Shown here: positions 1 to 57,346 of the stretch, one piece after another | Layout: each line of letters opens with the position of its first letter | Position numbering within the stretch: position 1 is the first letter of the stretch | NCBI GenBank assembly: GCA_022798795.1 | Contig: JAAWNF010000003.1 | Span: 1-57,346 of the forward strand | Source of the DNA: Bacilli bacterium | GTDB lineage: Bacteria; Bacillota_I; Bacilli_A; RF39; UBA660 | Reading direction: 5' to 3' | Length of the DNA stretch: 57,346 nucleotides | Position numbers and translations under genes: made by a program | The notes under the pieces: generated by a model | Databases searched by the model: none | Told to the model about the DNA's origin: nothing | What the model saw: only the letters and a program-made list of their open reading frames with translations

Positions 1-1
1 C

Positions 2-2395
2 AACTTTGATAATCAAATCAATGGAGAAAATAAAAGAGAACAATTTCACTCACAGGAGCTAGAAATATTACATGGAGCAAGCGAGAAAGTAAAAGCAGAA
101 ATATTAAAATATAGAAAGAAAACAATTATTATTTGTGTATCGAATCGTTATCAAGTTAATAAATTACTAGAAGAATGGAATGATATTTCAATTGCTTTTA
201 CTTCAATAAATGAAATAGTAGAGAATGCGATTAATATAGTAATCTATCCAATAACGCAAGGATTTCTATTTAAAGATTATGTTGTTATTAGTGAACGAGA
301 ATTATTTGCGAAACAAGATTATTCTAGTAAATATAAAAGTAACTTTAAAATAGGAACAAAAATAAAAAATTTATCCAGTCTAGAAGAAGGAGACTATGTC
401 GTTCATGTCGCCCATGGAATTGGAAAATATTGTGGATTAAAAACATTAGTGAAAAATGGTTTTAAAAAAGATTATTTGAATATTGAATATAAAGATGGCG
501 ACCATTTATATGTACCAGTAGAAAAGATAGAATTTATTCATAAATATTCATCTAAAGATACAGCAATGCCAAAACTGAGTAAATTGGGTGGAACAGAATG
601 GCAGAAGAAAAAATTAAAGGCAAGAGAGCGGGCAGAAAGTATCGCAGGAGAATTATTAGAACTTTATTCCTCAAGAGAATCCATAGAAGGTTTTGCATTT
701 GAAGAAGATTCAAAAGAACAATTGGAATTTGAAAAAGAATTTCCATATCAAGAAACATTAGACCAAATAAAAGTATCTACAGAAATCAAAAAAGATATGG
801 AAAAACCACATCCTATGGATAGACTACTATGTGGAGATGTTGGTTATGGAAAAACAGAAGTAGCATTTCGTGCCATTTTTAAAGCAATTCATTCTGGAAA
901 ACAAGTAGCATTTCTTTGTCCAACAACCATATTATCAGGGCAACATTATAGAAATGCAATAGAACGCTATCAAAATTATCCGTTTAATATTTGTCTTTTA
1001 AATCGATTTGTCAAGCCGAAACAATTGAAAGAAAATTTAAAGAAAATCGAAGAAGGAAAAATAGATTTGGTCATAGGGACACATCGTTTATTAAGTGATG
1101 ATGTAAAATTTAAAGATTTGGGATTATTGGTCATTGATGAAGAACAGAGGTTTGGAGTAAAACATAAAGAAAAGATAAAGCAGTACAAAAATAATATTGA
1201 TGTATTAACTTTATCAGCAACTCCAATTCCAAGAACTCTTCAAATGTCAATCGCTGGGATTAGAAGTATGTCTTTAATAGAAACCCCTCCAGTAAATCGT
1301 TATCCTGTTCAGACTTATGTATTAGCAGAAAATGCGCAAATGATAAAAGATGCTGTTTATAAAGAATTAGGGAGAAATGGACAAGTTTTTATCTTATATA
1401 ATCATATTGAAAGTATGGAAAGAAAAGAGCAAGAGATAAAACAATTAATACCAGAGGCTAGAATAATCAGTGTGCATGGTCAGATGGATAAAAATGATAT
1501 GGAAGATAAAATTATGGATTTTATAAATCAAAAGTATGACATTTTATTATGTACAACAATTATTGAAACAGGAATTGATATGCCAAATGTGAATACATTA
1601 ATCATTTTAGAAGCAGATTACTTTGGCTTATCACAACTTTATCAAATCAGAGGAAGAGTAGGAAGAAGTAATAAAATTGCTTATTGCTATTTGATGTATA
1701 CTCCAGGAAAAAGTTTATCAGAAATAGCAACCAAACGATTAACAGTCATTAAAGATTTTACAGAATTAGGAAGTGGATTTTCAATTGCCATGAGAGATTT
1801 ATCAATACGTGGAGCAGGGGACGTATTAGGGAGTGAACAAGCTGGTTTTATTGATACTGTAGGAATGGATTTGTTTTTAGAAATGTTAAACGAAGCTGTA
1901 GAAAAGAAAAAAGGAAATATAATTGAAGAAAAGAAAGAAGAAGAACAACCATTACTAGATGTAGAAACAGCAATAGATAATGATTATGTTTCAGATACTG
2001 AATTAAAAATTGAAATTCATCAAAAAGTAAATCAAATTAATTCAAAAGAAAAACTTTTGGAAGTTAAAAAAGAAATAGAAGATAGATTTGGTAAAATTTC
2101 TGATTCATTAGAAATTTATATGTATGAACAGTGGTTTGAAAAATTAGCTCATCAATTAGATATAGAAAATGTGAAGCAGACAAAAAATTCTATTGAATTA
2201 ATTTTGAATCCTAAAAAAATGAAATTAATAGATGGAGAAAAATTATTTTTAAAAGCTTCTGAATTGTCAAGGTCAATTCGTTTTAGTAGTCGTTTTTCAA
2301 GATTAGTAATCACCTTAGATATTGTTCATTTGGATAAACATTATATTTATTATTTAATAGAACTTTTAGAAATTTTAGAAAAATGCCAATCGTAA
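2..2395 (+). CDS. mfd: Transcription-repair coupling factor, 5' truncated by the window edge
   Basis: The frame is open from base 2 (NFDNQING...LEEGDYVVHVAHGIGKY, CarD/RID domain), so 449 is not the real start. SF2 helicase motifs CGDVGYGKT, DEEQRFG, TATPIPRTL and QIRGRVGR, followed by a TRCF domain. Confidence 0.97.
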   Translation, partial: NFDNQINGENKREQFHSQELEILHGASEKVKAEILKYRKKTIIICVSNRYQVNKLLEEWNDISIAFTSINEIVENAINIVIYPITQGFLFKDYVVISERELFAKQDYSSKYKSNFKIGTKIKNLSSLEEGDYVVHVAHGIGKYCGLKTLVKNGFKKDYLNIEYKDGDHLYVPVEKIEFIHKYSSKDTAMPKLSKLGGTEWQKKKLKARERAESIAGELLELYSSRESIEGFAFEEDSKEQLEFEKEFPYQETLDQIKVSTEIKKDMEKPHPMDRLLCGDVGYGKTEVAFRAIFKAIHSGKQVAFLCPTTILSGQHYRNAIERYQNYPFNICLLNRFVKPKQLKENLKKIEEGKIDLVIGTHRLLSDDVKFKDLGLLVIDEEQRFGVKHKEKIKQYKNNIDVLTLSATPIPRTLQMSIAGIRSMSLIETPPVNRYPVQTYVLAENAQMIKDAVYKELGRNGQVFILYNHIESMERKEQEIKQLIPEARIISVHGQMDKNDMEDKIMDFINQKYDILLCTTIIETGIDMPNVNTLIILEADYFGLSQLYQIRGRVGRSNKIAYCYLMYTPGKSLSEIATKRLTVIKDFTELGSGFSIAMRDLSIRGAGDVLGSEQAGFIDTVGMDLFLEMLNEAVEKKKGNIIEEKKEEEQPLLDVETAIDNDYVSDTELKIEIHQKVNQINSKEKLLEVKKEIEDRFGKISDSLEIYMYEQWFEKLAHQLDIENVKQTKNSIELILNPKKMKLIDGEKLFLKASELSRSIRFSSRFSRLVITLDIVHLDKHYIYYLIELLEILEKCQS

Positions 2396-2460
2396 TTTTG
2401 AAAAAATGTTACCATTTAATTTGAAATAATATAAAAAATGTAGATTTATATTTTTTTTCT

Positions 2461-2606
2461 AAAAATGAAAAAACTATGATATAATGGTGTTAACAAACTG
2501 TTATAGTTGGTTTAGTAAGGAGTGAAAAAATGAAAAAACTATGATATAATGGTGTTAACAAACTGTTATAGTTGGTTTAGTAAGGAGTGAAAAAATGAAA
2601 AAACTA
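2461..2606 (+). repeat. Exact 65-bp tandem duplication (2461-2525, 2526-2590) plus a 16-bp partial third copy
   Basis: The unit aaaaatgaaaaaactatgatataatggtgttaacaaactgttatagttggtttagtaaggagtga occurs twice. It carries a TG-extended TATAAT (2480-2485, 2545-2550), the RBS aaggag and ATG-AAA-AAA-CTA. Confidence 0.97.
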
Positions 2607-3125
2607 CTACAAATGGGATTGTGCTGTTTATGCTGTGTTGGATTTTTATGTGGATGTGATAGTAATGACACTGATACAAAAAATCCTGGTAAAGACAATA
2701 ACCAAGAAACGGAGAATAAGGATAAAGAAAAAGAAAAATACGCCTTGGGAAAAGCTTTTAAGTTTGATGATTTAGAAATTACAATTGGAAGCGAATTTAC
2801 ATATGCAATTGTTGACAATAAATATTCTGACCATCATCAAAAAGAAGTTATTAAAATTCCTGTAACTGTGAAAAATTTATCAGAAGAAACTCATGGGTTA
2901 AATATGTTTTACTATGATTTTTATGGTTCTCAAGGAACTGAGTTAGATTCAGTATCCGCTTATTTTTCAGAAGATAGTGTAGATTATGCTGGAGATTTAA
3001 GAACAGATGCATCATATACAAAATATTTCTATGTATTATATGATGGCGATGGAACATATACAGTTGAATTTAATAATTTTAGTGAAAAAATCAGTATTGA
3101 TTTTGAAGTAAAAAAAGCACAATAA
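2595..3125 (+). CDS. Lipoprotein with a DUF4352-like immunoglobulin-fold domain
   Basis: Signal peptide MKKLL...FLCG-C (lipobox), charged linker, then IPVTVKNLSEE...FYGSQGTELD...L..GAS.TKYFYV pattern. RBS aaggag. Confidence 0.75.
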   Translation: MKKLLQMGLCCLCCVGFLCGCDSNDTDTKNPGKDNNQETENKDKEKEKYALGKAFKFDDLEITIGSEFTYAIVDNKYSDHHQKEVIKIPVTVKNLSEETHGLNMFYYDFYGSQGTELDSVSAYFSEDSVDYAGDLRTDASYTKYFYVLYDGDGTYTVEFNNFSEKISIDFEVKKAQ

Positions 3126-3127
3126 AG

Positions 3128-3153
3128 AAAAAAGTTGGATTTTCCAACTTTTT
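3128..3153. terminator. Bidirectional intrinsic terminator between convergent lipoprotein and ppaC
   Basis: aaaaaagttgga-ttt-tccaacttttt hairpin with A and T tracts on both sides. Confidence 0.8.
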
Positions 3154-4774
3154 ATTTTGCTTCATATTGTGCCATAATATTTGGAACAACTTGTTTTTTA
3201 CGAGAAACAATATTTGGTAAATAAGTTCCTTCTTGAATGGTTCTAAGTCCATATGCAGAACGAAGTAAACTAGCTCCTTCATTACTATATAAAATATAAG
3301 AACCATTTTCAATAATATCAGTTATAAATAGAGCTGTAAAATAATAATCATTCTCCATAGAAACTTGGTTTAATAAATCAACATAAGCATCTTTGTTAGA
3401 TAAAATTTCTTCAGCATTGGTTGTTGTAATTTGACCAATTCCCATTTTTCTATCCCCTAATGGAAAAATTTTAAAGTCTGTATAAAGGACTTCATAAGGT
3501 GTTTTTCCTTTTATACTAGAACCAGCCTTTAACATATTAATTCCATACTCTTTATAATCTATTCCTATTAAGTTACTTAATTCAGTAACAACAGTTCTAT
3601 CTAAATCTGTAGTTGTAGGTGATTTTAAAATAAGTGTATCAGATAAAATTCCAGATAACATTAATCCCGCCATTTGTTTTGGAATTGGAATTAAATTTTC
3701 ATTGTAAAGTTGATATATAATTGTATTTGTACTACCTACTGGCATATTTCTAAAATTAATAGGCATAGACGTTCCTATTGTTCCAATATTATGGTGGTCT
3801 ATAATTTCCATAATATCCGCTTCTTCTAAACCAACAACACTTTGGTCATAAGAATTATGGTCAACTAAAATAACTTTGTGACGTTTTACTTCATTTGCAT
3901 CTGAAAGTCTTAGCATTCCTAAACATTTTTCATCTCTATTGATAACAGGATAATAGCTATATTTCGTTTGATTCGCTATAGAAATAAATTCCTTGACATC
4001 ATCTAATTCTTGAATGCATAAAACATTTTTAACAGATACAATTTCACTTGCATATTTACATAAATTAAAAATTCTGGTTACTTTAAATGTGTCATAATCT
4101 GTTTTAATGATATTAACCTTATTTGCTTTTGCAATTTCAACATGTTCAGGTTTAATATTAGAACCTCCTGTTAAAATAATTAAACGAGCTTTATTGTTAA
4201 CTGCATATTCAATAACACTATGTCTATCACCCATAATGACAATACTAGAACGGTCTATTTTTATTGTTTCAATAATTGTTGTACTTTTATAAGATGCAAC
4301 AAAAGCTTCCCCTTCTATTTCTTCATCAAAACGAGTAAGTGCAGTTCCATTTAAAACTTCTAAAATATTATCATAAGAAGCTTTTAAATGATGTAATTCA
4401 TTGGATAATTGGTCTTCTGCAATATCACCCATACTCAGAATTCCAACTAAATGTTGTGCTTCATCAACAACTGGAATTTTGTGAATTTTTGCAGTTGTCA
4501 TTGCTAAAAATCCCTGATAAACAGAAGTTTTATCTGTGATGAAATATTTTTTTGAATAGTTTAAATCTTTTACTTTCACTTTTACATCATTTAGATACTT
4601 TGGAGTATCTACTTTAAAAAAATCAAGCGCATATTTTGTTTCATTATTGATATCGCTCAATACTACTGGCACTGCATTTACTCCTAATTGGTTTTTTAAG
4701 TAAGAAAGGGTAATCGCAGCGGTGACACTGTCAGTATCTGGTCTTCTATGACCAAAAACATAAACTTTTTCCAT
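3152..4774 (-). CDS. ppaC: Family II Mn-dependent inorganic pyrophosphatase with CBS-DRTGG-CBS insert
   Basis: GHRRPDTDS, VDH and IIDHH (DHH) motifs; CBS domains flanking a DRTGG domain (ILTGG); C-terminal DHHA2 (SRKKQVVP). Confidence 0.93.
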   Translation of the reverse strand: MEKVYVFGHRRPDTDSVTAAITLSYLKNQLGVNAVPVVLSDINNETKYALDFFKVDTPKYLNDVKVKVKDLNYSKKYFITDKTSVYQGFLAMTTAKIHKIPVVDEAQHLVGILSMGDIAEDQLSNELHHLKASYDNILEVLNGTALTRFDEEIEGEAFVASYKSTTIIETIKIDRSSIVIMGDRHSVIEYAVNNKARLIILTGGSNIKPEHVEIAKANKVNIIKTDYDTFKVTRIFNLCKYASEIVSVKNVLCIQELDDVKEFISIANQTKYSYYPVINRDEKCLGMLRLSDANEVKRHKVILVDHNSYDQSVVGLEEADIMEIIDHHNIGTIGTSMPINFRNMPVGSTNTIIYQLYNENLIPIPKQMAGLMLSGILSDTLILKSPTTTDLDRTVVTELSNLIGIDYKEYGINMLKAGSSIKGKTPYEVLYTDFKIFPLGDRKMGIGQITTTNAEEILSNKDAYVDLLNQVSMENDYYFTALFITDIIENGSYILYSNEGASLLRSAYGLRTIQEGTYLPNIVSRKKQVVPNIMAQYEAK

Positions 4775-4829
4775 AAACTCCTCCTTAAAATCCGTATATA
4801 CGATTATATCATATTTTTGAAAAAGTGTC

Positions 4830-4858
4830 GTATAAAATTGTTATTTCCTCACAAAATA
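4830..4858 (+). promoter_or_regulatory. Candidate sigma-G (forespore) promoter of spoVT
   Basis: GTATA (4830-4834), 17 nt, CAAAATA (4852-4858). This matches the GnATA-N17-CATAATA pattern, and spoVT is sigma-G dependent in Bacillus. Confidence 0.55.
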
Positions 4859-4879
4859 TGGTTAGAAAGTGAGGAAAAT

Positions 4880-5407
4880 ATGAAAGCAACTGGTGTTGTA
4901 AGAAGAATTGATGAATTAGGTAGAATTGTAATACCAAAAGAAATCAGAAAAACATTAAGAATAAAAGAAGGAGAAAACCTAGAAATTTATATAGATAATG
5001 AAGCCATTATATTAAAAAAATATTCTTCTATTCATAGTTTAGATGAATTTGCTCAAAAACTAACAGATACAATTTCAAGTTTATTAAAAAAAACTGTGAT
5101 AATTACAGATAGTGATACTATAGTTGCAGTATCAGGAGAACTGAAAAAGAAATATTTAGGGCAGAAAATAAGTAATGAACTGGAATCTATAATTAAAAAG
5201 AGAAGCCAAATATTAGAAAAAGGTATAGAATCAATAAGAATATCAGAAATAGCGGAAACAGGAAGTTACACATATGCACCTATTATTGCAAATGGAGATG
5301 CTTTAGGAATTGTATTGATATTATCAAAAACAGAACCTTTATCTGAATCAGAAGAGCAGATAGTTAAAATAGTTGCTAATTTTCTAGCAAAACATCTTGA
5401 ACAATAA
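4880..5407 (+). CDS. spoVT: Stage V sporulation protein T (AbrB-type DNA-binding domain plus GAF domain)
   Basis: MKATGVVRRIDELGRIVIPKEIRKTLRIKEGENLEIY plus a C-terminal GAF domain (APIIANGDALGIVLILSK). The start is moved from 4748 to ATG 4880 behind the RBS gtgagg. Confidence 0.93.
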   Translation: MKATGVVRRIDELGRIVIPKEIRKTLRIKEGENLEIYIDNEAIILKKYSSIHSLDEFAQKLTDTISSLLKKTVIITDSDTIVAVSGELKKKYLGQKISNELESIIKKRSQILEKGIESIRISEIAETGSYTYAPIIANGDALGIVLILSKTEPLSESEEQIVKIVANFLAKHLEQ

Positions 5408-5425
5408 TAGAAAACATGATATAAT
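5397..5425 (+). promoter_or_regulatory. Sigma-A promoter of the T-box-dut-metG transcript
   Basis: TTGAAC (5397-5402), 17 nt, TG-extended TATAAT (5420-5425). Confidence 0.8.
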
Positions 5426-5446
5426 GGCGTCGTTTTAAAAACTTTG

Positions 5447-5687
5447 AAAGAGAGAATACTAGCAATTATTCAAAGAGAACTTACATTTGGTGAAAGTAGG
5501 TAATAGGAACTAGTACGAATGGCTCTGGAGTTGTTTATCTGAATTTTTAGGATAAACCGCAATTTGCGTTATAAAAGCAAGGTAAAATAAGTATGTGTAT
5601 TTCTTACGAAAAAGCTTATTTTATAAAAAAAGGTGGTACCACGTTATCCCACGTCCTTTTATTTTGGACGTGTTTTTTCTTTTTTTG
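5447..5687 (+). ncRNA. T-box riboswitch, Met specifier
   Basis: Stem I (agag/ctct and tactag/ctagta pairings; AGAGA and GGTGAA motifs), specifier ATG at 5519-5521 followed by a purine, T-box AAGGTGGTACCACG (5630-5643), and terminator acgtcc...ggacgt plus U-tract. The UGGU bulge fits an A73 discriminator (Met), not G73 (Trp). Confidence 0.9.
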
Positions 5688-5734
5688 AAAGATTTTTAAG
5701 ACGAATTTCGTATAATAAAAGTGGAGGATTATGT

Positions 5735-6226
5735 ATGGCAAGATATTTTGAAAAAATTAGTTGGGAACAATGGAAAAAAGATATTGGAAATGATAGAGAA
5801 GTTTACGATAATCATGAGCTTCCAAAACGTCAAACAAAATTTAGTGCAGGCTATGATTTTAAAAGCCCAATCGATTTTGTTTTACATCCAGGAGATGTAA
5901 AGAAAATTCCAACAGGTATAAAAATAGCTATGAATGAAGATGAGATGTTAATGCTCGTTGTAAGAGGTTCCGTAGGATATAAATATAATATACGAATGAC
6001 AAATCAGGTTGGGATATTTGAAGGCGATTATTTTAATTGTCCATCAAATGAAGGACATGCTTGGATAAGCCTTCAAAATCATAGTTCAGAAGATTTTGTT
6101 GTAAAAACTGGAGAACGAATTGTACAGGGGATTTTTACAAAATTTTTAACAGTTGATAATGAAGAAATTGTAGAAAATGTAAGACAAGGTGGATTTGGTA
6201 GTACCAATAAGGAGGAAAGAAAATGA
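5735..6226 (+). CDS. dut: Trimeric dUTPase
   Basis: Motifs AGYDF, RGSVG, G.FEGDY, RIVQGIF and RQGGFGST. The start is moved to ATG 5735 behind GGAGG. The stop overlaps the metG start (ATGA). Confidence 0.9.
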   Translation: MARYFEKISWEQWKKDIGNDREVYDNHELPKRQTKFSAGYDFKSPIDFVLHPGDVKKIPTGIKIAMNEDEMLMLVVRGSVGYKYNIRMTNQVGIFEGDYFNCPSNEGHAWISLQNHSSEDFVVKTGERIVQGIFTKFLTVDNEEIVENVRQGGFGSTNKEERK

Positions 6227-7800
6227 AAGAAAAATTTTATATATCAACAGCAATTGCTTATACATCTGGGAAGCCACATATAGGAAATACTTATGAGATT
6301 GTGCTAGCAGATGCAATCGCACGCTTTAAAAGATTAATGGGATATGATGTTTATTTTCAGACAGGAACAGATGAACATGGAGAAAAAATAGAAATAAAAG
6401 CAAAAGAAGCTGGTAAACAACCCCAGGAATTTGTTGATGAAATCGCACTTGAAGTACGAAGAATTTGGGATGTTATGAATACTAGTTATGATTGTTTCAT
6501 GAGAACGACTACTCCAGTACATGAAGAATGTGTAAAAAAAATATTTAAACGTCTTTATGAACAGGGTGATATTTATAAAGATGAATATGAAGGATTATAT
6601 TGTACACCTTGCGAATCATTTTTTACTGAAACGCAGTTGATAGATGGAAAATGTCCAGATTGTGGAAGAGATGTCCATAAAATGAAAGAAGAAGCTTATT
6701 TCTTGAAATTAAGCAAATATAGTAAACAGTTAGAAGAATATATAGAAACACATCCACATTTTATTGAGCCAGAAAGTCGAAAAAATGAAATGATTAATAA
6801 CTTTATCAAACCAGGCTTACAGGATTTATGTGTTTCTAGAACGTCGTTTACATGGGGAGTTCCAGTAGAATTTGACCCAGGTCATATTGTGTATGTTTGG
6901 ATAGATGCATTAAGTAATTATATTACTATGTTAGGATATAATCCAGAAGGAGAAAGCAGTGAGCGTTTTCATAAATATTGGCCAGCAGATTTGCATTTAA
7001 TTGGAAAGGACATTTTAAGATTTCATACAATTTATTGGCCTATTATTTTAATGGCTCTAGATTTGCCACTTCCACATCAAGTTTTTGGTCATCCTTGGTT
7101 ACTTTGTGGAAATGATAAAATGAGTAAATCAAAAGGAAACATCATTTATGCAGACGATTTGGTTGGTTTATTTGGAACAGATGCAGTTAGATATTATTTA
7201 TTACATGAGATTCCGTTTGCAAGTGATGGAACATTCACTTATGAATTATTAATTGAAAGAATAAATTCTGATTTGGCAAATATTTTGGGAAATCTAGTGA
7301 ACCGTACCATTTCGATGTCTAGAAAATATTTTGATGGAATTGTGAAAGAGCCAAAAGCGCCAGAAGAAATTGATAAAGAATTGATAGAGATTGTGAAGAA
7401 AGCCTCAAAAAGAGTGGAAGAAAAGATGAATGAATATAGAGTTGCAGATGCAATAGATGAAATCTTTGAGATTTTTAGAAGAAGTAATAAATATATTGAT
7501 GAAACAATGCCATGGGCACTTGCAAAAGATGAAGGTAAGCGTGACCGTTTAGCAACAGTTCTTTATAATTTACTAGAGGCGATACGTTCAGGAGCAGTGT
7601 TATTACAAGCTTTTTTACCAGAAACAGCAGATGAAATATTTAAACAATTAAATACCGAAAATCGTTTTATAGAATCATTGAATGAATTTAATGGCTTAGA
7701 TGTAGGGATAGAACTTCATGAACCTTCTCCTTTGTTTGTGAGAATCGAAAAAGATAAAAAATTAGCAGAAATCGAGGAAAATAATAGAAATAAGATGTAA
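6223..7800 (+). CDS. metG: Methionyl-tRNA synthetase, short form without the C-terminal tRNA-binding domain
   Basis: HIGN and KMSKS signatures, GTDEHG, one Zn knuckle (CTPC...CPDC), YVWIDAL. Confidence 0.97.
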   Translation: MKEKFYISTAIAYTSGKPHIGNTYEIVLADAIARFKRLMGYDVYFQTGTDEHGEKIEIKAKEAGKQPQEFVDEIALEVRRIWDVMNTSYDCFMRTTTPVHEECVKKIFKRLYEQGDIYKDEYEGLYCTPCESFFTETQLIDGKCPDCGRDVHKMKEEAYFLKLSKYSKQLEEYIETHPHFIEPESRKNEMINNFIKPGLQDLCVSRTSFTWGVPVEFDPGHIVYVWIDALSNYITMLGYNPEGESSERFHKYWPADLHLIGKDILRFHTIYWPIILMALDLPLPHQVFGHPWLLCGNDKMSKSKGNIIYADDLVGLFGTDAVRYYLLHEIPFASDGTFTYELLIERINSDLANILGNLVNRTISMSRKYFDGIVKEPKAPEEIDKELIEIVKKASKRVEEKMNEYRVADAIDEIFEIFRRSNKYIDETMPWALAKDEGKRDRLATVLYNLLEAIRSGAVLLQAFLPETADEIFKQLNTENRFIESLNEFNGLDVGIELHEPSPLFVRIEKDKKLAEIEENNRNKM

Positions 7801-7901
7801 AAAGTTGTAAATTGTCGAATTAAAAAGCTACTATTTGGTTGCTTTTCTAGATTTAAACATGCTATAGTTATAGTGTTGTTTAAAAAATAGAGGGAGAAAT
7901 T

Positions 7902-8069
7902 ATGACTACTAAGAATAAAGATATGAAGTGGGTTGTATTAGGTTTCATCGCTGTTTCATTGTTAGTTTTTGGTAGTATTGTAGTAGAACAGAATATAGTA
8001 GACATGATTTATTTGACTTGTGTCTTAGTATATTTTATACGTTATATTTTTATAAAAGTAAGAAGTTGA
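7902..8069 (+). CDS. Small two-helix membrane protein (55 aa), not in the ORF track
   Basis: MTTKNKDMKWVVLGFIAVSLLVFGSIVVEQNIVDMIYLTCVLVYFIRYIFIKVRS*. RBS agggag; own promoter TTGCTT (7839-7844), 18 nt, TG-TATAGT (7863-7868). Confidence 0.75.
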   Translation: MTTKNKDMKWVVLGFIAVSLLVFGSIVVEQNIVDMIYLTCVLVYFIRYIFIKVRS

Positions 8070-8109
8070 AAATCATATCGATTAATGGTATGATTTTTTT
8101 GGTGATAAT

Positions 8110-8868
8110 ATGATGATTGATACACATTGCCATTTATGCAAAGAAGATTATGAGAATGTAGAATTGATTATAAAAAACATGGAAAATAATAAAATGATAG
8201 CAGCAGGAGTAAATGATGCGACCAATCAAGAGGTCTTAGAACTAGTAAAAAAATACCCCACTGTTTATGGAGCAATTGGAATCCATCCAACAGAAGTAGG
8301 AATGAGTGATGATGCTTCATTAGAAAGGATAGAAAATCATTTAAAGGACAATAAAATAGTTGCTATTGGAGAAATTGGTTTAGATTATCATTATGGAAAA
8401 AAAGAAAAAGAAAAACAAATTGAATTTTTTAAAAAACAGCTAGACTTAGCGCGCAAGTATCAAAAACCAGTTGTGATTCATAGTAGAGATTCCATAGAAG
8501 ACACTTATGATATTATGAAAGAATATAAAGATTTAAAAATGATATTACATTGTTATAGTGGAAGTGTAGAAATGGCTAAGCGTTTTTTAGAATTAGATGT
8601 TTATTTTGGAATAGGTGGAGTATTGACATTTAAAAATAGTCGGGTTTTAAAGGATGTGGTATATTTTTTGCCTTTAGACCATATATTATTAGAAACAGAT
8701 AGTCCTTATTTGGCTCCAGAGCCATATAGAGGTTCTAAAAATGAGCCAAAAAATGTTTTGTTAGTTGCGAATATGTTAGCAGAATTAAAAGGAATATCAG
8801 TAGAAGAAGTAATAAATATTACAACCAAGAATGCATTTTCTAGATTTGACTTGAATAAATCTCTATGA
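8110..8868 (+). CDS. tatD: TatD-family DNase (YabD-like)
   Basis: DTHCH, GIHP, GEIGLDY, IHSR, LHCYSG and LETDSPYLAP motifs. Confidence 0.95.
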   Translation: MMIDTHCHLCKEDYENVELIIKNMENNKMIAAGVNDATNQEVLELVKKYPTVYGAIGIHPTEVGMSDDASLERIENHLKDNKIVAIGEIGLDYHYGKKEKEKQIEFFKKQLDLARKYQKPVVIHSRDSIEDTYDIMKEYKDLKMILHCYSGSVEMAKRFLELDVYFGIGGVLTFKNSRVLKDVVYFLPLDHILLETDSPYLAPEPYRGSKNEPKNVLLVANMLAELKGISVEEVINITTKNAFSRFDLNKSL

Positions 8869-8907
8869 TAATATGATAGTAGGGGAATAACATAAGAGGT
8901 GAATCAT

Positions 8908-9606
8908 ATGAATATTGCCATTCTAACTACAATTGGTAAATGGGTAGGTTGTTTATTAATTGGATTTGTTTCGATTTTTAGTGGTTCTGTTATAAAAAGA
9001 GAATTATTAGAAACAGTAAATGTAAATGAAGATAAAAGTTATAGTGCTTTGAATGAAATAATTCCATATGAAACAAAAATAGTGTATAATTCAAAGACTC
9101 CTGCAACAATCAAAAAAGTAATCGTTCCAGGAGAAGTAGGAATTAGTACAATAAAAGAAAATGATGAGAAAGTGATTGTAAAAGAGCCTGTAACAGAAGT
9201 GATAGAACAAGGAACTGGAGAAGTAGGTGAATATGTAGGACGAATTACTGGATACGGTCCAGATTGTCCTGGATGTAGTAGCACAGGAACAGTTGCTTGT
9301 CATACAGAGAATAGAGGAAAACATAGCTTAATAACAAATGGAATTTATTATGAAGATAAAGAATATGGAAAAGTGAGAATTTTGTCAGCCGCTTCAGCAT
9401 TTCCATGTGGAACTATAATAAAAGTAGATAATGGGAAAATAGAGCCATTTTATGGAGTTGTTTTAGACCGTGGTGGTTCTATGAATAGTGCTTGGAAAAA
9501 CGGAACAGTATGGATAGATTTAGCTTATGCTTCATCTGCAGATGCCAAAGCAGGAGGAATTACAGGAAGAAATATTAAATTTAGTGTACAAAGATGGGGA
9601 TTTTAA
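8908..9606 (+). CDS. YabE-like cell-wall protein: N-terminal membrane anchor, G5 segment and 3D (MltA-like) domain
   Basis: Hydrophobic N-terminus; G5-like IPYETKIVYN...GE.G...EPVTEVIEQGT; 3D-like ITGY...FPCGTIIKV...VLDRGG...IDL. Syntenic between tatD and ksgA. ATG 8908 follows GAGGTG. Confidence 0.75.
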   Translation: MNIAILTTIGKWVGCLLIGFVSIFSGSVIKRELLETVNVNEDKSYSALNEIIPYETKIVYNSKTPATIKKVIVPGEVGISTIKENDEKVIVKEPVTEVIEQGTGEVGEYVGRITGYGPDCPGCSSTGTVACHTENRGKHSLITNGIYYEDKEYGKVRILSAASAFPCGTIIKVDNGKIEPFYGVVLDRGGSMNSAWKNGTVWIDLAYASSADAKAGGITGRNIKFSVQRWGF

Positions 9607-9674
9607 TCCTCTTTTTTCTTGAAAAAAAAAAGAAAAGTCGCTATAATAAAATAAATGTATGAATGGAGGAAATT

Positions 9675-10529
9675 ATGGAATACTCACCAAAGAAACTTTC
9701 TGATATTTTAGAAAAACATGGATTTAATTTTAAAAAAAGTTTTGGTCAAAATTTCATTGTAGATGAAAACATCATAGATGCTATTATAGAAAAAGCTATG
9801 ATAAAACCAAATACTTGTGTTTTAGAAATTGGTCCAGGAGCAGGAGCACTTACTTACAAATTAAGTGAGAGGGCAAAAAACGTACTATGTTTTGAAATAG
9901 ATAAAAAATTAGAACCAATATTAGAAGAATTACTAAACGAGAAAAACAATGTAGAAATTATTTATGAAGATTTTTTAACTTCTGATATAAAAACAAAAAT
10001 TTCTTCCTATTCATTTGATTCTTTATATGTAGTAGCTAATCTTCCTTACTATATAACAACTCCAATAATTATGAAATTAATAGAAGATAAAATCCCAGTT
10101 GATAAAATTGTTATCATGGTTCAAAAAGAAGTGGGGGATAGATTTAAAGCAGTACCTGGAACCAAAGACTATAGTTCTTTATCTGTGTTTTTAAATTACT
10201 ATTTTGATGTAAAAAAATTGATGGATGTTAGTAGGCATGTATTTCTTCCAAAACCAAATGTGGATAGTATCATTATTGAATTAAAAAAGAAGGAATGCCA
10301 AACACAAGTAATAGATGAAGACTACTTTTTCAAATTGATTAGAGAAAGTTTTAAACAAAAAAGAAAAACCATAAAAAATAATTTAAGGGAATATCCATTA
10401 AACGAAATTGAAAAGATACTGAAAAAATATGGTTTTGATTTAAGTGTAAGAGCAGAACAGCTATCGCTTGATATATTTATTGATATAGCAAATAGAGTTA
10501 GTAAAGGTGTGTGTAGTAATGATAAATAA
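9675..10529 (+). CDS. rsmA: 16S rRNA m6,2A dimethyltransferase
   Basis: KKSFGQNFI, LEIGPGAGALT, VVANLPYYITTPII and F.PKPNVDS motifs. The start is moved to ATG 9675 behind GGAGG; promoter TTGAAA-17-TATAAT (9619-9647). Confidence 0.96.
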   Translation: MEYSPKKLSDILEKHGFNFKKSFGQNFIVDENIIDAIIEKAMIKPNTCVLEIGPGAGALTYKLSERAKNVLCFEIDKKLEPILEELLNEKNNVEIIYEDFLTSDIKTKISSYSFDSLYVVANLPYYITTPIIMKLIEDKIPVDKIVIMVQKEVGDRFKAVPGTKDYSSLSVFLNYYFDVKKLMDVSRHVFLPKPNVDSIIIELKKKECQTQVIDEDYFFKLIRESFKQKRKTIKNNLREYPLNEIEKILKKYGFDLSVRAEQLSLDIFIDIANRVSKGVCSNDK

Positions 10530-11169
10530 AAAATGGGATGTTATGTTGGAACAAGAATTTAAAAAAGAGTATTTTAAAAAATTAGGAATTTTTGTTAAAG
10601 ATGAATATACACATAAAATTGTATACCCAGAATATAAAAATATTTTTAATGCTTTAAGATATACAGATTATGATGAAGTAAAAGTGGTTATTTTAGGGCA
10701 AGACCCCTATCATGGAGAAAGAGAAGCACATGGACTTTCTTTTTCTGTACAAGAAGGAGTGCCAATGCCACCTTCTTTACAAAATATTTTTAAAGAATTG
10801 GAAGATGATATAGGAGTAAAACGCAATTGTAGTGATTTAACAGATTGGGCGAAAAAAGGAGTATTATTGTTGAATTCTATTATGACAGTTGTAAAAGATA
10901 GACCCTTATCACACAAAGAAAAGGGCTGGGAAATATTTACTGATAATATTATAAAAATGCTTAGTGAGCGGGAGGAACCAATTGTATTTATTTTATGGGG
11001 AAGTTATGCTAGGAGTAAAAAAGTATTGATTACAAATTCAAAGCATAGAATCATAGAGAGTGTTCACCCATCTCCTTTATCCGCATATCGTGGTTTTTTT
11101 GGCAGTAAACCATTTTCTAAAACAAATGAATTTTTAAAAAGCGTTTATGGAAAAGGAATTGACTGGTAA
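10519..11169 (+). CDS. ung: Uracil-DNA glycosylase, family 1
   Basis: GQDPYHG, HGLSFS, PPSLQN, GVLLLN and HPSPLS motifs. Probable start ATG 10519. Confidence 0.96.
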   Translation: MINKKWDVMLEQEFKKEYFKKLGIFVKDEYTHKIVYPEYKNIFNALRYTDYDEVKVVILGQDPYHGEREAHGLSFSVQEGVPMPPSLQNIFKELEDDIGVKRNCSDLTDWAKKGVLLLNSIMTVVKDRPLSHKEKGWEIFTDNIIKMLSEREEPIVFILWGSYARSKKVLITNSKHRIIESVHPSPLSAYRGFFGSKPFSKTNEFLKSVYGKGIDW

Positions 11170-12473
11170 TGATTGAGGAGACAATCCAAAAGCTAAAAAT
11201 AAATTTAAAAGAGCCAATAGTAGTAGCAGTATCAGGAGGACCTGATTCAATGGCTTTATTATCAATGTTAGGAAAATTAGGTTTTGAAACCATTATTTGT
11301 GCTCATGTACATCATAATAGTGGAAGAACAGGACAAGATGAAGATGAAAAATTTGTAAAAGAGTACTGTGAAAAATATCAATATATTTTTGAAAGTATGA
11401 AAATTGAGAGTTATGATAAAGATAATTTTCATAATCAAGCTCATAAAAAAAGGTATCAATTTTTTGAAATAATTATGAAAAAATATCATTGTCAATATCT
11501 TTTTACAGCGCATCATGGTGATGACTTAATGGAAACTATGTTATTCCGAATGATGAGAGGGTCTACAATAAAAGCGCTACATGGTTTTTCAGCTGTTTCT
11601 GAGAAAAATGGGTATATTGTAGTAAGACCATTATTAAAATACACAAAAGATGAATTATTACAATACAATATAGAAAATCATATACCATATCAAATTGATA
11701 GCTCAAATGAAAAAGATGTTTATACAAGAAATCGAATTCGTAAAAATATATTGCCTTTTATGAGGCAGGAGCAGAGAAATGTGCATTTAAAATTCCTAGA
11801 TATAAGTAGTGAATTAGAAGAAATGGAAATATGTATCAGAAAGATAGCTTATAAGAAAAAAGAAAAGTGGTTTTGCAATCATATGTTAGATATTACTGAT
11901 TGGGATAGTATAGATAAAATTATCCAAAAACGGATATTACAAATGGTATTAAGTGATATTTATATGGACAAACAAGAAATGCTAGAAAAAGTTCATATTG
12001 AATTACTACAGAATTTAATTAGCAACGCAAAATCAGGTACAAAATTAGTATTTCCTAAGAATTTAATTGTAAAAAAAGAATATCAAACAATTTTATTTGG
12101 AGAAACAAAAGCGAATTCTTACGAATATGTTTTAGAAAAGGATACTAAACTGCCCAATGGACATGAGATAAAATTTTTACAAGAAGAAGAAACCGATTCT
12201 AATTTTGTTTGTAGAATAAAAAAAGAAGAATTAGTATTTCCACTTTTGGTAAGGACAAGGAAAGCACAAGATAAAATGCAAATAAAAGGAATGAATGGAA
12301 GGAAAAAAATTAAAGAAATTTTTATAAATTCAAAAATACCAGAACACCTTCGTGCATCATATCCAATTGTGACTGATAATACAGGTAAAATAGTCTGGAT
12401 TCCTGGAGTGAAAAAATCGCAATTTGATAAAACAAAAGAAGAAAAGTATGATATAATACTTAGGTACTATTAA
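11169..12473 (+). CDS. tilS: tRNA(Ile)-lysidine synthetase
   Basis: PP-loop AVSGGPDS, AHHGDD..ET, VRPLL, YTRNRIR, and a C-terminal TilS domain. Confidence 0.95.
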   Translation: MIEETIQKLKINLKEPIVVAVSGGPDSMALLSMLGKLGFETIICAHVHHNSGRTGQDEDEKFVKEYCEKYQYIFESMKIESYDKDNFHNQAHKKRYQFFEIIMKKYHCQYLFTAHHGDDLMETMLFRMMRGSTIKALHGFSAVSEKNGYIVVRPLLKYTKDELLQYNIENHIPYQIDSSNEKDVYTRNRIRKNILPFMRQEQRNVHLKFLDISSELEEMEICIRKIAYKKKEKWFCNHMLDITDWDSIDKIIQKRILQMVLSDIYMDKQEMLEKVHIELLQNLISNAKSGTKLVFPKNLIVKKEYQTILFGETKANSYEYVLEKDTKLPNGHEIKFLQEEETDSNFVCRIKKEELVFPLLVRTRKAQDKMQIKGMNGRKKIKEIFINSKIPEHLRASYPIVTDNTGKIVWIPGVKKSQFDKTKEEKYDIILRYY

Positions 12474-12489
12474 GGAGGGAAAAAACTAA

Positions 12490-14484
12490 ATGAATAAAAA
12501 AGCTGTGAAAAGAGGACTTGTTCCATATTTATTTTTGTTTTTAGTCATAGCTAGTGTCATGTATTTTTTTAATGTAATTAATCAAAAAGTAAATAATATT
12601 ACGTATGATAAATTTATAGAAGCTGCTGAAAAAGGAGATATAACAGAAATTAAAGTGATACCTAGAAGTAGTGCTTATGTCTATGAAATTCGTGGAAAGT
12701 TAAAAGATTATAATGAAAATGAAACTTTTGTATTAAAATTGCCACTAGCAGAAGAGTCAATGACAAAATTAATGGATTTAGAAGCAGAACACAAATTTAA
12801 ACTAGAGACTATTAGTGACCCTGATTCTAATAAAATTATATTATTCTTAATTAATATTGTACCAATGTTAATATTATTGGGTGGAGCATTTTTCTTAATT
12901 ACTAGACAAATGGGAAGTGCAAATAAGTCAATGGATTTTGGTAAGAGTAGAGCGCGTTTGTCAGAAAATAACAAAAAGGTAACATTTAAAGATGTTGCAG
13001 GATTAGATGAAGAAAAAGAAGAAGTAGCAGAATTAATAGACTTCTTAAAGAGTCCTAAAAAGTTTCAGTCACTAGGAGCAAGAATTCCAAAAGGAGTTTT
13101 ATTAGTAGGGCCTCCTGGAACAGGAAAAACTTTATTAGCACGTGCAGTAGCTGGAGAAGCAAATGTACCATTTTACTATATTAGTGGTAGTGAATTTGTA
13201 GAGTTGTTTGTTGGAGTAGGAGCAAGCCGTGTAAGAGATATGTTTAAACAAGCCAAGCAAAGTGCACCATGTTTAATTTTTATTGATGAAATTGATGCAG
13301 TAGGACGTCAAAGAGGAGCCGGGTTAGGTGGAGGACATGATGAACGAGAACAAACGTTAAATCAGTTATTAACAGAAATGGATGGATTTGGAGCTAATGA
13401 AGGAATTATCATTATTGCAGCAACAAATCGCCCTGATGTTTTAGACCCAGCATTACTTCGTCCTGGAAGATTTGATAGACAAGTAACAGTTAACCTTCCT
13501 GATGTAAAAGGAAGAGAAGAAATTTTAAAAGTTCATGCAAGGGGAAAAACTTTTAGTAAAGCCGTAGAATTATCTAATATTGCGAAAAGAACAGTTGGAT
13601 TTAGTGGAGCAGACTTAGAGAATTTATTAAATGAGGCGGCCTTGCTTGCAGTTAGAAGAAATAAAAAAGCAATTAGTATGACAGAAATTGACGAAGCTCA
13701 TGACCGTGTGTTGATGGGACCAGCTAAAAAAAGTCATAAATATACAGAACATGAAAAGAAAGTAGTTGCTTATCATGAAGCAGGTCATGCAGTTTTAGGA
13801 TTGTGCTTGGATGGAGCTAATGAGGTCCAAAAAATAACAATTGTTCCACGTGGTTCAGCAGGTGGATATAATTTAATGCTTCCAAAAGAAGAAACTTATT
13901 TACAAACAAAAAGCGAGTTATTAGGAATGATAAGTGGATTACTTGGAGGACGCGTTGCAGAAGAAATTATTTTTCACGAAGTAACAACAGGTGCTCATAA
14001 TGATTTTGAAAAAGCAACAAAAATAGCGCGTGCTATGGTTACAGAATATGGTATGAGTGAGTTAGGACCAGTTCAATTTGAACATCAAGAATCTAGTGTC
14101 TTCTTAGGAAGAGACTACAATAAAAGTAGAAATTTCTCAAGTCAAGTCGCATTTGAAATTGACCAAGAACAGAGAAAGATTATTCATGAATGTTATGAGA
14201 AAGCAAAAAGTGTCATTCATGAAAATAAAAAGCTACTAGATTTAATCGCAACGACTTTGTTAGAATATGAAACGATTACAAAAGAGCAAATTGATTATCT
14301 TGTTAAACATGGTTGTATGCCAGATGATGATAAAGAAGTAGATGAAAGTGATTTTAAAGAAGCGAGTTTAAAGGATTTATCATTAAAAGAATTACAAGAA
14401 ATAGCCAAAGACAAAGGGCTTGAAAAGATAGAAGATTTATCAAAAGATGAATTGATAGAAAAATTAGAAGGATTAGAAAAATAA
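12490..14484 (+). CDS. ftsH: ATP-dependent Zn metalloprotease FtsH with an extra C-terminal helical module
   Basis: Two TM helices, Walker A GPPGTGKT, Walker B IFIDEID, SRH ([12 protein letters not shown]) and HEAGH. Confidence 0.98.
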
Positions 14485-14731
14485 TTCTTCTTTTTTTATA
14501 AAAATATAAATAAGACTTGAAAATAATTATATAAAGATTCGCATTGATATAAAGGGTATATAATAATATCTCTTCCTTATATGGAGAAAAAAGAAGTGAT
14601 AACATCATATAAATAAAGGTATAAGTAAGTTTGGAAAATATCTTTTTTGATTTTTCAAAAATTAAGATAGCTATCAATAGATATTTATGATAAAATATGA
14701 TATAGAACGTAATTAGGAAATGGTGATGTAA

Positions 14732-15517
14732 ATGGGAAAAATAATAGCCTTAGTTAATCAAAAAGGAGGAGTTGGTAAAACAACTTCTAGTATTAATTTA
14801 GCCGCTTCTTTAGGAGCTTTAAGAGAAAAGGTATTATTGGTAGATTTAGATCCCCAAGGGAATGCTACTACTGGAGTAGGAATCGATAAGGGAGAAGTAA
14901 AGAAAAATGTTTATGACTTAATGATAGATAATGCAACTGTAAATGAAGTGATATTAAAAACAAAATTTAAAAATCTTTATATTATTCCCTCTAATATTGT
15001 ACTAGCAGGAGCAGATTTAGAATTGATTGAAAAAAGTAGACTGGACCCAGGATTTCAAAAAAGTAGACAATTAAAAAAACATTTGGATGAAGCGAAGTCA
15101 TTATTTGATTATATTATAATTGATTGTCCACCTTCTCTGGGCATTTTAACAACCAATGCATTAAGCGCTTCTGATTCTGTAGTTATTCCAGTACAATGTG
15201 AATTTTTTGCTCTAGAAGGAATTATGCAATTATTAAATACAATTATGTTAGCACAAAAAAATTTAAATCCAACTTTGGACATAGAGGGCGTTTTGCTTAC
15301 TATGCTAGATAACCGTACTAATTTAGGATTAGAAGTAGTAGAAGATATCAAAAGTTATTTTAAAGAACGAGTATATGATACCATTATTCCTAGACTAGTA
15401 CGTTTATCTGAGGCTCCAAGTCATGGGAAGCCAATTATTGCATATGACCCAAATAGTAGAGGGACTGAGGCATATCTTAATTTGGCAAAGGAGGTATTAG
15501 AAAGAAATGGAAAGTAG
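14732..15517 (+). CDS. soj: ParA-family ATPase Soj
   Basis: NQKGGVGKTT, DLDPQGNAT, IIDCPPSLG and RL.EAPSHG motifs. Confidence 0.96.
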   Translation: MGKIIALVNQKGGVGKTTSSINLAASLGALREKVLLVDLDPQGNATTGVGIDKGEVKKNVYDLMIDNATVNEVILKTKFKNLYIIPSNIVLAGADLELIEKSRLDPGFQKSRQLKKHLDEAKSLFDYIIIDCPPSLGILTTNALSASDSVVIPVQCEFFALEGIMQLLNTIMLAQKNLNPTLDIEGVLLTMLDNRTNLGLEVVEDIKSYFKERVYDTIIPRLVRLSEAPSHGKPIIAYDPNSRGTEAYLNLAKEVLERNGK

Positions 15518-16382
15518 AAGAGCGTTAGGAAGAGGTCTTGAACAACTTTTTAATAGTGACAATTTAGATATTGAAAGTATGGAAAGACAAATTTATGAAA
15601 CTACATCTAAAGAAGAAATTATGGAACTTGATATTTCAGAACTTCGTCCAAACCCTTATCAGCCAAGAAAAGTATTTCATGATGAAAGCTTAGCAGAACT
15701 TGCGAACTCAATTAAAGAACATGGGGTATTTCAACCTATTATTGTAAAGAAAAGTATTAAAGGATATGAAATAGTAGCAGGAGAAAGAAGATATCGTGCT
15801 AGTAAAATGGCAGGATTAGAAAAGATTCCAGCAATCATTAGACAATTTACAGATGAACAAATGATGGAAATCGCTCTTTTGGAGAATTTACAAAGAGAAA
15901 ATTTAAGTGCAATAGAAGAAGCGGAAGCTTATAGAAGAATGATAGAAAGTTTAGATATTACGCAAGAGGAATTATCTCGAAGAATCGGAAAAAGTAGAAG
16001 TCATATTACAAATATTCTAGGACTTTTAAGATTGCCAAAAGAAGTACAAACAGAAGTGGCTAATGGTACCATTAGTATGGGTCATGCGAGAGTTTTGAGT
16101 AAACTAGAATCAGAGGAAAGAATTATTGAATTGGCTCATCAAATTATAGAAGAAAAACTTCCAGTTCGTGAGGTAGAGTCTATTGCAGCAGATAAAAATA
16201 TGGAAAAAAAAGTTAAAATTCATCGCCAAAAGGAAAGTAACAATGACTATAAATATGTAGAAGATTTATTAAGAGAAAAATTAGATACAAAAGTGAAAAT
16301 AAAAGATAAAAAAGTAGAAATACATTTTAGTAATGTAGCAGACTTAAATAGGATATTGGAAATTTTAAATGTGAAGGAGTAA
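15507..16382 (+). CDS. spo0J: ParB-family partition protein Spo0J
   Basis: GRGL N-terminus, NPYQPRK, AGERRYRA, ENLQRENL and an HTH (GKSRSHITN). Confidence 0.96.
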   Translation: MESRRALGRGLEQLFNSDNLDIESMERQIYETTSKEEIMELDISELRPNPYQPRKVFHDESLAELANSIKEHGVFQPIIVKKSIKGYEIVAGERRYRASKMAGLEKIPAIIRQFTDEQMMEIALLENLQRENLSAIEEAEAYRRMIESLDITQEELSRRIGKSRSHITNILGLLRLPKEVQTEVANGTISMGHARVLSKLESEERIIELAHQIIEEKLPVREVESIAADKNMEKKVKIHRQKESNNDYKYVEDLLREKLDTKVKIKDKKVEIHFSNVADLNRILEILNVKE

Positions 16383-16385
16383 TAT

Positions 16386-17192
16386 ATGGAAACTTTTAAA
16401 GAAGTTGTATTAATTAAAGAGGTTATAGAACCTTCACTAATTATTATTTGCAGTGTTTTAATTTATATATTGATTGGAAAAATAATAAAACGTTTTTCCA
16501 AAGCACCAGTAAAAAGAATGGACCAAAAAAAGCGTCAAACTATTTTGACTGTACTAAAAAGTGTTATCAAATATATTATTTTATCTATTGATATTTTGTT
16601 GATATTAAACGTATATGGAATAGATACAAAAGCAATATTAGCATCTTTTGGAGTAATAGGGGCAGTTCTTGGATTAGCGATGCAAGATTTATTAAAAGAC
16701 ATTATAGCAGGAATTTCTATTCTCTTTGAAGACCAATTTCGAGTAGGTGATTGGATAGAGGTCGGTGGATTTAAAGGAGAAGTTATCTCTTTAGGATTAA
16801 AAACAACAAAAATTAAAGCATATACTGGTGAAACGAAAATTGTTTCAAATCGTACTTTAACAGAAGTAACAAACTTTAATATGCACAATTCTATGGCAAT
16901 TATTGATGTACAAGTGGCATATGAATCTGATTTACAGAAAGTGGAAAAAATTTTATCTATGCTTTGTGTAGAACAACAAGATAAAATTCCAATGTTAAAA
17001 GGAGAAATAGAATTATTAGGCGTGCAATCTTTAGGAGAAAATGGAATTGTATATAGAATTGTTGCTCCTTGTAAATCTATGGAACAGTATGGAGTAGAAA
17101 GAATTCTTAGAAAAGCGATTAAACAAGCATTTGATAAAAATCATATAATAATTCCTTATCCACAGGTGGTGATACATAATGAAAGAATATAA
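16386..17192 (+). CDS. Small-conductance mechanosensitive channel family protein
   Basis: TM helices, G.AMQDLLKDIIAG, FRVGDWI, GEVISLGLKTTKI and IPYPQ motifs. Confidence 0.9.
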   Translation: METFKEVVLIKEVIEPSLIIICSVLIYILIGKIIKRFSKAPVKRMDQKKRQTILTVLKSVIKYIILSIDILLILNVYGIDTKAILASFGVIGAVLGLAMQDLLKDIIAGISILFEDQFRVGDWIEVGGFKGEVISLGLKTTKIKAYTGETKIVSNRTLTEVTNFNMHNSMAIIDVQVAYESDLQKVEKILSMLCVEQQDKIPMLKGEIELLGVQSLGENGIVYRIVAPCKSMEQYGVERILRKAIKQAFDKNHIIIPYPQVVIHNERI

Positions 17193-17361
17193 AGTAGGAA
17201 GTATTGTTATCATGAAAAAAGGTCATCCATGTGGTACCAATGAATGGGAGGTTACCAGAGTTGGTGCCGATATTAAAATAAAATGTAATGGATGTGGAAG
17301 AAGCATTATGCTTCCTAGAATAGAATTTAACAAAAAAATGAAAAAAGTAGTCAGTGAGTAG
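17179..17361 (+). CDS. DUF951 family protein (YyzM-like)
   Basis: GSIVIMKKGHPCGTNEWEVTRVGADIKIKCNGCGR; usual position upstream of ychF. Confidence 0.9.
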   Translation: MKEYKVGSIVIMKKGHPCGTNEWEVTRVGADIKIKCNGCGRSIMLPRIEFNKKMKKVVSE

Positions 17362-17369
17362 GAGGAACT

Positions 17370-18884
17370 ATGAAGAAGAAAAATAAAAAGAAATTTATGT
17401 TAGGACCAGTTATTACAATTATTTTATTGACATTTATAATCATGTTTTTGAGTTCTCTATTTTCTATTCTAGGAATACAAGGACATAGAACTGCAATTGT
17501 AAATGGAACATTAGAATCTTCATTAGTAACTGTAAAGAATATATTTACAGTAGAAGGAATTAAATATATTTTTGGTAATATTGTTATTAATTTTCGTTCT
17601 TTTGAGCCTTTGGTTCTAATTATCATGTCGTTTATCGCAGTTGGTATTGGGGACTCGAGTGGACTATTTAAAGCTATTTTTTCTCCATTTAAAAAGCTAA
17701 ATGCTACAGTGACTACTTTTTTGGTATTCTTACTTGGTATAATATCTTCTATAATTGGAGAATATAGTTATATTATTTTAATTCCGTTGGTTAGTGTTAT
17801 GTATAAATATTTAGGAAAAAATCAGATGCTAGGAGTATTAACAATATTTCTAGGAATTACATTGGGGTATGGTACAGGTATTTATTACAATTTTAATGCT
17901 TATCAATTAGGTCAACTAACACAAGCAGCAGCAACAATTGATGTCGATAAGAACTATCAATTTCAATTGTTATCGAATATTTATATTATGTTAGCAAGTA
18001 CAGTAATTTTAGCCTTTGTTGGAAGTTTGCTGATTCATAAGTTTTTAGAACCAAAATTTAAAAAACCAATGGAAGAGGACGATGATTTGATTGTTTCAAA
18101 AAAAGCCTTAATATCAAGTCATTTCGTTTTCATAATTATGTTAGCAATTGTTATATATATGATTATTCCTGGATTCCCAGGGTCAGGATTGTTACTAGAT
18201 AATAGCAAAGATACATATATTGCGAAACTGTTTAGTGAAACAGCGCCTTTTAGAGATGGAATCATGTTTATCTTTTTGATTATTGCAATGCTTTGTGGAG
18301 GAATCTATGGTTATTTTTCTGGCAATGTCAAAAACACACATGAATATAGCTTTGATTTGTCAAAAAGTTTTGACAATATTGGATATGTATTTGTTTTAAT
18401 GTTTTTTACTTCTGTTATGACAGGGGTATTAGAATGGACAAATTTAGGAGAAGTGATTGCAACAAATATTATAGAGGTATTAAGTTCTTTTCAATTTTCA
18501 GGAATTCCTTTGATTATTAGTTTTATGGTAGCAATTATATTCATGAGTATTTTAATTCCATCAAATGTTACGAAATGGAGTTTGGCTTCGCCAATTATTA
18601 TTCCTCTTTTTATGAGGGCAAATATTACTCCAGATTTTACACAATTTATATTTAAAGTTTCAGATGGAATTGGAAAAGCCATGACACCATTATTTATTTA
18701 TTTTATTGTTATGATAGCTTTTTTACAGAAAGATAATAAAACAAGTGAAGAAGTAACAATTTTTGGAACTATGAAAATAATGATGCCAATTATATTAATG
18801 GTAGCAGGTTTATGGGTTCTAATTATAATATGTTGGTATATGGCAGGATTACCACTTGGAATAAGTGGATATGCAACACTTTAA
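17370..18884 (+). CDS. AbgT-family transporter
   Basis: Multi-pass membrane protein; N-terminal V.VKNIFTVEGIKY..N.VINF..F.PL and C-terminal KVSDG...MTP..YF patterns typical of AbgT. Confidence 0.75.
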   Translation: MKKKNKKKFMLGPVITIILLTFIIMFLSSLFSILGIQGHRTAIVNGTLESSLVTVKNIFTVEGIKYIFGNIVINFRSFEPLVLIIMSFIAVGIGDSSGLFKAIFSPFKKLNATVTTFLVFLLGIISSIIGEYSYIILIPLVSVMYKYLGKNQMLGVLTIFLGITLGYGTGIYYNFNAYQLGQLTQAAATIDVDKNYQFQLLSNIYIMLASTVILAFVGSLLIHKFLEPKFKKPMEEDDDLIVSKKALISSHFVFIIMLAIVIYMIIPGFPGSGLLLDNSKDTYIAKLFSETAPFRDGIMFIFLIIAMLCGGIYGYFSGNVKNTHEYSFDLSKSFDNIGYVFVLMFFTSVMTGVLEWTNLGEVIATNIIEVLSSFQFSGIPLIISFMVAIIFMSILIPSNVTKWSLASPIIIPLFMRANITPDFTQFIFKVSDGIGKAMTPLFIYFIVMIAFLQKDNKTSEEVTIFGTMKIMMPIILMVAGLWVLIIICWYMAGLPLGISGYATL

Positions 18885-18964
18885 TCAGTACAAGTTATGT
18901 GCTGATTTTTCTTTAAAAATCAAGTGATATATAGTATAATAGTTATTAGGAAAGAGGTATAAAT

Positions 18965-20065
18965 ATGAGTTTAACAGCAGGAATTGTAGGATTACCAAAT
19001 GTAGGAAAATCAACTTTATTCAATGCAATTACAAAAAAAAATATATTAGCAGCCAATTATCCTTTTGCAACAATAGACCCCAATGTTGGAGTTGTAACTG
19101 TCCCAGATAAAAGATTAGAGTTTTTGCAAAATTTATATGTGCCTGATAGTTTGGTGCCTACTGCTTTTGAATTTACTGATATCGCAGGATTAGTAAAAGG
19201 AGCCTCTAATGGAGAAGGTTTGGGAAATAAATTTTTATCTCATATTAGAGAAGTAGATGCAATTGTAGAAGTAGTTAGGTGTTTTAGTGACTCTAATATT
19301 ATTCATGTTGAAAATAGTGTAGACCCAATTCGTGATATTGACATTATTAATGTAGAATTGTTACTAGCAGATTTAGAAGTAATCGATAATAGAATTACAA
19401 GAATTGGAAAAAAAGCAGGAATGTCAAAAGATAAAGAAACTATCATAGAATATAATTTATTGAATAGAATCAAAGAACAATTAGAAAAAAATGAACCTGT
19501 TCGAAAGATGGATTTTACAGAGGAAGAATATAAAATTTTGAAACCTTTTAATTTATTGACAGGGAAACCAATTATTTATATGGCAAATATTAGTGAGAAT
19601 GACTTAGCTGATGAAGATAACGAGTATGTGAAAAGAGTAAAAGAATATGCAAAAAAAGAAGGGTCAGAAGTCATTGTAGTAAGTGCAAAAGTAGAATCTG
19701 AATTAGCAGAATTAGAAGAAGAGGAAAAGAAAGAATTTTTAAAAGAACTGGGAATAGAAGAAAGTGGATTAGACCAACTTATCAAAGCAACATATTCTTT
19801 ATTAGGCTTGGCAACATATTTTACAGCAGGAACAGACGAATGCAGAGCTTGGACTTTTAGAAAAGGGATGAAAGCTCCAGAATGTGCGGGAATCATTCAT
19901 ACTGACTTTGAACGTGGTTTTATTAGAGCAGAAATTATGAGCTATGAAGATTTAAAAGAATATGGGAGTGAAAAAGCAGTAAGGGAAGCAGGAAAAATGC
20001 GTTTAGAAGGAAAAGAATATATTATGCAAGATGGAGATATTTGTCATTTTAGGTTTAATGTATAA
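18965..20065 (+). CDS. ychF: Ribosome-binding ATPase YchF
   Basis: GIVGLPNVGKST, NYPFATIDPN, DIAGLVKGA, FTAG and FIRAE motifs. Confidence 0.97.
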   Translation: MSLTAGIVGLPNVGKSTLFNAITKKNILAANYPFATIDPNVGVVTVPDKRLEFLQNLYVPDSLVPTAFEFTDIAGLVKGASNGEGLGNKFLSHIREVDAIVEVVRCFSDSNIIHVENSVDPIRDIDIINVELLLADLEVIDNRITRIGKKAGMSKDKETIIEYNLLNRIKEQLEKNEPVRKMDFTEEEYKILKPFNLLTGKPIIYMANISENDLADEDNEYVKRVKEYAKKEGSEVIVVSAKVESELAELEEEEKKEFLKELGIEESGLDQLIKATYSLLGLATYFTAGTDECRAWTFRKGMKAPECAGIIHTDFERGFIRAEIMSYEDLKEYGSEKAVREAGKMRLEGKEYIMQDGDICHFRFNV

Positions 20066-20113
20066 GAAGTTTTCATTTAGAAGCTTCTTTTTTCATAGAA
20101 TGAAAGTGAAGAC

Positions 20114-20142
20114 TTTACAAAAGTAATTGTTTTTGCTATAAT
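20114..20142 (+). promoter_or_regulatory. Sigma-A promoter of rpsF-ssb-rpsR
   Basis: TTTACA (20114-20119), 17 nt, TG-TATAAT (20137-20142). Confidence 0.8.
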
Positions 20143-20148
20143 CTATAG

Positions 20149-20203
20149 CGAGTATTGATTTACTCCTTGCTTAATTTATAAGCCAATAGACCATAAGGAG
20201 GTG
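20149..20203 (+). promoter_or_regulatory. S6:S18 autoregulatory leader
   Basis: ctcctt (20163-20168) can pair with the SD aaggag (20195-20200), the architecture of the Firmicutes rpsF leader. Confidence 0.7.
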
Positions 20204-20209
20204 TAGAAA

Positions 20210-20500
20210 ATGAGAAATTATGAAATCATGTTTATTGTTAGACCAACTTTAGGTGAAGATGAAATCAAAAAAGTTGTAGAAAACTTTTCTAGTATTTTAA
20301 CTTCAAATGGAGCGAATGTTATTGAAACTAAAGAAATGGGACAACGTGAATTAGCTTATGAAATCAAAAATTTTAAAAGCGGTTACTACTTTGTTTTTGA
20401 TGTAGAAGCAAATGATGACAAGGCGATTAAAGAATTTGACCGTTTAGCGCTTATCAGTAATGATATTGTACGTCATTTAGTTACAAAAATTGAAAAGTAG
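20210..20500 (+). CDS. rpsF: 30S ribosomal protein S6
   Basis: [12 protein letters not shown]...GQRELAYEI...GYY. Confidence 0.97.
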
Positions 20501-20514
20501 AAAAGAGGTATTGT

Positions 20515-20979
20515 ATGAATCGTGTTGTACTTATAGGAAGACTAACTGGAAAACCAGAATTACGTTATACAGGCTCAAATTTGCCTTATGCACGTTTTTC
20601 ATTAGCGGTTAATAGAAGTTTTAGTAATGCACAAGGTCAGAGAGATACAGACTTTATTAATATTATTGTTTGGAGAAAACAAGCAGAAAATGTGTGTAAT
20701 TTCTTAGATAAAGGAAGTCTAGTATCTGTAGAAGGTAGAATACAAACAGGAAGTTATGATGATAAAGATGGAAATAAGCGTTATACAACAGATGTTGTAG
20801 CAGACGCTGTTCAATTCTTAGAGTCAAAATCACAAAGTCAAAATAGGAGTGCGAGTAGTTCAAATGAGCCAACTCCATATGATTATCAAGGTGAACCAAT
20901 GAATGACATTAATATAGATAATGACCCATTTGCGGACTTTGGAGATAGCGTTTCAATCGATGATAACTTCTTAGACTAA
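20515..20979 (+). CDS. ssb: Single-stranded DNA-binding protein
   Basis: [29 protein letters not shown] and an acidic C-terminal tip. Confidence 0.97.
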
Positions 20980-20992
20980 AGGAGGAATAGAC

Positions 20993-21211
20993 ATGGCTGA
21001 ATTTTATAGAAAAAAGAAAAAAATTTGTCAAATGTGCGCTGGAAAAAGTGTAGATTATAAAGATGCAGAAATTGTTAAAAAATATATTAGTAATGATAAA
21101 GGTAAAATATTACCAAGAAGAATTACTGGGGCATGTGCAAAACATCAAAGACATATTGCTAATGAAGTAAAAAAAGCACGTTTCATGGGCTTAATACCTT
21201 TTGTTAAATAG
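20993..21211 (+). CDS. rpsR: 30S ribosomal protein S18
   Basis: [17 protein letters not shown]...[10 protein letters not shown]. Confidence 0.97.
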
Positions 21212-21230
21212 ACCATATTGGTCTTTTTTT
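21210..21230 (+). terminator. Terminator after rpsR
   Basis: agacca-tat-tggtct plus T-tract. Confidence 0.7.
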
Positions 21231-21261
21231 ATGAAAAAAACGTATTTTGAAATACGTTCTT

Positions 21262-22236
21262 TTAATCTTTTTCAATTAAGAAGTGCTTTAATTCTTCTGG
21301 GTTTTTTCCATTTTCTACAATATCATAAATCAAATCAATAATTGGCATATCCACATTTTGGTCATTAGTAAGTTGATAAATAGACTTTAAAGTATAGAGC
21401 CCCTCAATTGTAGTAGAACATTTGTAATCTTCAATTTCATCTTTTGGGATTTTTTTCCCAATCAGTTGCCCAAAAGAAAAGTTTCTGGATTTAGGACTTG
21501 TACAGGTAAGAAGTAAATCCCCAAAACCTGCAAAAGAAAGAATTGTTTTTTTATCTCCACCAAGTTTATATATTAATTCTTTAATATCATGTAGAGATTC
21601 TGTAATAAACATAGCTTTAGTTGATTCAGGTAATTGCATTCCATCTAGGATTCCTGAAGCAATTGCAATAACATTTTTAATTGCTCCACAAATTTCAATT
21701 CCCTTAATATCTTCTGTTGTTCGCAATTTGAAGTATTCATTTTGAAAAGCTTGAACAATAATAGTGGCAGTATCTTTATTTTTTGTTCCTAAAGATAACC
21801 CAATCGGGATTTTTTTTACAATATCAACAGCAAAAGAAGGACCAGAAATAACTGCTAAATTTTGAGTATTAATATATTTTTTTATAACATCATCGACAAA
21901 TAAACAGGTATCATTTTCAATTCCTTTGCTAGCAATACATAAATGTTGATTTGGTTCCAAGATAGAATTTAATTCTTTTGCGACATCATCTACAAAAGCA
22001 GCGGGTACAGCAATTACAATTAATTCTTTATCTAGGATAGCTTCTTTCATATTGGTTGTAAAAGAAATATCCACAGGAATTGTGTAGTTTGGTAATTTTG
22101 AACTTGTTCTAGTATTTTCTAATTCTTCGATTTCTGTGGAAAATTTTGACCACATTGAGACAGTATGTTGGTTATGTTTTAAGACACTAGCTAGAGCGAT
22201 TCCATATGCTCCAGTACCTAATATAGCAATTTTCAT
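21262..22236 (-). CDS. gpsA: NAD(P)H-dependent glycerol-3-phosphate dehydrogenase
   Basis: GTGAYG, ASKG, ISGPSFA, GAIKNVIAI, GFGDLLLTC and SRN motifs. Confidence 0.94.
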   Translation of the reverse strand: MKIAILGTGAYGIALASVLKHNQHTVSMWSKFSTEIEELENTRTSSKLPNYTIPVDISFTTNMKEAILDKELIVIAVPAAFVDDVAKELNSILEPNQHLCIASKGIENDTCLFVDDVIKKYINTQNLAVISGPSFAVDIVKKIPIGLSLGTKNKDTATIIVQAFQNEYFKLRTTEDIKGIEICGAIKNVIAIASGILDGMQLPESTKAMFITESLHDIKELIYKLGGDKKTILSFAGFGDLLLTCTSPKSRNFSFGQLIGKKIPKDEIEDYKCSTTIEGLYTLKSIYQLTNDQNVDMPIIDLIYDIVENGKNPEELKHFLIEKD

Positions 22237-22443
22237 AAAAAACCTCCTTTATCATATAACCATATTATAGCACATTTTTTATAAATAAAAAATGATACAT
22301 ACTGGGGTTTTTTATTTCTAAAAAGCAATTGATAAGAGTAGAGGTCTAATTATTTTAAAAAAGGATAAAATTTACTGTAGCAAAGAAAACAACAATATGA
22401 TAGAATAGTAAACAATTATTATGTTATGGGAAGGGTGTTTTGT

Positions 22444-24714
22444 ATGAAAAATGTGATTTCTACTCCATTTGGAAATTTTGAGGTGAAGCAAAATAATAAG
22501 CCATTAGAATTTAATTGTATAATTAAAAATTATTCATCAAATAAATCTCCAGCTTTAATTCGTCTATATGTAGTAGAAGTAGAAACCAAAGGACAAGACT
22601 CTCTAATTTGTGGATTTGAAAAGCCTATTTTTGAGAAGCTGAGTAAAGATGAACATTCAACGACATTATTTGTAGAAAATGATACTTTAGTATTAGGATT
22701 ATGTAGTCTAAATCCGAATAAACAGACTTATATCATGACAACCAATGATGAATATGGTTTTACATATAAAACGGAAAATAAAATAACTTTAATTCTTTGT
22801 TGTATAGAAAAAGACAAATTTAAAGATGCGAAAAAGGTGATTGAAAAAGCAATCAAAAGTGAAATAGAAGCTACTATGAATATAAAGATTAAAAAAGAAA
22901 AAAAACAAAGTAAACCAATAGCTACGATTTTTCTATTTGGTTTGTTATCGTTGATATATGCAATTTTTGCATTCCTTTTAATGAAATATAAAATAGTTAG
23001 TAATGAAACTTTAAAAAAAATAGGCATTGGAATTTTGGGGGTTTTATTGACATCCTTTGCACTGGCTAATTTATCTGGTTCAAAAGAACAAAGAAAAATG
23101 AAAAAAACAAAAACGACATTTTTGATATCGTTGTTGTTGCTAATTATGATATTAATAAGCATTGGATTAACACTATATATAATATTAATTAGAACTGGTG
23201 TAGTAAAAAATGAAATGATTTTAGGAATAGGTCTCATGATTATTTCTCTCGTAATTTTGTGTTGGTTCGTATCAGAATATAAAATAGAGAAAAAAGCCTA
23301 CGATGAAATTTTAAAAAAAAAGGAAACAAAAGAAAGCATTAATGTAGGAGAAAAAACAAAACAAATTCATCCTAACCTTTTATATTTAACAAATATGTTT
23401 CCAAAAAAATTAAAAAATGATTGTATAAACTTAATAAGCAAATTTCAAATAGAAAATATAAAAATGAGTGAATTAACAACAACGTATCAGTTAACAAGAG
23501 AAACGGTAACGATTCCCTATCGTATTGAAATAATAGAACAAGAAGTCGAAAATTTAAATGAAACAGAAAAAATTCTATTGTATTGTATTTATACAAGACA
23601 TTATGATGGGCATATCAGGGAAAAATACATAAAAAAATTATTAGAAATAGAATTATATGAATGGGAATTTCCATTTTTGCTACAATTAAGTCAAGAGTAT
23701 GTATATGAAATTGTGGAAGTTATTTATAATGAATTAAAAAAAGGAAAAAATGTTAAATTAAAAGAATTTGCAAAAAACAACAAAGAATTGATGTGTAAAG
23801 GATATTCGAAGATGTTAGAATATTGGAATCGTTTTTATAGGAATAAATGTTTAAATTTGCATAACTATGTAGGAAGAAAACTATTTTATGAGTGTTTTGG
23901 GTATAGTAGAAAGTATGAAAAGAAAAGATATCAATGTGCTTGCTGCCAAAATAAGACGATTATTGGTTATTTCATTCATTATTATAATGAACCATGTCCA
24001 GTTTGTCATTGGCAAAACAATATCATTCAAAATAATGACCCAAATAAGGAAGGAATCAATCAAGTAACATTAAAAGAAGCACAAGAAAACTATCAGAAAT
24101 TTGGTGCGATAAAAGAAGAATATGTGTCTCTTGTTAGAGAGCCAACAGAAAAAGAAAAAGTGAAAATGAATGTAGAGCAAATCATAAAATTGATTAAAAT
24201 GACACTTATAAAAGAAGGAATGACAAGAAACAAAAAAGGACTCTATGAATATCAAAAACAATATTTTAAAATTAGTTATTGTGAAAATAATATTTTAATA
24301 GAAAAAGCCAAAAACAAAACTGATATAGAAAAAAATATTTGGGAGTTAGTAGAGAAAGTCAAGGTAGAATTTGATTATAAATTATTGATAGAAAAAATAG
24401 TATCAATAATAAAGGCATGTGAAAAGAAAAAAAGCAAAAAACTTTCAAAAGCAGAAAAAGATAAAATTGTAGAAGAAGAAATTAATCGTTGGAATCCATT
24501 AGGATTAATCAAAGATGAAAAAGCAAATGGAGAATATCAACTAGAAATTAAAAAGGTAACAACAAAGTTAAGCAAACTGAAAACAGAAATAGAATTAAAG
24601 GAACATATAGAGCAAGTCTTTCAGCAATTATTTGGAGAAAATCTATTCATGAATAAGAAAAAAGAAGTAGAAGAAGTAGCTAAATTAGTATGGGAAAGAA
24701 TGAATCAAAAATAG
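22444..24714 (+). CDS. Large multi-module membrane protein (N-terminal domain, 4 TM helices, TRHxDG domain, Cys-rich CPCC domain, unknown module, DUF1871-like domain)
   Basis: Continuous ORF, probable ATG 22444. TM block about 22920-23270; IYTRHYDGHIRE...WEFPF..EYVYEI...YWNRFYR; CACC...CPVCHWQ...INQVTLKEAQENY; RWNPLG...EYQLEI...FQQLFG. Confidence 0.8.
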   Translation: MKNVISTPFGNFEVKQNNKPLEFNCIIKNYSSNKSPALIRLYVVEVETKGQDSLICGFEKPIFEKLSKDEHSTTLFVENDTLVLGLCSLNPNKQTYIMTTNDEYGFTYKTENKITLILCCIEKDKFKDAKKVIEKAIKSEIEATMNIKIKKEKKQSKPIATIFLFGLLSLIYAIFAFLLMKYKIVSNETLKKIGIGILGVLLTSFALANLSGSKEQRKMKKTKTTFLISLLLLIMILISIGLTLYIILIRTGVVKNEMILGIGLMIISLVILCWFVSEYKIEKKAYDEILKKKETKESINVGEKTKQIHPNLLYLTNMFPKKLKNDCINLISKFQIENIKMSELTTTYQLTRETVTIPYRIEIIEQEVENLNETEKILLYCIYTRHYDGHIREKYIKKLLEIELYEWEFPFLLQLSQEYVYEIVEVIYNELKKGKNVKLKEFAKNNKELMCKGYSKMLEYWNRFYRNKCLNLHNYVGRKLFYECFGYSRKYEKKRYQCACCQNKTIIGYFIHYYNEPCPVCHWQNNIIQNNDPNKEGINQVTLKEAQENYQKFGAIKEEYVSLVREPTEKEKVKMNVEQIIKLIKMTLIKEGMTRNKKGLYEYQKQYFKISYCENNILIEKAKNKTDIEKNIWELVEKVKVEFDYKLLIEKIVSIIKACEKKKSKKLSKAEKDKIVEEEINRWNPLGLIKDEKANGEYQLEIKKVTTKLSKLKTEIELKEHIEQVFQQLFGENLFMNKKKEVEEVAKLVWERMNQK

Positions 24715-24715
24715 G

Positions 24716-24737
24716 AAAGTGCAAAAGCACTTTTTTT
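24716..24737 (+). terminator. Intrinsic terminator
   Basis: aaagtgc-aaaa-gcacttttttt. Confidence 0.8.
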
Positions 24738-24803
24738 AATAAAAAAACAATATAGTAATTCTGTAAAAATTTAAAAAAATTTGATGAAAATCATAAAAAT
24801 GTG

Positions 24804-24832
24804 TTGCATTTCATACAATTATCGTGTATACT
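24804..24832 (+). promoter_or_regulatory. Sigma-A promoter of the S10 operon
   Basis: TTGCAT (24804-24809), 17 nt, TATACT (24827-24832). Confidence 0.8.
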
Positions 24833-24839
24833 TTTGAAT

Positions 24840-24960
24840 GTGTGGCATGCATTGATGTGTGAGGTTGCTGATACGCCCGGTTAAGTTGTGAAATAATTTA
24901 AAAGGGAATTCGGGTTTTTACACGGAGCAAGTCTATACTGGATATAGGCGAGAGGAGGAT
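24840..24960 (+). promoter_or_regulatory. Conserved Bacillota rpsJ (S10) leader RNA
   Basis: gaggttgctgatacgcccgg...cacggag...taggcgagaggagg resembles the conserved Bacillus rpsJ 5' leader. Confidence 0.75.
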
Positions 24961-24966
24961 ATAAAT

Positions 24967-25275
24967 ATGTCTAAGACAAAAGTTCGCATCAAATTGAAAG
25001 CATTTGAACACAAGAGTTTAGATACAGCTTGCGCAAAAATTGTTGAAACTGTAAAAAGAACTGGTGGAGAAGTAAGTGGTCCAATTCCACTTCCAACAGA
25101 AGTAGAAAAAATCACTATTTTAAGAGCTGTTCACAAATATAAAGATTCTCGTGAACAATTTGAAAAGAGAACACACAAAAGACTTATTGATATCAATAAT
25201 CCAAGTAAGGAGACTATTGAGGCATTAACTCATTTAGATATTCCAAGTGGTGTTGATATTCAGATTAAATTATAA
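24967..25275 (+). CDS. rpsJ: 30S ribosomal protein S10
   Basis: [25 protein letters not shown]. Confidence 0.98.
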
Positions 25276-25291
25276 TTTAGGAGGAAAAGTT

Positions 25292-26059
25292 ATGAAAAAA
25301 GGAATCTTAGGTCGTAAAATTGGAATGACTCAAGTATTTACACAATCAGGTAAATTGATTCCGGTAACTGTTGTATCTGTAGAACCAAATGTGGTAACAC
25401 AAATTAAGACTATGGAAAATGATGGTTATGAAGCAATTCAACTTGGATTTGATACAAAGAGAGAAAAGTTAGCGACAAAAGCTTCTATTGGTCATACCAA
25501 TAAAGCAAATACTACACCTAAGCGCTTCTTTAGAGAAATTAGAGGTGTAGATATAAACAACTATTCTTTAGGGCAAGAAGTAAAAGTAGATACTTTTGTT
25601 GAAGGAGAAGTTGTTGATGTTACAGGAGTAACAAAAGGAAAAGGTTTCCAAGGTGTTATTAAACGTCATGGGCAAAGTCGTGGACCTATGGGACATGGGT
25701 CACATTATCATAGAAAACCAGGTTCAATGGGAACTATGAGACCAATGCGTGTATTCAAAGGTAAAAAATTACCAGGACATATGGGACAATTAACAGTAAC
25801 AATCCAAAACTTAGAGGTTGTGGCTGTTGATTTAGAAAATAATGTAATTTTAATTAAAGGTAATGTTCCAGGAGCTAAAAATTCATTAGTAATTATTGAA
25901 TCAGCTGTAAAAAATCCTGATAAAGTAAACGCAAGAGAAGAATTGGTTTCTTACGTTACCGAAAAAACACCTGAGAATCCAGAAAGCGCTGAAGTAGAAG
26001 AAACTGTAGAAACTGAATCAGAAACAGTTGCAGAAGAAACTACTGAAGTGACTGAGTAA
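25292..26059 (+). CDS. rplC: 50S ribosomal protein L3 with an acidic C-terminal tail
   Basis: [32 protein letters not shown]. The start is moved to ATG 25292. Confidence 0.98.
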
Positions 26060-26070
26060 GGAGGAATAGT

Positions 26071-26694
26071 ATGGAAAAATTATCTGTATTAAATATAAAA
26101 GGTGAAAAAGTTAAAGATATTACCTTAAACGAAACAGTATGGGGAATTACTCCAAATGATGCTGTATTGTATGATGCAATTACATTAACAAGAAATGCTT
26201 TAAGACAAGGTACTGCAGATACTAAAACTCGTAGTGAAGTAAGTGGTGGAGGCAGAAAACCATGGAAGCAAAAAGGAACAGGACGTGCTAGACAAGGAAG
26301 TACTCGTGCACCTCATTGGATTAAAGGTGGTATTGTGTTTGGACCACATCCAAGAAGCTATAGTAAGAAAATGAACAGAAAAGAAAGAAGATTGGCTTTG
26401 AAATCTGCTCTATCTTACAAAGTATTAGATAAAGAATTAACAATTGTAGATAACTTTATCGTAGAAACAAACAAAACAAAAGATATGAAAAATATTTTAG
26501 CTAATTTAAAAGCAGAAGGTAAAACATTAATTGTAGTAGAAGAATTAAATGACAATGTTATTTTAGGAACTCGTAATTTATCAAATGTTGTTTTACTTGA
26601 AGCATCTGAAATTAACACATTAGATATTGTTGGGTCAGATAAAATGATTATTACTGAAGCAGCAGTAAAAGCAATTGAGGAGGTGCTTGTATAA
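26071..26694 (+). CDS. rplD: 50S ribosomal protein L4
   Basis: [32 protein letters not shown]. Confidence 0.98.
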
Positions 26695-26969
26695 TGAATT
26701 ATAGAAGTATTATAAAAGCTCCAATTATTACTGAGAAAAGTGCTGAATTAGCAGAACACAATACTTATGTATTTAGTGTTGATACAAAAGCGAATAAAAC
26801 AGCGATTAAACAAGCAATTGAAAATATTTTCAATGTAAAAGTAGAAAGCGTTAATACAATTAACGTAAAACCAAAGAAAAAAAGAGTTGGTCGTTATGTA
26901 GGGAAGACTAACCGAGTAAAAAAAGCAATTGTTAAATTAAAAGAAGGAAGTTCAATTGAACTTAACTAA
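26694..26969 (+). CDS. rplW: 50S ribosomal protein L23
   Basis: [29 protein letters not shown]. Confidence 0.97.
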
Positions 26970-26989
26970 CGAATTAGGAGGACACATAT

Positions 26990-27820
26990 ATGGCGATTAA
27001 AACATATAAACCAATGACCAATGGTACTCGTGGAATGTCAAAATTAATCAACGATGAAATTACAAAGACAACTCCAGAAAAATCATTAGTTGTTACATTA
27101 AAGAAAAATGGTGGTCGTAACAACCAAGGTAGAATTACAGTTAGACACCGTGGTGGTGGAGCAAAAAGAAAATACCGTATCATTGATTTCAAAAGAAACA
27201 AAGATGGTGTTGTTGGAACAGTTGCTTCTATCGAATATGACCCAAACAGAACAGCTAACATTGCTTTAATTAAATATGCTGATGGAGAAAAAAGATATAT
27301 TATTGCTCCAAAAGGATTAAAAGTTGGAATGAAAGTAGAAAGTGGAGAAAACGCTGACATTAAAGTTGGACATTCATTACCACTTGCAAATATTCCAGAA
27401 GGTACAATGGTTCATAATATTGAATTAAAACCTGGAAAAGGTGGAGAACTTGCTCGTTCAGCTGGGTCTTCAGTTCAAATATTAGGACGTGAAGGAAGAT
27501 ATACATTACTTCGACTAACAAGTGGAGAAGTTCGTAAAGTATTAAGTACTTGTAGAGCTACTGTCGGAGAAGTAGGAAATGCAGATCATGAATTAGTAAA
27601 GATTGGTAAAGCAGGTCGTAAAAGACATATGGGTATCCGTCCAACAGTTCGTGGTTCTGTTATGAACCCTAATGACCACCCTCATGGTGGAGGAGAAGGA
27701 CGTGCGCCAATCGGACGTAAGGGACCAGTTACTCCATGGGGTAAACCAGCATTAGGATATAAAACAAGAGACAGCAAAAAAGCTTCAAATAAGTTAATTG
27801 TTCGTCGTCGTAACAAATAG
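26990..27820 (+). CDS. rplB: 50S ribosomal protein L2
   Basis: [33 protein letters not shown]. Confidence 0.98.
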
Positions 27821-27836
27821 TGAAAGGATGGTTTAA

Positions 27837-28109
27837 ATGGCTAGAAGTTTAAAAAAGGGACCTTTCGTTGATAAAAGTTTAATGAATAAGGTTAAAAAAG
27901 TAAATGAATCTGGAAAAAAAGAAGTAATTAAAACATGGTCACGCCGTTCAACAATTTATCCTGAATTTATTGGACACACATTTGCTGTTCATAATGGTAA
28001 AGAATTTATTCCTGTTTATGTAACAGAAGACATGGTAGGACATAAATTAGGAGAGTTTGCTTTAACTCGTAAATTTGGCGGACATGGTGACGACAAAGGT
28101 AAAAAATAG
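27837..28109 (+). CDS. rpsS: 30S ribosomal protein S19
   Basis: [25 protein letters not shown]. Confidence 0.98.
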
Positions 28110-28129
28110 CAGGCGAAGGGAGGACTAAA

Positions 28130-28465
28130 ATGGAAGCAAAAGCGATTGCAAAGGGAATTAGAATCCCAGCTCGTAAAGCTCGTTTAGTGATCGATTTAGT
28201 ACGTGGTAAAGACGTAATCGAAGCTGATAAAATTTTAAATAACATGAATAAAGAAGCTGCAAGAATAATACGTAAAGTATTAACTTCTGCAGTAGCAAAT
28301 GCAGAAAACAACTTGGGTTTAGATAAAGAAAAATTAGTTGTAAAAGAAGCATATGTAAATGAAGGAGCTACAATGAAAAGAATGAGATTTGGTTCTCGTG
28401 GACATGTAGATCCAATTAAAAAAAGAACAAGTCATATTACAATTATTGTAAGTGAAAAAAATTAA
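28130..28465 (+). CDS. rplV: 50S ribosomal protein L22
   Basis: RKARLVIDLVRG, SAVANAENN, KRTSHITI. Confidence 0.98.
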   Translation: MEAKAIAKGIRIPARKARLVIDLVRGKDVIEADKILNNMNKEAARIIRKVLTSAVANAENNLGLDKEKLVVKEAYVNEGATMKRMRFGSRGHVDPIKKRTSHITIIVSEKN

Positions 28466-28482
28466 GCAAAGGAGGATAACTG

Positions 28483-29163
28483 ATGGGTCAAAAAGTTAGT
28501 CCAATAGGACTTAGAATGGGAATCAATAAAACTTGGGAATCTAAATGGTATGCAGATAACAAAGATTTTGCTAAGTTTTTAAATAATGATGTACAGATTC
28601 GTGCATATTTATCTAAAAGATTAAAAGACGCAGCAGTTTCAAGTATTCTTATCGAAAGAACCGCTAAAAAGACAGATGTAATTATTAACACTGCAAAGCC
28701 TGGTGTTGTCATTGGTCATGGCGGAGATGAAATTGAAAAAATAAAAAAAGAATTATCAAAATTAGTAAAAGAAGAGATTCAAATTTCAATCATGGAAATT
28801 AAGAATCCAGATGTAGATGCAGCACTTGTTGCAGAAAATATTGCACATCAAATCGAAGGCCGTGTATCATTTAGAATTGCACAAAAAAGAGCGATTCGTA
28901 ATGCAATGAAAGCAGGAGCAAAAGGAATTAAAACTTCTGTATCAGGTCGTTTAGGTGGAGCTGATATGGCAAGAACAGAAGGATATACAGAAGGTAACAT
29001 TCCACTTCATACTTTAAGAGCAGATATTGATTATGCTCATAAAGAAGCTGATACAACTTATGGAAAAATCGGTGTAAAAGTATGGATTTACAAAGGAGAA
29101 ATACTTCCTGGTGCAAAAAATAAGGGAGGTAATGAAAATGGCAGTCATTCCAAAAAGAACTAA
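28483..29163 (+). CDS. rpsC: 30S ribosomal protein S3
   Basis: [34 protein letters not shown]. Confidence 0.98.
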
Positions 29164-29572
29164 ATATCGTAGACCTCATCGTTTAAGATATGATGGAGTT
29201 ACGAAAGGAAATAAAGAACTTCATTTTGGTGAATATGGATTAATGGCAATGGAGGGAACTTGGATTACACAACAACAAATTGAATCTGCCCGTGTTGCTA
29301 TGACTCGTTATATGAAGCGTGGAGGAAAAGTATGGATTAACATCTTCCCACACTTATCATTAACTAAAATCCCATTAGAAACTCGTATGGGTAAAGGTAA
29401 AGGTCAACCAGAAGCTTGGGTTGCAGTAGTAAAAAAAGGAAAAATCATGTTTGAAATTGGAGGCGTTAGTGAAGAAATCGCTCGTGAAGCATTAAGACTT
29501 GCTATGCATAAACTTCCAATTAAATGTAAATTTGTAAAAAAAGAAGAAAGTGGTGAGGCTAATGAAAAATAG
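29138..29572 (+). CDS. rplP: 50S ribosomal protein L16
   Basis: PKRTKYR, QIESAR, RMGKGKG. The start is moved to ATG 29138 behind GGAGG. Confidence 0.97.
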
Positions 29573-29753
29573 TGAAATTAGAGCTATGTCTAATGAAGAA
29601 ATTTTGAAAAAAATTGAAGAATCTAATGAAGAATTATTTAATTTACGTTTTAGCCAAGCTACTGGAAATTTAGAAAAGCCATCAAGAATTAGAGAACTTA
29701 GAAAATTAGTAGCACGTATGAAAACGATTCTTCGTGAACGTGAAGGTAAATAG
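29562..29753 (+). CDS. rpmC: 50S ribosomal protein L29
   Basis: ELFNLRF.QATG.LE.P.RI...RK.VAR.KT. Confidence 0.96.
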
Positions 29754-29764
29754 GGAGGTAACGT

Positions 29765-30025
29765 ATGAAAGAAAATAAAGCTCGTGAATTAGTTGGTAAA
29801 GTAGTTAGCGACAAGAACGACAAAACAATTACTGTTTTAGTTGAAACTTATAAAACTGACCCATTATACAAAAAACGTGTTAAATATTCTAAAAAATTTA
29901 CTGCACATGATGAAAAAAATGAAGCAAAAACTGGAGATACTGTACGTATTGCAGAAACTAGACCACTATCTAGAACAAAACGTTTCCGTTTAGTTGAAAT
30001 AGTAGAAAAAGCAGTTATCTTATAA
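29765..30025 (+). CDS. rpsQ: 30S ribosomal protein S17
   Basis: GKVVSDK.DKTITV, AHDEKN, ETRPLS. Confidence 0.97.
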
Positions 30026-30055
30026 TAGCTGTAACGGATAAAGGAGGATTCATAT

Positions 30056-30424
30056 ATGATTCAACAAGAAAGCCGTTTAAAAGTTGCTGATAACTCAGGT
30101 GCACGTGAACTTTTAGTCATTCGTGTATTAGGTGGAAGCAAAGTTAAAACTGGTAATATTGGTGATATAGTTGTTGGAACTATTAAAAAAGCAACTCCTA
30201 ATGGTACAGTTGGACGTGGTAAGGTAGTGAAAGCTGTAATCGTTAGAAGTAAATTTGGTCTAAGAAGAGAAGATGGTTCTTATATTAAATTTGATGATAA
30301 TGCTTGCGTTATTATTAAAGATGATAAGAGCCCAGTTGGAACTCGTGTATTTGGACCAGTAGCACGTGAATTACGTGAAAAAGATTTTATGAAGATTGTA
30401 TCACTTGCAAAAGAAGTGCTATAG
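30056..30424 (+). CDS. rplN: 50S ribosomal protein L14
   Basis: [26 protein letters not shown]. Confidence 0.98.
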
Positions 30425-30440
30425 TTTGGAGGGAAAAAGC

Positions 30441-30749
30441 ATGAACTTGAAAACTGGAGACAAAGTAGTAGTCATTGCTGGTTCTAATAAAGGAAAAGAA
30501 GGAACTATTACAAAAATTCTTCGTGATGAAAATAAAGTAATCATTGAAGGCGTAAATGTTCGTAAAAAGCATATCAAACCTCAAGGTGGAAATGCTGGAA
30601 GTATTGTAGAAATGGAAGCACCAATTGATGCTTCAAACGTTATGATACTAGATCCTAAAGCAAAAAAAGGAACTAGAATTGGACACACAGTAAATAAAGA
30701 AGGAAAGAAAGTTAGAGTTTGCAAAAAATCTAATGAAGTCCTTGACTAA
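30441..30749 (+). CDS. rplX: 50S ribosomal protein L24
   Basis: KTGDKVVVIAG.NKGKEG, EAPI.ASNV. The start is moved to ATG 30441. Confidence 0.97.
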   Translation: MNLKTGDKVVVIAGSNKGKEGTITKILRDENKVIIEGVNVRKKHIKPQGGNAGSIVEMEAPIDASNVMILDPKAKKGTRIGHTVNKEGKKVRVCKKSNEVLD

Positions 30750-30767
30750 TTGGAAGGAGGGTTAAGA

Positions 30768-31307
30768 GTGAACCGCCTAAAAGAAAAATATTTAAATGAA
30801 ATCGTACCAAGTTTAAGAGAAAAATATAATTACACAAGTATTATGGAAGTTCCAAAGTTAGATAAAATTGTAGTCAATATGGGAGTTGGAGATGCTGCAC
30901 ATAACAGTAAAATGTTAGAGGCTGCTATAGCAGACTTAGAAGCAATTACAGGACAAAAACCAGTTGCTACAACAGCAAAAAAAGCGATTGCTGGATTTAA
31001 ATTAAGAGAAGGTCAAGCAATTGGATGTAAAGTAACATTACGTGGAGAAAATATGTATAACTTCTTAGATAAATTAATTAGTATTACATTACCACGTGTA
31101 CGTGACTTTAGAGGAATTTCAAACAAATCATTTGATGGAAGAGGTAATTATACACTAGGATTGACTGAACAATTAATTTTCTCAGAAATCGAATACGATA
31201 ACGTTGTAAAAGTTCGTGGTATGGATATTGTATTTGTAACAACAGCTCGTACTAACGAAGAAGCACATGACTTATTAAAAGGTTTCGGAATGCCTTTTAA
31301 GAAATAG
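30768..31307 (+). CDS. rplE: 50S ribosomal protein L5
   Basis: [30 protein letters not shown] start at 30768 behind GGAGG. Confidence 0.97.
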
Positions 31308-31322
31308 TTATAGGAGGATATT

Positions 31323-31508
31323 ATGGCTAAAAAAAGTATGATAGTAAAAGCTAGTCGTAAACCAAAGTACAAAGTAAGAGAATATACACGTTGTCAAAGA
31401 TGTGGAAGACCTCATGCCGTACTTAGAAAATATGGGATTTGCCGTATTTGTTTTAGAGAATTAGCTTATAAAGGACAAATACCAGGGGTTACTAAATCTA
31501 GCTGGTAG
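31323..31508 (+). CDS. rpsZ: 30S ribosomal protein S14, Zn-binding type Z
   Basis: RCQRCGR...CRICFR (CxxC...CxxC). Confidence 0.97.
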
Positions 31509-31525
31509 TAGATGGGAGGATATAT

Positions 31526-31921
31526 ATGGTAACAGATCCAATCGCAGATATGCTTACAAGAATACGTAATGCCAATCAAATGCGATACAAAGAAGTTGAA
31601 GTACCCGCTTCAAAAATGAAAACTGAAATTGCTAGAATCTTAAAAGAAACTGGGTTTATCAGTGATTACAAAGTAGCAAAAGTTGATAAGTTTGATGTTA
31701 TTACATTGAATTTAAAATATGGAGATAAAAAAGAACGCGTTATTACTGGACTTAAAAGAATTTCTAAACCAGGATTACGTGTATATGCTAAAGCAGAAGA
31801 AATCCCAAGTGTACTAAATGGGCTTGGAATTGCCATCATTTCTACTTCAAACGGAATTATGACTGATAAAGAAGCTAGAGAAAAATCATTAGGTGGAGAA
31901 GTTTTAGCTTATATTTGGTAG
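31526..31921 (+). CDS. rpsH: 30S ribosomal protein S8
   Basis: [32 protein letters not shown]. Confidence 0.98.
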
Positions 31922-31939
31922 AAAGTTAGGAGGATTATT

Positions 31940-32470
31940 ATGAGTCGTATAGGAAATAGAGTATTAACTATACCAGAAAATGTTACAGTATCAAAAGATG
32001 GTAACGTTGTTACAGTAAAAGGTCCTAAAGGCGAACTTTCTACTGAAATTAACAACCACATCGACATTAAAGTAGATGGAAATGAATTAACAGTTACAAG
32101 AGAAAATGATAATTATAAAAATTTTCATGGTACTGCAAATGCAAACATTAGTAATATGATTGAAGGAGTAACTAACGGATTCAAAAAAGATTTAGAATCT
32201 CTTGGAGTAGGATATCGTTTTGCTTTAAAAGGAAAAGACTTAGTAGTAACTGCTGGGTATTCTCATCCTGTAGAAGTAAAAGTTCCAGAAGGAATTACAT
32301 TAGAATGTCCAAGTAATACAGAACTTACAATCAAAGGAATTGACAAATGTTTAGTTGGTGAATTTGCTGCTAATGTTAGAAAAATAAGAGAACCAGAACC
32401 ATATAAAGGGAAAGGTATTCGTTATAAAGATGAAATTGTTCGTCGTAAAGAAGGAAAGAAAGCATCTTAA
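31940..32470 (+). CDS. rplF: 50S ribosomal protein L6
   Basis: MSRIG, VKGPKG, GVGYR, PEPYKGKGI. Confidence 0.98.
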   Translation: MSRIGNRVLTIPENVTVSKDGNVVTVKGPKGELSTEINNHIDIKVDGNELTVTRENDNYKNFHGTANANISNMIEGVTNGFKKDLESLGVGYRFALKGKDLVVTAGYSHPVEVKVPEGITLECPSNTELTIKGIDKCLVGEFAANVRKIREPEPYKGKGIRYKDEIVRRKEGKKAS

Positions 32471-32499
32471 TATTTAAATAGTAAAGGAGAGTAATACTT

Positions 32500-32862
32500 A
32501 TGATTAAAAAAGTATCTCGTAACGATGTACGTAAAGCTAGACATGCACGTGTAAGATCTAAAGTAGCAGGAACTGTAAATACACCAAGATTAAATGTGTT
32601 TAGATCTAACGGAAACATTTTTGCACAAATCATCGATGATGAAGCATCTGTTACATTAGTAAGTGCGTCTTCTATCGATAAAGAGTTGAAACTAAAGAAT
32701 GGTGGAAACGTTGAAGCTGCAACTAAAGTAGGAGAATTACTTGCCAAAAGAGCAAAAGATGCAAAAATAAAAACTGTAGTTTTTGATAGAGGTGGATACC
32801 TATATCATGGTCGTGTAAAAGCTTTAGCTGAAGCTGCTCGCGAAAATGGATTAGAATTCTAA
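32500..32862 (+). CDS. rplR: 50S ribosomal protein L18
   Basis: [26 protein letters not shown]. Confidence 0.98.
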
Positions 32863-32876
32863 AAGGAGGAAAACAC

Positions 32877-33380
32877 ATGGAAAATAGAAGAAGAGAACCA
32901 AGACCAAAACAATTCGAAGAAGAAGTAATTAATATTGGTCGTGTTACAAAAGTAACAAAAGGTGGTCGTCATTTCCGTTTCTCTGCTACTGTTGCTGTAG
33001 GAGATAGAAAAGGCCAAGTTGGACTTGGAACTGGAAAAGCAAACGAAGTACCAGACGCTATTAAAAAAGCTGTTGCAGCAGCAACTAAAAATGTAGTTAG
33101 AGTATCTATCGTTGATGGAACTATCCCTCATGAAGCAATTGGAGTAAGAGGAGCTAGTAGAGTTATGTTAAAACCTGCTTCTAAAGGTACTGGAGTAAAA
33201 GCTGGTGGACCTGTTAGAGCAGTATTAGAACTTGCTGGTGTAAAAGATATCTTATCAAAATCTCTTGGCTCAAATACAAAAATCAATATGGCATATGCAA
33301 CCCTTAATGCACTTAAATCACAAAGAACAATAGAAGAAGTAGCACGTTTACGTGGTAAAAAAGTAGAGGAGATCAGATAG
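32877..33380 (+). CDS. rpsE: 30S ribosomal protein S5
   Basis: [30 protein letters not shown]. Confidence 0.98.
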
Positions 33381-33381
33381 T

Positions 33382-33825
33382 ATGAAATTACATACAATGT
33401 ATCCAAATGAAGGCGCAACAAAAAAGCGTAAAATTGTTGGTCGTGGAACAAGCAGTGGACATGGAAAAACTGCTGGAAAAGGACATAAGGGTCAAAATGC
33501 AAGAAGTGGTGGAGGAGTAAGACCTGGATTTGAAGGAGGACAATTACCTTTATTCCGTCGTTTACCAAAAAGAGGTTTTACAAATGCCAGATTTAAAAAA
33601 GAATATGCTGTTATTAATTTAAGTGATTTAAACAAATTTGAAGATGGAGCAGTGATTACTCCAGAACTTCTAAAAGAGATGGGACTAGTTAAGAATCAAT
33701 TAGATGGAATTAAAGTATTAGGAAATGGTACATTAGAGAAAAAAGTAAATGTAAAAGCGCACAAATTCTCTACTGTAGCAAAAGAACAAATAGAAAAATT
33801 AGGTGGAAAAGCAGAGGTGATCTAA
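33382..33825 (+). CDS. rplO: 50S ribosomal protein L15
   Basis: [35 protein letters not shown]. Confidence 0.98.
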
Positions 33826-33826
33826 A

Positions 33827-35098
33827 ATGTTTGCAACAATGAAGCAAATATTTAATCCCAAGAATAAAGACTTAAGAAAGAGAATTTATTTTACTTTCTT
33901 CTGTTTATTTATTTTTAAACTAGGAACAACTATTATCGTTCCGGGAGTAAACTCATCTGCATTTGATGCCGGAAAGTTAGGGTTCTTAGAACTCATTAAT
34001 GCAATGGGTGGAGGAGCAATGGAGAAATTCTCTATCTTCTCATTAGGTGTAATGCCTTATATTACAGCATCTATTGTTATTCAATTATTACAAATGGATA
34101 TTGTTCCTTATTTAGCAGAACTTTCTAAACAAGGTGGAACAGGTAGAACAAAATTAAATCAAATTACAAGAGTAGTTGGAATTGCACTTGCATTTTTTCA
34201 AGGTTATTTATTTTCGTTTTCTGTAATCAAAGGAGGAACTCCAATTGATTACATGGAATTTGCTCTTATTTTAACAGCAGGAACTGCGTTCTTACTTTGG
34301 TTAGGAGACCAAATTACTGCAAAAGGAATAGGAAATGGAATCTCATTAATTATTATGGCTGGTATTATTGCAAGTCTTCCAACAATGTTTGTAAGTGCTT
34401 GGCAAAGTTTGATTGTAACCACTAGTACACAAGCATTAACTTTGGGAATTGTAAAATTTATACTTTTAGTAATTGTTTACTTAGCGATTGTGATTGGTGT
34501 AGTATTTGAGCAGAGTGCTGAAAGAAGAGTACCAATTCAATATGCCAATCGTTCTGTAAATAGTGTTGGAGCAAAAAATAGTTATATTCCATTTAAACTT
34601 AATTCTGCTGGTGTGGTACCTGTCATTTTCGCATCTGCGTTACTTTCAATACCTGCTATTATTGCACAGTTTGTGAAAAAAGATGGATTTACATTATTTG
34701 TAAATAAATGGCTAACGATGAGTAGTGGAACAGGACTTATCTTGTATATTCTATTAATTATCGGTTTTGCATATTTTTATACATATTTACAATTGAAACC
34801 AAAAGAATTAGCAGAAAATTTAAATAAAAATGGAGGATTTATTCCAGGAGTACGCCCAGGTGTGGATACAGAAAAATATGTGAGTGGAGTTTTAAATAAA
34901 ATCACAATTGTAGGTGCTATCTTTTTAGCATTTATAGCGGGACTTCCACTTGTGTTCGGTTCTATATCAAGTTTGCCAACAAGTGTACAACTTGGTGGAA
35001 CAGGGCTTTTGATTGTTGTTGGTGTAGCACTTGAAACATATAAACAAATGGAAAGTCAATTAATAAGCCGAGGGTATAAGAGAGGAAGAAGAAGGTAA
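33827..35098 (+). CDS. secY: Preprotein translocase SecY
   Basis: SIFSLGVMPYITASI, GIGNGISLII, FIPGVRPG, GGTGLLIVVGVA. Confidence 0.98.
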   Translation: MFATMKQIFNPKNKDLRKRIYFTFFCLFIFKLGTTIIVPGVNSSAFDAGKLGFLELINAMGGGAMEKFSIFSLGVMPYITASIVIQLLQMDIVPYLAELSKQGGTGRTKLNQITRVVGIALAFFQGYLFSFSVIKGGTPIDYMEFALILTAGTAFLLWLGDQITAKGIGNGISLIIMAGIIASLPTMFVSAWQSLIVTTSTQALTLGIVKFILLVIVYLAIVIGVVFEQSAERRVPIQYANRSVNSVGAKNSYIPFKLNSAGVVPVIFASALLSIPAIIAQFVKKDGFTLFVNKWLTMSSGTGLILYILLIIGFAYFYTYLQLKPKELAENLNKNGGFIPGVRPGVDTEKYVSGVLNKITIVGAIFLAFIAGLPLVFGSISSLPTSVQLGGTGLLIVVGVALETYKQMESQLISRGYKRGRRR

Positions 35099-35099
35099 T

Positions 35100-35765
35100 A
35101 TGGAAAGCATTATCTTTATCGCTCCTCCAGCAGCAGGAAAAGGCACACAATCAAAAATGTTGTGTGATGCTTATCATATTCCTCATATTTCTACTGGAGA
35201 CCTTCTTCGTGAAGCTTCTCTAGTAGAAGACGCAAGAGGGATATATATTAAAAATCAAATTAGCAGTGGAGCTTTGGTTAGTGATGAAATAATTTTAGAA
35301 TTATTAAAGGAACGATTGAAACAAAGTGACTGTAATAATGGTTATATCTTAGATGGTTTTCCTAGAAACATAGAACAAGCACAAGCCTATGAAGGAATTT
35401 TGGAAGAACTAAATAAGAAATTAGGAATTGTAATTTATCTTGAAGTAGATAAGAAACTTGCTTCTAAAAGGATTGAAGGTAGAATGAGTTGTCCAAATTG
35501 TGGTTCAGTTTATAATACCATTATAGAGGAAGCAAAACCAAAACAAGATGGCATTTGTGACCGTTGTGGTCAGACTCTTATCAAAAGAGGAGATGATAAC
35601 AGCGAAACATTCGGAATACGCTATGATACATATTTAGAGAAAACAAATCCTTTGATAAAATATTATGAGGATAAAAAAGTATTATATCGTGTTTCTAGTG
35701 CAAATAACAAAAATGAAACATTTCAGGAAATTTCTTCTATTTTAAAGAGGAGTAACGAATTATGA
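35100..35765 (+). CDS. adk: Adenylate kinase with a Zn-binding lid
   Basis: PPAAGKGTQ, HISTGDLLR, LDGFPR, CPNC...CDRC. Confidence 0.97.
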   Translation: MESIIFIAPPAAGKGTQSKMLCDAYHIPHISTGDLLREASLVEDARGIYIKNQISSGALVSDEIILELLKERLKQSDCNNGYILDGFPRNIEQAQAYEGILEELNKKLGIVIYLEVDKKLASKRIEGRMSCPNCGSVYNTIIEEAKPKQDGICDRCGQTLIKRGDDNSETFGIRYDTYLEKTNPLIKYYEDKKVLYRVSSANNKNETFQEISSILKRSNEL

Positions 35766-36508
35766 TTCCAATTAAAAGTGAAAGAGAAATAGAGCTTCTA
35801 AAAATAGCTGGAGAGATAACTGGAGATACTCATAATTATTTGAAATCTTTTATTAAACCAGGTATTACAACAAAAGAGCTTGACACACTTGCTTATGAAT
35901 ATATAATAAGCAGAGGGGCAACTCCCTCATTCAAAAATTACGATGGTTTTCCAGGAAGTATTTGTACGTCTATCAATGATGAAGTTGTACATGGGATTCC
36001 AGGAAATCGAAAATTAAAAAATGGTGACATAATTTCTATCGATATTGGAGCATGCTATAAAGGTTATCATGGTGATTCAGCATGGACTTATCCAGTTGGA
36101 GAAATTGATAATCGTTTAAAAAAACTTCTTGAGCAAACAGAGGAATCTTTATTTGCAGGACTTTCTGTTATTAAAGAAGGTGTACATGTTGGGGATATCG
36201 GAAACGCCGTAAGTGAAGTTGCTAATAAACATCACTTAGGGGTAGTAAAAGAGCTAGTTGGTCATGGTGTGGGAAGTAATGTCCATGAAGAACCAGATGT
36301 ACCAAACTATGGAAAAAAGAATACTGGACCTATCTTAAAAGAAGGAATGGTTATTGCTGTAGAACCAATGTTAAATCTAGGGACTCCAAATATTTTTTTA
36401 GAGGATGATGATTGGACGATTGTTACAGCAGATGGTGAACCTTCTGCACACTTTGAACATACTGTTCTAGTTACCAAAGATGGGTATCAAATTTTGACAA
36501 AGAGGTGA
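35762..36508 (+). CDS. map: Methionine aminopeptidase type I
   Basis: SINDEVVHGIP, DIG...GYHGDSA, GHG.G, EPM, SAHFEHT. Confidence 0.97.
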   Translation: MIPIKSEREIELLKIAGEITGDTHNYLKSFIKPGITTKELDTLAYEYIISRGATPSFKNYDGFPGSICTSINDEVVHGIPGNRKLKNGDIISIDIGACYKGYHGDSAWTYPVGEIDNRLKKLLEQTEESLFAGLSVIKEGVHVGDIGNAVSEVANKHHLGVVKELVGHGVGSNVHEEPDVPNYGKKNTGPILKEGMVIAVEPMLNLGTPNIFLEDDDWTIVTADGEPSAHFEHTVLVTKDGYQILTKR

Positions 36509-36512
36509 TTAG

Positions 36513-36728
36513 ATGGCAAAAACAGACGTAATTGAAGTTGAAGGTAAAGTATTAGAAGTATTACCAGGCGGAAAATTCAGAGTGGAATTAGAGAATAAGC
36601 ATATTATAATTGCCCACGTTTCTGGTAAAATCCGAATGAATTATATTCGCATTTTAGCAGGTGATAAAGTCACTGTGGAAATGTCACCATATGATTTAAA
36701 ATGTGGGCGAATAACCTATAGAAAGTAG
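36513..36728 (+). CDS. infA: Translation initiation factor IF-1
   Basis: SGKIR.NYIRIL.GDKV.VE.SPYDL. Confidence 0.97.
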
Positions 36729-36739
36729 GAGGGATTTAT

Positions 36740-36853
36740 ATGAAAGTAAGACCATCAGTAAAAAAAATGTGCGAAAATTGCAAAATAATTAGACGTAATG
36801 GAAAAGTACAAGTAATTTGTACAAATCCAAAACATAAACAAAGACAAGGGTAA
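36740..36853 (+). CDS. rpmJ: 50S ribosomal protein L36 (37 aa, not in the ORF track)
   Basis: [37 protein letters not shown]. Confidence 0.97.
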
Positions 36854-36868
36854 TATAGGAGGTGTTTT

Positions 36869-37234
36869 ATGGCACGTATTAAAGGTGTAGATATACCAAA
36901 TAATAAGAGAATTGAAATTGCTTTAACTTATATTTATGGTGTTGGAAGAAGCTTATCTAATACAATTTTAAAAGAAGCTAAAATCGACATCAATAAAAAA
37001 GCAGGAGATTTAACAAATGATGAATTAGTTAAAGTTCGTGATGTTTTAAATAAATATCAGACAGAAGGAGACTTACGTCGTGAAGTTAATATGAACATCA
37101 AAACAAAGATGGAAATCAATTCTTACGAAGGAACTCGTCATAAAAAAGGGTTGCCAGTAAGAGGACAAAGAACAAATCGTAATGCAAGAACTCGTAAAGG
37201 TAAAGGAAAAGTAGTTGCAAATAAGAAAAAATAA
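36869..37234 (+). CDS. rpsM: 30S ribosomal protein S13
   Basis: [27 protein letters not shown]. Confidence 0.98.
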
Positions 37235-37261
37235 TGCAAACGAATAAAGGAGGTTATAAAC

Positions 37262-37645
37262 ATGGCTTATAAACCAAGAAAACGTAAAGTGAAAAAGAAT
37301 GTGCCAGAAGGTAAAGCTTTTATTCATTCTACATTCAATAACACAATTGTAACAATTAGTGATAAAGATGGAAATGCAATTAGCTGGGCTTCAGCAGGAA
37401 CATTAGGATTCAAAGGAAGTAAAAAATCAACTCCATTTGCTGCAGGAATGTCTGCAGAAGCAGCAGGAAAAGCAGCTGTAGAAATGGGTATGAAAAAAGT
37501 TGAAGTTTTCGTAAAAGGATTAGGTTCTGGAAGAGAAACAGCAATTCGTTCATTACAAACTGCTGGATTAGAAATTACTTCAATTTCTGATGTGACACCT
37601 ATTCCACATAATGGATGTCGTCCACCAAAACGTCCACGTGGATAA
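37262..37645 (+). CDS. rpsK: 30S ribosomal protein S11
   Basis: [31 protein letters not shown]. Confidence 0.98.
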
Positions 37646-37662
37646 TGAAAGGGAGTGATTGA

Positions 37663-38613
37663 GTGTTAAACTTTGAAAAACCAATTTATAAAATAACAGA
37701 ATATGTTGAAAATAATAATTTTGGAAAATTTGAATTAGAACCTTTAGAAAGAGGATTTGGAACAACAATTGGTAATGCACTTAGAAGAGTTATGCTTTCT
37801 AGTATGCCAGGAAGTGCTATTGTAGCAGTTAAAATTGAAGGAGTTATGCATGAATTCCAATCAATGGATGGAGTAGTAGAAGATGTAACAACAATCGTAT
37901 TAAATCTAAAAAATGTAGTAGTAAAAAATCACTCTAATGAAGATAAAATATTACATTTATCAGTAAATGAAGAAAGAGTTGTAACAGCAGCAGATATAGA
38001 GGCAGATGCTGATATTGAAATTATTAACCCAGAGCAAATAATTGCAACTTTATCAAAAGGTGGAAAACTAGAAATGGAACTTATTGTAGCGAATGGTCGT
38101 GGATATGTTCCATCTAATGAAAATAAAAAGTATGTAGAGAATAATAAAGTAGGTTATATTCCAATAGATGCTCTATATTCGCCTATTGAAAGAATTAGTT
38201 ATGATGTGGATAATGCTCGTGTTGGACAAGATGCAAGTTATGATAAGTTAATGATGAATGTTACAACAAATGGTTCTATTCGCCCAGAAGAGGCAATGGC
38301 ATTGGGCGCAAAAATTTTGATTGAACACTTAAATATCATTACAGATTTGAGTGAGATTGCTGATGTAACAGGAATTATGAATGCAAAACAAGAAGATAGT
38401 AAATTGAAAAAATTAGAAACATCAATTGACGATTTAGATTTCTCTGTTCGTGCATATAACTGTTTAAAAAGAGCAGGAGTAAATACTTTGGGTGATTTAA
38501 CAGAAAAATCAGAGTTAGAAATGATGAAAATTCGTAATCTAGGTAAAAAATCTTTGAAAGAAGTTATGGATAAGATTAAAGATATGGGACTTAGATTCCG
38601 TGATGAAGATTAA
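37663..38613 (+). CDS. rpoA: RNA polymerase alpha subunit
   Basis: [42 protein letters not shown]. Confidence 0.98.
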
Positions 38614-38630
38614 TAGTTAGGAGGAATAAT

Positions 38631-38987
38631 ATGGCTTATAGAAAATTAGGACGTACTAATAAACATAGAAGAAGCATGCTTGCTAACCTAACAAAAGACC
38701 TAATCATGAATGAAAGCATTAAAACAACAGAACCTAGAGCCAAAGAAGTTCGTAAGTTTGTTGATAAAATGATTACATATGGTAAAGATGGTTCATTAGT
38801 TGCAAGAAGAAAAGCATTGGCCTTCTTACAAAATGATAATACTGTTGTAAAGAAAGTATTTGATGTTTTAGCCCCTCGTTATGCAAATCGTAATGGTGGG
38901 TATACAAGAATTTTAAAATTAGGAGAACGTAGAGGTGACGATGCGTTAGAAGTAATTTTAGAACTTGTTGAGGAAGATGCAAAATAA
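38631..38987 (+). CDS. rplQ: 50S ribosomal protein L17
   Basis: YRKLGR...[17 protein letters not shown]. Confidence 0.98.
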
Positions 38988-39000
38988 GCATCTTTTTTTT
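38974..39000 (+). terminator. Terminator of the S10-spc-alpha operon
   Basis: agatgc-aaaataa-gcatct plus T8. Confidence 0.8.
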
Positions 39001-39053
39001 GCTGAAAAAAAGCTTTCTTATGATATAATAGTGAATAGAATAGGGGTGTAGAA

Positions 39054-40478
39054 ATGAAAAATAGAGCAGTGGTAATTTTAAAGTTTATGACAAGTTTAGT
39101 AATCATCTTAATCGGAGTTGTTATATGGTTATTTCTAAACCAACCAAAAAAAGCCAAAGAAATTCTTCCAACAGAACCAGAGGTAAAAAATGAAGTCTTA
39201 GATATTAATAGTGAACTTGTAAAAAAACTTCCTTATCCAAATATGCAAGAGAAATGTAATACTGTTGAAATGATGGGAAGATATAATGAAAAAGTTTTCA
39301 AAGTAGAAGATATTGAATTAGCAGAAAAGATGGATACAGCATATAAAAAAATGACTGATAATCAAGAAAAATCGATTAGCGCAGAAGATATGCAAAAGTA
39401 TACAGAAATGTATTGGGGAAAAGTAGATGATTATAAAAATTTTACATTTTCTATTAATAATACAAATTATTCTTATGATGAAGAAGAAAATGTTTATTAT
39501 ATTGAAAGAGAAGAAGAAGAGAATTGTGAAGTTACAATTTATGCAAAACGTTTTATGCCTGTGTTGCTAAATGCAGAAAGAATAGAAAATCAAATTGTTT
39601 TAGACTATGTAATAGTATATTACATTGAAGATTCTAGTAATAAAGAAAAGATTGTTTATCATATTTATCAGGACAAAGGATTTACAAATCATTTAGAAAC
39701 AGTAGAAGAAAAAGAAAGTAGTTTAAAAGATATTGCCTCAAAAAATAAATCAAAATTAGAACATTATACATTTATTTTTAAAGAAGAGAATAATAACTTT
39801 TATTTTGCTGAAGGAAAAAAGAATCAGGAATTTGAAAGTTTGGAAGAATTGACATCATTACCAGAAAATCTTAATTTATTATCATTAGAAGAATTTTGTT
39901 TTGATTTTAATGAACAAAGTGTGTATCAAAAGAACCATTTTTCAATAGAAAACATAGATGAAAGAACTAGATTATTATTGGCATTCTATGATTCTTATAA
40001 AAAGGAACTTTTTGATAAGGAAGAAGTTCGATTTGAAGATAGAATAGAATATGTTTTTAATAAGGATGAAGTAAAGACGATTTATCAAAATTTTTGGGGA
40101 GAAGATTTAAATTTTGAATTAGAAAATTTTAAACAATTTAATTATGAGGGGATATTAGAAGATAATCAATATCGTTTCATTATTAATACTGAAGAAACAG
40201 TTTGTGCTACTACAAGAAAATATGTAGAATTAAAACAAGAAAAAATATATCAAAAGGAAGATATAATTTATATAGATTATAAAATAAGATTTATTGATAG
40301 AGAAAAAAATAATTTGAGTATTTATCAAGAGCGAACTTATAATAGTTCCATAAAAGAAAACATCAGAAAAAAAGATATTTATGAGGAATATTGGGATTTA
40401 GAGTATATAACATATCGTTATGTGTTTAAAAAACAAAAAGATGGAAAATATTATTTTTTAGAAGGACTTTATATTTAA
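39054..40478 (+). CDS. Hypothetical membrane-anchored acidic protein with two tandem similar domains
   Basis: N-terminal TM helix; both halves end in similar motifs (HYTFIFKEENNNFYF and YRYVFKKQKDGKYYF). Terminator at 40477-40501. Confidence 0.75.
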   Translation: MKNRAVVILKFMTSLVIILIGVVIWLFLNQPKKAKEILPTEPEVKNEVLDINSELVKKLPYPNMQEKCNTVEMMGRYNEKVFKVEDIELAEKMDTAYKKMTDNQEKSISAEDMQKYTEMYWGKVDDYKNFTFSINNTNYSYDEEENVYYIEREEEENCEVTIYAKRFMPVLLNAERIENQIVLDYVIVYYIEDSSNKEKIVYHIYQDKGFTNHLETVEEKESSLKDIASKNKSKLEHYTFIFKEENNNFYFAEGKKNQEFESLEELTSLPENLNLLSLEEFCFDFNEQSVYQKNHFSIENIDERTRLLLAFYDSYKKELFDKEEVRFEDRIEYVFNKDEVKTIYQNFWGEDLNFELENFKQFNYEGILEDNQYRFIINTEETVCATTRKYVELKQEKIYQKEDIIYIDYKIRFIDREKNNLSIYQERTYNSSIKENIRKKDIYEEYWDLEYITYRYVFKKQKDGKYYFLEGLYI

Positions 40479-40614
40479 GACTACTTTGTAGTCTTTTTTT
40501 TGTAAAATCTGTTTGGTCATTTTTAAACATTTCATTCAAAAACAACACTATTTTTAAATTTTCGTCATTTGCTTTTCTGGGAAGATTTTGGTATAGTTTG
40601 TCTGAGGTGATAAA

Positions 40615-41148
40615 GTGAAAGAAAAAGATATTCATTTTTTTAGAGATAATGTAGATATACTAGAAAAATTTTTAGAATATTTGTGGAAAACTCCTATCAA
40701 AGTCAAAGAAAAAATAATATATACTGAGGAAAAATTATTTACTATTGATTTCATAACGGAAAAAGAAGAAAGTATAAAAATGAAGGCAAAACTAGAGTGG
40801 ATAGCAGGAGAATTAATAGTGAGATTGAAATATAACTCTTATAAGGATAGAAAATCTGATGGTATAAAAAATAGTTTATTATTATCTTTTTGCTATAAAT
40901 GTCCAGAAGAATTGGGACTTTGTAATCAATATGGATTATATAGAAAAGAAGATATAAAAAATTTAGAATCATTGAATGATATTGATTTAATTCATAAATA
41001 TCAAATAGAAAAAAACATATTAGGAAATAATCAAATTTTTATATTTAATATGAATAAAATAAGAGAACACTGTAGTGATAAAGTATTAGACCAAATTTTG
41101 CAAGAGTTTAATAAATCAATTAAAGATAGTTTGTATCAAGATAATTAA
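40615..41148 (+). CDS. Hypothetical protein
   Basis: 177-aa ORF, GTG start behind gaggtg; promoter TTGCTT-17-TATAGT upstream. Confidence 0.65.
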   Translation: MKEKDIHFFRDNVDILEKFLEYLWKTPIKVKEKIIYTEEKLFTIDFITEKEESIKMKAKLEWIAGELIVRLKYNSYKDRKSDGIKNSLLLSFCYKCPEELGLCNQYGLYRKEDIKNLESLNDIDLIHKYQIEKNILGNNQIFIFNMNKIREHCSDKVLDQILQEFNKSIKDSLYQDN

Positions 41149-41199
41149 GCCTTCCTTGCATTCTAAAAATATTTATAATATAATTTAATTGGTGAGAAT

Positions 41200-41538
41200 A
41201 TGGATTTAAAAAATCAGAATATGTTTGGAAATCAAGTATTTCAAAAACAAGTTAACTTTAATCAAAACCCTTCTTTATCAAGAACAGTATCAGAATTGAA
41301 AGCAATGTCTGTAGACCCAACTAAAAAAAACCAAGTTTTAAGTTCTTTAAATCGTTTCCAAGGACAAATGAGTCAAAGAGATTATAATGAAATTTTATCA
41401 AATGTAAAAAGTATCAATGAAAGTAAAACATTAGATAATAATCATGCATTAGAAAACAGAAAAACGATTAGTGAGCAAGACTACCAAAGAACAGTAGATG
41501 ACTTAAAACGATTAGAACATGAAGTGAGGTATAAATAA
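41200..41538 (+). CDS. Hypothetical Q/N-rich protein
   Basis: 112-aa ORF; TTGCAT-17-TATAAT promoter; stops 1 nt before the next ATG. Confidence 0.7.
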   Translation: MDLKNQNMFGNQVFQKQVNFNQNPSLSRTVSELKAMSVDPTKKNQVLSSLNRFQGQMSQRDYNEILSNVKSINESKTLDNNHALENRKTISEQDYQRTVDDLKRLEHEVRYK

Positions 41539-41539
41539 T

Positions 41540-42415
41540 ATGCTTAGAATAAGTGACGAATGGAAGGATTTTTGTTGTCTTGATGCTGGAGCAGGAGAAA
41601 AACTGGAAAATTGGAATGGAATTATTTTAAGACGTCCAGACCCTCAAGCTATTTGGACAGTGGATAAAGAAACAGATTGTTGGAAAAATGTTGATGGACA
41701 TTATTTTCGAAGCAATAAAGGTGGTGGGGAATGGAAGTTTTACAAAAAAATTCCAGATTTTTGGACAGTAAAATATAAGGATTTAATCTTTAAAATTATG
41801 CCCACAAACTTTAAACATACAGGTTTATTTCCAGAACAAGCTGTAAACTGGGATTTTATGATGGAAAAAATTCAAAAAAGCAATCGAAAAATAAAAGTAT
41901 TAAATTTATTTGCTTATACAGGAGGAGCAACGATGGCTTGTTCTAAGGCGGGAGCAGATGTAGTACATGTAGATGCTTCAAAAGGAATGACAGAATGGGC
42001 AAAAGAAAATATGCATTTATCAGGTCTAGAAAATCATTTTATTCGTTTCATAGTGGATGATTGTTTAAAGTTTGTAGAACGTGAATATCGACGTGGAAAT
42101 AAATATGATGCAATTGTGATGGACCCTCCAAGTTATGGAAGAGGACCCAATGGGGAAGTATGGAAGTTTGAAGATTGTATTTATACTTTAATTAATGCTT
42201 GTATAAAGATTTTAAGTGAAGAACCTTTATTTGTGTTAATTAATTCTTATACAATTGGGATATCAAGTATTGTTTTGGAAAATATATTAAAAACAACCTT
42301 GTTGCCTCTTTATCCAAATGGGAAAGTAGATGCCGGAGAAGTAGGCTTGCCAGTAGAAAAAGATGAACTAGTACTTCCTTGTGGAATATATGGAAGATGG
42401 CAGAGTAATGATTAA
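41540..42415 (+). CDS. Class I SAM-dependent methyltransferase (RlmI/RlmK-like rRNA methyltransferase family)
   Basis: HTGLFPEQ, VLNLFAYTGG, VDAS, DAIVMDPPSYG. Confidence 0.85.
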   Translation: MLRISDEWKDFCCLDAGAGEKLENWNGIILRRPDPQAIWTVDKETDCWKNVDGHYFRSNKGGGEWKFYKKIPDFWTVKYKDLIFKIMPTNFKHTGLFPEQAVNWDFMMEKIQKSNRKIKVLNLFAYTGGATMACSKAGADVVHVDASKGMTEWAKENMHLSGLENHFIRFIVDDCLKFVEREYRRGNKYDAIVMDPPSYGRGPNGEVWKFEDCIYTLINACIKILSEEPLFVLINSYTIGISSIVLENILKTTLLPLYPNGKVDAGEVGLPVEKDELVLPCGIYGRWQSND

Positions 42416-43061
42416 TATAATTTATGAAGATAATCATTTACTAGTTGTAGAAAAACCAATAAATATATTAGTTCAAGCAGATAATACTCATGATAGCGAT
42501 TTATTGTCTATGTTAAAAGAAGATATAAAAAAACGTTATCAAAAACCAGGTAATGTATATTTAGGGTTGGTACATCGTTTGGACCGTCCAGTCGGAGGAA
42601 TCATGGTATTTGCAAAGACAAGTAAAGCGGCTGCGAGATTATCAGAACAGGTAAAAAAGCATCAAATGAAAAAAAAATATTATGCAATAGTAGAAGGAAA
42701 ATTTGAAAAAAAGGAAGGCTGTCTAATTGACTATCTCAAAAAAGATGAAAAAAAAAATAAAGTGTTTATTGATAATACTGGAAAAGAAGCCATTTTAAAT
42801 TATCGAGTTCTTGATAGCAAAGAAAAATATAGTCTTATAGATATTGATTTAAAAACAGGAAGAAGTCATCAAATAAGAGTGCAATTTGCCAGTAGAAATC
42901 ACCCTCTTTTTGGTGACCAAAAATATAATAGAAATAGTAAGGTTGGGGAACAGATTGCCTTATATTCTTATGAGTTATCTTTTCATCATCCAATAACAAA
43001 GGAAAAGTTGGTATTTTTAGGAAAACCATCCAAAAGTTTTCCTTGGTGTTTATTTTTTTAG
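42408..43061 (+). CDS. RluA-family pseudouridine synthase
   Basis: IIYED..LLVVEKP, HRLDRPVGG (catalytic Asp), TGRSHQIRVQ, GD.KY. Probable start ATG 42408. Confidence 0.92.
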   Translation: MINIIYEDNHLLVVEKPINILVQADNTHDSDLLSMLKEDIKKRYQKPGNVYLGLVHRLDRPVGGIMVFAKTSKAAARLSEQVKKHQMKKKYYAIVEGKFEKKEGCLIDYLKKDEKKNKVFIDNTGKEAILNYRVLDSKEKYSLIDIDLKTGRSHQIRVQFASRNHPLFGDQKYNRNSKVGEQIALYSYELSFHHPITKEKLVFLGKPSKSFPWCLFF

Positions 43062-43097
43062 AATAATCAGGTAATCTATGTGAATATATTTCTATAG

Positions 43098-43766
43098 GTG
43101 AAGAAAATGGCAAAATATAAATTAGGAATGATGATTCTATTATTGCTATGCATATGCAGCTTTAATTTTGTAAATGCTGAAGAAAAACCAAAGGTTTTGA
43201 AAAATAAAATCATTTATTTAGACCCAGGACATGGAGGGGCTGACCCAGGAGCATTATATAAAAAAATAGAAGAGCAAGCAATTAATTTAAAAATAGCACA
43301 AAAGTTAAAGAAAAAATTAGAAGATTTGGGAGTAACCGTATATTTAACAAGAGATGGTGATTATGATTTATCGGTTCCATATGCTATAAATAGAAAACGC
43401 AGTGATTTATCGAGACGTTCTAATATTATTAATCGTTCAAATTGTGATTTATATTTATCAATACATTTAAATGCTGAAACATCAAGTAGTTGGCATGGAG
43501 CAGAAGCGTATTACGATGATGTGAATTCTGAAAATGAAAAAATAGCTAAAATAATGCAAGAAGAATTTAAAAAAAATTTAGGTTCAAAACGTAATTATAA
43601 AGAAACGGATTCCATGTATTTGCACAAGAGAATTACGCGTCCAGGTGTTCTTTTGGAAGTGGGATTTTTGAGTAATCCTAATGACCGTTATTTATTGACT
43701 CAAGATACCTATCAAGATAAAGTAGCTACTACAATTTTAAATGGAATTATTCGATATTTTTCTTAA
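43098..43766 (+). CDS. cwlD: N-acetylmuramoyl-L-alanine amidase, CwlD-like
   Basis: Signal/TM, LDPGHGG.DPGA, K..DL..R..IIN, SIHLNA, LLEVGFLSN; the YLTRDGDYDL pattern is typical of CwlD. Confidence 0.75.
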   Translation: MKKMAKYKLGMMILLLLCICSFNFVNAEEKPKVLKNKIIYLDPGHGGADPGALYKKIEEQAINLKIAQKLKKKLEDLGVTVYLTRDGDYDLSVPYAINRKRSDLSRRSNIINRSNCDLYLSIHLNAETSSSWHGAEAYYDDVNSENEKIAKIMQEEFKKNLGSKRNYKETDSMYLHKRITRPGVLLEVGFLSNPNDRYLLTQDTYQDKVATTILNGIIRYFS

Positions 43767-43973
43767 TCTGATTGGAGTTGAAGCGCTTAAGAGCAATATA
43801 TAGTATTTTTATATGATTGCTTTTTTTATAAAAAAATATCAAAATTTGGGATATAGATGTATAAAAAAATGTTGAAATTATTGATGATTTATATATAAAT
43901 TCACACGAAAATACCACAAAAAAAACATATTTATTTCATTAATTGTATGATATAATGAATAATAGGTGGTAAT

Positions 43974-44906
43974 ATGGGTGGCAAGATATTCAAAACCTTA
44001 GATGAGCAAATAGAAATATTAAAATCAAAAGGACTAATCATAGAGGATTTAGAGAAAGCAAAAGAAATATTATTTCGAGAAAATTACTTTTTTATTAGTG
44101 GATACAGGCATTTGTTTATGCGTTCAATAAAAGAAAGTAGATTTATTGATGGAACCACATTTGAAGAACTTTATGCAATGTTTTTATTTGATAGAAAAAT
44201 AAGAAATATTATGTTTAAATATTTATTAATTATTGAGAATAATATTAAATCTATTATTAGTTATACATTATCTAAAAAATATGGTTTTAAGGAAAAAGAT
44301 TATTTAGACCCTAAAAATTTTACACAAGATAATTTGAAAATAAGGCAAGTGCATGACGTACTAAACAAAATGAAAAGACAGATTAGAGTAAATGGGAAAC
44401 AACATGCAGCTACTATGCATTACTTAAGCAATTATGGCTATATACCAATGTGGATTTTAGTAAAAGTTTTATCATTTGGAATAGTTTCTGAACTATATTG
44501 CATATTAAAAGCAGAGGACCAAGAAACAATCGCAGATATATACCATATCGATATTGAATCATTAACAATTTATTTAGCGCTTCTTTCAAATTTTAGAAAT
44601 TTATGTGCTCACGAAGATATTTTGTATGACCATCGAACGCAAAGAGTGATTCCTGATAATAAATATCATCATATGCTAGATATTAGTCAAACAAAAGAAG
44701 AATATGATTTTGGGAAAAATGATTTGTATGCACTTGTCATCATAATGAAACAAATGCTTAGAGAAGAAGAATTTAGAGAACTAATTTATGAATTAGGTTA
44801 TGAAATAGATGTATTGGATGGAAAATTAGATGTACTTCCATTAAATGCAATACTGAATAAAATAGGTTTTCCAGATAATTGGAGAGATATTGTTGATATT
44901 GATTAA
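43974..44906 (+). CDS. Abi_2 (AbiD/AbiF-like) family HEPN protein
   Basis: FKTLDEQIEILKSKGL, NYF..SGY, FDRKIR, IE..IKS.I, P.WILVKVLSFG and the HEPN motif RNLCAH (44595-44612). Confidence 0.88.
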   Translation: MGGKIFKTLDEQIEILKSKGLIIEDLEKAKEILFRENYFFISGYRHLFMRSIKESRFIDGTTFEELYAMFLFDRKIRNIMFKYLLIIENNIKSIISYTLSKKYGFKEKDYLDPKNFTQDNLKIRQVHDVLNKMKRQIRVNGKQHAATMHYLSNYGYIPMWILVKVLSFGIVSELYCILKAEDQETIADIYHIDIESLTIYLALLSNFRNLCAHEDILYDHRTQRVIPDNKYHHMLDISQTKEEYDFGKNDLYALVIIMKQMLREEEFRELIYELGYEIDVLDGKLDVLPLNAILNKIGFPDNWRDIVDID

Positions 44907-44915
44907 GGAGGAAAA

Positions 44916-46004
44916 ATGAAACAAAAAATAATTTATCTTGTAACAATAATATTATCTTTTTTTGTAGGAGTTTCTGGAACATTAGTAACACTTCGATTTG
45001 TTCCAGTGGAAGAAAAATTGATAGAAAAGACTGTAAAAACAGTTTCTATTACAGAATCAGATTCTATTAAAGAAGCTGTAAATAAGATTTATAATGCCGT
45101 AGTTGTAATAGAATCCTATAGAAATGGAAGACAGACAGGAAGTGGAAGTGGTTTTGTATATAAGAAAAATGATAAAGAAGGATATGTTATTACAAATCAT
45201 CATGTCATAGAAGGAGCGACTTCTGTAAAGGTTGTTAATATGGAAGGACAATCTGTAGATGCAAAAGTTCTGGGAAGTGATGAATATGCAGATATTGCTG
45301 TTCTTTCGATGGATATTAATGGAGTAATAGATGTAGCTGAAATAGGAGATAGCAGTGAATTAAATTTGGGGGATACCTTATTCACGGTTGGAACGCCAGT
45401 AGGAATTGCTTATAGAGGAACTGTAACAAAGGGAATTTTATCTGGAAAAGATAGGACTGTTTCTGTGCAATCTTCAAGTGGAAATGGAAGTTATGTTATG
45501 TCAGTATTACAGACTGATGCTGCAATCAATCCTGGAAATAGTGGTGGTCCATTGGTAAATATTAATGGAGAAGTAATTGGTGTAAATTCTTTAAAGTTAG
45601 TAGAAGATGAAATAGAAGGAATGGGATTTGCTATTCCAATTGAATTAGTAATGGCATCTGTTGAAAAATTAGAAAAAGGAGAGAAAATAGAAAGACCAAT
45701 CGTCGGAGTAAGTCTATTAGATGTAACAAATACATATGCTTTATATAGAAATGAAATTACTTTACACAAAGATATTACTTATGGAGCCGTTATTGTAAAT
45801 GTAGAGCCTAATTCGGTAGCAGAACAAGGTGGACTAAAAGCTGGGGATGTTATTTTGAAAGTAAATGATGATAAAATAGCGGATGTAGCTCATTTTAGAT
45901 ATAATTTATATAAGTATAATATTGGTGAAAAAGTCAAAGTTATTTATAACCGAAATGGTGAAGAGAGAGAAGCCATGTTGACATTAAATCAAAAAGCAGA
46001 GTAA
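44916..46004 (+). CDS. htrA: HtrA-family serine protease with PDZ domain
   Basis: TM anchor, GSGFVY, ITNHHV, QTDAAINPGNSGGPL, PDZ (GLKAGDVI). Confidence 0.95.
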   Translation: MKQKIIYLVTIILSFFVGVSGTLVTLRFVPVEEKLIEKTVKTVSITESDSIKEAVNKIYNAVVVIESYRNGRQTGSGSGFVYKKNDKEGYVITNHHVIEGATSVKVVNMEGQSVDAKVLGSDEYADIAVLSMDINGVIDVAEIGDSSELNLGDTLFTVGTPVGIAYRGTVTKGILSGKDRTVSVQSSSGNGSYVMSVLQTDAAINPGNSGGPLVNINGEVIGVNSLKLVEDEIEGMGFAIPIELVMASVEKLEKGEKIERPIVGVSLLDVTNTYALYRNEITLHKDITYGAVIVNVEPNSVAEQGGLKAGDVILKVNDDKIADVAHFRYNLYKYNIGEKVKVIYNRNGEEREAMLTLNQKAE

Positions 46005-46080
46005 AGCTCTGTTTTTTTCGATTTACATATTTTAACTTTTTTGCTATAATAGAAATAATAATAGAGGATTGGTGATACTC

Positions 46081-47814
46081 ATGGAATCAGAAGCTAGCTT
46101 AATAGAGCAAATAGAAACAGATATTGACCAGTTAGACTTGCTAGGTATGCAAGAAAATGTAGAAAAAGAACGCATTGAAGAAGTTATTGCTAGAATAAAA
46201 GGATTAGCTAGACAATATGTAGAATTATTAGATAGTATCATGGAACAGCAAATACAAGAAACAGAGAGCTTATTCGCATTAACTTTAGAGGAAGAATTGG
46301 ATAAGAGAAAGATGATTCTTACTCATGTTACTAATAAGAAAAATTGTATAATAGAGTTGTTTAAAGATATAAAAGAGATAGAAGTGGCAGCACCATTACA
46401 GCAGTTTGTTGATGCGATTATAATACAGGCAACAAATCAGGTTACAGACTATGAGAGAGATGTCAAGTTAGTAGAAACGCAATTTGAAAAAATTAAAGAG
46501 GCAGAAACAAAGGAAGCAGAACTCAAAAGTAAAAAAAGTCAAGCTCATATAAGAATGACGAATCTTAGGAATTCACAAATGTCTTTTGCAGATTTAAATG
46601 CAGAGTTTATGACGATTTGTTCTCATTTTTTAGATGCCAATCATGCAGAAGAAATAGATTTTCCAAACTTAATGGCCAAGCGAGATGCTTTAACAAAACG
46701 TCGTAAGCGGTTAATGGAAAATTTGAAGCTAGCGCATAGTGCGAAAGATGCAGAGGGATATGTGGTCGCTTATGAGGGATATATTAAAACAAATCAATTA
46801 GAACTCGATAAAGTAGATGAAAAAAAAGTGCTTCATTTAATTAGAAAAATAGTCATGGGAAGTCCAATTGATAGTTATGAAACATTGACAAGCAGGACTT
46901 TAAATGTTCAGAAATTAATAAATTCTAGAGTTGCTAAAGTTGGAAAATTATATGAAGCTGGAGTCGTAACTAGGGAAGATTATGAAACTTTTGCCAGTCA
47001 AGTAGATTTTAGTAAGATATATGAGCGATTGTCTGAAGTGGCAGAGATTGAAAGATGTGAAAAGCAAATAAGACAAGCAGAAAATGGATTACAACATACA
47101 AGAGACCATATCAAAGGAAAAGATGAATTAGAAACGATTTTTATAGAACGTGCAAAAGCAAGAGGAAGAATTCCTGCGATACCAGAGAAACCAGAAATTT
47201 TATTTGAAGATGAAAATGTAATCTCTGGAAAGAAGAAGAAAAGACGCAAAATTATATCAGTTGAGCCAGCAAAAGCACATATAGTAGAAAAAATAGATAA
47301 AATGAAGCAATGGTTGATTTCTAGTTTAAATTCTATGACAAATATTTCAAAAAAAATAGGAAATCAAATCAGAAAAATGATAACAGTGCCAGAAAAATAT
47401 AAGCCATCAATTGGAGATAAAATTAAGCTTGGAGAGAAAGCTGCAATTTTTACTAATCCAATGGATGTGATAGAGCAGAAAGACCAAAAAGATGCAAAGA
47501 GTATTGGATTAACCGAATTAGATTTATATGTGACAAGAGGTGCAATTTTAGATTACACTGGGACACCAATTTACATGACAACAGATTATGGTATAGATTT
47601 AGAAACTATTGCCAAAAATATGAATTTAGAAATAGGTACTTATAATATTGCTTTAGGATGCTCTATTGGGGATTCAGAGGGAAAATTTATGGCAGTTGCA
47701 AATGACCAGTTAAATCCTAATATAGAAAAAGGCTGGATAAATGCAACAGATATTAATATAATGGTTATAAATCAATTAAATAAAGAATTAAAAAAGGGAG
47801 GAATGAGTAAATGA
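46081..47814 (+). CDS. Large coiled-coil hypothetical protein with a possible SH3-like C-terminal domain
   Basis: Heptad-rich N-terminal 330 aa; C-terminal IGDKIKL...GWINATDI. The stop overlaps the next ATG. Confidence 0.75.
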   Translation: MESEASLIEQIETDIDQLDLLGMQENVEKERIEEVIARIKGLARQYVELLDSIMEQQIQETESLFALTLEEELDKRKMILTHVTNKKNCIIELFKDIKEIEVAAPLQQFVDAIIIQATNQVTDYERDVKLVETQFEKIKEAETKEAELKSKKSQAHIRMTNLRNSQMSFADLNAEFMTICSHFLDANHAEEIDFPNLMAKRDALTKRRKRLMENLKLAHSAKDAEGYVVAYEGYIKTNQLELDKVDEKKVLHLIRKIVMGSPIDSYETLTSRTLNVQKLINSRVAKVGKLYEAGVVTREDYETFASQVDFSKIYERLSEVAEIERCEKQIRQAENGLQHTRDHIKGKDELETIFIERAKARGRIPAIPEKPEILFEDENVISGKKKKRRKIISVEPAKAHIVEKIDKMKQWLISSLNSMTNISKKIGNQIRKMITVPEKYKPSIGDKIKLGEKAAIFTNPMDVIEQKDQKDAKSIGLTELDLYVTRGAILDYTGTPIYMTTDYGIDLETIAKNMNLEIGTYNIALGCSIGDSEGKFMAVANDQLNPNIEKGWINATDINIMVINQLNKELKKGGMSK

Positions 47815-48071
47815 TGAATATTGAGCTTCATACTGTTCTAACCTTGGATGATAATGAAAAATACATTGTAGTAGCGAAGGCAGTTTATGAAGGAAATTCC
47901 TATGACTACTTATTACAACTATCTGCTGATGGTGAAGATGTAACGGAACAAGTAGCTGTTGTAAAGGAAGAAAAAGAAGACAATCGATTATATATTGTTG
48001 AAGTGAATGATAAGAATGAACTAGATAAATTAGCGCCTTTGTTTTGTGAACAATTGGAAGAATTACAATAA
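47811..48071 (+). CDS. DUF1292 family protein
   Basis: Acidic 86-aa protein, LTLDDNEKYIV...YEGNSY.YL...VE...EL.KL pattern. Confidence 0.7.
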   Translation: MMNIELHTVLTLDDNEKYIVVAKAVYEGNSYDYLLQLSADGEDVTEQVAVVKEEKEDNRLYIVEVNDKNELDKLAPLFCEQLEELQ

Positions 48072-48104
48072 AGAAAAACCTTTAGAATTTTACTAAAGGT
48101 TTTT

Positions 48105-48533
48105 TTAATATAGTTCAGGACATGCTCCTGCAGCAGGTCTATAAAAACAATGATTTTTGTATCGACCAGCGTTTTCCTGGTCCCACCAAGTGGCTTTACA
48201 AGCTGCTCCACTACTAGGAGCATAAAACCAAAGTGCGTGAGTAGCAGGATGGTAATATTCACCTTTTAAAACTCTGTCAGCTAAATTTTTTTCTTGGGTA
48301 GTAGGATTACTAAAGAATAAAGGACTATTCTTTCCTTCAAAACCTCCAGGAGTTTGATAAATCATCTTTGAAATTGTTGTAATATCTTTGAAAGTAAGGC
48401 AATTTCCTAAAACCCTATTTACTCCAACATTACCAACCATAAGCATTCCTAAATTCCCCTCACCTACAGCTTCAGCTCTCATAAGTCTAGCAAGTAAATC
48501 TCTTTCTTTGGTTGTATATTTTATTACTCCCAT
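48105..48533 (-). CDS. Cell-wall hydrolase, Hydrolase_2 (SleB/CwlJ) family
   Basis: LLARLMRAEA.GE...GMLMVGNV.VNRV, ALWFY.P, HCFY. Probable start at the second Met (48533). Confidence 0.88.
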   Translation of the reverse strand: MGVIKYTTKERDLLARLMRAEAVGEGNLGMLMVGNVGVNRVLGNCLTFKDITTISKMIYQTPGGFEGKNSPLFFSNPTTQEKNLADRVLKGEYYHPATHALWFYAPSSGAACKATWWDQENAGRYKNHCFYRPAAGACPELY

Positions 48534-48548
48534 ATTATCACCTAATTT

Positions 48549-48575
48549 ACTATATGCTTTCAACAAACAATTGAC
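48549..48575 (-). promoter_or_regulatory. Candidate sigma-E-type (mother cell) promoter
   Basis: Minus strand GTCAA, 14 nt, CATATAGT. Confidence 0.45.
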
Positions 48576-48694
48576 ATATTCTATACATTAATTTTTGTAT
48601 TTCAAAAAAATGTTACCTATAATTGCGATTGAAATGAATAATTTTTATTGTGCTTTTAATACTTTTATGATATACTTTATCTGTGATTTGTTTT

Positions 48695-48768
48695 AGGGGT
48701 ATAGTTCAATGGTAGAATAACGGTCTCCAAAACCGCTGATGTGGGTTCAACTCCTGCTACCCCTGCCA
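48695..48768 (+). tRNA. trnW: tRNA-Trp(CCA)
   Basis: Cloverleaf AGGGGTA/TACCCCT, G73, encoded CCA, anticodon loop CT-CCA-AA, T-loop TTCAACT; A27-C43 mismatch. Terminator follows at 48778-48800. Confidence 0.97.
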
Positions 48769-48827
48769 GATGCAAATAAACTCTAAATTTTAGAGTTTTT
48801 AATATATGATAAGGAGTAAAGATTAAT

Positions 48828-49178
48828 TTGGATAATGATTTTGTATATTTATCAAGTCATCAAGCATTTGCTCTAGTGGATAAAATTAATGAACTAAAAG
48901 AAAATCCATATTTTAGAGATGGAATTGCCGAAAGTTTTATAAAAGAAGTCTACACAAGAGCTACAGAAATAACCGTTAATAGTCTCAACACTGGGACTAA
49001 TATATTGTCAAAATTACGAAAAAATGGCAATAAAATTAAAATCTCAAAAAATAAATTTGGATATATAACACGATTAACTGGAATAGATGTTTTTGATGAT
49101 GAAACTATTAATCAATTTATATCTAAAGTAAATAAGGCTAATCCTGAAACTGAACAAACTAACTTAAGAAGAAGATAA
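48828..49178 (+). CDS. Hypothetical protein
   Basis: 116-aa ORF, TTG start behind aaggag. Confidence 0.6.
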   Translation: MDNDFVYLSSHQAFALVDKINELKENPYFRDGIAESFIKEVYTRATEITVNSLNTGTNILSKLRKNGNKIKISKNKFGYITRLTGIDVFDDETINQFISKVNKANPETEQTNLRRR

Positions 49179-49243
49179 TAAAAGTAATATTCATATAACA
49201 AATAAAATTTGGAAACTCGTTCAGTTTCCGTGCCATTTGTGGA

Positions 49244-49737
49244 TGAAATGGCTTCGAAAAGTTGGAAAAAGAATGTATATAAAAATATATTCTTAAACTT
49301 GGAAAGAGTCATTTTTTTAATGAAAAAAACGATAGAAGAAAAACTTCAAATGTGTAAAGAACATGTAATAGAAGGAAAGTCATTATCACTTGTATGTGAA
49401 TTATACAATACAAAAAACATAGATGATTTAAAATATCTAGTTAATTTATATAAATGGAGAAGAACCATTTTTAAATAGAGAAAGAAAAACATATAGAAGA
49501 GCAACAAAACTATTTCTATTTTCTAAAACGGCATTAGATTAGGTAAAAAAGTATAATAAAGAATATAAATATGAAAGTTCTGCGGAATTAACAAAAGAGA
49601 TTCATGATTAGATAAAATGTTATAATGAAACAAAGATAATTACTAGATTAAAAACAACTCCAATTGATTTTAGAAAGAAATGTTTAAGTGAACTGGGAGT
49701 TGCTTAATTTTATATCTAACTTTTCGAAGTCGTTACA
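49244..49737 (+). mobile_element. Internally deleted IS3-family (IS150-like) element, 494 bp
   Basis: TG...CA ends with imperfect IRs (tgaaatggcttcgaaaagttgga versus the reverse complement tgtaacgacttcgaaaagttaga). Frameshifted OrfA N-terminus from 49320 joined to an OrfB C-terminus with an internal TAG (49609-49611). No target duplication seen. Confidence 0.8.
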
Positions 49738-49922
49738 CCATTACGTGAAAAACACGCTTTATTTTGTAGGCAGTTTCGCGATTAATATACAGTTTTAGAC
49801 ACTAAAGAAGAGGCATTTTTTTAAAAATTGCTTTTTTTGTTGAGCAGATATTAAAAATTGATAATATATAGTATAATTTTAATATAGGTATTTCTAAATG
49901 CTAAAATGTAAGGAGGGAATAT

Positions 49923-51948
49923 ATGTATAAAGATGAAAACTGTTTATTTTGTAATAAGAAATTTGAAAATAATAAAGTGGCAAAATTACCTGAAACAGAG
50001 TCAATAATATATCAAGATGAAGATTTTTATATTATTGTCGATATTGCTCCTCTAGTTAGAGGTCATATTTTAATAATACCTAATAAACATATTTATAATT
50101 TTAATCAATTATCTTTACAAGAAAAAATTAAAGTAGATTGTATCAAAAAAATTCGTTTCTACAACTTTTAAAGATATATATTCATTAGATACAATGTTTT
50201 TTGAACACGGCTCAACAGAAAATAATAATGGTGGAGGGTCAATAGATCACGCTCATTTGCATTGTCTACCATATAACAATTCAATTAATCAAAGTGTATC
50301 TACCACATTAAACAAATCACCTATAAACTTAAATATACTTAGAAATGACGAGTATAATAAAAACAAATCATATATATATTTAGAGGAATATAATAAATCT
50401 TATTTATATGATGTTGAAAATCTACCTAGCCAATTTTTAAGAAAATTAATATCTGATAATTCTAGTCAAAGCGAGTATAAATGGCAAAATTTATCACTTG
50501 ATGATATTAATAATAAGATTTTTGTAGAAACATTAAATGATTTAAAATCAATATTTGAAAATAATGATAATGTAGTTAGTTATTCTTCTACTTGGGATAA
50601 CATACATAGTAATTACACATCTGAATATGATAATTTTTTAGAAGAATACTTAAAATTAATTGATAAAAATAGCAAAATAATAGAATTAGGTTGTGGAGCA
50701 GCATACAACTCTATTGAGTTATTGAAATTAGGATATAAAGATATTATTGCAACTGATTTTTCAGAATATATTATAAGTAAATTAAATGCTAATAACCCTA
50801 ATTTAAAAACTATGGTTTTTGATATGACAAAACAATTTCCTTTGAGAGATAATGAATTTAATATTGTTATTGTAGATTTAAGCATACACTACTTTGATGA
50901 TGTAACAACAAAAACTATATTAAAAGAAATAGACCGTATATTAGTAAAAGGTGGTTATATTATAGGTAGGGTTGACTCAACTTCAAATTATCAAAAGAAT
51001 AGTAAAAATATTGAGCTTGAAAGAAACTATTATTTTAACGGAGAATATTGTAAAAGATATTTTGATATTTCAGATTTTGATAAATACTTTAATGAATTTG
51101 AAAAAATTAGCTTGAAAGAAAATATAATGAGTAGATATGAAAACGAAAAAGTCGTATGGGAATTTGTTTATAGAAAGAGGGAAGTAATGATTGATACAGG
51201 TTATTTATATTCAGATGATAAATCGCGATTATTTATTAATACCAGTTTAGGTTGTACTGGCGGTTGTGCTTATTGTTATTTACCTAAACTAGGATATTCT
51301 AATAATAAAGTGTGTTCAAAAACACTTACTTCAGATGAGATATTAATAGAGATAGAAAAAAGTAACTTTGAATTAACAAAAGATACACTTATTTCATTTG
51401 GTTGTTTTTCAGAATGTTGGGACAATACAAATATAAATCATACTAAAAAATTAATTGAATATTTTTTGAAAAATGGTAATCAAATACAATTATCAACTAA
51501 AAAAGAAATACTTGCAGATGATATAAAGGAACTTGCTAAACATATTAAATATAATGGTCAGTTAGTTATTTTGATTAGTAATTCTACAATTAGTAATTGG
51601 AAAGAAATCGAAAAAAATACCGATAGTCCTGATAAAAGATTTAATACTTTTGATAACTTAAAAGAATTTAATATACCAATAGTATTATACATTAAGCCAG
51701 TATTAGTAAATACCACTATTATTGATTTAGAATTATATAAAAAAATTATTAATAATTACAATATTAAAGATGTTGTTGTTGGTAGCATATTTAAAGATAC
51801 TGAGAGTGAAAAATTTATAAAATTTTCAAAAGATAAAAAATTCTTTTATAGTCAGACACAAGATGACATAACGATTATTGAAGCACTTAAAGGCATATGT
51901 AATGTGTATGAAAGAAGTATTGAAGTAATGAAGAAATATAAAAAATAG
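49923..51948 (+). pseudogene. HIT hydrolase + class I methyltransferase + SplB-like radical SAM fusion, interrupted by one extra A in A7 (50145-50151)
   Basis: ORF 49923-50171 has the HIT N-terminus (CLFC, GHILIIP.KH). ORF 50194-51948 continues FFEHG...HAHLHCLP, then ELGCG...TDFS, then CTGGCAYC. Removing one A gives a single 674-aa frame (...DCIKKFVSTTFKDIYSLDTMFFEHG). Confidence 0.85.
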
Positions 51949-52012
51949 CACTTTCCAAAAAAACATAGAAAAAAATAAATTATGTGGATATATGGGGCGT
52001 GTGGATATTGAA

Positions 52013-52058
52013 AAAAACACTATCCTTTTTCTGCTTATGCAGAGGGGATAGTATTTTT
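52013..52058. terminator. Bidirectional terminator
   Basis: A-tract, actatcc...ctgc-ttat-gcag...ggatagt, T-tract. Confidence 0.7.
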
Positions 52059-52159
52059 ATATGTTGTCCTCCATCCGTATATAGGATTTACTCAGTTCTT
52101 TGATTGTAAGGTGTCGGTGTATGTAGGTTGTAGAATACATTTTTTTATAGGGGCTATTA

Positions 52160-52291
52160 TTAGGTTTCTTGAGTGCCTATATATTTCTCAGAATATGCTA
52201 ATCGTCTAAGTTCTTCGGTGGTAAGGTCAATAAATCCATCGGTATCAACTTGATTAACCTCGACTTTTTCAATATTGTCCATCCATTTTAT
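52160..52291 (-). pseudogene. C-terminal fragment of an unidentified gene, cut at the IS3 remnant
   Basis: IKWMDNIEKVEVNQVDTDGFIDLTTEELRRLAYSEKYIGTQET*; the frame is closed upstream at the IS junction. Confidence 0.4.
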
Positions 52292-52770
52292 TTAATAAAT
52301 CAATAGCTCTTAATTTATCAGTTATTAAAGATTACTTCGATAAAGAAATTGTATCACTTTCTACATCAAATAACAATGATGTTAACTTAATTAAAGAAAG
52401 TTATAAAGATTTAAAGCCGAATAAAGATGCTATAGTTAATACAGAACAGGGCTCTGTTTATTTTGCTTATGAATACGTTGAAATGGCAGAAATCATGGGC
52501 TTTATTAGAAGTATGTCACATCGTGGACACTGCTGGGAAAATTGCCCAATAGAAAATTGGTTTATGCAATTAAAACATGAATGGTTATGTCAATTCGATA
52601 AATTAACTAGAAACCAGGCAACAGAAGAAATAAAAAAATACGTTCATAGGTATAATAACGAACGTATTCAAAAGAAATTAGGATACTTGTCACCTGTACA
52701 GTATCGACTAAAATATTCAACTTAATTTATCTTTTTATTTAGTAAGTGCTTGACAAGTACTAGTATCTTT
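52290..52770 (+). mobile_element. 5'-truncated IS3-family transposase (OrfB integrase core and C-terminus)
   Basis: The frame is open from 52258: LSVIKDYFDKEIVS...NTEQGSVY...SMSHRGHCWENCPIENWF...YNNERIQKKLGYLSPVQYR, stop 52725. HSDQG is changed to NTEQG. The right end is approximate. Confidence 0.85.
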
Positions 52771-52774
52771 GATT

Positions 52775-53038
52775 CTATTTTTCTTTAGGTTCTTCGAATA
52801 ACTGGTCCATTTGAACATTTAAAACTTGGCTAATGTTCCATAAAACAGGAACACTAACCATTTGTTTTTCAGATTCTAAAGTTCCAATTAGTCCTGTACT
52901 TACACCAATCATTTCTGCTAAAGCAGCCTGTGTAATGTGCTCTTTATGATTTAAGTTATATAAATTGCGATAATAACGAACATTACTACCTACTAATTTA
53001 GCCAATTCATTTTTATTGTTATTATTATATAATTTCAT
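52775..53038 (-). CDS. XRE-family HTH transcriptional regulator
   Basis: GSNVRYYR...ITQAALAEMIGVS...GTLES...S...L..IS.VL.V; RBS aggtgg. Confidence 0.88.
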   Translation of the reverse strand: MKLYNNNNKNELAKLVGSNVRYYRNLYNLNHKEHITQAALAEMIGVSTGLIGTLESEKQMVSVPVLWNISQVLNVQMDQLFEEPKEK

Positions 53039-53068
53039 TTTACCACCTGACTACTCACTGCTACCAAC

Positions 53069-53098
53069 ATTGTAACCTTTTAACTGATTTGTTACAAT
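53069..53098. promoter_or_regulatory. Palindromic operator candidate between divergent genes
   Basis: attgtaac (53069-53076), 14 nt, gttacaat (53091-53098), next to TTGTTA-18-TATAAT (53116-53145). Confidence 0.5.
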
Positions 53099-53166
53099 TT
53101 AATATATATAATAAATTGTTAGATATACTAATAATAAGGTATAATATAAGTGGAGGGAGCAGTAGA

Positions 53167-53352
53167 ATGAAAGAACAAATAGATATTCTTTACGTGAAAA
53201 ATGTAATAAAGCCATTAGAAGAATTAATTCATAAAATTGAATTATCAGATGAGTTTTCACGAAAAGATTTGGAAATATTAAATCAATTATTATTAGAAAA
53301 ATACCTAATTTTGGAAAATATATTACAGGAAAATTCTTCTAATAGTCAATAG
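53167..53352 (+). CDS. Small helical hypothetical protein (61 aa)
   Basis: RBS ggaggg precedes ATG 53167; the ORF-track start at 53089 lacks an RBS. Confidence 0.65.
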   Translation: MKEQIDILYVKNVIKPLEELIHKIELSDEFSRKDLEILNQLLLEKYLILENILQENSSNSQ

Positions 53353-53407
53353 AAAACTAAAAAGTATTAGTGAATAAAAGAATTTATGCTTAGAAATGAG
53401 GTATGAT

Positions 53408-53863
53408 ATGAATAGGATGCTAATAGAAACTCCTATTGGTAGCATTGAGTTAATAGAAGAAAAGGAATGTTTGAAAAAAGTATCATTTGAAGAAAACCTC
53501 CATAATGAAATTCCTATAAAAGAAAGTAAGTTTTTAAAAGATTGTCAAAGTCAAATTCTAGAATATTTTAATGGAAAGCGAAAAAAATTTGACATTCCAA
53601 TTGTGTTGACAGGAACAAAATTTCAATTATGTGTATGGAATGCTTTAATGAAAATTCCATATGGTGAAGTAAAAACGTATCAACAAATTGCAGAAATGAT
53701 CGGAAATAAAAAAGCTTCTAGAGCAGTAGGTTTAGCAAATCATAATAATCCGATTCCAATTATTATTCCATGCCATAGGGTAGTTGGAAAAAATGGTTCC
53801 TTAATGGGTTATGTTGGTGGCTTAAATAGAAAAGAAAAATTGATAGCATTAGAAAAACAGTGA
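53408..53863 (+). CDS. ogt: Methylated-DNA-protein-cysteine methyltransferase
   Basis: GT.FQ..VW..L..IPYG...TY..IA, RAVG.AN..NPIPIIIPCHRVV. Probable start 53408. Confidence 0.95.
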   Translation: MNRMLIETPIGSIELIEEKECLKKVSFEENLHNEIPIKESKFLKDCQSQILEYFNGKRKKFDIPIVLTGTKFQLCVWNALMKIPYGEVKTYQQIAEMIGNKKASRAVGLANHNNPIPIIIPCHRVVGKNGSLMGYVGGLNRKEKLIALEKQ

Positions 53864-53890
53864 ATAAGAATTATCTTTTTTATCATAATA
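53862..53890 (+). promoter_or_regulatory. Candidate sigma-G promoter
   Basis: GAATA (53862-53866), 17 nt, CATAATA (53884-53890). Confidence 0.55.
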
Positions 53891-53912
53891 GAGATAGAAA
53901 GGAGAATGTACT

Positions 53913-54353
53913 TTGAGTGAAAATAATCAAGAATTATTGCAGTATATTTATAAAACAGCTGAGATGGGAAAATATTCTACAACCGAATTGATGAAAGAAT
54001 TACATGGAAAAGATAATAAAATTAAGGAAGAACTAAATAATATTTTAAAAGAATATGAGAAATTTTATGAAAAGTCTTTAAAATTATTTGACAAATTCAA
54101 AATAGAAGAAAAAGAAACTGGATTTATGGCTAAAATGAGTGTTAGCATTAGTATGAAAAAAGAAGTATTAGATGATAATAGTGATGCTAGTATGGCAGAC
54201 ATGCTTATAAAAGGATTAACTATGGGAAGTTTAGAAATGAGTAAGAAAATTGACCAATATGAAAAGAAAGTAGATAATAAAATATTAGATTTGGCGAAGG
54301 AGCTTCATAAGTTTCAGGAAAAGCAAATTGATAATATGAAAAAGTATCTATAA
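53913..54353 (+). CDS. Four-helix-bundle (ferritin-like) hypothetical protein
   Basis: TTG start behind aaggag; helical protein with DNSDASMADMLIKG..MG. Terminator at about 54350-54382. Confidence 0.7.
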   Translation: MSENNQELLQYIYKTAEMGKYSTTELMKELHGKDNKIKEELNNILKEYEKFYEKSLKLFDKFKIEEKETGFMAKMSVSISMKKEVLDDNSDASMADMLIKGLTMGSLEMSKKIDQYEKKVDNKILDLAKELHKFQEKQIDNMKKYL

Positions 54354-54465
54354 CTATTTTGACGTATCAAAATAGTTTTTTTATACATCAAAAAAAAGAA
54401 TGTGTAGTTGTAATTTTCAAAAAATTAAGATAAAATAAAGACATTGAGGAAAGGGAGGAAACTTC

Positions 54466-55038
54466 ATGGTAGAAAGTTTTAAAAAAATGTTTTTGATGTC
54501 TATTTTATCTTCCATTTTTTTTATTATAATTGGATTATTTTTAATCATGAAACCAGATACAACAATGGCCATTATTTCTTATGCAATTGGTTCTTTAATA
54601 ATGGTAAGTGGTGCAATTTTCCTAATTAAATATTTTACAAATAGAAATGGATATACAATGTTGAGTGGAGAATTGATACTAGGTGTTATTTGTGTTATTG
54701 TGGGAATTTCTCTATTTTTAAATCCAAAAGCTTTAGCAAGTGTTATTCATTTTATTTTAGGAATGTGGATTATCATTAGTAGTGTTACAAAAATCCAGTA
54801 TGCGTTTCAATTGAAAATGTATAATAATAAAGCTTGGATATCAACTATGATATTAGCCGCAATTACATTTATTTGGGGATTATTACTACTGTTTGACCCA
54901 TTTGAAGGAGCGATGTTAATTACTCAAATAATCGGAATGTTTATTTTGGTATATGCAATTCTAGAATTGGTAGAAATTTTTATTATCCGAAAAAATTTAA
55001 AAGATGTTAAAGACGGAATTATTGAAATAATAAAATAG
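54466..55038 (+). CDS. HdeD/DUF308 family membrane protein
   Basis: Repeated helix pairs G.FL...P, with six TM segments. Confidence 0.8.
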   Translation: MVESFKKMFLMSILSSIFFIIIGLFLIMKPDTTMAIISYAIGSLIMVSGAIFLIKYFTNRNGYTMLSGELILGVICVIVGISLFLNPKALASVIHFILGMWIIISSVTKIQYAFQLKMYNNKAWISTMILAAITFIWGLLLLFDPFEGAMLITQIIGMFILVYAILELVEIFIIRKNLKDVKDGIIEIIK

Positions 55039-55060
55039 AAGACTTCAACTTTGAAATCTT

Positions 55061-56068
55061 CTATTTTTTGTTATTGATTGCTTTTTCAAATACAGGAAGC
55101 ATGCCAATTCCATTTTTTCTATGAGGTGGTAGTTGATAAATATCATGACCAGGAAACTCATTTCCTTCAATTAAAAGTGGTCCTTTTTCAGAAATGGCAA
55201 CATCCCATCCAACTAACCCAACTTGAGGAACAACTTTTGCAGCTTCTAGCACTAGTTCTTTTACGTTCTCCCATTCTGGAATTTGAAATCCTTCAATTGA
55301 AATATTTGTTTCTGGATGTTTGGTAAAAATTATATTTTTTTTATTCACAGCTGGATAAGTAATCTTTCCACTTTTTATGTCAACAGGAGCAACCATACCA
55401 CCAGCATTAAAATTATCTACTATTTTTCCTGAACCGATTCTAGAATAGGCAGCAATAATTTTTGACTTATTATTTTTGCAAATGCTAATTACTCGAATGG
55501 TATTGATAGAACTAGGATTTAGTGAATTCATAATTTCATTCTGAATTACTAATTCTTCTATTAAAAATAAATGTTGTTCCATTAAATATTGATAAAGATT
55601 TTTATCTTTCCATTCATGAATATTGATTTTTTGCATATTGTCTCCATGGGTTCCGTTTAAAGGTTTAGCAAATACATTTTTTTTATTTTTGATAAAATTA
55701 TCAAAAGCTTCTTGGTTACACCCATTTAGTAAAATCCAATCACGTTTAATATAGTCTTTAAACATTTTATTAAATTCCTGTTTTTCTCGAAACAAATAAG
55801 TATAGTTTTTGTCATTATATTTTTTGATATAGGAATTATTAATGCCTCTTGTCAAAATTGTCTTTCTTTGATTTTTATTTAATTCATACATTTCAAATAA
55901 AAGATAATCTAAATAACCAGCTTGGTATTTAAATCCACAATAAACAATATCAAAAAAAATAAAAAATTTTGACTTTCCTGTTTTTTCTTTTACGTTATTA
56001 ATTGTACGAAAAAAACGTTTATAATCCATATTAAAAATTCTTTTTACCAAATAACTTATTCTCTTCAT
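55061..56068 (-). CDS. Sugar-transfer-associated ATP-grasp protein
   Basis: FAKP..G..G, IEELVIQ, NPSSINTIRV, R.G.G..VDNF.AGG, VGWDVAISEKGPLLIEGN. Confidence 0.8.
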   Translation of the reverse strand: MKRISYLVKRIFNMDYKRFFRTINNVKEKTGKSKFFIFFDIVYCGFKYQAGYLDYLLFEMYELNKNQRKTILTRGINNSYIKKYNDKNYTYLFREKQEFNKMFKDYIKRDWILLNGCNQEAFDNFIKNKKNVFAKPLNGTHGDNMQKINIHEWKDKNLYQYLMEQHLFLIEELVIQNEIMNSLNPSSINTIRVISICKNNKSKIIAAYSRIGSGKIVDNFNAGGMVAPVDIKSGKITYPAVNKKNIIFTKHPETNISIEGFQIPEWENVKELVLEAAKVVPQVGLVGWDVAISEKGPLLIEGNEFPGHDIYQLPPHRKNGIGMLPVFEKAINNKK

Positions 56069-56269
56069 TTTATCACCATATTTATTTTAGCACATTTTTC
56101 GACATAAAGTAATCAGAGTTTTATAAGATAATAAATTAATATTCCATGGAACTTTAAAATCTGCAATATTATTAGGAAGAAAAATAGTAGAATAAAAATA
56201 AAGAATAGAAAAGTGCTTTTCAGTAATACTAATAATATGGTATACTAATTTTAAGATAGGAGTGTATTT

Positions 56270-56779
56270 ATGGAACTTTTCATATTATGTATTAAAATAT
56301 TTTGTGCAAGAATTATGGACGTTTCGCTTGGAACAGTAAGAACTGTTTTAACAGTAAAAGGTAAAAAAGGATATGCAAGTTTAATTGGATTTGTTGAAGT
56401 TTTGATTTGGTTTATCATTGTACAGGAGGCAATGAATACTGAACTTACAAGTATTTTTATTGCTATTTCTTATGCAGGTGGATATGCAACAGGAACTTAT
56501 ATAGGGGGTTTTATTTCTCAAAAATTTATTCCTGGAAACTTTGGAGTTCAAATTATTACAAGTATAAAAAAATCTTCTATGATAGAAAGCTTGAGAAAAG
56601 AAGGATATGCTGTTTCAGTCATTAATGTAAAAGGTCAAGAAGAAGACAAATTGATGTTGTTTATTGAAATTGATAAAAAAAGGTTTAACCATTTACAGTC
56701 AATTGTCAAAGAATTAGATGATAAGGCCTTTTTAGTAGTCAATGAAACAAAGATGGTTCAAAATGGATATTTTAAATAA
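56270..56779 (+). CDS. DUF2179/DUF5698 (UPF0316) membrane protein
   Basis: IF.ARI.DVSLGTVR, GFVEVLIW, YA.GYATG.YIG, D.KAF...ET. Confidence 0.85.
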   Translation: MELFILCIKIFCARIMDVSLGTVRTVLTVKGKKGYASLIGFVEVLIWFIIVQEAMNTELTSIFIAISYAGGYATGTYIGGFISQKFIPGNFGVQIITSIKKSSMIESLRKEGYAVSVINVKGQEEDKLMLFIEIDKKRFNHLQSIVKELDDKAFLVVNETKMVQNGYFK

Positions 56780-56803
56780 AAGGTAATAAAATGATAAAAT
56801 AAA

Positions 56804-56830
56804 GTCCAAATCTTACATGATACATACATT
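56804..56830 (+). promoter_or_regulatory. Candidate sigma-E-type promoter
   Basis: GTCCA, 14 nt, CATACATT; same geometry as the motif upstream of the SleB/CwlJ-type gene. Confidence 0.5.
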
Positions 56831-56847
56831 ATAGTGAGGTGTATTAT

Positions 56848-57309
56848 ATGTATAAAGTATATCAAGTATTACCAGGTGAAGAATTAAAAAGCATTGCAGA
56901 AAAGTTGGATATGGAGTATCAAGTATTATGTGAATTGAATGGATTTCTGGAAGGACATGAATTAAGAGCAGGGGAAAATCTTGTGATTCCAAATAATCAA
57001 GCAAATATGTTTCAAAGTTATCGCGTGAAAGCAGGAGACAATTTGTATGAAATAGGAAAACTCTATCAAACAAGTGCCAAAGATATTGCGCTTATAAATG
57101 GATTAGAAGAAGATGATTACATTTATCCAAATCAAGAATTGCTAATACCAAGAGTAGGAGTCCAAATTTATGTCACAGAAGAGGGAGATACATTAAAAGA
57201 TGTATCTAAAAAATTTAAAACTACTGTGGAAAAGGTAACAATGTCGAACGAAAATATTTATCTATTACCTGAGCAATTATTTGTTTTTAAAAGAGAGAAT
57301 TTTTTATAA
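56848..57309 (+). CDS. LysM-repeat protein (three LysM domains)
   Basis: YQVLPGEEL.SIA...L.ELNG, YRVKAGDNLYEI...IALING, YVTEEGDTL.DVS. ATG 56848 follows GAGGTG. Confidence 0.88.
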   Translation: MYKVYQVLPGEELKSIAEKLDMEYQVLCELNGFLEGHELRAGENLVIPNNQANMFQSYRVKAGDNLYEIGKLYQTSAKDIALINGLEEDDYIYPNQELLIPRVGVQIYVTEEGDTLKDVSKKFKTTVEKVTMSNENIYLLPEQLFVFKRENFL

Positions 57310-57346
57310 AACTCTTTTTTTTTATATTCTTTTAGGTTATAATGAA

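Follow-up and report, generated by a model that had tools for sequence, protein, structure and literature searches.

The closest described counterparts of the protein considered here are the polyimmunity proteins, whose loci are strain-variable (Zhang, de Souza, Anantharaman, Iyer and Aravind 2012, Biol Direct 7:18; PMC3482391). In the same work DUF2750 corresponds to Imm16, and Imm64 is listed as immunity for Tox-ColD. Further points of comparison are the acquired orphan-immunity arrays of Bacteroidales mobile elements and CdiI of E. coli O32:H37, which is described as binding a colicin-D-like RNase through a metal-containing fold with Cys ligands (PMC12585627). Within the window (the whole 57,346-nt stretch analysed here), the gene at 22444–24714 on the forward strand encodes a 756-aa protein that, like polyimmunity proteins, combines several unrelated, non-enzymatic small modules in one polypeptide and diverges fast; moreover, at least two of its module families are found in toxin/immunity arrays elsewhere. 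It differs from polyimmunity proteins in its four-TM anchor and private N-terminal domain, in a location that is constant and lies in a core part of the chromosome rather than at a toxin or polyimmunity locus, and in a module set that is invariant across its clade. In addition, the Imm families of Zhang et al. include none of its modules, and their paper makes no mention of CPCC, DUF1871, YugE or DMP19 (PMC3482391). Overall, we regard a membrane-tethered polyvalent immunity protein directed against several toxins as a plausible and partly supported reading of this gene, at somewhat less than an even chance.

A first-pass annotation had described a single ORF with its own terminator, isolated between gpsA and the S10 operon, and the ORF, its neighbours and the terminator-like signal were all confirmed. 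Specifically, the ORF is real and lies between gpsA, on the reverse strand, and rpsJ of the S10 operon. The ORF can be read from 22426 or from 22444; in favour of the second start are the Shine-Dalgarno-like site GGGAAGGG (22428–22435, forward strand), read directly in the sequence 8 nt 5′ of the ATG, and the MKNVIS or MK(N/D)VI start found in all orthologues. Just past the stop codon, at 24716–24740 on the same strand, an intrinsic-terminator-like hairpin (AAAGTGC-AAAA-GCACTTT, with a 7-bp stem containing three G–C pairs) is followed by a T-run. Exact-match metatranscriptome contigs exist for the gene, with a depth close to that of its neighbours, and one contig, corresponding to 24540–24753, extends across the hairpin. 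The GC content of the gene is 0.25, compared with 0.28–0.35 in its flanks. The immediate flanks, both in the window and at the orthologous loci, contain no toxin or secretion gene, in keeping with the earlier statement that no toxin gene is nearby. No paralogues of the modules were found elsewhere within the window, no flanking repeats suggest mobility, and the surroundings do not form a defence island.

Six parts make up the encoded protein. A beta domain at the N-terminus and four TM helices are followed by a domain that we call mid, a CPCC module, a fifth module and a DUF1871-like tail. The N-terminal, cytoplasmic beta-rich domain (22444–22893, forward strand; residues 1–150) is modelled as a beta-sandwich over residues 1–125 followed by a helix, with an AF2 pLDDT of about 75–80. 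It has no significant Pfam or PDB match, and its HMM recovers only the 12 orthologue clusters described below; whole-protein Foldseek gave nothing for this domain beyond insignificant beta-sandwich matches. The four TM helices placed at about 22920–23270 in the first pass are indeed present as hydrophobic helices at 22915–23271 (forward strand; residues 158–276) and are helical in the AF2 model. Their predicted topology is N-in/C-in (K+R counts of 6 in the N-flank and 4, 6 and 2 in loops 1, 2 and 3, respectively), and there is no signal peptide. A Lys/Glu-rich variable linker, delimited by alignment, follows at 23272–23370 (forward strand; residues 277–309); it is up to about 45 aa longer in some orthologues, with an identity of 17–42% and a dN/dS of about 0.6–2. 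Module 5 (24160–24438, forward strand; residues 573–665) is predicted to be an alpha/beta domain with H-EEE-H-E-H topology (AF2 pLDDT about 83). Its HMM matches orthologues only, and it is the fastest-evolving of the folded parts (identity 40–53%, dN/dS 0.30–0.40). The suggestion that internal Met residues mark former genes did not hold up at this module: M575, at its start, is replaced by P, I, L or V in orthologues, and a Met that is not conserved provides no evidence of a former gene start.

Pfam confirms a Cys_rich_CPCC zinc-ribbon-like domain at 23923–24159 (forward strand; residues 494–572), close to the position 23929 from which a CPCC Cys-rich domain had been proposed. Residues 496–571 match PF14206 with E=3.2e-18 and 65.7 bits, above the gathering threshold of 24.5, and C498, C500, C501, C518 and C521 are invariant in the orthologue alignment. 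The domain is homologous to PDB chains 8ey4_I and 8ey3_A (E about 1.5e-6), in an alignment of some 55 residues that includes every Cys ligand; the 8EY3/8EY4 entry name is "Cys_rich_CPCC domain-containing protein". Members of the family also occur as stand-alone proteins of about 75 aa on many plasmids, and one lies inside a P. aeruginosa array of toxin fragments together with Imm35 (3e-18). The module resembles CdiI of E. coli O32:H37, as described, in being a small Cys-coordinated metal fold. In contrast to CdiI, which is a free protein of about 65 aa encoded beside its CdiA-CT RNase, the CPCC module here is internal to a 756-aa membrane protein with no adjoining toxin. Literature searches found no paper that mentions Cys_rich_CPCC, none that mentions PF14206 together with immunity, and no relevant paper citing 8EY3/8EY4.

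The mid domain (23371–23922, forward strand; residues 310–493, about 185 aa) is predicted with an AF2 pLDDT of 91.9 to form a beta-hairpin followed by a helical-repeat-like domain. The motif reported for this region in the first pass, TRHxDG.RE...W..PF...EYV.EI...YWN..YR, is present and conserved; conserved residues of the domain are R360, C381, R385, G389, R392, W407, Y419, N446 and Y460-W461, and the computed conservation of the Arg, Trp and Tyr positions is near-universal across phyla. The domain has no match in Pfam, NCBIfam, PADLOC or the PDB, the last searched both by fold and by profile, and a BFVD search likewise returned nothing. The family is uncatalogued, and its predicted fold is confident and novel; whether or not the immunity reading holds, the domain is for this reason well suited to structural and functional study. 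Searched by itself with a word index, the mid domain gave one protein only, and a full HMM search was therefore needed; it recovered 1,481 clusters at 50% identity, mostly stand-alone (118 of the 150 best family matches) and spread over Firmicutes, Bacteroidota, Proteobacteria and Actinobacteria.

With respect to genomic context, a mid-domain gene of Bacteroides finegoldii stands first in a tandem same-strand array, followed by DUF2750 (2.8e-27), SMI1_KNR4/SUKH (6.6e-10) and MORN-repeat genes, on a mobilizable element behind an integrase and a MobV relaxase. The gene studied here is like such Bacteroidales orphan-immunity arrays in that they contain a member of its mid-domain family, in tandem with Imm16/DUF2750 and SUKH; it is unlike them in that their members are separate genes on a mobilizable element with an integrase, whereas here the modules are fused, chromosomal and vertically inherited. 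In two Exiguobacterium genomes, a mid-domain gene follows Imm64 (2e-22) after a 4-bp gap, downstream of glmS. Recognised Imm families were found in 2 of about 19 independent mid-domain contexts, the rest being miscellaneous or housekeeping, with adk-map, leuS, gltX and nfo among the neighbours of solitary genes. A Rosetta-stone test over 25 loci found no stand-alone CPCC, DUF1871 or module-5 gene adjoining a stand-alone mid-domain gene. Independent fusions have also joined the mid domain to other, unrelated 4-TM anchors and to varied C-terminal modules; the anchors of those fusions are not homologous to that of the window protein. The view that these module families usually occur as separate small proteins near toxin loci therefore stands in part: mid and CPCC proteins do occur alone and some do lie in arrays, but most mid-domain contexts contain neither toxin nor immunity genes.

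The last module, a helical tail at 24439–24714 including the stop codon (forward strand; residues 666–756), was assigned as DUF1871-like by PF08958 and by fold. The proposed DUF1871/YugE identity is carried by the orthologues and the model rather than by the window sequence, whose tail, scanned alone, scores 14.3 bits (E=0.054), below the 22-bit threshold; the orthologues P0018 (28.6 bits) and P0023 (29.6 bits) pass it. The predicted fold of the tail matches 1u84, which we take to represent the DUF1871/YugE-like family (PF08958), with a Foldseek probability of 0.99, a TMt of 0.72 and an rmsd of 2.9 over 86 columns. The C-terminal 90 residues thus share their predicted fold with DUF1871/YugE-like proteins, which differ in normally being free Bacillus proteins of about 80 aa. 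The C-terminal profile had no sequence-level match in the PDB, the tail had no match on plasmids, and no paper was found that connects DUF1871 with immunity.

The same six-module architecture was found in 12 orthologue clusters, all from one narrow lineage of uncultured gut Bacilli whose MAGs carry the label "Tenericutes", the copy studied being from mouse gut. All orthologues with readable context lie downstream of rpsF-ssb-rpsR, and most lie between gpsA and rpsJ. Given these shared modules and this synteny, the architecture is clade-wide and not strain-variable, and a comparison of module content across relatives, as proposed in the first pass, found the six modules constant, with a single change. 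This change is in P0018, also located before rpsJ, where an inserted Ntox50 domain (residues 174–239, 34.4 bits) matches the C-terminal domain of the B. subtilis LXG toxin YxiD (PDB 9v8i_B, 1.2e-8). This insert ties the family to RNase-toxin conflict; in the window protein itself, Ntox50 (PF15542) is absent by HMM. We had considered the insert catalytically dead, its HxVP motif reading WLIP, but the C-terminal domain of YxiD reads AIVP at this position, and the idea was dropped.

In terms of sequence evolution, the frame is intact in 11 diverged orthologues of 680–882 aa, and protein identity is 30–71%, compared with 77–100% for the neighbours. The dN of the gene (0.18–0.30) exceeds that of its flanks (0.01–0.09), as does its dN/dS (0.22–0.28 versus 0.03–0.13), while dS is comparable; non-synonymous evolution is thus 3–7 times faster than in neighbouring genes. 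The folded modules have dN/dS values of 0.11–0.40 each, indicating purifying selection, and none exceeds 1 outside the linker. Selection on the gene is purifying but relaxed. An intragenic recombination breakpoint lies near 23000 in the comparison with the L005 copy, the only one with a clear mosaic. Allelic replacement by horizontal transfer as a cause of the divergence is weakened by a gene dS similar to that of ychF and gpsA. In a close relative (L019; ychF 94% identical) the copy is degraded, and the gene is therefore dispensable.

On the polyvalent immunity reading, the product would be a cytoplasm-facing, four-TM-anchored protein, vertically inherited in its lineage, that displays a string of non-enzymatic binding modules (the mid domain, the CPCC metal-binding ribbon, module 5 and the DUF1871-like tail) at the inner face of the membrane. 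Toxin domains that neighbouring bacteria inject would be bound and neutralised there, with RNase toxins of the colicin-D/BECR/LXG-Ntox50 type as plausible targets. The binding of toxins by the modules, the choice of toxins and the relevance of membrane tethering are inferred; a shield against multiple toxins is suggested by the occurrence of several modules elsewhere as small antidote-type genes. Two modules, mid and CPCC, occur in immunity-gene arrays elsewhere, the mid domain being tied to immunity through its neighbourhoods and CPCC also through its homologue of solved structure; for DUF1871, module 5 and the N-terminal domain, no link to immunity turned up. The original idea of fused orphan immunity genes accordingly keeps the support of these arrays and of fast evolution, but sits less well with the fixed architecture and gains nothing from internal Met residues. 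The immunity reading is further favoured by the Ntox50 insert of P0018, the intragenic breakpoint, the dispensability of the gene, the independent fusions of the mid domain and a search of the window protein that detected no catalytic domain. Likewise, of the two outcomes named at the outset as speaking against immunity, a fixed and syntenic clade-wide architecture was observed, whereas a complete absence of toxin association was not, two modules being found in arrays. Also counting against the immunity reading are flanks free of toxin and secretion genes, the small share of mid-domain contexts with recognised Imm families, purifying selection on all modules and, finally, the Arg/Trp/Tyr pattern of the mid domain, which would also suit a conserved ligand-binding or enzymatic role.

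This last feature, together with a fixed position and an architecture invariant across the clade, is also in keeping with an ordinary cellular role, in which the protein would be a membrane scaffold or regulator peculiar to its lineage, for instance an adaptor bringing cytoplasmic partners to the membrane; its modules would be generic protein- or ligand-binding domains, and its fast evolution would reflect weak constraint. Purifying selection on every folded module, the solitary position of most stand-alone mid-domain genes amid housekeeping genes and a metatranscriptome contig depth like that of the neighbours point the same way. Nonetheless, we consider such a role unlikely in view of the degraded copy in a relative as close as L019, the 3–7-fold excess of non-synonymous divergence over the flanks, the confinement of the gene to one narrow lineage, the recurrence of two modules in immunity arrays and the insertion of an RNase-toxin domain in one orthologue.

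Many single-gene defence proteins carry several binding modules in a row behind a TM segment, and the layout of the window protein resembles theirs. On this view, one protein would be both sensor and effector in defence or abortive infection, or would form an addiction-type module: the immunity-like modules would sense an invader protein and the TM bundle would act as effector, with the in-cis Ntox50 RNase taking that part in P0018. The presence of a toxin-type RNase domain and CPCC in one polypeptide in P0018 is compatible with this, as is a fast-evolving and dispensable protein. We nevertheless hold it improbable: neither the protein nor its modules, P0018 or its relative P0089 matched any PADLOC-DB 2.0 family at E<=0.1, the one match of the whole scan being a weak Cas3-HD assignment (E=0.0078, 14.4 bits) of a single flavobacterial relative in which the mid domain stands alone, and PHROGs gave no significant link. 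Moreover, the gene lies outside defence islands without flanking mobile-element repeats, and the TM region is short, has no channel-family match and is not common to other mid-domain fusions. A non-functional fusion or decaying relic of accessory genes, to which the low GC content (0.25 versus 0.28–0.35) and the degraded L019 copy might point, is largely refuted by the selection analysis and very improbable, with the frame intact in 11 diverged orthologues, dN/dS of 0.11–0.40 in each folded module, invariant CPCC cysteines and exact-match metatranscriptome contigs.

A more specific form of the polyvalent immunity reading, which we consider rather unlikely in its entirety, is that of an immunity hub of gut Bacilli with reduced genomes, fixed in the chromosome and tethered to the membrane, with several modules acting against BECR-fold RNase toxins (colicin-D-like CDI and LXG/Ntox50). 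The mid domain would then be the founder of a large uncatalogued immunity family with a fold unlike any in the PDB, and the Ntox50 domain of P0018 a captured or decoy toxin bound by the protein's own modules. If immunity is indeed the function, protection against interbacterial toxins would be hard-wired at a core position of the chromosome in the form of one polyvalent protein anchored in the membrane, in contrast to the mobile, strain-variable arrays known to date. A widespread domain family of about 1,480 clusters, missing from Pfam, NCBIfam and the PDB, would also receive its first functional assignment, and the way in which uncultured gut Bacilli with reduced genomes withstand toxin warfare would become easier to approach.

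The gene occupies a long single open reading frame on the plus strand (22426..24714), with the ATG at 22444 as its functional start. This codon is preceded, 8 nt upstream, by a Shine–Dalgarno-like GGGAAGGG, and every orthologue has the N-terminus MK(N/D)VI. The gene is bordered by gpsA upstream, on the minus strand, and by rpsJ downstream, and directly 3′ of the stop codon a hairpin with a 7-bp stem leads into a T-run (24716–24740). The first-pass annotation, which described a modular reading frame with its own terminator between gpsA and the S10 operon, was confirmed here with corrections. Contigs from a mouse-gut metatranscriptome run match without any mismatch at 22834–23034, 23299–23553, 24400–24550 and 24540–24753, and their depths are similar to those over gpsA and rpsJ. 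This suggests that the gene is transcribed, with DNA carry-over as a possible source of the contigs. Across the whole window, Rfam at gathering score returned only a T-box leader (5435–5661, plus strand, 111.5 bits) and a tRNA gene (48695–48765, plus strand).

With respect to protein anatomy, the sole above-threshold Pfam match is Cys_rich_CPCC (residues 496–571, 65.7 bits), and an NCBIfam scan of the protein gave no match. The full-length AlphaFold model has a low overall pLDDT (59.6), with several parts resolved: a beta-sandwich (residues 1–125), four long helices (157–278), an alpha/beta module termed module 5 (577–660, pLDDT about 83) and a helical tail (669–753, pLDDT about 80). The tail model matches PDB 1u84, the DUF1871 representative, with a probability of 0.99 and a TMt of 0.72. 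Scanned alone, the tail reaches just 14.3 bits, under the 22-bit DUF1871 cut-off, whereas the tails of the orthologues P0018 and P0023 pass it (28.6 and 29.6 bits). Comparison gave no support to the idea that an internal Met marks a relic gene start, as the orthologues have P, I, L or V at residue 575. An N-in/C-in topology, which would place every soluble part in the cytoplasm, is favoured by the Lys/Arg counts flanking the helices (six in the N-flank and four, six and two in loops 1, 2 and 3), the absence of a signal peptide and the Cys-metal module.

The mid domain (residues 310–493) was predicted from a 25-sequence alignment with a pLDDT of 91.9 and a pTM of 0.87, and has a beta-hairpin at its start, with about eight helices after it. 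Foldseek found no match to this fold in the PDB or BFVD (best E-values 0.2 and 0.67, TM ≤0.43), and a profile search of PDB sequences was likewise empty. An exhaustive HMM search yielded a family of 1,481 clusters at E ≤ 1e-3, in which R360, C381, R385, G389, R392, W407, Y419, N446 and Y460–W461 are near-universal. Among the 150 best matches, 118 have lengths of up to 240 aa and are therefore stand-alone proteins. Elsewhere the domain is fused to unrelated 4-TM anchors (comparison proteins P0049, P0089, P0109, P0130, P0145 and P0159, and locus L022), to a GDSL hydrolase, to TPR repeats, to a weak DMP19-like module and to the C-terminus of a cohesin/MACPF protein. The last of these (1,350 aa; locus L049, 2523–8518) is encoded after genes for an ECF sigma factor and an uncharacterised 196-aa protein, has a DUF4304 gene close by, and may be a fusion either of toxin-plus-immunity type or created by the gene call.

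The first-pass annotation held that stand-alone homologues of the modules occur near toxin loci, and for the mid domain this was borne out in part. A Bacteroides finegoldii plasmid record (NZ_OY725938.1, 2240–8851) carries, on one strand and with short gaps, the gene order integrase, MobV relaxase, mid-domain gene, DUF2750 (2.8e-27), SMI1_KNR4/SUKH (6.6e-10) and a MORN-repeat gene; the gaps before the DUF2750 and SUKH genes are 37 bp and 64 bp. DUF2750 is Imm16 according to Zhang 2012. This arrangement is an orphan-immunity array of heterogeneous content, borne on a mobilizable element, and the segment recurs in Phocaeicola massiliensis (H33). In two Exiguobacterium genomes, downstream of glmS, the mid-domain gene is directly preceded by Imm64 (2e-22), the Tox-ColD immunity family in the Zhang 2012 list, and one Clostridium copy adjoins conjugative-element genes of the VirB4/TraG-like and CHAP types. 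On the other side, toxin and immunity families are absent from ~17 of the ~19 independent mid-domain neighbourhoods, and solitary copies adjoin adk-map, leuS, gltX, nfo, pil genes, ABC exporters and others. In two Clostridia MAGs (L011, 718–6216; L016, 35–5515), a stand-alone copy follows, after a 10-bp gap, a gene for a giant protein of 1,826–1,832 aa with an N-terminal AraC-type HTH and three long internal repeats without a Pfam match.

The CPCC module provides a further connection to bacterial conflict. Both its profile and the single sequence match PDB 8EY4 chain I and 8EY3, each named 'Cys_rich_CPCC domain-containing protein', and the cysteines line up in the alignment. According to PMC12585627, CdiI of E. 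coli O32:H37 has a unique Cys-coordinated metal fold and neutralises a colicin-D-like RNase. On a P. aeruginosa contig (NZ_CP116719.1, 3108–6111), a CPCC gene has as its neighbours an endonuclease fragment and a toxin fragment of the glutamine-deamidase type, the latter accompanied by Imm35 (3e-18). This array is interspersed with REP-associated-transposase-like genes and broken up by repeated 'KINLSPFF'-encoding elements, and looks like a product of cassette turnover via REP/RAYT elements. Within the orthologues themselves, the divergent P0018 (L032, 399–3047), whose gene directly precedes rpsJ, has ~120 aa inserted in frame (around residues ~172–262) after the N-terminal domain and before the TM helices. 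This segment reaches 34.4 bits against Pfam Ntox50 and is also similar to the toxin domain at the C-terminus of YxiD, an LXG protein of B. subtilis (PDB 9v8i_B, 1.2e-8); the toxin domain is aligned over its C-terminal half only. Taken together, CPCC, Imm64 and Ntox50 form a coherent, if circumstantial, pattern, in that each of them points to the colicin-D/BECR group of RNase toxins.

In terms of distribution, the full six-part architecture is common to 12 clusters, the MAGs that supply them bear the label uncultured Tenericutes or Bacilli, and the studied allele is present in mouse-gut metagenomes. The gene lies mostly in the gpsA/rpsJ slot, with rpsF-ssb-rpsR upstream wherever the contig extends. 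Between orthologue genomes the protein is 30–71% identical, as against 77–100% for flanking proteins. Nei–Gojobori estimates give dN 0.18–0.30 and dN/dS 0.22–0.28 for the gene versus 0.01–0.09 and 0.03–0.13 for ychF, gpsA, rplD and rplB, at a dS close to the ychF and gpsA values; dN/dS exceeds 1 only in a low-complexity linker and in no module. This constant synteny and rate contrast show vertical inheritance under purifying yet clearly relaxed selection. In the comparison with locus L005, identity stands at 99% over the first 150 codons (dS 0.15) and falls to 47–79% thereafter. At the DNA level a sharp mosaic boundary falls at ~22900–23100: identity is 96–100% over gpsA and the first ~150 codons, 66–79% over the rest of the gene and again 98–99% directly past the stop codon, and the drop within the gene marks a recombination breakpoint near 23000. 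A close relative (L019, ychF 94% identical) holds a degraded copy (5977–8096) with frame disruptions, an ORF end at residue ~447 and a short N-terminal-domain stretch in another frame; an IS200/IS605-like transposase ORF adjoins it, and no CPCC or DUF1871 part is left in the remainder of the contig. The gene is therefore dispensable, subject to the MAG assembly quality of L019.

The proposal of fused immunity genes is partly supported by the CPCC and mid-domain immunity arrays and by the P0018 insert, but the module set is invariant across strains at a core-region locus, without the variation expected of a polyimmunity protein, and no functional link of any kind was found for module 5, DUF1871 or the N-terminal domain. 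The same invariance would suit an ordinary lineage-specific membrane scaffold, a main rival that we consider rather unlikely beside the toxin-related arrays and insert. The Arg/Trp/Tyr constellation of the mid domain could equally, as an alternative, be a conserved ligand site. The other main rival, a sensor–effector defence or addiction protein, could likewise draw on the toxin-like insert; PADLOC and PHROGs gave no support for a phage-defence reading, and we regard it as improbable.

Among these readings we tentatively favour that of a polyvalent immunity-type protein tethered to the membrane. As such, it would differ from known polyimmunity proteins in being TM-anchored, in its fixed chromosomal position and invariant architecture, and in being built around an uncatalogued domain family.

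Follow-up and report, generated by a model that had tools for sequence, protein, structure and literature searches.

Spore photoproduct lyase (SPL; SplB; COG1533/TIGR03886) is a radical SAM (rSAM) enzyme that repairs the 5-thyminyl-5,6-dihydrothymine lesion in DNA. In the OxsB/OxsA system (oxetanocin A), an rSAM enzyme and an HD phosphohydrolase act on dATP, dADP, and dAMP. Viperin and the prokaryotic viperins, which synthesize ddhNTPs, are small rSAM enzymes associated with nucleotide kinases and hydrolases and are often mobile. Cwf19, CWF19L2, and Drn1 are spliceosomal lariat factors with a HIT-like region (CwfJ_C_1 and CwfJ_C_2), and FomD/Fom3 and MccH are precedents from small-molecule metabolism.

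The locus compared here with these systems lies in a stretch of 57,346 nucleotides from a Bacilli bacterium (contig JAAWNF010000003.1; the window), and all coordinates refer to its forward strand. A HIT module, a class I SAM methyltransferase (MTase) module, and an rSAM module are encoded end to end at positions 49923 to 51948, joined by linkers of about 5 residues or fewer. The first-pass annotation of this DNA had proposed a three-enzyme fusion. All three domains exceeded the Pfam gathering scores, and the motifs were found where that annotation had placed them.

Gene organization and reading frame

The gene is not one open reading frame, as the frames of ORF1 and ORF2 are offset by +1. ORF1 (49923 to 50171; 82 aa) encodes the N-terminal half of the HIT module, with the CxxC and GHILIIP motifs, and ends at a TAA stop codon that arises from the frameshift. 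A Shine-Dalgarno sequence, AGGAGG, was read directly at 49911 to 49916, 6 nt 5' of its ATG. ORF2 (50194 to 51948; 584 aa) continues with the C-terminal half of HIT and then encodes the MTase and rSAM modules; its ATG lacks a Shine-Dalgarno sequence. The +1 break is located in an A7 homopolymer (50145 to 50151). Removal of one A, giving A6, restores the reading frame and yields a protein of 674 aa, the length previously predicted for the repaired gene. The locus is one gene that carries three complete enzyme modules and a single-base frameshift in A7.

The break falls between HIT residues 76 and 77 and interrupts the HIT coding sequence. From this we infer that in this genome the HIT domain is switched off, probably together with the rest of the protein. 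As encoded the gene is interrupted and therefore possibly dead or phase-variable here, and the frameshift reflects decay of recent date or else phase variation of the homopolymer. In the family alignments, the window copy keeps every invariant residue of the HIT, MTase, and rSAM families, indicating that the inactivation is recent or reversible. Given the frameshift, it may be that this strain never had an active fusion protein.

The HIT module

The HIT module (49923 to 50559; residues 1 to 212 of the repaired protein) consists of a HIT core and, according to the alignments, a conserved C-terminal lobe (SY.Y.E, LPSQFLR, and W.WQ). The core contains the motifs CLFC (49941 to 49952), GHILIIP (50061 to 50081), and FFEHG (50197 to 50211), followed by the histidine triad HAHLH (50248 to 50262; residues 109 to 113). 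The triad is complete, with H109, H111, and H113 invariant in the family alignment, and is of the hydrolase type (HxHxH), not the HxHxQ type of the GalT branch. ORF1 alone matched Pfam HIT (PF01230) with 39.1 bits (cutoff, 21.5; E value, 1.2e-9), DcpS_C (7e-8), and CwfJ_C_1 (6.7e-6). The CwfJ_C_1 score was 26.4 bits against a cutoff of 21, and the second lobe, CwfJ_C_2, was not detected by Pfam. Weak matches of the module to GDPGP1_N and ATP-adenylyltransferase were also obtained.

In a Foldseek search with the AF2 model of the module (pLDDT, 88.7), the HIT core matched FHIT/Hint with E values of about 1e-6. The only fold matches over the whole module (214 aa) were to 8ro1_L1/L2, 6id0_U, and 3jb9_c (TMq, 0.53 to 0.69; E values down to 1.3e-9), which we take to be Cwf19/CWF19L2 chains of lariat spliceosomes. 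The module is thus predicted to be a two-lobed fold of the spliceosomal Cwf19 type. The likeness to Cwf19/CWF19L2/Drn1 lies in this whole-module fold and in the CwfJ_C_1 score. The window module differs from these proteins in being bacterial, in belonging to a family that is stand-alone or fused to an MTase, and in having a complete HxHxH triad; identity is 14 to 16%, and there is no spliceosome context.

The methyltransferase module

The class I SAM methyltransferase module (50560 to 51186; residues 213 to 421) contains motif I, IELGCGAA (50680 to 50703), and ATDFS (50749 to 50763). On ORF2, it matched Methyltransf_11 with 51.6 bits (cutoff, 21.2) and Methyltransf_25 with 49.7 bits (cutoff, 27), and it lacks DNA-MTase motifs. 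Stand-alone relatives of about 205 aa share up to 47% identity with it, and the nearest PDB sequences are uncharacterized MTases. The MTase part is also matched by PHROG 4752, annotated as "tRNA methyltransferase."

The radical SAM module

The rSAM module (51187 to 51945; residues 422 to 674) begins with a Met that corresponds to the start of its stand-alone homologues. Besides GCFSEC and a motif of the form E..T....R (EKNTDSPDKR, 51610 to 51639), it contains the cluster motif CTGGCAYC (51253 to 51276), IQLSTK (51484 to 51501), and LYIKPV (51685 to 51702). Pfam Radical_SAM (PF04055) matched on ORF2 with 33.7 bits (cutoff, 29.5), and the three cluster cysteines are invariant in an alignment of 43 rSAM sequences. 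The AF2 model (pLDDT, 95.5) matched 70 rSAM structures at E values of ≤0.001 in Foldseek. The best match was SPL (4fhc; E value, 3.9e-9; TMq, 0.66), and together with the conserved motifs it bears out the SplB-like character first suggested for this module.

The family shares the C-x3-C-x-Y-C-Y-L motif of SPL, in which YCYL is identical and Y29, C30, Y31, and L32 are invariant. In an HMM alignment, C73, which lies 43 residues past the third cluster Cys and is conserved in at least 90% of the family, aligns with the Cys of the SPL motif AACTSD, presumably the catalytic Cys140; with the C140A and C140S mutant chains of SPL, the alignment ends before this site. The family motif E.GT....R and SPL EPGTSSFDGRL were aligned only in a secondary, nonsignificant stretch (E value, 0.022). 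The module scored far below the NCBIfam models for SplB (TIGR03886; 14.4 bits against a cutoff of 437.55), PA0069 (29.3 against 360), and Rv2578c (17.8 against 430). It is 253 aa long, compared to about 340 aa for SPL, and its cluster motif is at residues 23 to 30, compared to about 85 to 92 in SPL if an assumed tag of about 28 residues is subtracted from chain positions 113 to 120. Judged from its sequence, the module is a member of an unannotated SPL-like family of about 250 aa. In contrast to SPL, this family lacks an N-terminal extension of about 65 residues, shares only 16 to 18% identity, and is found with nucleotide-handling partners and no sporulation context.

Viperin structures were among the Foldseek matches of the rSAM module (E value, about 1e-5; TMq, about 0.6), and relatives of the module adjoin Tmk-like kinases. 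The module shows, however, no specific sequence similarity to this group and no PADLOC pVip match, and viperins do not have a Cys/Tyr relay of the SPL type. The resemblance to OxsB/OxsA, drawn by description and not by sequence, lies in the recurrent pairing of rSAM and HD in relatives of the module, as fusions or adjacent genes. The window gene, however, has no cobalamin-binding domain, and HIT takes the place of the HD partner of the relatives.

The same families in other genomes

Among 1.84 billion representatives, a second protein combining the three modules was not detected, in agreement with the earlier statement that the architecture is undescribed. The three domains do co-occur elsewhere as separate genes, so that the refuting condition named in the first-pass annotation, a lack of co-occurrence, does not hold. 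Stand-alone proteins of about 210, 205, and 255 aa correspond over their full length to residues 4 to 210, 219 to 420, and 422 to 674, respectively. In at least 11 loci of uncultured gut Bacilli and Clostridia (L036, L038, L039, L042, L045, L048, L053, and L098 to L101), they form a compact split cassette, MTase>rSAM<HIT. The MTase and rSAM genes are codirectional and adjacent or overlapping, and the HIT gene is convergent, with an overlap of 4 to 17 nt between its 3' end and that of the rSAM gene. Over these 11 loci, the window modules share 43 to 49% (MTase), 46 to 52% (rSAM), and 41 to 46% (HIT) identity with the cassette genes. Because the same three families form this cassette elsewhere, the window gene, with the order HIT-MTase-rSAM, is a Rosetta-stone fusion of it. 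In RefSeq and IMG, the three families are labeled "hypothetical protein" or carry generic names, and a literature search yielded no description of the cassette or the rSAM family and no link to a substrate.

Partial combinations were also recovered. Four loci have rSAM and HIT without the third gene (L050, L055, L074, and L127). The rSAM-model match beside the HIT gene in L089 (347 aa) was not counted, as its N terminus suggests that it is a true SplB from outside the family. Fusions of HIT and MTase recur in the order MTase-HIT (P0046, P0051, P0067, P0073, P0113, and P0117) and HIT-MTase (P0088). In such proteins from soil and freshwater bacteria (for example, P0046, P0088, and P0113), the HIT domain is of the same family (E values, 1e-25 to 1e-37), whereas the MTase belongs to a class I family that is different or more distantly related (1e-5 to 1e-9). 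As a third partner, they have an AIRS/PurM-like enzyme, sometimes followed by TIR-NACHT, in place of an rSAM enzyme. The occurrence of both domain orders marks HIT and MTase as a recurring functional pair. In P0053, the MTase family of the window is fused to ASCH, an RNA- or modified-base-binding domain.

The partners of the rSAM family were surveyed in 80 loci. HD proteins, fused or adjacent, were present in 23, class I MTases in 20, PRTase-like proteins in 14 (also as a fusion, P0119), and Tmk-like proteins in 12; NUDIX, canonical HIT, and a His_Phos fusion were found as well, and no partner was recognized in 21. The Tmk-like neighbor in Campylobacterota may be nothing more than the housekeeping tmk. 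In L001, a Ham1-like gene is found at a distance of four genes from the rSAM gene. The HIT family also occurs in an operon of the order DUF1919>another rSAM>APH-like kinase>HIT (L087 to L094 and L096), and its other contexts include STAND, TIR-NACHT, and DUF4062 proteins, which are typical of conflict systems.

Mobility and defense

The first-pass annotation had placed the gene, as a horizontally acquired, very AT-rich unit with its own terminator, between two IS3 remnants next to tRNA-Trp, and this description was recovered except for the upstream remnant. The GC content of the gene, 23.1% compared to 29.5% for the window, is among the lowest 0.5% of 2-kb windows. The tRNA-Trp gene (CCA; 48695 to 48768) was found by ARAGORN and scored 62.8 bits with the Rfam tRNA model; it lies 1.15 kb 5' of the gene and is a possible integration landmark. 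A terminator-like hairpin (52026 to 52047) with a T-rich tail extending to 52057 was detected 78 nt past the stop codon; the region contains 5 sites of this kind, where 0.6 would be expected. A consensus scan gave two overlapping sigma-70-like promoter matches at 49858 to 49907 (TTGATA-16-TAATAT and TTAATA-17-TAAAAT with TG), but matches of this kind were no more common here than in shuffled sequence and are weak evidence. Downstream, an IS3-family transposase remnant (52483 to 52725; Pfam rve_2/rve_3) retains only the last 73 residues, matching positions 297 to 369 of the 369 in NF033516 (E value, 6e-22). The putative upstream remnant (49209 to 49478) had no match in Pfam, in NCBIfam, or in plasmids searched by tblastn and blastn. 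Only AT-rich chance matches were obtained when the surroundings of the insert were searched for att-like direct repeats and IS ends. The low GC content, the position of the tRNA, and the one IS3 remnant are consistent with horizontal acquisition.

Several cassette loci adjoin a Mob_Pre relaxase and a serine recombinase, and Mob_Pre, a serine recombinase, an integrase, or RhuM was located within five genes in 16 of the 80 rSAM loci. Where recognizable, the flanks of the cassette are mostly housekeeping genes (TrpS, a flippase, and a GspE-like ATPase; by Pfam, a ClpB-like ATPase and Met gamma-lyase), and a defense-island location is therefore not claimed. No biosynthetic-cluster genes were present among the flanks inspected.

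A role in phage defense or antimetabolite resistance had been suggested as possible for the gene, but no catalogued defense system was matched: with PADLOC (PADLOC-DB v2), the sole match of the fusion was mad2, through the generic MTase domain, and there was none for rSAM or HIT and no pVip. Ten rSAM partner proteins gave weak or generic PADLOC matches only, the strongest being mad2 on a second MTase family (f2; 5.2e-16), followed by PDC-M51B (1.5e-10) on the Tmk-like protein, which also matched PtuA; VakA and PDC-S10 were the others. Searches of phage and plasmid collections by tblastn returned weak single-domain matches, a profile scan of IMG/VR for the rSAM family returned one locus, and Foldseek against BFVD returned generic rSAM matches. 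The family is nearly absent from the phage, plasmid, and IMG/VR collections, and a phage origin was therefore rejected. The HIT and rSAM parts each had a PHROG match, but both PHROG families lack an assigned function and were uninformative.

Discussion

Because the three modules are fused, the three uncharacterized families probably work together, and probably on nucleotides. The best reading of the locus is a mobile, nucleotide-modifying accessory pathway that is inactivated or phase-variable here. We lean toward the view that the trio forms a single pathway whose substrate is a nucleotide or nucleoside, possibly a pyrimidine, that its product or target could be a nucleotide analogue, and that the pathway is off in this genome through the frameshift. 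The rSAM enzyme would work through a 5'-deoxyadenosyl radical and a Cys/Tyr hydrogen relay of the SPL type, and the MTase would add a methyl group to the nucleotide or nucleoside. HIT would cleave or transfer a nucleotidyl phosphate, a role that may be held by HD, NUDIX, or histidine-phosphatase proteins in the sister operons. The logic would be like that of viperin with CMPK2 or OxsB with OxsA, in which case an antiviral or antimetabolite nucleotide analogue could be made or one could be removed. A more specific version, in which the trio is an undescribed mobile system for the synthesis or destruction of an antiviral or antimetabolite nucleotide, methylated and radical-modified and possibly a pyrimidine, and in which HIT is toggled by poly-A slippage, is put forward only tentatively.

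The nucleotide mini-pathway of the first-pass annotation is upheld in part: nucleotide chemistry is suggested by the proteins that accompany the rSAM family, but the Cwf19-like HIT fold and the ASCH-MTase fusion point to RNA, against a free-nucleotide substrate. It is conceivable, though doubtful, that the cassette acts on DNA or RNA as a modification, repair, or resistance cassette, by a logic like that of Cfr or Erm on mobile elements, with the rSAM enzyme repairing or modifying a base, the MTase methylating the same polymer, and the Cwf19-like HIT processing a nucleotidylated or capped end. The closest solved structure is that of SPL, a DNA-acting enzyme whose Cys/Tyr relay the family has kept; for HIT, the RNA-lariat-associated Cwf19/CWF19L2 matches over the entire module, with Pfam DcpS_C and CwfJ_C_1 in agreement, and the PHROG label of the MTase part is also in line with a polymer substrate. 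The cassette is, moreover, cargo of small mobilizable elements, like many rRNA-modifying resistance genes. However, HD, NUDIX, His_Phos, the Tmk-like kinase, and the PRTase-like proteins are free-nucleotide enzymes, the rSAM family has no counterpart of the N-terminal extension of SPL, and the MTase is of the Methyltransf_11/25 type without DNA-MTase motifs.

The frameshift may be part of the biology of the gene. A full-length product could arise at a useful level through transcriptional slippage, +1 ribosomal frameshifting, or phase variation of the A run, which would make this a switchable contingency gene, but we consider this unlikely. The break lies exactly in A7, with the frame regained by loss of one A; all invariant residues 3' of it are intact, and the strong Shine-Dalgarno sequence is at ORF1 and not at ORF2. 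An independent +1 break in A7, in the same helix of the HIT gene, was found in an unrelated metagenomic cassette (L117). That cassette, however, has no rSAM gene and looks like decay, and split or truncated rSAM genes make up about 10% of those in the fetched loci. A7 is also a short run for efficient transcriptional slippage, and A7 was the only form in all three available assemblies. Since A runs are common in this gene, which has two further A7 runs, both in frame, they may simply be the likeliest places for mutation.

Distinctly improbable is a role in small-molecule metabolism outside conflict, with HIT as a GalT/VTC2-like nucleotidyltransferase or phosphorylase (forming or removing NMP-linked intermediates of sugars, phosphonates, or peptide-nucleotide compounds) or an MccH-like phosphoramidase (detoxifying a nucleotide antibiotic) and with the MTase and rSAM enzymes tailoring the product. 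The operon with DUF1919 and the APH-like kinase does resemble sugar activation by a kinase and a nucleotidyltransferase, and the weak GDPGP1_N and ATP-adenylyltransferase matches and the precedents FomD/Fom3 and MccH fit such a role; but the hydrolase-type triad, the cassette flanks without biosynthetic-cluster genes, and the conflict-type proteins among the HIT contexts argue against it. It is very improbable that the frameshift arose through faulty sequencing or assembly of a gene that is really intact, because, although homopolymers are error-prone on some platforms, two independently assembled Logan contigs from different sequencing runs match the window over 2.9 and 4.9 kb, including A7, with 0 mismatches.

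The fusion serves as a Rosetta stone that ties three poorly named families into a testable three-enzyme unit. The rSAM enzymes form a compact SPL-like family that keeps the hydrogen-relay residues amid nucleotide kinases, phosphohydrolases, and PRTases. If their substrates are nucleotides, radical chemistry of the SPL type would not be confined to DNA repair, and the family would join viperin and OxsB on the short list of rSAM enzymes making nucleotide analogues. If the antiviral reading is true, SPL-like rSAM enzymes of about 250 aa would represent a second, viperin-independent route of nucleotide immunity, modular with HD, NUDIX, kinase, and PRTase partners. The two-lobed HIT proteins are the first sizeable prokaryotic group linked here by predicted fold to eukaryotic Cwf19/Drn1, and this link could help explain the role of the HIT-like domain in spliceosomal proteins.

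Gene structure and uniqueness of the fusion

The fusion gene (window 49923-51948) occupies two reading frames on the plus strand. ORF1 (49923-50171, 82 aa) is served by a strong Shine-Dalgarno sequence, AGGAGG, at 49911-49916 (plus strand), and ORF2 (50194-51948, 584 aa), offset by +1 relative to ORF1, starts without one. Pfam matches above the gathering thresholds show the first half of a HIT domain in ORF1 (39.1 bits) and, in ORF2, two further domains: a class I methyltransferase (MTase; Methyltransf_11, 51.6 bits) and radical SAM (rSAM; 33.7 bits). The HIT domain carries on in the ORF2 frame when this is read 5' of the ORF2 ATG. Removal of one A from the A7 run at 50145-50151 gave an uninterrupted protein of 674 aa, reproducing the repaired product proposed in the first-pass annotation, whose motif positions were all found in place. 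The terminator and very AT-rich composition that it had described correspond to a terminator-like hairpin downstream of the gene (52026-52047) and to a GC content of 23.1%, compared with 29.5% in the window, within the lowest 0.5% of 2-kb windows.

When 1.84 billion representatives were searched exhaustively with HMMER, none of the 4663 hits spanned all three parts, and the literature searched contained no description of the cassette, the rSAM family or the fusion. This agrees with the earlier statement that no described protein was known to have this architecture. Free HIT proteins of ~210 aa, MTase proteins of ~205 aa and rSAM proteins of ~255 aa match residues 4-210, 219-420 and 422-674 of the repaired product, respectively, from end to end, and the rSAM part opens at the very Met with which its free homologues start (MIDTGYLY versus MIDNGYLF). 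These results indicate that the fusion gene consists of three genes concatenated head to tail.

The three families as a split cassette

An rSAM-profile scan of one genome per species yielded 80 loci, and a HIT-profile scan of metagenomes yielded 80 further loci; gene content was determined by local ORF calling and HMM searches. All three genes were present in 11 loci (L036, L038, L039, L042, L045, L048, L053 and L098-L101), in the order MTase(+) > rSAM(+) < HIT(-). The MTase gene lies next to the rSAM gene or overlaps it, and the convergent rSAM and HIT genes share 4-17 nt at their 3' ends, in most loci 8 nt. Four loci have rSAM and HIT only (L050, L055, L074 and L127) and two have HIT and MTase only (L102 and L117). 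Identity to the modules of the window is 43-49% for MTase, 46-52% for rSAM and 41-46% for HIT, and all of these loci come from uncultured gut Bacilli/Clostridia or gut metagenomes. A Mob_Pre relaxase adjoins the cassette in L038, L039 and L099-L101, along with serine recombinase genes in L038 and a SocA-like gene, identified by reading the sequence, in L099; housekeeping genes flank it in L036, L042 and L045. The fusion proposal would have been refuted if the three domains never co-occurred elsewhere, and since the families form a split cassette, this question is answered in its favor.

Reality and meaning of the frameshift

The frameshift is real. Two independently assembled contigs from other public runs (SRR11195281 and SRR3223201) match the window without a single mismatch over 4.9 and 2.9 kb, the A7 run included. 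No intact version of the fusion was found in the protein collections searched. The invariant residues of all three families are retained 3' of the break, indicating that the interruption is recent or tolerated. In an unrelated metagenomic cassette lacking the rSAM gene (L117:1380-2022), a HIT gene of the same family is split by an independent A7 +1 shift (ATTAAAAAAAGAT) in the same helix, seven residues from the break in the window.

Splits or truncations affect roughly 10% of the rSAM genes in the loci retrieved, which suggests frequent pseudogenisation or MAG assembly errors. Genes split in two or shortened to about 180-220 aa occur at L067:8001-8785, L080:7974-8778 and L074:8218-8763, with further cases in L056-L058, L040 and L052. 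We interpret the breaks as a sign that a dispensable accessory function often decays, with phase variation at the homopolymer as a possible alternative.

The radical SAM family

In an alignment of 43 rSAM sequences, C23, C27 and C30 are invariant within LGC...C.YCYLP, the Cys of GC[YF]SEC is nearly invariant, and the motifs Q.ATK, E..T....R and LYIKP are conserved. The confident AF2 model (pLDDT 95.5) had spore photoproduct lyase (SPL; 4fhc) as its top PDB match (E 3.9e-9, TMq 0.66), ahead of HydE, SuiB, NifB, viperin and PflA. Against PDB sequences, the rSAM profile found SPL alone, marginally (E 0.023-0.25). In the profile alignment, YCYL falls on the YCYL of SPL and Cys73 on the Cys of its AACTSD motif, the catalytic Cys140; with the C140A and C140S mutant chains, the alignment ends before that site. 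The alignment of E.GT....R with EPGTSSFDGRL of SPL is a secondary, non-significant stretch. The "SplB-like" assignment of the first-pass annotation thus holds for structure and for the aligned YCYL and Cys73, but not for family membership: assignment to the SPL family proper was rejected, because scores are far under the cut-offs of the NCBIfam SPL, PA0069 and Rv2578c models and the ~65 N-terminal residues of SPL are missing.

Members are labeled "hypothetical protein" in RefSeq. The family is rare, with at least 86 relatives among 185,579 species, a lower bound obtained through one peptide pattern, and is nearly absent from the phage, plasmid and IMG/VR collections.

Among the 80 genome loci, the rSAM gene is accompanied by an adjacent or fused HD phosphohydrolase in 23, a class I MTase (of two different families) in 20, a PRTase-like protein in 14, a thymidylate-kinase-like protein in 12 and the HIT family in 10; no partner was recognised in 21. 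In L002 and L003, NUDIX and canonical HIT genes accompany it. Fusions join it to a histidine phosphatase (P0004 and L001, with a Ham1-like gene four genes away), to HD-CE (P0042) and to a PRTase (P0119). In 16 of the 80 loci, a gene for an integrase, serine recombinase, Mob or RhuM is at most five genes away.

At L001:5950-15863, the block that contains the histidine-phosphatase fusion also encodes a WYL/HTH regulator, the Ham1-like NTP pyrophosphatase and an HD protein, besides many ORFs without a Pfam domain. In Lachnospiraceae (L064:8001-14893, also L065 and L082), the rSAM gene is followed by a ~1500-aa unknown protein without a Pfam domain and a 540-aa calcineurin-like phosphoesterase. 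The ~1750-aa proteins P0026 and P0092 carry rSAM at the N terminus and are otherwise free of Pfam domains; they may be fusions to this giant protein. At L059:8001-10676, rSAM precedes a small unknown protein, a membrane-anchored PRTase-like protein and a thymidylate-kinase-like protein. Similar arrangements (L062, L071, L075, L060, L061, L069, L066, L070, L073 and L083) place such blocks in Proteobacteria, Campylobacterota (between coaD and hisS) and Paenibacillus.

The HIT family and its contexts

In two HIT alignments, the N-terminal CxxC, the complete triad H109/H111/H113 and a second lobe (Y150, Q170, R173 and W187) are conserved. FHIT and Hint match the AF2 model (pLDDT 88.7) over the core only, whereas the intron-lariat spliceosome chains 8ro1_L1/L2, 6id0_U and 3jb9_c, which are Cwf19/CWF19L2 proteins, match the whole module (TMq 0.53-0.69). 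A Pfam CwfJ_C_1 hit is consistent with this match.

Fusions of HIT family members with class I MTases recur, in either order. Outside the cassette, the HIT family also occurs in three operon types: MTase-HIT > AIRS/PurM-like enzyme, sometimes followed by TIR-NACHT; STAND-TPR > Peptidase_U32 > unknown > HIT > DUF4062; and DUF1919 > another rSAM > APH-like kinase > HIT. From these fusions and contexts, HIT and MTase look like the core pair, to which a third enzyme (rSAM or AIRS) is added. Some of the contexts have a conflict-system flavor.

The first type is found at L104:6645-10497 (also L103, L105, L106 and L112); the next gene in L104 encodes a 917-aa TIR-NACHT (STAND) protein, and 927-aa and 1237-aa proteins take this position in L106 and L112. 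These loci may represent a separate conflict-type system on the same HIT family. The second type, at L129:842-7159 from the human gut, encodes proteins of 840, 602, 255, 224 (HIT) and 170 aa (weakly DUF4062-like), and recurs in L130-L135 and L144-L146.

Surroundings in the window

A tRNA-Trp gene lies 1.15 kb upstream of the fusion gene, and an IS3 transposase fragment (the last 73 residues) 0.5 kb downstream. The first-pass annotation had placed the gene between two IS3 remnants; the downstream one stands, but no search confirmed IS3 identity for the upstream one (49209-49478). The latter is the 89-aa member of two small ORFs (116 and 89 aa; 48828-49478) between tRNA-Trp and the fusion gene, neither of which matched Pfam or NCBIfam. 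An Abi_2 (AbiD/AbiF-like abortive-infection) gene is located 5 kb upstream (43974-44906), separated from the fusion gene by an HtrA-like protease, a 581-aa ORF without a Pfam match (46069-47814) and a SleB-like cell-wall hydrolase. The genes that follow the IS3 remnant, encoding an XRE-type HTH regulator (52775-53038, minus strand) and an Ogt-type O6-methylguanine-DNA methyltransferase (53396-53863), probably belong to the host and are unconnected with the fusion.

Elsewhere, the region just past rpoA (39054-41538), at about 23% GC, is as AT-rich as the fusion gene, and its ORFs (474, 177 and 112 aa) had no significant Pfam match. A T-box leader (5435-5661; Rfam RF00230, 111.5 bits) precedes the ORFs at 5633-7800.

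Proposed pathway

The three modules are genetically linked across many loci and fused in the window, and on paper each is catalytically complete. What the rSAM partners have in common is an enzymatic role in the synthesis, phosphorylation or dephosphorylation of nucleotides, and mainly for this reason we infer a single pathway acting on a nucleotide or nucleoside. The rSAM enzyme would generate a 5'-deoxyadenosyl radical, with an SPL-like Cys/Tyr relay quenching the product radical; the MTase would methylate the substrate or product; and HIT would cleave or transfer a nucleotidyl phosphate, a step that HD, NUDIX or His_Phos would perform in the sister operons. In function, the closest parallels are the pairs viperin-CMPK2 and OxsB-OxsA. 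The relationship to SPL and the Tmk-like partners give no more than a hint of a pyrimidine substrate. The main rival to a nucleotide pathway is that the enzymes act on RNA or DNA, for which SPL itself, the Cwf19-like fold of HIT and an ASCH-MTase fusion (P0053) speak.

PADLOC found nothing specific. A defence or antimetabolite role of the proposed nucleotide pathway is plausible, given the mobility, patchy distribution and frequent decay of the genes, some HIT contexts and the Abi_2 gene upstream. We class the locus as an accessory rSAM module with partner enzymes that handle nucleotides. As a three-domain protein, the fusion is both unique and informative, yet it is broken in this genome; its interest lies in providing a clearly delimited unit that can be tested, together with a new family of SPL-like enzymes.
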